A stretch of 13,859 bases of DNA, from positions 1-13,859 of the IMG/VR virus record IMGVR_UViG_2690315992_000015; one strand, 5' to 3'. The position numbers were made by a program, and so were the translations under genes. This stretch comes from a virus (taxonomy: Duplodnaviria > Heunggongvirae > Uroviricota > Caudoviricetes). Below the pieces are notes generated by a model. The model saw only the letters and a list, made by a program, of their open reading frames with translations, made no database searches and was not told the origin of the DNA. Below, piece by piece: positions 1 to 13,859 of this stretch. Positions within the stretch are counted from its first letter, which is position 1. The number at the start of each line of letters is the position of its first letter.

Positions 1-462
1 TTATTTCACTTCTTTAAAACCAGCGGCTTTCATCACCAGTTCCATTTGCGCCATAGTGATACCTTTTTTGGCATCTTCAGCAGAAACGTTGATTCCTGAA
101 ATACCCTGCAGGGCTTTAAAATCCACTTTTTCCATATCGATAGTCACGTTTTCCTGCGCGTAGGTATCTGTATAGGTTAATTTTTCTTCAACACCCGCGA
201 TGTTTTTGTATTTGGCGCTTAACGGCTCAAGTGTCTTGGCAGCGTCTTCTTTGGTGGTTGCACCAATAGAAGCAAATTGAATTTTGGTTTCAGAAGATTG
301 CTTAAGCACCTTGTCACCTTTGTAGACATAGGTAATGGCAATTTCAGTGCCGTTCAGATTGGCGCTGAATTTCTTCGATTCTTCTTTGTCACCGCAGCCA
401 GCAAGAGAGAAAACCAGAACAGATGCAACAACGAGGGAAAACAGCTTATTGAAAGCCTTCAT
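1..462 (-). CDS. yehR: DUF1307-family lipoprotein (YehR-like)
   Basis: Minus-strand ORF whose stop (TAA) is at 1-3. N-terminus MKAFNKLFSLVVASVLVFSLAGC has a hydrophobic signal peptide and a LAGC lipobox. GGAG lies about 8 nt upstream of the ATG at 460-462, so the track's 474 start (MEFYMKAF) is probably an over-extension. Identity as YehR is from recalled similarity. Confidence 0.8.
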   Translation of the reverse strand: MKAFNKLFSLVVASVLVFSLAGCGDKEESKKFSANLNGTEIAITYVYKGDKVLKQSSETKIQFASIGATTKEDAAKTLEPLSAKYKNIAGVEEKLTYTDTYAQENVTIDMEKVDFKALQGISGINVSAEDAKKGITMAQMELVMKAAGFKEVK

Positions 463-491
463 GTAAAACTCCATTTTATTTAATCAAGAAA

Positions 492-508
492 CTGGTGACT
501 CTCACCAG
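492..508 (-). other. intergenic stem-loop (7-bp stem ctggtga / tcaccag, 3-nt loop) between yehQ stop and yehR start; possible attenuator or RNA-stabilising hairpin
   Basis: Perfect inverted repeat read directly from the sequence; on the minus strand it is followed by the T-rich TTTCTTGATT. Function not established. Confidence 0.3.
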
Positions 509-586
509 GGGCTATATAGAATATGCCTAATACCGTGACGTGAGCAGTCCGGAACTGGAGTAGAACTCTTAGTAAAAAGCACTATT

Positions 587-2587
587 TCATCCTTGTTGCT
601 GAAGCATGGGGAATAATTGTTCGCAAAGTAAAACACCGTTATTCATTGCTTCTACCCGTGCCTCGCTTTCTGTATTACGAAATTGTCCCAACACATGTGC
701 CAGCCGATAAAAACCGACCGCGGAGAGGTCATTCGCCAGCAACTCTGCCTGACTAATAGCGCTCTGTTCCTGATAGCGCCAGCCGTTATGGAGCAGTTGA
801 ATAAGTAACGCCTGGCAGCGCATCAGCAACTGATGAGCGGTAGACGGCACAGGCAAAACGCTGGCAGAAGGTAGCGGTGCCACAGGCGCAGTTTCTGCGT
901 CCAGCGCCCAGGCGCGGGTTTTTGTCATCATCACCCGTGGTTCCAGTGTCAATTGCCCATCAACAAAACTGACAAAGCCAGAAACCAGACTCACGGGGTC
1001 GTCTGTTTGTTGCAAAAGCGCCGCCATGCGTTCAACGGCAAAAGGAGAACAGGCAGATGCCGGAAGGGATAACGTCAGGAGATTATCTTCACCTTCGCCG
1101 CTGATTACCTGCGCATCCAGCGTCTGGCGGCTGCTATCCCAACCGAGCGAAATACACTCAGCGACCGGCAGAATAAATAAGTTATCGACCTGATTAAGAG
1201 GCCGTATGCAGGCGGGGGGACGCTGGCGTAAATATTCCCGCAAAGCCACAATGCCCGGCTGGCGTAACGGCGCGCTCAACATTTGCCAGGCATCAGGCGA
1301 CAGCGGCACAACGCTGCTTAAGCGGTTGCGGGTAGCTAACAGCAGCTCGCCATCGGCACTGCGTTTTGCTGCTTGTGAAACAATTTGCCCACCCGCCAGT
1401 GCGCCAGCCTGAAAACTAAACAGCCGACGCGTAGCTGCCGGTGAGTTTTCCTGTTCACTTCGCGGCCAACTGCGCGAAAGGTGCAAAATACTGCCGGTGT
1501 CGGGATCGGTAAACCAGATGCGTAAACCATAATGCTCAATATCCTGCCAGCAACGCATACCTAAAGACACCAGCCGCAGATGATCAAGCTTTGCTTCTCC
1601 GGCAATGCCAGAGCCAACGACCGTGCGCCACGGCACAGGAGGAACTTCACCAACACTGTCGCGCCGGGCCATCTCTTGTGCGCAATTTAATCGACTGTTT
1701 AATGCCGCAAGCTGACGTAAGCATTCTCCGGCATGATAGTGGCTGGCGCGAGTGTGGAAGGCATCAACGCTTGCCCGTAGCTGTCGTAGTGATTCACTCA
1801 CCCAGCGCCAGTTGCAGGCCTCTGCCGCCTGCAATGCGCGGTTGAATGCTGCCTCGTAGTGAATAAGCGGCTGGCTGATGCCGCCAAGCCATAATGCCTG
1901 GCTTAATTGCTGAACATATTGACGACACGTTTGGCCTTCTTCGCTGGCAAACGGATCGTCAGATGATGTGACGTGTTCGCTGCGCATCTGCCAGATTAAA
2001 TGGTTAAATTCTGCTTGCTGCGCTTTGGCCTCGACGAAGGCCTGCACAGCCAGTACGACATGTTCGCAAAGTGTGCCTTCAATACAATCACAACGGGCGA
2101 AACGAATACTGCTACGGGAATAAAAACGCACATCGCTCATCGGTAAGCGGGCAGAGGGAATTTCGCCCGGCGCACAGAACAACTCAATGGTGATGCCTTT
2201 AGCGACCAGCGCCTGCGCGCGTTTGCGGGTGGCATCGGGCAGGGTAGCCAGTTCTTCCAGCCAGATTGCCGGATCCCACTCTTCTTCTTTTTCCGTGGGC
2301 TGGACGGTGGCACAAAGTCGTTGATAACTTAACACCAGCATCACGCGATGACGGCACATGCCGCTGGCCCCGCAGCTGCACTGAGCCTCTTTCAGTGCCT
2401 GGCTGTTCGCCAGCTGGGTACGGACACCGTCACTGAAGGTGGCGATTAAAGCGCCGTTCTCATGGCTGATTTCCGGGACGTTGCCATTTTCCAGTTCCTT
2501 AAGACTGCGCTTAACAAAACCGGCATTGCTTAACGCCGTCAGTGCCTGCGGTGTCAGTTCTAATAATTCCGGACGTAGTGAATTCAT
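587..2587 (-). CDS. yehQ: SWIM zinc-finger domain protein (YehQ-like)
   Basis: Long minus-strand ORF with two CxC...CxH motifs (CSCGASGMCRH and CDCIEGTLCEH). The track ORF runs through the N gap as X residues; the real start is most likely the ATG at 2585-2587 (MNSLRPELL), 5 nt from the gap. Upstream partner genes would lie beyond the gap. Confidence 0.8.
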   Translation of the reverse strand: MNSLRPELLELTPQALTALSNAGFVKRSLKELENGNVPEISHENGALIATFSDGVRTQLANSQALKEAQCSCGASGMCRHRVMLVLSYQRLCATVQPTEKEEEWDPAIWLEELATLPDATRKRAQALVAKGITIELFCAPGEIPSARLPMSDVRFYSRSSIRFARCDCIEGTLCEHVVLAVQAFVEAKAQQAEFNHLIWQMRSEHVTSSDDPFASEEGQTCRQYVQQLSQALWLGGISQPLIHYEAAFNRALQAAEACNWRWVSESLRQLRASVDAFHTRASHYHAGECLRQLAALNSRLNCAQEMARRDSVGEVPPVPWRTVVGSGIAGEAKLDHLRLVSLGMRCWQDIEHYGLRIWFTDPDTGSILHLSRSWPRSEQENSPAATRRLFSFQAGALAGGQIVSQAAKRSADGELLLATRNRLSSVVPLSPDAWQMLSAPLRQPGIVALREYLRQRPPACIRPLNQVDNLFILPVAECISLGWDSSRQTLDAQVISGEGEDNLLTLSLPASACSPFAVERMAALLQQTDDPVSLVSGFVSFVDGQLTLEPRVMMTKTRAWALDAETAPVAPLPSASVLPVPSTAHQLLMRCQALLIQLLHNGWRYQEQSAISQAELLANDLSAVGFYRLAHVLGQFRNTESEARVEAMNNGVLLCEQLFPMLQQQG

Positions 2588-2592
2588 GACTG

Positions 2593-2606
2593 NNNNNNNN
2601 NNNNNN
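2593..2606. other. assembly gap (14 N)
   Basis: Literal run of n in the sequence; flanking sequence on the two sides belongs to different gene contexts. Confidence 0.97.
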
Positions 2607-2623
2607 ATCAAAAACAGGTTTCA

Positions 2624-3121
2624 TTATTTAGCCCTCACCAGAAAGTTAAATGCAATATTTCGCGGTCTGACAGCAACAAAATTCACACCATCACCCACAG
2701 AGTTACTGGTGAAATTAAATCGTGAAAATCCTGGCTGATTTCCGGCGATGCCATCATGAAAGTTAATTGCGTGTCCCGCACCTCCGCCTATATTCCCGGC
2801 AAACTGAGAAAAGTTTGTAGCTTCCTGCCAGCTTAATAATTCGCGACCACCATCTGCACCTCGCCCGTCATCCCAGATACGAATGAAATCACCGCGGGCT
2901 TCAGGTAATACCAGCGAAGGAAATACTTTCGCCAGCACAGGATAATCAGTGGCAGAGAATTTCGCGCCGTTGAACTTCAAAAACACCATACTGGACCAGC
3001 TGTCGATTACAGTATTTGGCATTGCAGCGGACGGCCAGAAGAACGGAACGCCAATAGCTGGAGCACCTTCTCCCAAACCAACGTTTAAGAAAATGCAGAG
3101 GTACCAGCTAACTGGCATCAT
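2624..3121 (-). CDS. phage tail-fibre variable C-terminal cassette (tail-collar-like domain), silent orientation of an invertible segment
   Basis: Gly/Asn-rich minus-strand ORF with the motif YPVLAKVFPSLVLPEARGDFIRIWDDGRG typical of the tail-collar region in Mu S / e14 StfP-type fibre tips. It begins next to the crossover site adjacent to the invertase gene and is closed upstream by a stop at 3131-3133, so it is not expressed as a full fibre in this orientation. The functional fusion point would be the crossover site, not the track's ATG. Confidence 0.55.
   Translation of the reverse strand: MMPVSWYLCIFLNVGLGEGAPAIGVPFFWPSAAMPNTVIDSWSSMVFLKFNGAKFSATDYPVLAKVFPSLVLPEARGDFIRIWDDGRGADGGRELLSWQEATNFSQFAGNIGGGAGHAINFHDGIAGNQPGFSRFNFTSNSVGDGVNFVAVRPRNIAFNFLVRAK
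3068..3093. other. hix/gix-like 26-bp invertase crossover site
   Basis: TTCTCCCAAACC-AA-CGTTTAAGAAAA: imperfect 12-bp inverted half-sites around a 2-bp core, fitting the recalled consensus TTnTCnnAAACC-nn-GGTTTnnGAnAA (compare hixL TTCTTGAAAACCAAGGTTTTTGATAA). It sits about 55 bp upstream of the invertase start, inside the 5' end of the fibre cassette. Confidence 0.55.
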
Positions 3122-3148
3122 CTCCGGTTTTTATTCAGGGGGATGATC

Positions 3149-3715
3149 ATGCTTATTGGCTATGTACGCGTGTCAACAAATGACCAGAACACCGATTTGC
3201 AACGTAATGCACTGAACTGCGCGGGATGTGAGCGGATTTTTGAGGACAAAATCAGTGGCACTAAGTCCGACAGACCGGGGCTGAAAAAACTACTCAGGAC
3301 ACTATCGGCAGGAGACACGCTGGTTGTCTGGAAGCTGGACAGGTTGGGGCGCAGTATGCGGCATCTTGTTACGCTGATAGAAGAGTTGCGCCAGCGTGGT
3401 GTGAATTTCAGAAGCCTGACTGACAGTATTGATACCAGTACCCCAATGGGCCGTTTCTTTTTTCATGTCATGGGTGCCCTGGCTGAAATGGAACGCGAAC
3501 TGATAGTTGAACGTACCAGGGCAGGGCTGGCTGCAGCTCGTGCCAAAGGCAGAGTAGGTGGACGCCGTCCTAAGTTGACCACCGAACAGTGGGCACAGAT
3601 TGGGCGTTTACTCGAGGCCGGAGAATCAATACAGCGTATTGCACTGATTTTTGATGTAGGCGTTTCTACCATTTATAGAAAATTTCCGGCAAATAAGATC
3701 AATGAATCCCCCTGA
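3149..3715 (+). CDS. pin: site-specific DNA invertase, serine recombinase (Pin/Gin/Cin/Hin family)
   Basis: N-terminus MLIGYVRVSTNDQNTDLQRNAL with the catalytic Ser in RVSTNDQ and a C-terminal HTH (VSTIYRKF); near-identical in pattern to e14 Pin as recalled. AGGGGG at 3137-3142 favours the ATG at 3149 over the track's 3143. Confidence 0.92.
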   Translation: MLIGYVRVSTNDQNTDLQRNALNCAGCERIFEDKISGTKSDRPGLKKLLRTLSAGDTLVVWKLDRLGRSMRHLVTLIEELRQRGVNFRSLTDSIDTSTPMGRFFFHVMGALAEMERELIVERTRAGLAAARAKGRVGGRRPKLTTEQWAQIGRLLEAGESIQRIALIFDVGVSTIYRKFPANKINESP

Positions 3716-3762
3716 ATCAGCATTATGTTGATTATCCCTGCAAGCAGACAAATACCGTTATT

Positions 3763-3780
3763 TTGTGTGAATAACGACAC
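3763..3780 (+). promoter_or_regulatory. candidate Ogr/Delta-dependent late promoter element (TGT-N12-ACA) for the FI operon
   Basis: TGTgtgaataacgacACA lies 78-95 bp upstream of the FI start codon. P2/P4 late promoters carry a TGT-N12-ACA dyad centred near -55 (established knowledge). A single motif occurrence; the transcription start is not verified. Confidence 0.45.
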
Positions 3781-3857
3781 AACTGCGCTTAGCTGTTTGT
3801 CAGGCACAATCACTTCAACATAGGGCGAAGCCTAATCCAATCAGGAGGTTCGCCACT

Positions 3858-5030
3858 ATGGCTCAGGATTACCACCACGGGGTGCGCGTTGTTGAAGTCA
3901 ACGAAGGCACCCGATCTATTACCACGGTGAGCACCGCCATCGTGGGTATGGTCTGCACGGGCGATGATGCCGATGCAAAAATGTTTCCTCTTAATAAACC
4001 CGTGCTGATCACTGATGTGCTGACTGCCAGCGGTAAAGCGGGTGAGTCAGGTACTCTGGCCCGTTCGCTGGATGCCATCGCTGACCAGGCAAAACCCGTG
4101 ACCATTGTTGTGCGTGTGCCGCAGGGTGAAACGGAAGACGAAACCACGACCAATATCATCGGCGCAGTGACTGCTGAAGGTAAAAAAACAGGTATGAAAG
4201 CCCTGTTATCTGCCCAGTCACAGCTCGGCGTTAAACCGCGCATTCTCGGCGTGCCAGGCCACGACACCAAGGCGGTAGCTACTGAGTTGCTGAGCGTGGC
4301 GCAACGCCTGCGTGGATTTGCTTACCTGTCAGCGTATGGCTGCAAGACAGTGCAGGAGGCGATCACTTACCGCGAAAACTTCAGCCAGCGCGAAGGGATG
4401 CTGATCTGGCCTGACTTTACTGGTTGGGACACGGTGCTGAATGCCGAAGCAACGGCATATGCCACCGCCCGTGCGCTTGGTCTGCGCGCCAAAATTGACG
4501 AGCAGACCGGATGGCACAAAAGCCTGTCCAACGTGGGCGTGAACGGTGTCACCGGAATTTCTGCAGATGTGTTCTGGGATCTGCAGGACCCGGCAACCGA
4601 TGCAGGTCTGCTGAACCAGAACGACGTCACCACGCTTGTGCGTAAAGACGGTTTCCGCTTCTGGGGTTCCCGCTGCCTGAGTGATGACCCGCTCTTTGCC
4701 TTCGAAAACTACACCCGCACGGCGCAGGTGCTGATGGACACGATGGCAGAAGCACACATGTGGGCGGTGGATAAACCGCTTAACCCGTCGCTGGCCCGCG
4801 ACATTATCGAAGGTATCCGCGCCAAAATGCGCAGCCTGGTCAGTCAGGGCTATCTCATTGGTGGTGATTGCTGGCTGGATGAGTCGGTGAACGACAAAGA
4901 CACGCTGAAAGCCGGAAAACTCACCATCGACTACGACTACACGCCAGTGCCGCCACTTGAAAACCTGATGCTGCGTCAGCGCATCACCGATCAGTACCTG
5001 GTGAATTTCGCCAGCCAGGTCAGCGCGTAA
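3858..5030 (+). CDS. FI: contractile tail sheath protein (P2 gpFI-like)
   Basis: 390-aa ORF with a strong AGGAGG RBS, in the conserved position at the head of the FI-FII-E-T-U-D operon; length and sequence are typical of the P2 sheath protein. Confidence 0.9.
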
Positions 5031-5039
5031 GGGGACAAC

Positions 5040-5555
5040 ATGGCATTACCACGCAAATTAAAACACCTGAACCTGTTTAACGACGGGAACAACTGGCAGG
5101 GGATCGTTGAGTCGCTGACGCTGCCGAAATTTACCCGCAAATATGAGAAGTATCGCGGCGGCGGAATGCCGGGTGCGGTGGATGTGGATCTGGGGCTTGA
5201 TGACAGTGCGCTGGACACAGAATTTTCCATTGGTGGTACTGAATTGCTGCTGTTTAAACAGATGGGTAAAGCCACGGTGGATGGCATCCAGCTGCGCTTT
5301 ACCGGCTCTATTCAGCGTGACGATACCGGGGAAGTGCAGGCCGTGGAGCTTGTCGTGCGTGGACGTCACAAAGAAGTGGATTCCGGCGAGTGGAAGACGG
5401 GCGAAAGCAACACCACCAAAGTGACCAGTACCAACAGCTACGCGAAGCTGACCATCAATGGTGAGGTGCTCTATGAAGTGGACCTTATCAACATGGTGGA
5501 AATTGTGGACGGTGTGGACCTGATGGAAGCGCACCGCAACGCCCTCGGCCTCTGA
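5040..5555 (+). CDS. FII: tail tube protein (P2 gpFII-like)
   Basis: 171-aa ORF 9 bp downstream of FI with an AGGGGA RBS; size and position match the P2 tube protein. Confidence 0.9.
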   Translation: MALPRKLKHLNLFNDGNNWQGIVESLTLPKFTRKYEKYRGGGMPGAVDVDLGLDDSALDTEFSIGGTELLLFKQMGKATVDGIQLRFTGSIQRDDTGEVQAVELVVRGRHKEVDSGEWKTGESNTTKVTSTNSYAKLTINGEVLYEVDLINMVEIVDGVDLMEAHRNALGL

Positions 5556-5566
5556 TATATCTGAAC

Positions 5567-5584
5567 GGCGCGGGATACCGCGCC
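5567..5584 (+). other. GC-rich hairpin (GGCGCGG-gata-CCGCGCC) between FII and E
   Basis: Perfect 7-bp GC stem read from the sequence; no U-tract follows, so it is more likely a partial attenuator or mRNA-stability element than a full terminator. Confidence 0.3.
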
Positions 5585-5609
5585 AGAACCCAATTGACAG
5601 GACAGCAAA

Positions 5610-5912
5610 ATGAGCGATAAGCAGACTGAAAAGACCATTCAACTGGATACCCCCATCAAGCGCGGTAAAACAGAAATCACCGAAATTGTGCTGCGTAAAC
5701 CGCAGTCCGGTGCGCTGCGCGGTACACGCCTGCAGGCCATTATGGATATGGATGTAAACGCGATGATGACCGTGATCCCCCGCATCTCCAGTCCGGCACT
5801 GACTGCACAGGAAATTGCAGAGATGGACCCGGCAGATCTCACTGCCATGTCGGTTGAGGTTGTCACTTTTTTGTTGAAGAAGTCGGTGCTTGCCGGTTTA
5901 CCGACAGCCTGA
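5610..5912 (+). CDS. E: tail assembly chaperone (P2 gpE-like)
   Basis: 100-aa ORF between the tube and tape-measure genes; the N-terminal pattern (LDTPIKRGKTEITEIVLRKP...GALRG) resembles P2 gpE; contains the slippery heptamer near its 3' end. Confidence 0.85.
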   Translation: MSDKQTEKTIQLDTPIKRGKTEITEIVLRKPQSGALRGTRLQAIMDMDVNAMMTVIPRISSPALTAQEIAEMDPADLTAMSVEVVTFLLKKSVLAGLPTA

Positions 5913-6046
5913 CGGTTGACGATCTGGTGGCAGATATCGCCACCATTTTTCACTGGCCGCCATCCGTTACTGACGTTATGCCGCTGACCGAAGTGCTGGA
6001 ATGGCGGTATAAAGCGATTCAGAGAAGCGGGGCCAACGATGAGTGA
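5610..6046 (+). CDS. E': E+E' fusion made by programmed -1 frameshift at T_TTT_TTG (5867-5873)
   Basis: The canonical P2 slippery heptamer is in the zero frame at 5867-5873. The -1 frame is open from 5873 to a TGA at 6044-6046 (VEEVGACRFTDSLTVDDLVADIATIFHWPPSVTDVMPLTEVLEWRYKAIQRSGANDE) and overlaps the T start, as in P2. Confidence 0.65.
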
Positions 6047-7553
6047 TAACAACCTGCGTCTGCAGGTCATTCTTAATGCGGTTGACAAGCTCACCCGTCC
6101 ATTTCGATCTGCGCAGGCCAGTTCAAGAGAACTGGCTGCTGCTGTCAAAAAATCCCGCGATGCAATAAAGCAGCTTGATCAGGCCGGGAGCAGTCTGGAC
6201 AGCTTCCGAAAGCTGCAGGCAGAAAATCAGAAATTAGGCGACAGGCTGAACTATGCCCGCCAGCGTGCAAATTTGCTCAGTCAGGAACTGGGAGCGATGG
6301 GGCCGCCTTCGCAACGTCAGGTTGTTGCTCTGGGCCGTCAACGGCTGGCTGTTCAGCGCCTGGAAGAACGCCAGAAAAAGCTGCAGCAGCAGACGGCGCT
6401 TGTGCGTGCTGAACTGTACCGGGCGGGAATTTCTGCGAAAGACGATGCGGGAGCAACTGCCCGTTTAGCCCGTGAAACATCACGTTATAACCAGGAACTT
6501 TCGAAACAGGAGGCGCGGCTGAAGCGACTGGGGGAAGCTCAGCGCAGGATGAATGCAGCGCGTGCCAGTTATGCCCGTTCGCTGGAGGTGCGTGATCGTA
6601 TTGCAGGTGCCGGAGCCACCACCACGGCTGCAGGGCTGGCAATGGGTGCGCCAGTGATGGCGGCAGTAAAAAGCTATACCAGCATGGAAGATGCCATGAA
6701 AGGTGTGGCAAAGCAGGTCAATGGTCTGCGTGACGATAATGGCAACCGCACTGCACGTTTTTATGAAATGCAGGATGCCATCAAGGCTGCCAGCGAACAG
6801 TTGCCGATGGAAAACGGTGCGGTGGACTTCGCTGCACTGGTTGAAGGTGGTGCGCGCATGAACGTCGCAAACCCTGACGACAGCTGGGAAGATCAGAAAC
6901 GTGACCTGCTGGCCTTCGCCAGTACGGCAGCAAAGGCGGCAACAGCCTTTGAGCTGCCAGCGGATGAACTGTCAGAAAGTCTGGGGAAAATCGCCCAGCT
7001 CTACAAAATCCCCACCCGCAATATTGAACAGCTCGGTGATGCGCTGAACTATCTGGATGATAACGCCATGTCGAAAGGGGCAGACATCATTGATGTGATG
7101 CAACGTCTGGGCGGTGTGGCTGACCGTCTGGATTATCGTAAAGCGGCGGCGCTGGGTTCCACCTTCCTGACACTGGGCGCTGCGCCAGAGGTTGCAGCCA
7201 GTGCAGCAAACGCGATGGTGCGTGAATTGTCCATTGCCACCATGCAAAGCAAGAGTTTCTTTGAAGGGATGAATCTGCTGAAACTCAATCCTGAAGTGAT
7301 TGAAAAGCAGATGACGAAGGATGCGATGGGAACCATCCAGCGCGTGCTGGAGAAGGTAAACGCGCTGCCGCAGGACAAGCGCCTGTCTGCCATGACTATG
7401 TTGTTTGGTAAAGAGTTTGGCGATGACGCGGCGAAACTGGCAAACAACCTGCCGGAACTGCAGCGTCAGTTAAAACTGACAGCGGGCAATGATGCGCTCG
7501 GCTCCATGCAGAAAGAATCCGACATTAACAAGGATTCACTTTCTGCGCAGTGA
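6039..7553 (+). CDS. T: tail tape measure protein, N-terminal 504 codons (P2 gpT-like), ends at an in-frame TGA
   Basis: Coiled-coil-rich, Ala/Gln/Arg/Leu-rich N-terminus typical of tape measure proteins, in the correct operon position. The TGA at 7551-7553 is followed in the same frame by the next ORF. Confidence 0.8.
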   Translation: MSDNNLRLQVILNAVDKLTRPFRSAQASSRELAAAVKKSRDAIKQLDQAGSSLDSFRKLQAENQKLGDRLNYARQRANLLSQELGAMGPPSQRQVVALGRQRLAVQRLEERQKKLQQQTALVRAELYRAGISAKDDAGATARLARETSRYNQELSKQEARLKRLGEAQRRMNAARASYARSLEVRDRIAGAGATTTAAGLAMGAPVMAAVKSYTSMEDAMKGVAKQVNGLRDDNGNRTARFYEMQDAIKAASEQLPMENGAVDFAALVEGGARMNVANPDDSWEDQKRDLLAFASTAAKAATAFELPADELSESLGKIAQLYKIPTRNIEQLGDALNYLDDNAMSKGADIIDVMQRLGGVADRLDYRKAAALGSTFLTLGAAPEVAASAANAMVRELSIATMQSKSFFEGMNLLKLNPEVIEKQMTKDAMGTIQRVLEKVNALPQDKRLSAMTMLFGKEFGDDAAKLANNLPELQRQLKLTAGNDALGSMQKESDINKDSLSAQ

Positions 7554-9116
7554 TTGCTGGTCAAAACCGGAGCGCAGAACACCTTCAGCAGCCTGGGCGA
7601 AACGCTGCGCCAGCCGCTGATGGATATTCTGTACACGGTGAAAAGCGTCACGGGGGCGTTGCGTCGCTGGGTGGAAGCTAACCCGGAACTGACAGGCACA
7701 CTGATGAAAGCATCGGCTGTTGTGGCTGCGGTTACCGTCGGCCTCGGCACCTTAGCGGTGGCGCTGGCTGCAGTGCTGGGGCCGCTGGCAGTGATCCGTC
7801 TGGGATTCTCTGTGTTGGGTATCAAAACGTTATCTTCCGTTACGGCAGCAGTAACTCGAACCAGCAGCGCGTTGTCCTGGCTGGCTGGCGCACCACTGGC
7901 ACTGCTGCGACGCGGGCTTGCTTCATCGGGCAACGCCGCAGGTTTACTTACTGCGCCGTTGTCGTCTTTGCGCCGCACGGCATCACTGACGGGAAATGTC
8001 CTGAAAACTGTAGCAGGTGCGCCGGTTGCACTTTTGCGGTCTGGATTATCCGGTTTACGTGCGGTTGCTGTGATGTTTATGAATCCACTGGCAGCACTAC
8101 GCGGCGGGCTGGCTGCCGCAGGCACGGTGCTGCGAGTACTGGCATCTGGTCCACTGGCGATGTTGCGCGTTGCCCTGTATGCCGTATCTGGTCTGTTAGG
8201 TGCTCTGCTCAGTCCGATAGGTCTTGTGGTTACTGCACTGGCGGGTGTGGCACTGGTTGTCTGGAAATACTGGCAACCCATCACCGCATTTCTCGGTGGC
8301 GTGGTGGAAGGATTCAAAGCGGCGGCAGGTCCCATCAGTGCAGCGTTCGAACCGCTTAAGCCTGTGTTCCAGTGGATTGGTGACAAAGTGCAGGCGCTGT
8401 GGGGCTGGTTTACTGATCTGCTGACGCCCGTTAAGTCGACTTCTGCCGAACTGCAGAGCGCAGCGGCAATGGGGCGACGATTCGGGGAGGCACTGGCGGA
8501 AGGGCTGAATATGGTTATGCATCCGCTGGACTCCCTGAAATCTGGCGTTTCCTGGTTGCTGGATAAACTCGGCATTGTCAGTAAAGAGGCTGCAAAGGCG
8601 AAACTGCCGGAAAGCGTGACGCGTCAGCAACCTGCGACGGTGAATGCAGACGGTAAAGTGATGATGCCATCGGGTGGTTTTCCGTCATGGGGATATGGCT
8701 TTGCGGGGATGTATGACAGCGGCGGCTATATCCCGCGCGGGCAGTTTGGCATCGTCGGTGAAAACGGGCCGGAAATTGTTAACGGCCCGGCAAATGTGAC
8801 CAGCCGGAGAAATACAGCTGCACTGGCTGCCGTTGTTGCCGGAATGATGGGCGTTGCTGCCGCGCCTGCAGAGCTTCCACCGTTGCACCCTTTGGCACTT
8901 CCCGCGAAAGGCGGCGAAGCGATGGTGAGTCGTGCAGCCACTGTGCCGCCCGTTCAACGGATTGAGGCACCGATGCAGATCATCATTCAGACGCAGCCAG
9001 GACAAAGTGCGCAGGATATTGCGCGGGAGGTGGCCCGCCAGCTTGATGAACGTGAACGTAGGCTGAAGGCAAAAGCCAGGAGTAACTACAGCGATCAGGG
9101 GGGATACGACGCATGA
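7554..9116 (+). CDS. T: tail tape measure protein, C-terminal 520 codons (same frame as 6039-7553)
   Basis: Same reading frame as the upstream segment (6039 and 7554 are both multiples of 3). Contains the hydrophobic repeat region and C-terminal part of a tape measure protein; the stop overlaps the U start (ATGA). The two segments together give about 1025 codons, a plausible size for a P2-family tape measure protein. Confidence 0.75.
   Translation: MLVKTGAQNTFSSLGETLRQPLMDILYTVKSVTGALRRWVEANPELTGTLMKASAVVAAVTVGLGTLAVALAAVLGPLAVIRLGFSVLGIKTLSSVTAAVTRTSSALSWLAGAPLALLRRGLASSGNAAGLLTAPLSSLRRTASLTGNVLKTVAGAPVALLRSGLSGLRAVAVMFMNPLAALRGGLAAAGTVLRVLASGPLAMLRVALYAVSGLLGALLSPIGLVVTALAGVALVVWKYWQPITAFLGGVVEGFKAAAGPISAAFEPLKPVFQWIGDKVQALWGWFTDLLTPVKSTSAELQSAAAMGRRFGEALAEGLNMVMHPLDSLKSGVSWLLDKLGIVSKEAAKAKLPESVTRQQPATVNADGKVMMPSGGFPSWGYGFAGMYDSGGYIPRGQFGIVGENGPEIVNGPANVTSRRNTAALAAVVAGMMGVAAAPAELPPLHPLALPAKGGEAMVSRAATVPPVQRIEAPMQIIIQTQPGQSAQDIAREVARQLDERERRLKAKARSNYSDQGGYDA
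7779..8177 (+). repeat. degenerate tandem repeats (about 66 bp / 22 aa period) inside the tape measure gene
   Basis: Recurring peptide motif GPLAVIRLGF / APLALLRRGL / APLSSLRRTA / APVALLRSGL / NPLAALRGGL / GPLAMLRVAL at roughly 22-aa spacing; the corresponding DNA motif CCACTGGC...CTGCG..G recurs. Confidence 0.5.
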
Positions 9117-9598
9117 TGATGGTGCTGGGATTGTACGTGTTTATGCTGCGCACCGTGCCGTATCAGGAGCTGCAGTATCAACGCAGCTGGCGACATGCGG
9201 CAAACAGCCGGGTAAACCGACGTCCGTCCACGCAGTTTCTGGGACCGGACAACGACATGCTGACGCTTTCCGGTGTTCTTATGCCGGAGATAACAGGTGG
9301 CAGGCTGTCGTTGCTGGCACTGGAGCAGATGGCAGAACAGGGGAAAGCATGGCCCCTGATTGAAGGCAGCGGCACGATTTATGGCATGTATGTGATTGAG
9401 GGACTGAATCAGACTAAAACGGAGTTTTTCCGCGACGGTATGCCGCGCCGGATTGAGTTCACCCTGTCGCTCAAACGGGTGGATGAATCCCTGTCCGATA
9501 TGTTCGGTGATCTCAGTGCGCAACTGAATAATCTGCAGGAAACGGCAACGTCTGCCTTAAGCGATATCAGTAAAACGGTGGGAGGGCTGCTGTCGTGA
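9113..9598 (+). CDS. U: tail protein (P2 gpU-like)
   Basis: 161-aa ORF with a GGGGGGA RBS; start overlaps the T stop. Motifs QFLGPDNDMLTLSGVL and WPLIEGSGTIYGMYVIEGL match the recalled P2 gpU pattern. Confidence 0.88.
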   Translation: MMMVLGLYVFMLRTVPYQELQYQRSWRHAANSRVNRRPSTQFLGPDNDMLTLSGVLMPEITGGRLSLLALEQMAEQGKAWPLIEGSGTIYGMYVIEGLNQTKTEFFRDGMPRRIEFTLSLKRVDESLSDMFGDLSAQLNNLQETATSALSDISKTVGGLLS

Positions 9599-10695
9599 AT
9601 TTCAGCTCTGAACTGCTTAACAAAAGCAACAAAACTCCGGCATTCAGCATCAGTATTGAGGGTAGGGATATCACCACTGTGCTGGATAACCGCCTGATGA
9701 GTCTGACTCTGACGGACAATCGGGGCTTTGAAGCAGACCAGCTTGATCTGGAGCTGGACGATGCCGACGGGAAAATCGTGCTGCCGCGCCGTGGTGCGGT
9801 CATTACGCTGGCGCTGGGCTGGAAGGGGCAGCCGCTTTTCCCGAAAGGGGCATTCACGGTGGACGAGATTGAACACACTGGCGCACCGGACCGCCTGACT
9901 ATCCGGGCGCGAAGTGCTGATTTTCGGGAAACGCTGAATACCCGCCGTGAAAAATCGTGGCACAAGACCACCATTGGGGAAGTGGTGAAGGAGATAGCCG
10001 CGCGGCACAAGCTGAAGATGGTACTGGGTAAAGACCTGTCGGATAAGCTCGTGGAGCATATAGACCAGACTAATGAGAGTGACGGTAGTTTTCTGATGCG
10101 GCTGGCGCGACAGTACGGTGCCATCGCGTCGGTGAAAAATGGCAATCTGTTATTCATCCGGCAGGGGCAGGGCAAAAGCGCCACTGGTAAACCACTGCCA
10201 GTGATCACTATCACACGCAAGGACGGCGACAGTCACCGCTTTACCCTGGCAGATCGCGGAGCCTACACGGGCGTAATTGCCAGCTGGTTGCATACCCGCG
10301 AACCTGCGAAGAAAGAAAGCACCACGGTGAAGCGTAAGCGCAGAACTAAGAAGCAGAAGAAAGAGCCGGAAGCGAAGCAGGGCGATTACCTGGTGGGTAC
10401 GGATGAAAACGTGCTGGTACTTAATCGCACTTATGCCAACCGGAGCAACGCTGAACGGGCAGCGAAAATGCAGTGGGAACGCCTGCAACGCGGCGTTGCG
10501 TCATTCTCGCTACAACTGGCGGAAGGGCGGGCAGATCTTTACACGGAAATGCCAGTGAAAGTTAGTGGCTTTAAACAACCGATAGATGATGCGGAATGGA
10601 CCATTACGACTCTGACGCATACCGTCAGCCCCGATAACGGTTTTACAACCAGTCTGGAGCTTGAAGTGAGGATTGATGATTTCGAAATGGAATGA
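9595..10695 (+). CDS. D: tail protein D (P2 gpD-like)
   Basis: 366-aa ORF with a GTG start overlapping the U stop (GTGA); last gene of the tail operon before ogr, as in P2. Confidence 0.88.
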   Translation: MNFSSELLNKSNKTPAFSISIEGRDITTVLDNRLMSLTLTDNRGFEADQLDLELDDADGKIVLPRRGAVITLALGWKGQPLFPKGAFTVDEIEHTGAPDRLTIRARSADFRETLNTRREKSWHKTTIGEVVKEIAARHKLKMVLGKDLSDKLVEHIDQTNESDGSFLMRLARQYGAIASVKNGNLLFIRQGQGKSATGKPLPVITITRKDGDSHRFTLADRGAYTGVIASWLHTREPAKKESTTVKRKRRTKKQKKEPEAKQGDYLVGTDENVLVLNRTYANRSNAERAAKMQWERLQRGVASFSLQLAEGRADLYTEMPVKVSGFKQPIDDAEWTITTLTHTVSPDNGFTTSLELEVRIDDFEME

Positions 10696-10785
10696 TTCTT
10701 CGCAATGGAGAACTTTTAAGTTTGCAAAATGGAATAATGCGGTATCATTATTGTGAATTTAGCAAAAATGGGGAGAACTCGAAAA

Positions 10786-11004
10786 ATGATGATTTGCCCA
10801 CTGTGTGGAAGTGCCGCCCATACTCGCAGCAGTTTTCAGGTATCTTCATTGACCAAAGAGCGTTACAACCAGTGCCAGAATATTAACTGCAGCCATACTT
10901 TTGTAACCCATGAAACTTTTGTTCGTTCGATTGCAACGCCAAAAGAGTCAAATCCGGTTCAGCCGCATCCAATGAAATCAGGACAGGTGGCGCTCTCTCT
11001 TTGA
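10786..11004 (+). CDS. ogr: Ogr/Delta-family zinc-finger late transcription activator
   Basis: 72-aa product MMICPLCGSAAHTRSS...CQNINCSHTF with the C-x2-C...C-x4-C arrangement of P2 Ogr. GGGGAGA lies 9 nt upstream of the ATG at 10786; the track's 10753 start is probably an over-extension. Confidence 0.9.
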   Translation: MMICPLCGSAAHTRSSFQVSSLTKERYNQCQNINCSHTFVTHETFVRSIATPKESNPVQPHPMKSGQVALSL

Positions 11005-11084
11005 CGCTGCCGCCATTTTGTCGCCATCGTTAAAAAACAGTGCTTCTAACGTCATGATTTTAAACGGCATAAATTTCAGGCAAC

Positions 11085-11127
11085 AAAAAACCCATCAACC
11101 TTGAACCGAAATGGCGGGGTTGATGGG
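11085..11127 (-). terminator. rho-independent terminator of ybjL
   Basis: Stem CCCATCAACC / GGTTGATGGG (10 bp), followed on the minus strand by a TTTTTT run (plus-strand AAAAAA at 11085-11090); lies 110-150 bp downstream of the ybjL stop. Confidence 0.55.
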
Positions 11128-11239
11128 CTCCACAAAATGGGGACATCAAAGAAAAGCAGTGGCACTAATTAAGACTGATGCCCTGCGGAAAAGTTCTGCG
11201 GTTGTGCAAAAAAATTTCATTTTCAGGGCAACTTCAGTT

Positions 11240-12925
11240 TTATCCTAATCCTGGCCATACCATGACGATGATTGTCCCTGCCAGCGTCAGCAGGACGTTG
11301 GCGATTGCGTAGGTGCCCGCATAGCCCAGCGCAGGGATGTTACTGCGAGCTGTATCACTGATGATCTCCATTGCCGGCGCGCAGGTGCGTGCGCCCATCA
11401 TTGCGCCGAACAACAGTGCGCGGTTCATTCGCAATACATAAGCACCGAACAAGAAACAGATAACCACGGGCACAAGACTGACAATTAATCCGGCAATCAA
11501 CATCTGACCGCCAATCGCGCCCAGGCCGTTATTAATACCGCTACCGGCGCTCAGACCAACGCCTGCCATAAACACCATCAAGCCGAACTCTTTCACCATG
11601 CTTAATGCACCTTGCGGAATGTAACCGAAGGTCGGGTGGTTAGCACGCATAAAGCCCAGCATAATTCCGGCGAATAACAACCCGGCAGCGTTCCCCATGC
11701 CGAAACTGAATGTGCTGAACTGGAAGGTGATCATCCCGATCATCAGCCCAATAACAAAGAAGGCGCAGAATGCCAGCAGGTCAGTGACCTGGCTGTGAAT
11801 CGAGATAAAGCCGATGCGATCGGCGATGGTTTTTACGCGGCGGGCATCGCCGCTGACTTGTAAAACGTCACCTTTGTTAAGCACGACGTTGTCATCTATC
11901 GGCATCTCAATCTGGCTACGAATGACGCGGTTAAGGAAGCAACCGTGATCGGTCAACTTCAGTTGTGCGAGACGTTTACCTACAGCGTTATGGTTTTTAA
12001 CGACCACTTCTTCAGTGACGATACGCATGTCGAGAAGGTCACGATCGAAAACTTCTTTACCGTTACGGAAGCTGGGATCGAGTCGGGCATGGGCGTCGGG
12101 ATAGCCTACCAACGCTATTTCATCGCCCATTTGTAGCACGGCATCACCGTCTGGATTTGCCAGAATCCCGTTACGTCGAATACGTTCAATGTAGCAGCCG
12201 GTTTGTCGATAAATACCCAGTTCACGCAGATTTTTGCCGTCGGTCCAGGCCACCAGCTCCGGGCCGACGCGATAGGCGCGGATCACCGGTAAATAAACCT
12301 TACGGTTGGCATCAGTGTCCAGGCCACGTTCGCGGGCGATTTGCTGGGCGCTGGTCTGTAAGTCCTGATGCTGCAATTTCGGCAAGTAACGCGCACCAAC
12401 AATCAAACTCACCAGACCGATTAAATAGGTTAAGGCATACCCGAGGCTCAGATTATCCAGTGCCAGTGAGAGCTGCCTGCTTTCCATGCCGAAATGACGC
12501 AGTGTATCGCCAGCACCGACCAGCACCGGTGTCGACGTCATAGAGCCTGCTAACATACCGGCCGTCAGGCCAATATCCCAGCCAAACAGCTTACCTAACC
12601 CTAAGGCGATCACCAGCGCACTGCCAACCATCACCAGTGCTAACATTAGGTAATTTTTCCCATCGCGAAAAAAAATGGAAAAAAAGTTCGGTCCGGCTTC
12701 GACCCCGACGCAGAAAATAAACAGCATAAAGCCAAGATTAAGCGCATCGGTGTTAATGCTGAAATGTTGTTGGCCTAATAACAGCGATACGACTAAAACG
12801 CCAATGGAATTACCCAGTTGGATCGAACCAAGTCGTAACTTTCCGAGACATAGCCCAAGCGCGAGGACCACAAATAATAACAGAATGTAATTCCCATTTA
12901 ACAATTCGGCGACGTTTATATTCAC
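11240..12925 (-). CDS. ybjL: AAE-family putative transporter YbjL (two transmembrane domains flanking TrkA-C-type cytoplasmic domains)
   Basis: 561-aa minus-strand ORF recognised as E. coli YbjL by sequence and by the flanking ybjM and grxA. GTG start at 12923-12925. Confidence 0.93.
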
Positions 12926-13194
12926 GGAGGCTAACTTCTTGTTTACTAGTAAGCTGTTGAAAGAAATGGTAATTTACGATAATGTTTTTTACCAGGATTC
13001 AGGGCGCAGATTCATTCAGCGCACCTAAACGATAGTAAAGTAACAATATATTTTACTAGTGTAATCACATTAGGTATCAACGGCTATATGAATTGCGTTG
13101 GCCTATATTAGCATGGAATGCGAAGCGGCTTTATCTTACTGAACGCCACACTGGCGAAAAATGTGTTCGATAGACGCAGTGTCAGGAGGAACGA

Positions 13195-13572
13195 GTGAAA
13201 CATAAACAACGTTGGGCGGGGGCAATCTGCTGTTTTGTCCTCTTCATTGTGGTGTGCCTTTTTCTGGCGACGCACATGAAAGGCGCTTTTCGGGCTGCCG
13301 GGCATCCTGAAATCGGCTTGCTATTTTTCATTCTTCCTGGAGCAGTTGCCAGTTTCTTTTCACAGCGTAGAGAAGTCCTGAAACCTCTATTTGGCGCAAT
13401 GCTGGCGGCACCCTGTTCAATGCTCATTATGCGGCTGTTTTTTTCACCGACGCGCTCATTCTGGCAAGAGCTGGCATGGTTACTAAGCGCGGTGTTCTGG
13501 TGTGCGCTGGGGGCACTGTGTTTCTTATTTATCAGTAGTTTGTTTAAACCACAGCACAGAAAAAATCAGTAA
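13195..13572 (+). CDS. ybjM: inner-membrane protein YbjM
   Basis: 125-aa hydrophobic ORF with a GTG start preceded by AGGAGG (13184-13189); conserved neighbour between ybjL and grxA. Confidence 0.85.
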   Translation: MKHKQRWAGAICCFVLFIVVCLFLATHMKGAFRAAGHPEIGLLFFILPGAVASFFSQRREVLKPLFGAMLAAPCSMLIMRLFFSPTRSFWQELAWLLSAVFWCALGALCFLFISSLFKPQHRKNQ

Positions 13573-13591
13573 AGCCCTCAACGCGAGGGCT
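13573..13591 (-). terminator. stem-loop between convergent ybjM and grxA (AGCCCTC-aacgc-GAGGGCT); likely grxA terminator
   Basis: Perfect 7-bp stem; on the minus strand it is followed by the T-rich TTTACTGATTTTTT. Confidence 0.45.
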
Positions 13592-13601
13592 TGTCAGACG
13601 A

Positions 13602-13859
13602 TCAGGCGTCCAGATTTTCTTTCACCCATGCAGCAAAATCGGTATAGCCGCCGATATGTTGCTGATCGACAAAAATCTGCGGCACGGTTTCTACGGGTTT
13701 ACCTGCCTTTTGTTGTAGATCTTCTTTAGTGATCCCTTCCGCACGAATATCTACATACTGATACTGAAAATCATCGCGTTCATTGCTCAATTTCTCAGCC
13801 AGATCTTTTGCACGCACACAGTAAGGGCAACCCGAACGACCAAAAATAACGGTTTGCAT
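13602..13859 (-). CDS. grxA: glutaredoxin 1
   Basis: 85-aa product with the CPYC active site (MQTVIFGRSGCPYCVRAKDLAEKL...), recognised as E. coli GrxA. The start codon is the last three bases of the window, so the promoter is outside it. Confidence 0.95.
   Translation of the reverse strand: MQTVIFGRSGCPYCVRAKDLAEKLSNERDDFQYQYVDIRAEGITKEDLQQKAGKPVETVPQIFVDQQHIGGYTDFAAWVKENLDA

Follow-up and report, generated by a model that had tools for sequence, protein, structure and literature searches.

Within a window of 13,859 nt, the whole stretch of DNA analysed here, the chromosomal gene yehQ lies next to the tail-fibre region of a P2-family prophage, and only a short run of Ns separates the two. 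The locus raises the question of whether they are neighbours in the host chromosome or only in the record. The adjacency of yehQ and the prophage is almost certainly an assembly artefact and not a real feature. The N-run is best read, with a probability of about 0.86, as a scaffolding or gap-filling gap in a short-read draft that wrongly links two contigs. We infer this misjoin from sequence comparisons, and it was not observed directly in reads.

The gap and its flanks

The sole non-ACGT stretch of the window is a run of 14 N at 2593-2606. The window is identical to positions 3963-17821 of L013 (GCA_001285585.2, CYDX01000001.1), a draft scaffold of 641,197 bp from an E. coli isolate. As this match has 0 mismatches and includes the 14 N, the N-run belongs to the deposited draft scaffold and was not introduced by extraction of the window. 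Searching the literature for the accession numbers of the source record found no citing paper. The initial annotation had placed the gap correctly: the span that it marked, 2585-2626, takes in the yehQ ATG, the gap and the start of a phage gene. Between the yehQ ATG and the N-run lie five bases (2588-2592, GACTG), and the other edge of the run lies directly beyond the first six codons (MKPVFD) of the truncated phage gene. The features of the window are as follows.

1-474, minus strand: yehR, YehR-family lipoprotein (ORF list); the window begins at its stop codon
587-2587, minus strand: yehQ, SWIM zinc-finger protein, complete, 666 aa, with its ATG at 2587-2585
2584-2592, minus strand: yehP remnant, the last two codons and stop (CAG TCA TGA), overlapping the yehQ start
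2593-2606, no strand: N-run, scaffold gap of the deposited draft record
2607-2624, minus strand: start of tfa', first six codons MKPVFD (ATGAAACCTGTTTTTGAT, minus strand), cut off by the gap
2607-3081, no strand: retained part of the 1.75-kb invertible segment (alignment to L014)
2624-3118, minus strand: silent alternative tail-fibre C-terminal cassette, Sv'-like, a 164-aa ORF crossing the crossover site
3068-3093, no strand: 26-bp crossover site on the invertase side, TTCTCCCAAACC-AA-CGTTTAAGAAAA, as a whole TTCTCCCAAACCAACGTTTAAGAAAA
3149-3715, plus strand: DNA invertase, serine recombinase, 188 aa (Pfam PF00239 Resolvase, PF02796 HTH_7)
3858-11004, plus strand: P2-family tail/late block (ORF list, annotation of relatives)
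3858-5030, plus strand: sheath
5040-5555, plus strand: tube
5610-5912, plus strand: E
5927-6046, plus strand: E'
6039-9116, plus strand: tape measure, interrupted by a TGA at 7551-7553
9113-9598, plus strand: U
9595-10695, plus strand: D
10786-11004, plus strand: ogr
11082-11160, minus strand: RybB sRNA gene (Rfam RF00110, 105.3 bits, full length), adjoining the right end of the prophage
11240-12925, minus strand: ybjL, chromosomal
13195-13572, plus strand: ybjM, chromosomal
13602-13859, minus strand: grxA, chromosomal

The left flank (2,592 nt) is 100% identical to many complete genomes. Closed genomes that match it at 100% annotate its first gene as yehR; the gene call on the source scaffold encodes 153 aa and has PF06998. 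At the other end of the flank, the final 9 nt before the gap are the end of yehP, the gene that normally precedes yehQ, and the reference sequence continues past this edge as ...GACTG|AAGATTCTCCGC... into yehP. The two genes adjoin each other in 5,334 of 5,336 complete genomes. The initial annotation had rightly observed that the upstream yeh partners are missing here, and yehP, yehM and yehL are absent from both the window and the surrounding 10 kb of the source scaffold. We also considered a recurrent breakpoint between yehP and yehQ, but the closed genome OkiPb01695, in which a yehM'-yehP deletion ends approximately 7 nt away, represents a different event.

The right flank enters the gap at codon 6 of tfa', a position at which closed genomes and sister contigs simply run on. 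The full gene encodes a 197-aa tail-fibre-assembly protein; sister contigs L015 and L028 have it in complete form, as does WS3294A, where the Sv'-like cassette is annotated as "phage tail protein, missing N-terminus". The exact Sv' product was found in only three contigs, the source and two sisters, and it is followed by yehQ in the source alone. The invertase gene is annotated as "recombinase family protein". Beyond the prophage the window holds chromosomal sequence that begins with rybB, which in K-12 lies between rcdA and ybjL, and the prophage-beside-ybjL arrangement of this flank is covered to at least 80% in 768 genomes.

Inversion of the tail-fibre segment

The gap lies 461 nt into an invertible tail-fibre segment of 1.75 kb, of whose two crossover sites the window contains the one on the invertase side; many closed genomes stop matching at window positions 3066-3069. 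Window positions 2607-3084 align in reverse to L014 5770-5293, while 3062-13859 align forward to L014 7024-17821, and the inverted repeats that bound the segment lie at L014 5284-5315 and 7024-7055. L014 thus carries the segment in the orientation opposite to that of L015 and the window, at 99.6-99.99% identity. Sister scaffold L016 contains one 387-nt segment end in two contexts, joined in one to the flank beside the invertase and in the other to the flank on the side of the tail-fibre gene (H). The segment inverts between near-identical isolates, and both orientations are present among the sister assemblies.

The region is also a point at which assemblies break. Independent short-read contigs (Logan) begin at window positions 3067 and 3075, the start of L015 falls at the core of the second crossover site, and short contigs are the source of many "partial" tfa proteins. 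A multi-copy tfa' was considered as a contig-breaking repeat; it occurs at up to 7 sites in a genome, with a median of 1, which makes this explanation possible for the isolate but undemonstrated.

In its organization the segment resembles the Din-family switches (Mu G segment/Gin, P1 C segment/Cin, e14 P segment/Pin and Salmonella Hin). It adjoins a serine recombinase with Resolvase and HTH_7 domains, is bounded by 26-bp inverted crossover sites with a 2-bp core, holds two opposed pairs of a tail-fibre C-terminus cassette and an assembly gene, and is observed in both orientations. Unlike the Mu, P1 and e14 systems, it belongs to a P2-family prophage and is placed between the tail-fibre gene H and the sheath gene, and the cassette content differs among related prophages. 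The order sheath, tube, E, E', tape measure, U, D and ogr, ending at the attachment site, is shared with P2/186-like prophages; in contrast to these, the prophage of the window carries an invertase and an invertible fibre segment. Complete relatives have capsid, lysis and baseplate genes upstream, and some relatives are integrated beside smpB instead of rybB/ybjL. The lineage of the window differs further in the nonsense codon in its tape-measure gene. A P2-family prophage beside rybB/ybjL with a Gin/Cin/Pin-type fibre switch is in itself well-known biology.

The junction in closed genomes and sister assemblies

The two loci had been described as far apart in K-12, and this is the case: in MG1655 the yehQ start lies at 2,209,100 and ybjL at 888,134-889,819, with 1.32 Mb between them. 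No place covering both flanks was found in any of 5,426 complete E. coli genomes, and the junction pattern with 0-30 intervening bases was absent from collections of genome contigs and metagenome contigs. Sister assemblies that share the rare tape-measure W505* allele match the right flank at 99.99% identity and have a complete tfa' at this point. A search for homology between the yeh region and the prophage that could drive recombination yielded nothing longer than 16 nt, and the longest shared word is not at the breakpoints.

Sister scaffold L016 contains an 11-N gap that joins gene D to a flipped tail-fibre region, with one flank 91 nt from the equivalent of the break in the window. This is a second impossible or implausible small-N join at the same element. 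A mate-pair junction, considered for this join as its flanks lie 8.2 kb apart, was ruled out by the head-to-head arrangement of the junction. Neither 14 nor 11 N is a usual fixed gap size.

Taken together, these comparisons bear out the initial annotation, which had read the gap as a scaffold join over an invertible or repeated region: the Ns are part of a draft scaffold, no closed genome has the adjacency, the sisters continue with intact phage genes, and the phage flank lies inside an inverting segment. Its warning against neighbourhood conclusions across the gap is upheld by the same evidence. Its caveat that a real rearrangement might be present also stands. The flanks are oriented as a simple inversion would orient them, but nothing positive was found for one.

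Origin of the join

In the misjoin reading, one contig would end at the yehP/yehQ boundary (equivalent to approximately 2.21 Mb in K-12) and the other inside the invertible tail-fibre segment of the P2-family prophage beside rybB/ybjL (approximately 0.89 Mb). In the real chromosome yehP would then most likely precede yehQ as usual, and the phage flank would most likely run on into a complete tfa' and the rest of the prophage. Two unique sequences about 14 bp apart should be bridged by ordinary reads, so that the failure to close the gap argues against adjacency. The cause of the misjoin we infer rather than show. The serine invertase of the prophage may flip the 1.75-kb segment during growth, so that both orientations would be present in the sequenced culture. 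The assembly graph could then tangle at the 26-bp crossover sites and leave contig ends in or near the segment without a valid partner, and a scaffolder or gap-filler may have tied one of these to some other free end and written a small estimated gap. Typical short-read scaffold misjoins likewise show an N-run in the draft, flanks that continue differently in closed genomes, a break in a region with two orientations, and other assemblies breaking at the same element. Where such misjoins typically occur at repeats or invertible DNA, however, the yehP/yehQ boundary is plain single-copy sequence with no recognisable cause for a contig end.

Two sequence coincidences were noted near the gap. The direct repeat TGGCTGATTTCCGG, 14 nt in length, occurs at 2463-2476 and 2732-2745, which is 116 and 125 nt from the respective gap edges, and the empirical chance of a 14-nt repeat between 150-nt flanks in a non-redundant sequence pool is 1.75e-4. 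In addition, each gap edge has within 5 nt of it a 12-mer that agrees with a crossover half-site at 9 of 12 positions, with a joint chance of approximately 1e-3, against a background of approximately 3 such 9/12 half-site-like 12-mers per kb. The repeat and the half-site look-alikes count as coincidences that a misjoin does not account for. A misjoin also has to face the orientation of the flanks, which matches exactly what a simple 0.89-2.21 Mb inversion would give at one of its junctions.

It is possible, but improbable, that the record reflects a real chromosomal inversion of approximately 1.3 Mb with breakpoints at the yehP 3' end and at codon 6 of tfa', the 14 N masking the true junction. 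Of the two flanks, only the left one is reversed when compared with K-12, as expected for one junction of a single inversion between approximately 0.888 and 2.209 Mb. Such an interval would span the terminus roughly symmetrically around dif, which lies near 1.59 Mb, and would be of a tolerated kind; the half-site-like 12-mers at both edges are also oriented as sites inverted on the chromosome. Several observations speak against such an inversion. The breakpoints share no recombinable repeat, and two unique sequences that truly met would be assembled gap-free. The arrangement is absent from all of the closed genomes, tfa' is intact in sister isolates, and at this element sister scaffold L016 carries a small-N join that is demonstrably inconsistent. 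A more specific form, in which a terminus-spanning inversion of approximately 1.3 Mb took place at cryptic crossover-like half-sites in yehP and the tfa' start, is very unlikely. If true, it would mean that the tail-fibre invertase of a prophage occasionally rearranges the host chromosome at quasi-sites. Inverted repeats and recombinase sites were tested, and a genuine crossover site is present at neither breakpoint. Despite the look-alikes at both edges, the whole tfa' quasi-site is kept in the window, and an exchange at its core is thus not what the record shows; invertase recombination at quasi-sites was rejected on these grounds.

The join could instead be a chimeric contig, in which two unrelated fragments were united through a short foreign or ambiguous stretch, such as an adaptor remnant, that was later masked with Ns, perhaps at version 2 of the assembly. 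In favour of this, the suffix ".2" is carried by both assemblies with an odd small-N join and ".1" by the two clean sisters. The positions of the breaks are arbitrary within sequence that is otherwise unique, and the gap sizes are the unusual ones given above. Four records are nevertheless too few to tie version number to Ns. A join through an adaptor would usually leave a much longer foreign stretch, and the occurrence of both odd joins at one invertible segment points to the segment and not to random chimeras. We regard a chimera as highly doubtful, and it too would make the yehQ-prophage adjacency false. A Nextera or other adaptor under the Ns was considered, as the left flank ends in CTG, but this CTG and the ATC after the gap are genuine genomic bases in the references, and the lengths do not fit. 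The remaining alternative, that a minority recombinant at the 14-nt microhomology between yehQ and the Sv' cassette, formed in cells or in the library, supplied the linking read pairs, draws on the position of the repeat approximately 120 nt from the gap on both sides and on its low empirical chance. Pairs from such a recombinant would give a gap of approximately -240 and not +14, however, no equivalent repeat is found at the 11-N join of L016, and the microhomology was noticed post hoc. This origin is scarcely credible, and even then the consensus chromosome would remain unjoined at this position.

The main value of the misjoin reading is one of caution. Any inference across 2593-2606 about an operon, a gene neighbourhood or a "prophage inserted in the yeh cluster" would be wrong, and the apparent loss of yehL, yehM, yehP and most of the prophage would be a product of scaffold construction. 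The locus suggests a general failure mode in which actively inverting phage tail-fibre segments lead to contig ends and to misjoins with small N-runs when short reads are scaffolded. One such join, at the same element, is present in each of two sister assemblies of one lineage.

The gap and its two flanks

The 14 Ns at 2593-2606 are the sole non-ACGT stretch in the window. Scaffold CYDX01000001.1 of assembly GCA_001285585.2 (641,197 bp) matches the window at all 13,859 positions with the 14 Ns included, and the Ns therefore belong to the deposited draft scaffold. No paper describing GCA_001285585.2 was found in a literature search.

Features at the gap and in the right flank
1-474, minus strand: yehR, left of the gap
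ATG at 2587-2585, minus strand: yehQ, complete (666 aa), left of the gap
2584-2592, minus strand: final two codons plus stop codon of yehP, by comparison with references
2607-2624, minus strand: first six codons (MKPVFD) of the tail-fibre-assembly gene tfa', complete in relatives (197 aa)
2624-3118, minus strand: silent alternative tail-fibre C-terminal cassette
3068-3093: 26-bp crossover site, TTCTCCCAAACC-AA-CGTTTAAGAAAA
3149-3715: serine invertase (Resolvase and HTH_7 domains)
After the invertase, in order: sheath, tube, E, E', tape measure, U, D, ogr
11082-11160, minus strand: RybB sRNA gene, full length (Rfam RF00110, 105 bits), between ogr and ybjL
Right end of the window, after the RybB gene, in order: ybjL, ybjM, grxA

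Five bases (GACTG) separate the yehQ ATG from the first N, and the 3' end of yehP overlaps the yehQ start in every reference. The protein encoded by tfa' carries Caudo_TAP_N and Caudo_TAP domains. The initial annotation, which placed the yehQ start 5 nt from the gap and the start of a phage gene on its other side, was accurate in every detail. Many complete E. coli genomes match the left flank (1-2592) at 100% identity, and in them yehP, yehM and yehL lie directly next. The right flank (2607-13859) consists of the right arm of a P2-family prophage and, beyond it, chromosomal genes; 768 complete genomes have a place covering at least 80% of this flank. The end of the prophage directly adjoins the 3' end of rybB, suggesting integration at this gene; L005 and L006, relatives whose invertase is the same, lie next to smpB instead.

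Annotation of yehQ varies among genomes. In strain E2863 (L002 3990-5988, against window 587-2587) it is annotated as a frameshifted pseudogene, yet that genome is 100% identical to window 1600-2592, and in K-12 it is annotated as shorter (1,845 nt) than the intact 666-aa ORF of the window. The closed genome of strain OkiPb01695 (NZ_AP042570.1; L026 4385-4410) has a deletion of yehP and the C-terminal part of yehM that ends ~7 nt from the end of the left flank, fusing the yehM remnant to yehQ.

Adjacency of yehQ and the prophage

The adjacency of yehQ and the prophage is almost certainly not a real feature. A place covering both flanks was found in 0 of 5,426 complete E. coli genomes, and no junction with 0-30 intervening bases was found in species-representative genomes or JGI metagenome contigs; of the 5,336 complete genomes with both yehP and yehQ, 5,334 have them contiguous. 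Three sister assemblies carry the same W505* tape-measure allele as the source. One of these, L015, differs from the right flank by 1 mismatch in 11,253 nt (99.991% identity) and continues leftward of the gap point into a complete tfa' and then a second tfa gene. The exact 164-aa cassette product occurs in three contigs only, with tfa' as the next gene in two sisters and yehQ only in the source. These counts, the intact tfa' in the sisters and the Ns in a draft scaffold bear out the proposal that the gap is a scaffold join. At the gap each flank still runs into its usual neighbour (yehP for the left flank, tfa' for the right), so that a true junction would have to sit wholly in the 14 unsequenced bases. 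Sequencing reads would normally span a spacing of 14 bp between two unique sequences, and the gap thus appears to count against adjacency.

In K-12, the yehQ start lies at 2,209,100 and ybjL at 888,134-889,819, placing the loci 1.32 Mb apart, as the initial annotation had broadly stated. Compared with K-12, only the left flank is flipped, which is the geometry of one junction of a real inversion between 0.89 and 2.21 Mb; such an interval would span the terminus, given the position of dif. We consider this explanation improbable, however, as the breakpoints share no repeat (the longest common word, 16 nt, is located elsewhere), a genuine crossover site lies at neither of them, the gap itself speaks against adjacency, and the sisters are intact at the gap point.

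Two post-hoc observations were made near the gap. The 14-nt direct repeat TGGCTGATTTCCGG occurs at 2463-2476 and 2732-2745, 116 nt from one gap edge and 125 nt from the other, with an empirical chance of 1.75e-4 in 150-nt flanks, and is as long as the N-run itself. Each gap edge also lies within 5 nt of a 12-mer matching a crossover half-site at 9/12, TTCTCCGCAAGC and TTCATCAAAAAC, at L002 5998-6009 (in yehP, 5 nt past the left gap edge) and L015 1271-1282 (window 2604-2615). The background of such 12-mers is ~3 per kb, giving a joint chance of ~1e-3. A simple recombination product fits neither coincidence, because the window keeps both repeat copies and the whole phage quasi-site.

The invertible segment as an assembly break point

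The phage flank of the gap lies inside a 1.75-kb invertible segment bounded by inverted repeats (5284-5315 and 7024-7055 in sister L014). The segment orientation in L014 is opposite to that in the window and L015, at 99.6-99.99% identity, in agreement with the earlier suggestion of an unresolved invertible region at this point. In sister L016 (GCA_001284165.2, CYDZ01000025.1) a 387-nt segment end is present twice (1113-1499 and 8362-8748) with one mismatch, attached once to the invertase-side half-site and once to the half-site toward the tail-fibre gene H, indicating that both flip states were present in that culture. The first bases of independent Logan contigs of sister runs fall inside the crossover site (window 3067 and 3075), L015 begins at the core of the second crossover site, and the match to many closed genomes stops at window 3066-3069. 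Many tfa entries in the protein database are also "partial" and derive from short contigs.

An 11-N gap in L016 (8351-8361) joins gene D to a reversed tail-fibre/baseplate region, and the flank of this gap lies 91 nt away from the position corresponding to the window break. The same element has here, in the same assembly set, a second small-N join that is structurally inconsistent. Inversion would leave contig ends unpaired, and a scaffolder or gap-filler may join these to other free contig ends; the left contig end falls at the single-copy yehP/yehQ boundary. That the two contigs reach similarly far beyond the crossover site, 387 and 478 nt, would be consistent with local read-pair-guided extension.

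Next to the gap lies an ordinary tail-fibre switch of the Gin/Cin/Pin/Hin type, here in a P2-family prophage, with every defining feature that was tested: invertase domains, inverted crossover sites and both orientations. The N-gap join belongs to the class of scaffold misjoins at invertible or repeated DNA. The initial observation is confirmed, and its interpretation is supported.

The W505* lineage

The tape-measure gene (6039-9116) contains an in-frame TGA at 7551-7553 (W505*; TGG in closed relatives, from which the TGA is absent) that divides the tape measure (1,025 aa) into ORFs of 504 and 520 aa. By product look-up, the exact 504-aa product was found in only 18 contigs, the source scaffold among them; these come from several samples in NCBI, Logan and ENA, and W505* is thus a real lineage allele. 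The W505* prophage is probably tail-defective.

Some of these P2-family prophages carry a cargo gene that the sister lineage lacks, encoding a KAP-family P-loop NTPase of 610 aa. The gene is inserted between the tail-completion and baseplate genes and reads from the opposite strand (L001 5296-7128 in the WS3294A prophage; also L003, L011 and L012). In a related prophage on Logan contig L019 (SRR30543823), which has the same tape-measure allele, an acyltransferase-3 gene at 6575-7606 replaces the invertase and alternative fibre cassettes.

Follow-up and report, generated by a model that had tools for sequence, protein, structure and literature searches.

Right end of a tail-fiber inversion switch, apparently still flipping, in a P2-like prophage of Escherichia coli

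Positions 2607–3715 of the window, the whole 13,859-nt stretch of DNA analyzed here, very probably form the right end of a two-state, invertase-driven tail-fiber switch in a P2-like (Peduoviridae) prophage that lies beside rybB and ybjL in Escherichia coli. Judged from sequence comparisons, the switch is real and apparently still flipping: in the available assemblies both orientations are found, across genomes as well as between siblings that carry the same nonsense allele of the tape-measure gene. The window itself holds one of the two crossover sites and one of the two fiber cassettes, in a single orientation, and its contig reads through the site.

The window is composed of two pieces of unequal origin. 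On the minus strand, positions 1–2592 carry yehR (DUF1307) and yehQ (SWIM zinc finger), which are followed by a run of 14 Ns (2593–2606). From 2607 onward, we find a prophage tail module made up of a headless fiber cassette, the invertase, FI, FII, E, the tape measure, U, D, and ogr; 3' of the prophage are the sRNA gene rybB (11082–11160, minus strand) and then ybjL, ybjM, and grxA. The whole window, Ns included, is 100% identical to part of CYDX01000001.1 (assembly GCA_001285585.2). Because the genes across the N run are yehQ and yehR, core genes that K-12 carries some 1.3 Mb from ybjL (yehQ at 2.21 Mb, ybjL at 0.889 Mb), the N run marks the place where scaffolding joined a yehR/yehQ contig (1–2592) to a prophage contig (2607 onward). 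It joins unrelated contigs and is no small gap inside the switch, nor should it suggest that yehQ and the prophage are physically linked. Of 5426 complete E. coli genomes, 5423 contain the yehR/yehQ flank, and its neighbor gene is always yehP.

A reading made from the sequence alone had placed the second crossover site, the constant part of the fiber gene, and the alternative cassette beyond this gap, and had taken the switch as the probable reason why the assembly broke here. All three elements do exist in relatives and siblings, as described below, but what lies across the gap in the window is yehQ and yehR. It is true that invertible segments break short-read assemblies and that contig ends in sibling assemblies coincide with the crossover sites, as one would expect if inversion heterogeneity had broken the assembly and the missing half of the switch lay directly across the N run. 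Nevertheless, yehQ and yehR stand beside yehP in essentially all E. coli, and the break falls about 470 bp inside the invertible segment, where the chaperone gene begins; both facts make it highly improbable that the gap is the switch itself. The contig ends at 2607, 18 nt into this gene and off any crossover site. Inversion is therefore no obvious cause of this particular break, and this part of the sequence-only reading did not hold up. A multi-copy repeat is a possible alternative cause: the chaperone gene of the silent cassette finds up to 7 matches per genome, and its 3' half is ~ 95% identical to e14 tfaE. A boundary of the e14 tfaE repeat at 2607 itself was considered and rejected, since high similarity sets in only some 330 nt deeper in the gene. 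The genome may also contain a second P2-like prophage.

The gene order FI, FII, E/E', T, U, D, ogr, established with Pfam and by collinearity with annotated relatives and with P2, is that of a P2-like (Peduoviridae) tail module, as had been recognized from the sequence alone. The tail sheath gene FI (3858–5030, plus strand; Pfam Phage_sheath_1 and related domains) heads the P2-type F operon, and its position puts the invertase into the place that fun(Z) takes in P2, directly 5' of FI; the earlier assignment of the invertase to the Z/fun slot is therefore correct. In another relative (L014), the slot upstream of FI is occupied by an acyltransferase gene, and this slot is a variable cargo position.

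The gene for the serine DNA invertase (Pin/Gin/Cin/Hin group) lies on the plus strand at 3149–3715 and encodes 188 aa when the RefSeq-style start is used; the open reading frame spans 3143–3715, and an alternative ATG at 3143 would yield 190 aa. The protein matches the Pfam domains Resolvase (PF00239, E = 2.9e-53) and HTH_7 (PF02796, E = 6.4e-16, residues 140–183) as well as the DNA invertase family phrog_125 (E = 1.4e-100), it aligns over its full length to the Mu Gin structures 3UJ3 (E = 1.4e-91) and 4M6F (E ~ 1e-91), and its C-terminal part matches the Hin DNA-binding domain 1HCR (E = 2.5e-8). In the alignment to Gin 4M6F, the catalytic Ser9 is kept within the RVSTNDQ motif, and the KLDRLGRS motif is identical. 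At the protein level, the invertase shares 86% identity with e14 PinE, 78.6% with P1 Cin, and 74.1% with D108 Gin, and it is 100% identical to RefSeq WP_000905030.1, a protein present in many genomes. Domains, size, and identity all class it as a Din-family DNA invertase (Hin/Gin/Cin/Pin; small serine recombinases), in agreement with the Pin/Gin type proposed earlier.

By homology to the annotation of P1 cin (gene nt 19–90), a putative recombinational (Fis-dependent) enhancer would lie inside the 5' end of the invertase gene, at 3167–3238. DNA identity over this stretch is 78% with P1 and 88% with e14, compared with 67% and 87%, respectively, over the following 90 nt; coding constraint alone could account for this conservation. 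A crude scan for Fis motifs in the 5' ends of four invertase genes gave no clear signal either way. Upstream of the invertase, a consensus scan of the plus strand found no sigma-70-like promoter, and terminator-like matches were at chance level only.

The right end of the invertible segment is marked by a 26-bp crossover site at 3068–3093 (TTCTCCCAAACCAACGTTTAAGAAAA), consisting of the inner half-site TTCTCCCAAACC (3068–3079), the core AA (3080–3081), and the outer half-site CGTTTAAGAAAA (3082–3093). The two half-sites, of 12 bp each and imperfectly symmetric, flank the 2-bp core as in sites of the pix/gix/cix type, and their pattern is shared with the cix sites annotated in P1 and with the D108 gix inverted repeats. 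The site has no second copy in the window, even with 3 mismatches tolerated (0 expected, from shuffles), and 25 of its 26 bases are identical to the right site of the e14 P segment, so its original description as hix/gix-like is upheld. Among phage relatives that carry other cassettes, homology starts at about 3065–3070, the inner edge of the site. Neither a pattern search with 3 mismatches nor a general inverted-repeat search revealed an inverted partner in the window, because the contig ends inside the invertible segment.

The silent tail-fiber C-terminal cassette extends over 2624–3121 on the minus strand. Pfam gave no match to it at default thresholds (a Collar domain, at E = 0.01, was below the cut-off), and its identity was therefore taken from PHROGs and from direct comparison with StfE: it matches the tail fiber family phrog_3100 (E = 1.7e-53) over profile positions 209–381 of 382, i.e. 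the C-terminal end only, and is 42% identical to e14 StfE, which confirms the fiber C-terminus seen in the sequence-only reading. That reading had named StfP, StfE, and the Mu S variable region as sequences to compare it with. The likeness to StfE stands, but no similarity to D108 S' was found, so the resemblance to Mu is one of architecture and does not reach the cassette sequence.

The inner half-site supplies the ...NVGLGE codons, where the match to fiber sequence begins, and the exchangeable fiber tip runs from the GLGE codons (3079–3068) to the stop at 2624–2626. The 12–13 codons upstream of the crossover (3082–3121) are outside the invertible segment and contain no fiber sequence; RefSeq labels the equivalent cassette 'phage tail protein, incomplete, missing N-terminus'. 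An in-frame TAA stop at 3131–3133 (minus strand; 'tta' on the plus strand), visible by direct reading and from the ORF limits, makes the cassette unreadable from further upstream in this orientation. Both the stop and the location of the site inside the 5' end of a minus-strand fiber cassette had been read correctly at the outset. The StfE-like cassette is thus the silent one in the orientation captured by the window. Its stop overlaps the ATG of a tail-fiber assembly (chaperone) gene in the sequence TAATG, and the first 18 nt of this gene (MKPVFD; 2607–2624, minus strand) are present before the contig end cuts it. The full chaperone gene is 594 nt long in the complete genome L001 (8424–9017, annotated 'tail fiber assembly protein'), and in siblings its product is a 197-aa protein with Caudo_TAP_N and Caudo_TAP domains.

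The complete switch can be seen in relatives. The complete genome NZ_CP035819.1 (L001) is 99.3% identical to the window over 2608–3860 and 98.4% identical over the whole prophage part. Its annotation gives, in order, the fiber gene H (6620–8029, plus strand), tfa (8033–8452, plus strand), tfa' (8424–9017, minus strand), a headless cassette (9017–9478, minus strand), and the invertase (9542–10108, plus strand), followed by the sheath gene FI. The partner site, TTCTCACATACC-TT-GGTTTGGGAGAA, is located inside H at 7656–7681 and pairs with a window-type site at 9461–9486; it is the sole site-like inverted repeat. The inner half-site and core form a perfect 14-bp inverted repeat between the two sites, whereas the outer half-sites differ, and the cores TT and AA are the same dinucleotide once the sites are set in inverted orientation. 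L009, a sibling assembly from the window's lineage, also has the partner site (5284–5309). In relatives and siblings, the distance to the partner site in H is about 1.7–1.8 kb (1708–1777 nt between the repeat arms); an inverted copy within a few kb, on which the sequence-only reading had staked its proposal, does therefore exist. When the segment of L001 is inverted in silico from core to core, the constant part of H joins the window's cassette in frame (...LLTYL-GLGE-GAPAIGVPFFW...), giving an open fiber of 501 aa in place of one of 470 aa. L001, L009, and L010 possess both cassette-plus-chaperone pairs, whereas the window has one cassette and the start of its chaperone; in the window's lineage, the pairs are a StfE-like tip with a 197-aa Tfa and a gp53-like tip with a 142-aa Tfa. 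The gene order of L001, together with that of e14, bears out the Mu G-segment/e14 P-segment architecture put forward earlier.

Based on these parts and on the analogy with Gin, Hin, and Cin, we propose the following mechanism. The invertase gene lies outside the segment and keeps a fixed orientation, and its product would bind the two inverted 26-bp sites, one at 3068–3093 and the other in H, ~ 1.75 kb upstream in the real chromosome. Enhancer-assisted cutting at the central dinucleotides, strand rotation, and rejoining would then invert the segment, which consists of two convergent pairs, each a fiber C-terminus with the assembly chaperone that belongs to it. The pair turned toward the constant 5' part of H is fused to it in frame at the shared ...L-G-L-G-E codons and would be expressed with the late operon; the other pair is left promoterless and headless, adjoining the invertase. 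The parts, their homologies, the in-frame fusion, the existence of both states, and the precise inversion between siblings are seen in the sequences themselves. The requirement for Fis and an enhancer and the chemistry of strand exchange are established for Gin, Hin, and Cin; for the present switch, we infer both, along with the rate of flipping and its consequences for host range.

Several comparisons between genomes indicate that the segment does flip. In at least 16 complete E. coli genomes, a single alignment without interruption covers the flipped junction over its full length, and one of them, NZ_CP145714.1, combines this junction with an identical invertase protein and a gp53-like cassette parked beside it. 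The window's own lineage was defined by an exact match to a 504-aa truncated tape-measure product, which retrieved 18 contigs. Two siblings are the most informative: L009 (GCA_001284985.1) contains the complete switch in the flipped state, and L010 (GCA_001284025.1) contains the window's state. L009 and the reverse complement of L010 show 2 mismatches over ~ 1,747 nt, and the identity runs from the core TT to the core AA, with different outer half-sites beyond. Moreover, a single base distinguishes the two inner half-sites (GGTTTGGGAGAA vs GGTTTTGGAGAA), and this SNP swaps sides between L009 and L010, changing place with the segment as expected for exchange at the core. In sequence, the two siblings differ by a precise core-to-core inversion of ~ 1.75 kb, which points to recent flipping.

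For both orientations within a single culture, the assemblies provide indirect indications. The L010 contig begins exactly at the left core TT (TTGGTTTTGGAGAAGG...), and a Logan contig (ERR4783774) begins at window position 3075, one base past the SNP that separates the inner half-sites; suggestively, these starts are where the assembly graph of a culture with mixed orientations would branch. In L013 and L015, contig ends lie elsewhere, off the crossover sites, so the coincidences are suggestive but fall short of proof. A scaffolded sibling, L011 (GCA_001284165.2), contains the cassette twice, once beside the invertase and once joined to the constant part of H, with Ns separating the contigs in question, so that both junctions are present in one assembly. 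A second related prophage, instead of a mixed culture, could explain this double cassette.

The prophage carrying the switch is probably defective. A TGG to TGA change at 7551–7553 creates a nonsense codon in the tape-measure gene and leads to the truncated 504-aa product, and in a sibling the fiber gene H has a 1-nt deletion causing a frameshift. Both mutations, along with the single orientation in the window and a contig that runs straight through the site, would also fit a segment that no longer flips, in which case the orientations found in databases would come from old events or from recombination between prophages. We regard such a frozen state as improbable. The invertase is intact and 100% identical to a protein found in many genomes, siblings sharing the rare nonsense allele differ by a precise inversion with 2 mismatches in ~ 1.75 kb, contigs end exactly on the sites, and one assembly contains both junctions. 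In addition, the defective prophage e14 still inverts (PMC4272514). The preferred reading is thus that, as with e14, the switch probably operates within a prophage that is defective. A host-range function for released phage in this lineage is doubtful, given the nonsense codon in the tape-measure gene and the deletion in H of the sibling.

Judged by the sequences of site, invertase, cassette, and chaperone, the closest known system is the P segment of e14 (PinE; stfP-tfaP/tfaE-stfE) in K-12. Gene order is the same, with the invertase outside the segment, the inner half-sites are identical to those of the prophage (GGTTTGGGAGAA) whereas the outer half-sites differ, and the size is similar (1797 nt between the repeat arms vs 1708–1777 nt here). 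Both copies reside in defective prophages; nevertheless, e14 is a lambdoid remnant with StfP as its second cassette, whereas the present switch is part of a P2-type myovirus tail module, between G and FI, and has a gp53-like second cassette.

Within P2-type phages, Escherichia phage 500465-1 (Peduoviridae, Wadgaonvirus) has an invertase that is 98.9% identical in protein sequence and the same slot order (H, tfa, tfa', cassette, invertase, FI). Escherichia phage Cartapus, Klebsiella phage KP12, and others show 96–98% DNA identity over the stretch from the site through the invertase to FI. The cassettes of these invertase-bearing P2-like phages are different ones, and past the crossover site their DNA ceases to be homologous to the window. 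Goldberg et al. 2014 used sequencing read patterns to detect phase-variable inversion in the P2-like prophages of EPEC E2348/69 (PMC4272514). P2 itself has the same tail module and the same variable slot upstream of FI (H, G, fun(Z), FI), but it lacks an invertase, has a single fiber tip, and holds fun(Z) in the slot.

The G segment of Mu and D108 (Gin) and the C segment of P1 (Cin) follow the same logic, with a constant S and invertible Sv-U/U'-Sv' pairs. Their sites, too, are 26 bp long around a 2-bp core, and their invertase genes contain the enhancer for which a counterpart is postulated here. They differ in belonging to other phage families and in the larger size of the segments (~ 3.0 kb between annotated repeats in D108, 4.2 kb in P1), and in P1 the invertase is on the opposite side of the segment relative to S. 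The type of switch is therefore already known, including its P2-type version, its parts are annotated in RefSeq, and the present copy shows no departure from the known kind.

The combination of a defective prophage with an intact invertase and intact sites might alternatively reflect a domesticated switch with a role at the level of the host, in which the invertase would act in trans on segments of the e14 type or a flipped fusion would block phage adsorption. Action in trans is made plausible by the match of 25 of 26 site bases to e14 and by the 86% identity of the invertase to PinE, and the cassette is StfE-like; PinQ and the e14 StfE2 have been reported to block adsorption of other phages (PMC12529663). 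On the other hand, the nonsense and frameshift mutations may be merely recent decay, and the frameshift in H would bar a full-length fusion protein in the sibling concerned. Drawn by analogy, such a host-level role seems hardly likely, and we retain the reading of a phage tail-fiber switch.

For annotation, the headless 'phage tail protein' ORF and the adjoining 'recombinase family protein' should be treated as one phase-variable fiber locus. Draft assemblies of strains with this prophage will show differences in orientation and breaks at the crossover sites without any real gain or loss of genes, and for typing and comparative genomics, isolates that differ by this inversion alone are genetically not distinct. 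It is mildly notable that the switch appears active in a prophage whose tape-measure gene carries a nonsense codon.

The tape-measure gene of the prophage tail module (window positions 6039-9116) would encode a 1025-aa protein, but it is broken by a nonsense change at 7551-7553, where TGG has become TGA, leaving ORFs of 504 and 520 aa. We found the exact truncated product on 18 contigs from several samples (NCBI, Logan and ENA), and because it recurs in this way the TGA allele is a real lineage marker rather than a read error. The prophage has probably lost the ability to build tails.

The window isolate's own fibre gene H lies outside the window. In L009, a sibling assembly (GCA_001284985.1) with the same tape-measure allele, H carries a 1-nt deletion at about position 4706 (GGATGAC to GGA-GAC) relative to both L001, a complete-genome relative (NZ_CP035819.1), and L002, another comparison locus. 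This deletion frameshifts the constant part of H into ORFs of 158 and 341 aa; either the lineage may have acquired a further inactivating mutation, its second, or the draft assembly may be in error here.

A run of 14 Ns (window 2593-2606) separates a yehR/yehQ flank on the left (1-2592) from the prophage on the right. In K-12, yehR/yehQ map at 2.21 Mb and ybjL, a neighbour of the prophage, at 0.889 Mb, and yehP would be expected exactly at the point where the left contig stops. The N run is a scaffold joint between non-adjacent loci or, less likely, marks a real rearrangement; the same yehR/yehQ-N-prophage join is found unchanged in GCA_001285585.2. A second N joint occurs in the scaffolded sibling GCA_001284165.2 (CYDZ01000025.1, about 8351-8361), where the start of D abuts an inverted contig in which the constant part of H is fused to the tail-fibre cassette seen in the window. 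Version-2 assemblies of this kind are scaffolds, and their joints should not be taken for gene order.

At the other end, a full-length RybB sRNA gene (window 11082-11160, minus strand; Rfam, 105 bits) has its 3' end, at 11082, exactly where homology to the prophage-free K-12 locus starts. Sequence comparison thereby places the P2-like prophage between rcdA and rybB, integrated immediately downstream of the rybB terminator or overlapping it.

L014 (Logan SRR30543823), a relative sharing the truncated tape-measure allele, is without the invertase switch and has instead a 343-aa Acyl_transf_3 gene (6575-7606, minus strand) between the chaperone gene and FI. This gene and fun(Z), which P2 carries at this position, mark the G-FI junction as a cargo hotspot. 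In L001, in a region outside the window, a gene for a 610-aa 'P-loop NTPase fold protein' (2295-4127, minus strand) is inserted in the orientation opposite to its neighbours, with the tail-completion genes on one side and the baseplate gene V on the other; its insertion point is likely another cargo or defence slot of this type of P2-like prophage.

Follow-up and report, generated by a model that had tools for sequence, protein, structure and literature searches.

The window analysed in this study, that is, the whole stretch of 13,859 nucleotides covering positions 1 to 13,859 of the IMG/VR virus record IMGVR_UViG_2690315992_000015, carries the genes for a DNA invertase, tail sheath FI, tail tube FII, the pair E/E', T, U, D and ogr, in this order. 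The E/E' pair is placed between FII (5040-5555, plus strand; Pfam PF04985, E = 9e-60), the upstream neighbour of E encoding the tail tube, and the tape measure gene T (6039-9116, plus strand; Pfam PF10145), which is 3078 nt long and equal in this respect to the intact T of phage 500465-1. According to the list of open reading frames and the translation, gene E, the zero-frame tail assembly chaperone gene, occupies positions 5610-5912 of the plus strand, starts with ATG at 5610, ends with TGA at 5910-5912 and encodes 100 amino acids.

Near the 3' end of E, the slippery heptamer T_TTT_TTG is located at 5867-5873 (plus strand), with TTT (5868-5870) as the P-site codon and TTG (5871-5873) as the A-site codon. 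Base 5867 is the third position of the E codon ACT, which gives AC[T TTT TTG] and thus the X_XXY_YYZ phase, in the zero-frame context ...GTT GTC ACT TTT TTG TTG AAG.... The frame scan indicated that the -1 frame is closed upstream of the heptamer by a TGA at 5855-5857 (plus strand) and is open from 5858, three codons ahead of the heptamer, and that frames 0 and -1 are both open over 5858-5909. The -1-frame extension E' (5870-6046, plus strand, from the translation) comprises 58 sense codons followed by TGA at 6044-6046. Under a P2-style annotation, join(5610..5873, 5873..6046), the fusion E+E' has 145 amino acids, and the E' stop overlaps the T start codon, ATG 6039-6041, by 8 nt. A first-pass annotation of this DNA had placed the heptamer at these positions in the zero frame of E, followed by an open -1 frame of 58 codons ending at TGA 6044-6046 and overlapping the start of the tape measure gene; the coordinates and phase were confirmed by the codon check, the open frame by the frame scan and translation, and the overlap was found to be of 8 nt, at ATG 6039.

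The heptamer lies 13 codons ahead of the E stop and is the sole in-phase X_XXY_YYZ heptamer within E. By itself its occurrence is within chance, as TTTTTTG was observed five times in the window and was expected 4.4 times; likewise, about 10% of the -1 reads begun in the phage genes of the window remain open for at least 58 codons.

To characterize the products, E and the -1 product were scanned against Pfam at E ≤ 0.01. E matched PF10109 (Phage_TAC_7; E = 1e-18; bit score 67.5, the cut-off being 25; 78 of the 79 model positions covered, 1-78), a family whose description names "tail assembly chaperone proteins E, or 41 or 14", and the -1 product matched PF06528 (Phage_P2_GpE; E = 4e-19; bit score 68.2, the cut-off being 23; the whole model covered, 1-37 of 37); these were the only matches. 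E belongs to PHROG 103, "tail protein" (E = 4e-44), and E' to PHROG 1756 (E = 9e-23), both being tail families in PHROGs. No NCBIfam model was matched, and a PDB sequence search with E+E' gave nothing at E ≤ 1.

The fused product was compared with E+E' of phage P2, re-derived for this purpose from the P2 record. Both sequences are 49% identical and 71% similar over 139 residues with no gaps, and similarity to P2 E' is present in the gap-free alignment of the -1 extension. P2 shares with the window the heptamer TTTTTTG, its phase, the 58-codon -1 extension and the 8-nt overlap between the E' stop and the T start, together with the order of the FETUD operon, FI-FII-E-E'-T-U-D-ogr. Moreover, in the P2 record E+E' is entered as the product of a -1 frameshift, with the residue after the slip joined as Leu. 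On the other hand, E has 100 amino acids in the window and 91 in P2, the zero-frame tails after the slip site (12 and six codons, respectively) are unrelated in sequence, the codon aligned with the E' "pseudo-start" is GTG in the window and ATG in P2, and the genus differs (Wadgaonvirus type versus Peduovirus). P2 is described as using TTTTTTG to produce a 91-aa E and a 142-aa E+E' (PMC3091744); this frameshift was demonstrated by Christie et al. 2002 (J Bacteriol 184:6522), as cited in PMC3091744, PMC3931495 and PMC5009743. For P2, both E and E+E' are reported to be needed for tail assembly. The view that the P2 E/E' frameshift is conserved at this locus was thus supported by the PF10109 and PF06528 matches, by the P2 alignment, and by the identity of heptamer, phase, extension and overlap. 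Very probably, then, an E. coli prophage that is P2-like (Peduoviridae, Wadgaonvirus type) carries here its E/E+E' cassette for tail assembly chaperones, with -1 ribosomal slippage at 5867-5873.

A closer relative was found in Escherichia phage 500465-1 (NC_049342; Peduoviridae, Wadgaonvirus), to which positions 5500-6200 of the window (701 bases) are 99.9% identical; the only mismatch in this segment, at 6098, lies inside T. The E/E' DNA of the window is identical to that of 500465-1 (gp38/gp39) and to that of the prophages in E. coli 13E0767 and WS3294A. In both prophages the chromosomal end is as in the window, with ogr adjoining ybjL. In the records of 500465-1 and of these prophages, E' is annotated as a separate CDS and not as a frameshift product.

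To assess the conservation of the cassette, a set of 17 phage records from at least 15 genera was studied, of which 16 were Peduoviridae (the window included) and one was a Vhmlvirus. In each of the 17, a single plausible X_XXY_YYZ heptamer lies in phase towards the 3' end of E, and it is followed by a -1 open reading frame with the motif ADIAxxFxW...WRxxAxxRSG. The heptamer was TTTTTTG in 11 records, the window and P2 among them, TTTTTTC in two and TTTTTTT in one, and GGGAAAG, CCCTTTC and AAATTTT in a Mannheimia phage, Klebsiella phage ST16-OXA48phi5.4 and Citrobacter phage Shae_phiSM, respectively. The zero-frame tail of E after the heptamer is 4-22 codons long in this set and variable in sequence, whereas the -1 frame is conserved from the heptamer on. 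In addition, a scan for prophages with one genome per bacterial species yielded 78 loci, of which the 71 of full length were counted; every one of the 71 has a T6N heptamer in phase within the zone that is open in both frames (55 TTTTTTG, 12 TTTTTTA, two TTTTTTT and two TTTTTTC). Since this set was partly retrieved with the peptide DIATIFHW, the conservation of that motif in it is partly built in; the heptamer is unaffected. TTTTTTA replaces TTTTTTG in about one in six relatives (13 sequences), and the A-site codon in frame 0 is Leu for TTTTTTA and TTTTTTG alike. Phase, position, homology of the -1 product and conservation of the heptamer, when combined, indicate a cassette beyond chance.

According to the proposed mechanism, most ribosomes would translate E (5610-5912) to its own stop and produce the 100-aa chaperone, while a minority would slip back one base on U_UUU_UUG, where the tRNA-Phe on UUU and the tRNA-Leu on UUG would re-pair on UUU UUU. 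The slipped ribosomes would then read the -1 frame to the TGA at 6044-6046, giving the 145-aa E+E'. Residue 88 of the fusion is Leu or Phe, depending on the slippage route: a slip after accommodation of the Leu-tRNA, as in the join of the P2 record, would give the junction ...VVTF-L-VEEVG..., and a slip of the P-site tRNA alone would give ...VVTF-F-VEEVG..., the length of the fusion being unchanged. Results with synthetic E. coli constructs, in which U_UUU_UUA and U_UUU_UUU were much less shift-prone than A_AAA_AAG (PMC5009743), count against slippage at this site.

The slip site is a homopolymer, and the sequence by itself does not tell a ribosomal from a transcriptional route; E+E' might also be obtained if RNA polymerase inserted one more U at the T6 run, the edited transcript then being translated normally. 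Longer runs are found in phage Smp131, with T7, and in the close relative L005 (IMGVR_UViG_2734481921_000002), with T8. However, productive transcriptional slippage in bacteria is described for runs of about nine A or T (PMC5009743), and the run here is of six. Furthermore, the heteropolymeric in-phase heptamers of three phages (GGGAAAG, CCCTTTC and AAATTTT) fit tandem tRNA slippage and not polymerase stuttering, and therefore favour a ribosomal over a transcriptional slip. In all 88 sequences, moreover, the run keeps one fixed phase, and phase matters to ribosomes but not to the polymerase. The transcriptional route is in consequence regarded as highly improbable, and ribosomal tandem slippage would be the best-supported mechanism.

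In L005, the T8 run replaces the T6/T7 run at the slip site (1742-1749 of that record), so that E and E' form one continuous open reading frame and the separate E stop is not reached. A sequencing error in the homopolymer could account for this T8, as could a mutation; alternatively, the short form may be obtained there via slippage in the opposite direction.

The existing annotations of relatives suggest another origin for E', namely an independent 39-aa protein started at GTG 5927, for which a frameshift would be unnecessary. The corresponding 39-codon piece (5927-6046, plus strand) is called in relatives as a separate "GpE family phage tail protein" with a GTG start, and relatives carry it as a stand-alone CDS of 120 nt under that name (PGAP, RefSeq, Prodigal). 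Among 82 relatives, 62 have ATG or GTG as the codon aligned to 5927 and, where Val is encoded there, it is GTG in 43 of 44 cases. Nevertheless, the other 20 show no start codon there (ATC, ATT, ATA, CAG, CAA, GCC, TGG or GTC), and all of these keep the in-phase heptamer. Shine-Dalgarno-like sequences were absent from the 18 nt upstream of 5927 in every lineage. Conservation at the protein level extends over the 19 codons of the -1 frame that separate the heptamer from 5927, with FVEEVGACRF in the window and FVAELGAVTF in P2. For P2 itself, secondary sources report E' to be translated as an extension of E and to have no ribosome binding site (PMC3931495). A separately initiated E' is accordingly considered very unlikely, and the stand-alone 39-aa E' is judged, from the sequence comparisons, to be a systematic annotation artefact of the frameshift. 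E' is listed unjoined to E in NC_049342, NZ_CP020107 and NZ_CP035819 and in the gene calls of the source assembly.

RNA elements that might stimulate slippage were searched for. The 87 nt downstream of the heptamer (5874-5960) fold slightly better than shuffled sequences (z = -2.1), and a 6-bp stem is possible within them, between 5882-5887 and 5900-5905, at a distance of 8 nt from the heptamer. Relatives show a single U-A to C-G change in this stem. RNAalifold returned no consensus pairs downstream of the heptamer among 38 relatives, and the covariation of the candidate stem was not above that of the controls, being matched in 41 of 500 shuffles, with equally high scores for slid registers. 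The stem of the candidate hairpin (5882-5905) is lost in the Providencia, Xenorhabdus and P2 relatives, and a downstream stimulatory hairpin was rejected as a conserved element. No conserved 3' stem-loop or pseudoknot of the dnaX or IS type, at 5-9 nt after the heptamer, was found at the E/E' site, nor any Rfam family at E ≤ 1 over positions 5750-6100. The heptamer thus appears to act without conserved downstream RNA structure. The lack of a conserved hairpin agrees with that reported for P2, KS5, KS14 and KL3, for which no downstream hairpin was found (PMC3091744).

A terminator-like hairpin of 7 bp was noted inside the E' coding sequence (5925-5945), followed by TTTTT at 5946-5950. As a terminator (5925-5950) it was discarded: five of the seven pairs are forced by the conserved peptide L-V-A-D-I-A-T-I, no more than 27 among 60 unique relatives can form all seven, and close relatives have an interrupted U-run. 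The structure is probably coincidental. A second hairpin, G+C-rich and also of 7 bp (GGCGCGG GAUA CCGCGCC), is located at 5567-5584 within the 54-nt gap between FII and E. Its fold is of -17.4 kcal/mol (z = -3.1) with no U-tract after it, and a Mannheimia relative has an annotated terminator at the equivalent position; this hairpin may keep E and the genes after it at a lower expression level than FI and FII.

On the 5' side of the heptamer, the Shine-Dalgarno-like sequence GAGGUG ends 5 nt ahead of it in most enterobacterial relatives, the window having GAGGUU at 5856-5861. GAG is used at the corresponding Glu codon in 51 of 57 sequences, against a background of 24-36%. However, many unrelated alignment columns are equally extreme at synonymous sites owing to shared ancestry, and the GAG excess fades on phylogenetic thinning, with five GAG versus four GAA when clustered at 60%. 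The motif is absent from KS14, BEK, Smp131 and MAR. That the enterobacterial GAGGUG is a 5' element which holds the ribosome while UUU occupies the P site, thereby tuning the E:E+E' ratio, is deemed unlikely. If true, it would constitute a stimulator of a kind undescribed for P2-type sites, where stimulators are reported to be absent; the window has the weaker form GAGGUU.

These features may be compared with those of E. coli dnaX, where the heptamer A_AAA_AAG is accompanied by a 5' Shine-Dalgarno-like element and a 3' stem-loop. The tandem-slippage phase X_XXY_YYZ is common to dnaX and E/E', and a Shine-Dalgarno-like GAGGU(G/U) is present upstream of the E/E' heptamer as well. The E/E' site differs in having no conserved 3' stem-loop and in its Shine-Dalgarno-like element, which is 5-7 nt from the heptamer and is not conserved beyond the enterobacterial branch; in dnaX this element is about 10 nt from the heptamer.

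The pair had also been set beside G/GT of phage lambda in the first-pass annotation, a parallel that was sustained. In gene position and logic both systems are analogous, given that lambda G/GT is likewise found between the major tail (tube) gene and the tape measure gene. The slippery heptamer of lambda is G_GGA_AAG. They are not homologous in sequence (PMC5009743): Pfam gave PF10109 and PF06528 only, and the tail proteins of P2 and lambda are reported to have no similarity (PMC3931495); moreover, lambda is a siphovirus and the phage of the window is a contractile-tail phage. E/E' appears to work like G/GT but is not a sequence member of the lambda G/GT family. The work on lambda G/GT (Levin et al. 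1993; Xu et al. 2004, 2013, 2014, as cited in PMC5009743) serves as the model for the functions proposed here. By analogy, the E part would bind the tape measure protein T, the E' part would recruit the tail tube protein, and the slip frequency would set a fixed E:E+E' ratio. T is accordingly the presumed client of E and E+E', and FII the presumed partner of the E' domain. In lambda the G:GT ratio is about 30:1, and the P2-type frameshift is reported to reach 2- to 3-fold the lambda efficiency (PMC5009743). The occurrence of slippage in the window, its frequency and the roles of both proteins are all assigned by analogy with P2 and lambda.

As the first-pass annotation had indicated, T carries a stop, a premature TGA at 7551-7553 (plus strand) that is caused by G>A at 7553 and corresponds to W505* in a gene of 1025 codons. 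At codon 505 the three closest relatives (500465-1, 13E0767 and WS3294A) have TGG and the window has TGA. The identical 504-aa T product was detected on 18 contigs from at least six samples, comprising two NCBI assemblies, three sequencing runs and one metagenome. These samples being independent, W505* is considered a real, lineage-wide allele and not a read error. The chaperone pair had in turn been described as intact, which holds at the sequence level, E/E' being identical to that of phage 500465-1; an intact sequence is not proof that the cassette is used in this prophage.

Tails could be unbuildable with a T that ends at residue 504 of 1025, and the cassette would then be a silent relic, a possibility that concerns its use and is compatible with its identity as a frameshift site. 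W505* is fixed in the lineage (18 contigs, at least six samples), and E/E' is identical to the copies of intact phages, which would leave no time for it to have decayed; the phage genes of the window differ from those of the closest relative by six amino-acid changes, W505* counted. On the other hand, every tail gene of the window apart from T is of full length (FI, FII, E, U, D and ogr), and some full-length T might be made via read-through, UGA being the leakiest stop codon in E. coli. The chances that the cassette is such a relic are put at a little better than even. As T is truncated and the contig breaks within the tail-fibre region, the prophage may never assemble tails, and the cassette probably lies idle in a defective prophage. 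The identity of E/E' to the intact-phage copies suggests that its intactness reflects a recent lesion in T and not continued selection in the host, that is, the cassette is probably intact only because the T mutation is recent.

A further in-phase heptamer, G_GGG_GGA, was observed in T at 9098-9104, four codons ahead of the T stop. A slip there would give a T-U fusion, given that the -1 frame is the frame of U, whose ATG at 9113 overlaps the T stop TGA at 9114-9116 (ATGA). This heptamer is probably due to chance, and P2 has no T/U overlap.

With respect to the context of the prophage, the window is base-for-base identical to contig CYDX01000001.1 of GCA_001285585.2, including a run of 14 N at 2593-2606. 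To the left of this gap are the chromosomal genes yehR and yehQ, which are not neighbours of this prophage in other E. coli genomes, and to the right the sequence begins inside the invertible tail-fibre segment. The junction between yehQ and the prophage was rejected as a chromosomal rearrangement, as it is a scaffold join through the 14 N; the remainder of the prophage lies outside the window. A serine DNA invertase gene (3143-3715; Resolvase and HTH_7) adjoins an open reading frame of 165 amino acids on the minus strand (2624-3121) that corresponds to the alternative C-terminal tail-fibre fragment of relatives; the region 2624-3715 is a host-range switch of the Gin/Cin type, and the repeat created by the invertible segment is probably the cause of the assembly break. 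At the other end, the gene of the sRNA RybB is located at 11082-11160 on the minus strand (Rfam RF00110, 105 bits), and a distance of 78 nt separates its 3' end from the end of ogr (10786-11004). The right attachment site of the prophage is probably at or beside the 3' end of rybB, between rybB and ybjL.

The E/E+E' frameshift is already known, having been described for P2 in 2002, and is conserved in P2-like phages, so that the case of the window is ordinary: it is a textbook example of recoding, found in a type of prophage that is very common. Given the lineage-wide nonsense mutation in its client T, the intact-looking cassette is no evidence of a working prophage. Little new biology is added by this locus, and its main use is the correction of annotations, with E' being described as part of a 145-aa frameshift product rather than as a 39-aa protein. 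Thousands of records would be put right by a scan that looks for PF10109 and PF06528 along with a T6N heptamer in phase.

Follow-up and report, generated by a model that had tools for sequence, protein, structure and literature searches.

A recent nonsense mutation probably inactivates the tape measure gene of an otherwise intact P2-family prophage in one Escherichia coli clone

The window analysed here, a stretch of 13,859 nucleotides, carries the right end of a P2-family prophage (Peduoviridae, Wadgaonvirus-like) integrated beside rybB/ybjL in the E. coli draft genome GCA_001285585.2, and within it the tape measure gene T is interrupted by a single in-frame TGA. We consider it highly probable (roughly 85%) that this codon reflects a recent, vertically inherited inactivating nonsense mutation, TGG to TGA (G7553A, codon 505), in gene T of an otherwise intact prophage. 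The allele would most likely be a prophage pseudogene created by point mutation, part of ordinary prophage decay. A preliminary description of this DNA had left the choice between an inactivating mutation, a sequencing error and low-level opal read-through; the first of these was selected here, since homologues carry TGG at codon 505 and the same TGA is found in independent assemblies.

Both open reading frames concerned lie on the plus strand and in the same frame. The first (6039-7553) comprises 504 codons and TGA, the second (7554-9116) comprises TTG, 519 codons and TGA, and the sole separator between them is the TGA at 7551-7553 (…TCT GCG CAG TGA TTG CTG GTC…); with Trp restored at codon 505, the joined frame encodes 1025 aa. 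In 32 phage records and about 1000 E. coli genomes, one uninterrupted 3078-nt tape measure CDS covers both halves over their full length, with 95-99% identity. The earlier proposal of one tape measure gene of about 1025 codons was confirmed from the frames and from the homologue alignment, by which the ORF pair reads as one tape measure gene and no chance juxtaposition. Annotated in relatives as a single tape measure CDS, the gpT-like gene is divided here into a 5′ part (codons 1-504, 6039-7550) and a 3′ part (7554-9116) that comprises codons 506-1025 and the native TGA at the end of the gene, continues TIGR01760 and carries the hydrophobic segments.

Domain analysis placed a PF10145 (PhageMin_Tail) match at residues 246-457 (69.3 bits versus a gathering cut-off of 33.2). 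TIGR01760 (tape_meas_TP901) matched residues 200-504 of the first ORF (profile positions 2-286, 250.3 bits) and residues 2-62 of the second (profile positions 289-349, 38.8 bits), both above the curated cut-off of 28.8; with this model spanning both sides, the stop falls within one conserved domain. All hydrophobic segments of T (residues 555-596, 705-745 and 926-946) lie downstream of the stop, and no tandem DNA repeats were found in T. The domain matches, together with the position after E/E′ and before gpU/gpD, place the gene in the TP901/P2 gpT-type tape measure family, an assignment that is unambiguous as far as sequence can tell. The reading frame, uninterrupted in the family, is broken in this copy by the internal TGA at codon 505, which marks it as a disrupted allele (pseudogene).

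The gene for the tail assembly chaperone gpE (PF10109; 5610-5912, plus strand) carries a -1 slippery heptamer, T TTT TTG, at 5867-5873, and the E′ extension frame (5927-6046, plus strand), reached via the -1 frameshift and recognized by its domain match (PF06528, P2 GpE), overlaps the start codon of T, which at 6039 lies within the end of E′. Downstream in the same operon and on the same strand, gpU (9113-9598) and gpD (9595-10695) are both intact. Compared with strain 13E0767, the invertase, FI, FII, E, E′, U, D, ogr, ybjL, ybjM and grxA are all intact, and the codon-505 TGA is the only internal stop in the window. About 17 kb of the roughly 33-kb prophage (lysA to ogr) was seen in the clone, and within this part the prophage appears otherwise intact, lysis genes included. 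As an anchor for walking beyond it the invertase proved too widespread (3,546 blocks), and the long contigs obtained were unrelated; the near-identical intact prophage L032 came out of the same search. The invertase in the clone still flips the fibre cassette. A split tail-fibre gene H in one clone member (L006) was considered as a sign of clone-wide decay and rejected, as it stems from a 1-bp deletion private to that member and absent in its clone-mate L008.

Alignment to intact relatives, proposed earlier as a check, revealed a sense codon at 7551-7553: codon 505 is TGG in E. coli L73 and 13E0767, in phage 500465-1, in Klebsiella phage 4LV2017 and in five more loci. Of 10 tape measures compared, 8 keep Trp505, with identities reaching as low as about 30% and each gene a single continuous CDS, and every cultured phage sampled has a single continuous tape measure gene across codon 505. 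The closest comparison was provided by an intact prophage (L032) in GCA_054888575.1, which shares with the window all but one of 7,856 phage bases (3149-11004; 7,855 identical), the sole mismatch being position 7553, while its host flank differs from the window at 15 sites. These comparisons indicate that G7553A, a transition turning TGG (Trp505) into TGA with T as the next base, is a single derived change from an identifiable intact ancestral allele.

The same relatives bear on the notion that the tape measure is by nature a pair of polypeptides divided at codon 505, as gene callers and depositors suggest by annotating proteins of 504 aa and 520 aa. Against it, one domain model runs across the junction, all phages carry a single CDS, as do nearly all prophage relatives, the otherwise identical prophage reads TGG, and the downstream ORF has neither a promoter nor a Shine-Dalgarno sequence in range. 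The lack of an independent ribosome-binding site claimed in the preliminary description holds, the nearest AAGGA ending 18 nt upstream of the TTG at 7554 and no usable Shine-Dalgarno sequence being available to the downstream ORF; its argument against two genuine genes stands as well, no intact phage having turned up whose tape measure is divided into two genes here. We regard a natural split as having next to no probability.

Inspection of individual samples confirmed TGA in the DNA of L005-L009, L012, L013 and L018. At least eight independently assembled samples bear it: five NCBI assemblies (drafts), ERR4783774, SRR18174172 and the metagenome ERZ28646433. The draft accessions of the clone are GCA_001285585, GCA_001284985, GCA_001284025, GCA_001284165 and GCA_001284765. 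Among the verified TGA samples the phage part differs by 0-2 bases, and among the carriers with host DNA on the contig the host flank likewise differs by 0-2 bases. The TGA clone consists of two sublineages, one with intact nfsA and one with nfsA S121*, and TGA occurs in both, so that the mutation is older than their split. The allele was found in one host background only, the otherwise identical TGG phage sitting in a different host; on this distribution the lesion is vertically inherited and confined to one host clone. A literature look-up on the accessions of the clone found nothing.

The carriers also decide whether the true codon is TGG and the gene intact, the TGA being an error of sequencing or assembly. 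The origin of the window, a draft scaffold interrupted by N-gaps, would fit such an error, as would the absence of the allele from complete E. coli genomes: exact 61-mer matching over 5,426 complete genomes identified 758 carrying the region, none of which has TGA or TAG at codon 505. The exact TGA allele was also not found in GTDB species representatives or IMG/VR, both too sparse for a clone-level allele. However, at least eight assemblies, which stem from different projects and technologies and count independent SRA runs and a metagenome among them, carry the same base, the substitution lies outside any homopolymer, and it is common to both sublineages of the clone. An error, hardly probable on this evidence, is effectively refuted.

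Under the preferred reading, an inactivating nonsense mutation, translation would end after residue 504 to give an N-terminal fragment of roughly 55 kDa, against about 109 kDa for full-length gpT, and devoid of the hydrophobic and C-terminal half predicted to be needed for seeding and spanning the tail tube. No tail tube forms in the absence of the tape measure and the initiator complex (PMC4493119), and with a fragment that has lost this half, tail assembly should fail on induction. This prediction assumes that no gpT is supplied in trans by a second P2-like prophage in the genome. Provided that its head, replication and integrase genes are intact, the prophage would still be able to excise, replicate, package and lyse but would release essentially no infectious particles. 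About 1.5 kb of untranslated mRNA may in addition lower the expression of U and D through polarity. The earlier suggestion of a tailocin-like remnant with altered tail length finds no support in a 504-aa product without the hydrophobic and C-terminal half and a prophage that is otherwise intact, lysis genes included.

How complete the loss would be depends on how the ribosome treats the stop. Of the stop codons in E. coli, UGA leaks most, and tRNATrp misreads it (PMC5289835, PMC10570021) in competition with RF2 (PMC10570021); rare misreading by Trp-tRNATrp would restore the exact wild-type protein. One could suppose that read-through by Trp-tRNATrp yields enough wild-type gpT, of which each tail needs only a few copies, for meaningful numbers of infectious particles. 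The intact state of the remaining tail, baseplate and lysis region in the clone, together with the continued inversion of its fibre cassette, speaks for this supposition, as does the fact that misreading would reinstate the ancestral Trp. The base at +4 after the TGA, however, is U, which lowers UGA read-through and gives the lowest read-through context (PMC5289835); it also disfavours the low-level opal read-through raised in the preliminary description. No stimulatory RNA structure was found, the fold at the stop being not significant (z = -1.47), and the stop is conserved in no relative. The restriction of TGA to one host background, with the identical TGG phage elsewhere, is what would be expected if the TGA phage were not spreading. 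Productive read-through is unlikely on balance, and from the UGA-U context misreading is expected to be rare, leaving at most a very leaky-negative phenotype. As for programmed read-through, the stop is not conserved in homologues, and neither a leaky context nor a stimulatory or SECIS structure accompanies it. A SECIS or other recoding element was rejected, as the stop site gave no Rfam or SECIS match and no significant structure; no internal promoter or terminator was found near the stop in the T gene.

A stop at codon 505 was encountered a second time. One independent lineage (L010, SRR3240968), whose T allele differs by 8 nt from that of L73 and by 43 nt from that of 13E0767, has TAG at this codon, and two Logan contigs end exactly there. 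A TAG at codon 505 in an unrelated lineage would not be expected from a single, purely neutral event, although chance and ascertainment can explain it. The TAG lineage and the contig ends would fit a recurrent and possibly selected truncation, in which codon 505 would be a hotspot of mutation or truncation would bring an advantage, whether through a useful N-terminal fragment or through a disarmed phage that benefits the host. But the look-up used the exact 504-aa product, so that stops elsewhere in T would have escaped it, and in a control 6 of 9 hypothetical products cut at other one-step-to-stop codons were also on record, mostly as contig-end partials, which makes the background high. Furthermore, TGG provides 2 of the 81 transition-to-stop paths of the gene, the TAG was seen in a single run only, and a stop in a tail gene gives the host no protection from lysis. 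The look-up method cannot separate a codon-505 hotspot from chance, and we hold recurrence of this kind to be very improbable. Equally doubtful is the stronger form, in which codon 505 is recurrently hit and truncation or splitting at the end of the N-terminal domain is selected, either for a host-beneficial fragment or as a leaky opal switch throttling virion output. The TAG would gain interest only if an unbiased census showed enrichment.

With the nonsense mutation as the preferred reading, both ORFs should be annotated together as one disrupted tape measure gene, and prophage-prediction scoring should treat the element as probably defective, not intact. The case offers a clean natural example of what is probably the first step of prophage decay, one base change that became fixed in one host clone, on a phage recently mobile and identical in all else. 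GCA_001285585 (TGA) and GCA_054888575 (TGG) would form a convenient isogenic natural control pair for UGA read-through or tail assembly. Beyond annotation, the importance of the finding is little.

Among known systems, the gene compares most directly with the gpT-type tape measure genes of the Peduoviridae, exemplified by 500465-1 gp40, 4LV2017 gp35 and Fels-2 STM2697. Over all 3078 nt of T it shares 98.7% nucleotide identity with gp40 of Escherichia phage 500465-1 (Wadgaonvirus) and 95.4% with gp35 of Klebsiella phage 4LV2017, and it has in common with P2 gpT-type systems the order FI, FII, E, E′, T, U, D, ogr, the TIGR01760/PF10145 domains and a length of 1025 aa. Where these genes encode Trp505, the copy in the window reads TGA and would be a pseudogene allele. 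Programmed UGA read-through, of which the Qβ A1 protein is an example, and selenocysteine recoding resemble it in having an in-frame UGA inside a longer frame, with tRNATrp as the natural misreader; with an unconserved stop, a UGA-U context and no SECIS or stimulatory structure, the present case does not qualify as either. Classical P2 T amber mutants are conditional-lethal nonsense mutants of a phage tail gene. The laboratory stop mutants in the structural module of TP901-1 (PMC4493119) likewise have one in-frame stop that interrupts an essential tail gene while the phage genome is otherwise intact, and by likeness to nonsense tail mutants the expected phenotype would be tailless heads, a defect that only suppression or read-through could relieve. 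In contrast to laboratory tail-gene nonsense mutants, the allele described here is of natural origin and sits in a prophage that a wild E. coli clone has passed on vertically.

The two ORFs on the plus strand, ORF1 (6039-7553; 504 codons, ATG start, TGA stop at 7551-7553) and ORF2 (7554-9116; TTG at 7554 directly after the stop, ending with TGA at 9114-9116), share one frame, as the preliminary description had observed, and codon 505 is the only internal stop of the joined frame 6039-9116, which encodes 1025 aa once this codon is restored. The 3078-nt stretch aligned end to end with the tape measure genes of Escherichia phage 500465-1 (Peduoviridae, Wadgaonvirus; 98.7%) and Klebsiella phage 4LV2017 (annotated 'P2 gpT-like'; 95.4%), and with prophage copies in about 1000 of 5,426 complete E. 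coli genomes (95-99.8% identity), each compared homologue being a single annotated tail tape measure gene aligned over the full 3078 nt. Pfam PF10145 matched residues 246-457, and NCBIfam TIGR01760 (349 positions) aligned with ORF1 residues 200-504 (profile 2-286) and resumed in ORF2 (residues 2-62, profile 289-349), indicating that the stop cuts one conserved domain and does not mark a domain or gene boundary. The only Shine-Dalgarno-like element available to ORF2 is AAGGA at 7531-7535, ending 18 nt before the TTG, and no promoter-like site was found for this downstream piece. A genuinely split gene therefore fails: one domain spans the junction, ORF2 is devoid of start signals and the boundary occurs in no phage sampled. 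Judged by these alignments, T is a disrupted allele of the known P2 gpT/TP901-type tape measure family.

Genes around T are arranged as in the late tail operon of P2, with the sheath (FI) and tube (FII) genes followed by the chaperone gene E and its -1 frameshift extension E', and then by T, U, D and ogr. Close to its 3' end, gene E keeps an intact canonical -1 slippery heptamer, T TTT TTG (5867-5873); the E' extension frame (5927-6046) is intact as well, and its stop (6044-6046) overlaps the start of T (6039). Close homologues of the tape measure (≥75% identity) are 922-1139 aa long, and allele divergence is concentrated in the C-terminal half of T (38-39 nucleotide differences vs 3 in the N-terminal half), pointing to natural variation, in tail length or by mosaicism, within the hydrophobic repeat region.

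Alignment of homologues across the site, proposed in the preliminary description, revealed the sense codon TGG in all four relatives aligned there, where the window has TGA. Over 10.8 kb the window differs from E. coli 13E0767 by 23 substitutions and no indels, one of them being G7553A (W505*). The clearest comparison is with L032 (GCA_054888575.1), which over 3149-11004 (7,856 phage bases) shows a single mismatch, at position 7553, and has 15 differences in its chromosomal flank; it is thus the same phage carrying TGG in another host background, the stop being the sole derived change. The motif containing Trp505, GSMQ[K/R]E…[S/T][A/S]QW, is kept in 8 of 10 sampled tape measures down to ~30% identity, including those of Fels-2, SEN5, Aeromonas LPM4, Acinetobacter Alexa, Serratia MQ-4, Pseudomonas Persinger and Achromobacter Mano, and the region lies within one continuous CDS in all ten phages.

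The exact TGA 61-mer was absent from all 758 complete E. coli genomes that have the region, and GTDB species representatives and IMG/VR also lack the allele. A look-up of the exact product returned many contigs on which the 520-aa ORF follows the 504-aa protein, and TGA was confirmed in the DNA of five NCBI drafts (GCA_001285585.2, identical to the window, GCA_001284985.1, GCA_001284025.1, GCA_001284165.2 and GCA_001284765.1), two independent SRA runs (ERR4783774 and SRR18174172) and ENA metagenome assembly ERZ28646433. These carriers are 0-2 bases apart in the phage part and, where the contig includes it, 0-2 bases apart in the host flank, indicating one clone. It comprises one sublineage with intact nfsA (window, L007) and another with nfsA Y86H, S121* (TCG to TAG) and a further SNP (L006, L009, L018); since both carry TGA, the mutation is older than their split. 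Loss of nfsA is a classical first step toward nitrofurantoin resistance; the gene lies at 16252-16974 in L006 and L016 and is also present in L009 and L018, ~2.4 kb past the window's right end. Sequencing or assembly error, the second option raised initially, is ruled out for practical purposes by the presence of TGA in independent assemblies and in both sublineages. The TGA allele was found in one host clone only and its TGG twin in another host, a confinement consistent with non-transmissibility.

Termination is signalled after residue 504, and the hydrophobic segments of the tape measure (residues 555-596, 705-745 and 926-946) all lie beyond the stop. The 55-kDa N-terminal fragment would be unable to serve as a ruler or to join the baseplate initiator. 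Because the tube can polymerise only when both tape measure and initiator complex are in place (PMC4493119), induction should yield lysis with tail-less heads; polarity on U and D is possible. In E. coli, UGA is misread by Trp-tRNATrp in competition with RF2 (PMC10570021), and such misreading of codon 505 would recreate the exact wild-type protein. The base following the stop is U in the mRNA, the context with the least read-through (PMC5289835), and neither unusual RNA structure (z = -1.47) nor an Rfam element was found at the stop. Programmed read-through fails, as the stop is not conserved, its context is unfavourable and a stimulatory element is lacking; we expect the defect to be tight, at most slightly leaky.

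A second stop at codon 505 was found in L010, a Logan assembly of SRR3240968, as TAG (G7552A; L010 4389-4391, corresponding to window 7551-7553), an allele seen in this one run only and in no complete E. coli genome. L010 represents an unrelated lineage of prophage, also located at the ybjL site. With 129 differences between its locus and the window, the TAG is an independent event; the T gene of L010 lies nearer to the E. coli L73 allele (8 nt) than to the 13E0767 allele (43 nt). The look-up, querying the exact 504-aa product, could detect stops at codon 505 only, and in a control 6 of 9 hypothetical products cut at other one-step-to-stop codons were also on record, several labelled 'partial' and representing contig ends. 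T offers 81 transition-to-stop paths in 70 codons, a single TGG codon providing two, and the main 90% cluster of the tape measure holds 9,661 member sequences; with thousands of copies sequenced, two hits on the same codon do not clearly exceed chance. We record the TAG as unexplained and not as evidence for selection, a hotspot being indistinguishable from chance plus ascertainment. The Logan contigs L011 (SRR30543823) and L014 (SRR35898252), from other prophage backgrounds, both end exactly at codon 505 (window 7552 and 7550), which could be an assembly-graph branch from mixed alleles at this codon in the samples or a coincidence picked by the exact-length look-up.

The remaining genes in the window are all intact. 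In the clone, a check spanning lysA through ogr found lysA, R, S, V, W, J, I, H, the fibre chaperones, invertase, FI, FII, E/E', U, D and ogr at the sizes of intact relatives. A 1-bp deletion (GGATGAC to GGAGAC) frameshifts tail-fibre gene H at ~2705 of L006 (GCA_001284985.1 only); H, upstream of the window's phage part, is intact in the clone-mate L008 (GCA_001284165.2), and the deletion reflects either a second lesion confined to L006 or a mistake in its assembly. The Din-family invertase gene (3149-3715) adjoins a minus-strand cassette (2624-3121) for an alternative tail-fibre C terminus, with a hix/cix-like crossover sequence, TTCTCCCAAACCAACGTTTAAGAAAA, at 3068-3093. This cassette is flipped and fused to H in L006 and oriented as in the window in L007 and L008, indicating that inversion is ongoing and the invertase still working within the clone.

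A 14-N run at window 2593-2606, also present in public scaffold CYDX01000001.1, separates the invertible cassette from yehR and yehQ (window 1-2592), which are 100% identical to E. coli chromosomes and normally far from ybjL. The gap appears to be a scaffolding join where the invertible segment had broken the contig, and the yehQ-phage adjacency is probably not real. In a sister scaffold (GCA_001284165.2), a second short N-run (L008/L017 8351-8361), bridged by a 603-aa gene call, links gene D to the left part of this prophage in reverse orientation; it too is a scaffolding artefact of the assembly set. At the other end, just 78 nt separate the ogr stop codon from the 3' end of the gene for the sRNA RybB (11082-11160, minus strand; Rfam RF00110, 105 bits); the prophage right end thus abuts the rybB 3' end, suggesting an attachment site at or near this gene.

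TGG in the relatives, and the TGG twin differing only at 7553, support the initially preferred reading of a nonsense mutation that inactivates T in a defective prophage; a tailocin-like remnant, suggested alongside it, gained no support. The lesion is ordinary early prophage decay, and the window T resembles a naturally occurring opal mutant in an essential tail gene.

Follow-up and report, generated by a model that had tools for sequence, protein, structure and literature searches.

The interval between ogr and ybjL very probably carries the attR of a P2-family prophage integrated at the 3' end of the rybB small-RNA gene

We analysed a 13,859-nt stretch of a tailed-phage record (IMG/VR IMGVR_UViG_2690315992_000015, positions 1 to 13,859), hereafter the window, whose right-hand part passes from phage into host DNA. 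The phage genes end, ahead of the attachment site, with ogr (10786-11004, plus strand), a late-gene activator of 72 aa matched by Pfam PF04606 (Ogr_Delta, E 5e-22) and labelled 'ogr/Delta-like zinc finger family protein' by RefSeq on an identical stretch. The first host protein gene to the right is ybjL (11240-12925, minus strand), which encodes a 561-aa member of the aspartate:alanine antiporter family, assigned from Pfam (Asp-Al_Ex and TrkA_C) and from the RefSeq annotation of identical sequence. The two genes leave an interval of 235 bp (11005-11239), and coordinates and Pfam matches agree here with the first-pass annotation of this DNA, which had ogr end at 11004 and a 235-bp spacer at 11005-11239 next to ybjL. 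The P2-family prophage portion of the junction contig (2607-11081, plus strand), recognized through Pfam matches (sheath, tube, GpU, GPD, resolvase), contains the start of a tail-fibre assembly gene, a partial alternative tail-fibre segment, an invertase gene, FI, FII, E/E', T, U, D, ogr and the P arm of the attachment site. Over 3069-13859 the window is 99.8% identical to the corresponding stretch of the lysogen 13E0767, rising to 100% across the junction, and the tail module is about 96% identical to that of Klebsiella phage 4LV2017 and relatives.

The window is non-contiguous, being interrupted by 14 Ns at 2593-2606. Left of this N-run (1-2592) lie yehR (1-474, minus strand), yehQ and the end of yehP; the yehQ frame (SWIM protein, minus strand) was called through the Ns as 587-2611, with a probable ATG at 2585-2587. 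Many E. coli strains have this yeh segment, at 100% identity, in their normal yeh locus; it is unrelated to the junction region, and its placement beside the prophage was produced by scaffolding or concatenation and is no biological adjacency. A full-window search found the 13.9-kb window in one piece in none of the complete E. coli genomes; we attribute this to the N-run and the unrelated yeh segment, and rejected a rearrangement as the cause. Neither rcdA nor an integrase gene occurs in the window (tblastn, no match better than E 0.2). The first-pass annotation had stressed that rcdA is missing from at least 8 kb, which is true but carries less weight than it seemed to, given that the contig starts at 2607 and that the sequence left of the N-run is unrelated yehR/yehQ DNA. 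Because the junction contig starts only after the N-run, we infer the left two-thirds of this prophage, with attL, the integrase gene (int) and rcdA, from relatives.

The junction contig begins 18 nt into the tail-fibre assembly gene (reverse complement ATGAAACCTGTTTTTGAT), a position that led us to reject the contig break as an invertase crossover site. A promoterless alternative tail-fibre C-terminal segment (2624-3121, minus strand) follows, and then a Hin/Gin/Cin-type serine invertase gene (3143-3715); an invertible host-range segment (2607-3715) is probably what broke the assembly. The arrangement of this region varies among relatives, with 13E0767 matching from 3069 only and WS3294A from 2607.

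The interval between ogr and ybjL had been treated as an anonymous spacer, a description that does not hold: it contains rybB, whose 3' end appears as the integration target. An Rfam scan of 10900-11300 returned RybB (RF00110) on the minus strand at 11082-11160, over the full covariance model (1-79 of 79) and with 105.3 bits against a gathering score of 40 (E 5e-23). We place the gene at 11082-11163 (minus strand), its extra 5' nucleotides GCC, up to 11163, being set from what we take to be the published RybB 5' end. Both its context, the interval between rcdA (ybjK) and ybjL, and its sequence are unchanged, as 11082-11239 matches the empty site of PD007, a K-12-like strain, at 100% identity; there the equivalent stretch lies between rcdA and ybjL and begins 17 bp past the rcdA stop codon. 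RefSeq feature tables for this region (loci L001, L002, L020 and L021) list no rybB despite the 105-bit match, and the small RNA is easily overlooked from annotation alone. The same Rfam scan gave a CyVA-1 match at 11018-11086, which we dismissed as chance (16.9 bits against a gathering score of 41.4, E 0.5).

The RybB intrinsic terminator is predicted at 11082-11127 (minus strand) as a 12-bp stem followed by a U-tract at 11082-11090, from RNA folding, an inverted repeat (I2) and the Rfam structure line. The arms of the hairpin core (11091-11100 and 11118-11127) are 100% complementary and are followed on the minus strand by UUUUUUGUU; the minus-strand fold has -24.1 kcal/mol (z -2.5). This hairpin had previously been read as the terminator of ybjL, yet the full-length RybB match identifies it as that of rybB and not primarily ybjL's. 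A consensus promoter and terminator scan of 10700-11400 reported no terminator, missing the RybB hairpin because its loop exceeds the 8 nt that the scan allows. Transcripts reading through from ybjL may end at the RybB hairpin too, because the same scan found no consensus terminator between the ybjL stop codon and rybB; the top of the RybB stem (11127) lies 113 nt downstream of that stop codon. On the other side of the gene, a probable sigma-E-type rybB promoter was recognized by eye at 11170-11196 (minus strand), with -35 GAACTT (11196-11191), a 16-nt spacer and -10 TCTTA (11174-11170), an arrangement that in our judgement resembles the sigma-E consensus. All of this promoter is host sequence, and the empty site has it in identical form.

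Comparison with complete genomes locates the host breakpoint. A megablast search of 5,426 complete E. coli genomes with 10700-11500 as the query recovered the whole junction, ogr included, in 1,115 of them, whereas nearly all others matched only from query base 370, or window position 11069, rightwards. Empty rcdA-ybjL sites resemble the window from 11069 and match it perfectly from 11082. Host similarity that begins only at 11069 agrees with the earlier proposal of a right prophage-host junction, attR, in the stretch from ogr to the hairpin. These counts also bear on whether the adjacency of ogr and ybjL could be an assembly artefact, a concern raised by the artificial join that the window does contain, where 14 Ns separate yehQ/yehP from phage DNA. 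Such an artefact is scarcely credible at the junction, however, since 10700-11500 occurs in one piece in the 1,115 complete genomes, with 100% identity in 13E0767, and has the exact structure expected for an attR.

Three- and four-way alignments of attR, attL, attB and attP, together with the alignment to empty sites from 11069, define an imperfect common core of 27 bp at 11069-11095. The core reads ATAAATTTCAGGCAACAAAAAACCCAT in attP and attR and ATAA(A/G)TTTTAGATAACAAAAAACCCAT in E. coli attB; 24 of its 27 bases match attB, the three mismatches falling in the first 13 positions and the last 14 being perfect. The perfect block, AACAAAAAACCCAT (11082-11095), is a direct repeat of both prophage ends. 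While the window holds a single copy, the 44-kb 13E0767 locus holds exactly two, 33,808 bp apart and at the two ends of the element; the block is likewise found at both ends in the lysogens CPEC80 and LD91-1, and nowhere else in the three loci. By our own arithmetic a given 14-mer is expected about 3e-4 times in 44 kb, and chance is therefore excluded. Immediately left of the block, all three independent lysogens carry host-type TTTTAGAT at attL and phage-type TTTCAGGC at attR; judged from this switch, strand exchange must take place right of 11081 and no further than 11095, that is, within 11082-11095. The first-pass annotation had confined the boundary to 11005-11090, which is right as to the interval, but the shared core extends to 11095, 5 nt beyond that upper bound. 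The check it proposed, in which the empty-site breakpoint is followed by a search for the direct repeat at the other end, proved productive, yielding a clean 14-bp core that recurs at the far ends of relatives.

The other end of the element can be followed in complete lysogens. In 13E0767 the order is ybjL, ogr, tail genes, head and replication genes, CI, integrase and rcdA, the element measuring 33.8 kb. Next to attL, about 100 bp from rcdA, stands an integrase gene whose 350-aa product matches Int_N (E 3e-32) and Phage_integrase (E 7e-22). The rcdA-attL-int junction is present in 961 genomes, and in non-lysogens similarity to the attL query ends exactly at the last base of the 14-mer. In the genome from which the window derives, attL would be expected to read AACAAAAAACCCATTTATGTAAAYGGGTTA, between the 3' end of rcdA and the integrase gene. 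Some lysogens, such as E. coli LD91-1 (L021, 1027-1296), have an additional gene, annotated as hypothetical and about 270 nt long, that separates the attL core from int and lengthens the P' arm by about 350 bp.

A synthetic attB, put together from the rcdA half of attL and the ybjL half of attR, is covered by 4,227 of the 5,426 complete E. coli genomes (78%), marking an uninterrupted rcdA-rybB-ybjL site. By this reconstruction the element is a conservative insertion, made without host loss or gain, because the two host sides rebuild real empty sites (strains E2865 and 06_3044) at 100% identity over 514 nt. The earlier suggestion of an element inserted between rcdA and ybjL is borne out by complete lysogens that keep rcdA intact just past the integrase gene. 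Its companion suggestion, that the rcdA-side flank was replaced or deleted in a non-conservative insertion, had the missing rcdA as its sole point in favour, a point that loses its weight once the left part of the window is recognized as an unrelated contig. Given that rcdA lies intact directly past int in every complete lysogen inspected, and that the rebuilt sites are identical to natural ones, replacement is refuted for the relatives and highly improbable for the window.

A phage attachment site of 710 nt, reconstructed as ogr, P arm, core, P' arm and int, is contiguous in Klebsiella phage KP12 (OM835953), where it lies between ogr and the integrase gene (100% coverage, 97.2% identity). That record (OM835953.1, 'Klebsiella phage KP12 clone KP12_3'), a 34.8-kb 'partial sequence', has a taxonomy line giving Vequintavirinae, yet it holds P2-type D, ogr and integrase genes, which suggests that the genome of a temperate P2-family phage was co-assembled and then deposited under the name of a lytic one. 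Furthermore, the attachment features deposited for Klebsiella phage 4LV2017, attL GCAGGCAACAAAAAACCCAT and attR CAGGCAACAAAAAACCCAT, share their final base with the 14-bp block (...AAAAAACCCAT).

Repeats in the P arm are in keeping with integrase-mediated recombination. Directly after ogr, at 11008-11029 (plus strand), stand two tandem 11-bp direct repeats, TGCCGCCATTT and TGTCGCCATCG, at 11-nt spacing, which are putative arm-type integrase-binding sites; the P' arm, on the int side of attL and attP, has two more copies (TGTCGCCACTT, twice) in the same orientation. All fit the 186-type arm consensus tgccGCCActt, as described by Nilsson and colleagues, who give tgTGGaCa as the P2 arm type (PMC3448106). 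A pattern scan further picked out a weak IHF-like site, AATCATGACGTTA, at 11047-11059 (minus strand), with one mismatch to WATCAANNNNTTR; this low-confidence candidate is a consensus match only, and a perfect IHF consensus match was found in the P' arm, outside the window. Binding of integrase at the arm repeats, and of IHF, would follow from these motifs by analogy.

We also asked how complete the element is. A 17-kb remnant of the same prophage occupies the same site in E. coli CPEC80 (L020, 23259-40248), with both att cores intact, the D and terminase genes truncated and fused, and the whole morphogenesis region deleted; it keeps P-loop NTPase and HsdR-like cargo genes. In the window, the tape-measure gene T (6039-9116, plus strand) has an in-frame TGA at 7551-7553 in place of the TGG of 13E0767, a G to A change at 7553 that cuts the 1,025-aa product at codon 505; either the prophage is defective or this base is a sequencing error. 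A genuine attR that belongs to a decaying or truncated remnant, and not to a complete excisable prophage, is therefore a reading to be weighed, and besides the nonsense codon it can draw on the contig break at 2607, with nothing visible left of the tail-fibre region, on the existence of remnants such as that of CPEC80 at the rybB site, and on an excess of about 150 genomes with this attR (1,115) over those with this attL (961). Yet apart from the nonsense codon, which splits a 3,078-nt frame in two and could itself be an error, the tail genes and ogr are long open reading frames with full-length Pfam matches, and over 3100-13859 the contig differs from the complete prophage at only 23 positions. 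Moreover, a break at the start of the tail-fibre assembly gene, at an invertible region, is typical of short-read assembly and not of a deletion. We regard a remnant as unlikely, though it is an outcome to be reckoned with.

We are nearly certain that a P2-family (Peduoviridae) prophage has its attR core at 11069-11095, and that a tyrosine integrase inserted this prophage, by site-specific recombination, at the 3' end of rybB, the gene between rcdA and ybjL. The prophage would carry 186/Fels-2-type regulatory genes and a 186-type integrase, and its target would be a sigma-E-dependent small-RNA gene. The phage attP, lying between ogr and int with tandem arm-type repeats on both arms, would carry in its core a duplicate of the 14 nt that end rybB, on the plus strand AACAAAAAACCCAT. 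In the gene's own direction these 14 nt read AUGGGUUUUUUGUU, of which the block is the reverse complement, and they make up the U-tract of the terminator together with the last five bases of its stem. Strand exchange inside the identity block would then produce attR and attL. At attR, the end seen in the window, the order would be ogr, P arm, core and the remaining part of rybB; since attP carries a copy of the rybB 3' end, the gene is thereby regenerated intact, and with its own promoter, body, hairpin and U-tract retained the RNA should be unchanged. At attL, outside the window, rcdA would be followed by the host side of the core, the core itself and then a phage hairpin, CCCATTTA-TG-TAAATGGG, which with the same U-tract could form an intrinsic terminator behind int. 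In the orientation of int the hairpin reads AACCCAUUUACAUAAAUGGGUUUUUUGUU, and it folds, as does the RybB terminator. The relationships among attR, attL, attB and attP, the identity of RybB and the population frequencies are direct observations; the exact cleavage positions, the binding of integrase and IHF, and terminator function are deduced from them and from motif likeness, and should be read as predictions.

That the prophage acts on the sigma-E/RybB envelope-stress circuit, and is not neutral to it, is a speculation to which we give very little credence. The ogr gene and the late tail operon (plus strand) aim at rybB, and on the plus strand the RybB hairpin has no U-tract after it; therefore phage transcription during induction, or leaky expression of ogr, could conceivably run antisense through rybB into ybjL. 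Phage DNA that replaces the sequence just downstream of the RybB U-tract might also alter termination efficiency.

The locus is an ordinary, already documented attR of a P2-family prophage, and rybB was already known as an integration site. For example, P2-like prophages of E. coli W, B and Crooks have been recorded with 'rybB ncRNA' as their place of insertion (PMC3032704), and the PhiECO1 integration-site class comprises E. coli HS, ATCC 8739, CFT073 and S. Typhi CT18 (PMC3448106). A Klebsiella prophage or island lies 'precisely within' RybB (PMC4048246), and the prophage NC-MV was placed between ybjL and rcdA (PMC12803456). In the Phollow preprint, the prophage of E. coli HS was deleted from rcdA to 77 bp downstream of ogr, and the reconstituted attB was used for re-lysogenisation; 77 bp past ogr corresponds in the window to 11081/11082, the start of the identity block. 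Beyond correct annotation the importance of the locus is low, rybB being a published P2-family hotspot that is occupied in about one-fifth of complete E. coli genomes. What the analysis does add is that the supposed spacer holds a small-RNA gene missed by automated annotation and by the first-pass annotation alike, that the tail of the RybB terminator serves as the att core, RybB therefore being left intact by lysogeny, and that the longer attP identity found outside E. coli hints at where the att module is best adapted.

The closest parallels are the P2-like (Felsduovirus) prophages of the rybB site, namely PhiECO1 (E. coli HS), PhiECO2 (ATCC 8739), PhiECO3 (CFT073) and PhiSEN1 (S. Typhi CT18), with Rybb*W, Rybb*B, Rybb*Cr, defence hotspot #29 and NC-MV of NC101 as further examples. 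They share with the window the same site (rcdA/ybjK-ybjL, in rybB) and the same order (ogr at one end, int at the other), and complete relatives have 186-type CI/CII/Fil regulatory genes and arm repeats. The window copy shows no substantive difference from them, setting aside its T nonsense codon and the fact that only the right third of the prophage is on the contig. We considered the W-phi site as an alternative assignment and rejected it, as W-phi, P2, 186 and PhiECO1 are separate classes in the published scheme (PMC3448106) and this locus falls into that of PhiECO1.

Outside E. coli, Klebsiella phages 4LV2017 (Peduoviridae, Elveevirus) and KP12 and the island Kpn38RybB have the same ogr-attP-int module and the same RybB target. 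A 30-mer specific to attL and attP occurs in 13 other Enterobacteriaceae species representatives, belonging to Klebsiella, Raoultella, Citrobacter, Leclercia, Silvania, Scandinavium and cryptic Escherichia, and in 9 of the 13 an rcdA homologue lies upstream in the locus. In most of those species (attL loci L013, L019 and L007-L018; L005, 620-641) the host flank before the 14-mer reads TTTCAGGC, as attP does, giving 19-27 bp of identity in Klebsiella and most other genera, whereas the three mismatches of E. coli attB (TTTTAGAT) leave a perfect block of only 14 bp. By this measure of sequence fit, the att module is better matched to the sites of Klebsiella, Citrobacter and cryptic Escherichia than to that of E. 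coli.

The same logic, in which the attP copy restores the interrupted gene, applies to 186, Fels-2/SopEPhi and many phages that integrate into the 3' ends of tRNA or tmRNA genes. Here, in contrast, the target is an Hfq-dependent regulatory small RNA, and the duplicated part is limited to the terminator U-tract and five stem bases. In phage P2, whose core is 27 bp, attP likewise lies between ogr and int, with a comparable core length and only partial identity to attB. The core sequence, the arm-repeat type (PMC3448106) and the chromosomal site of P2, however, are all different from those described here.
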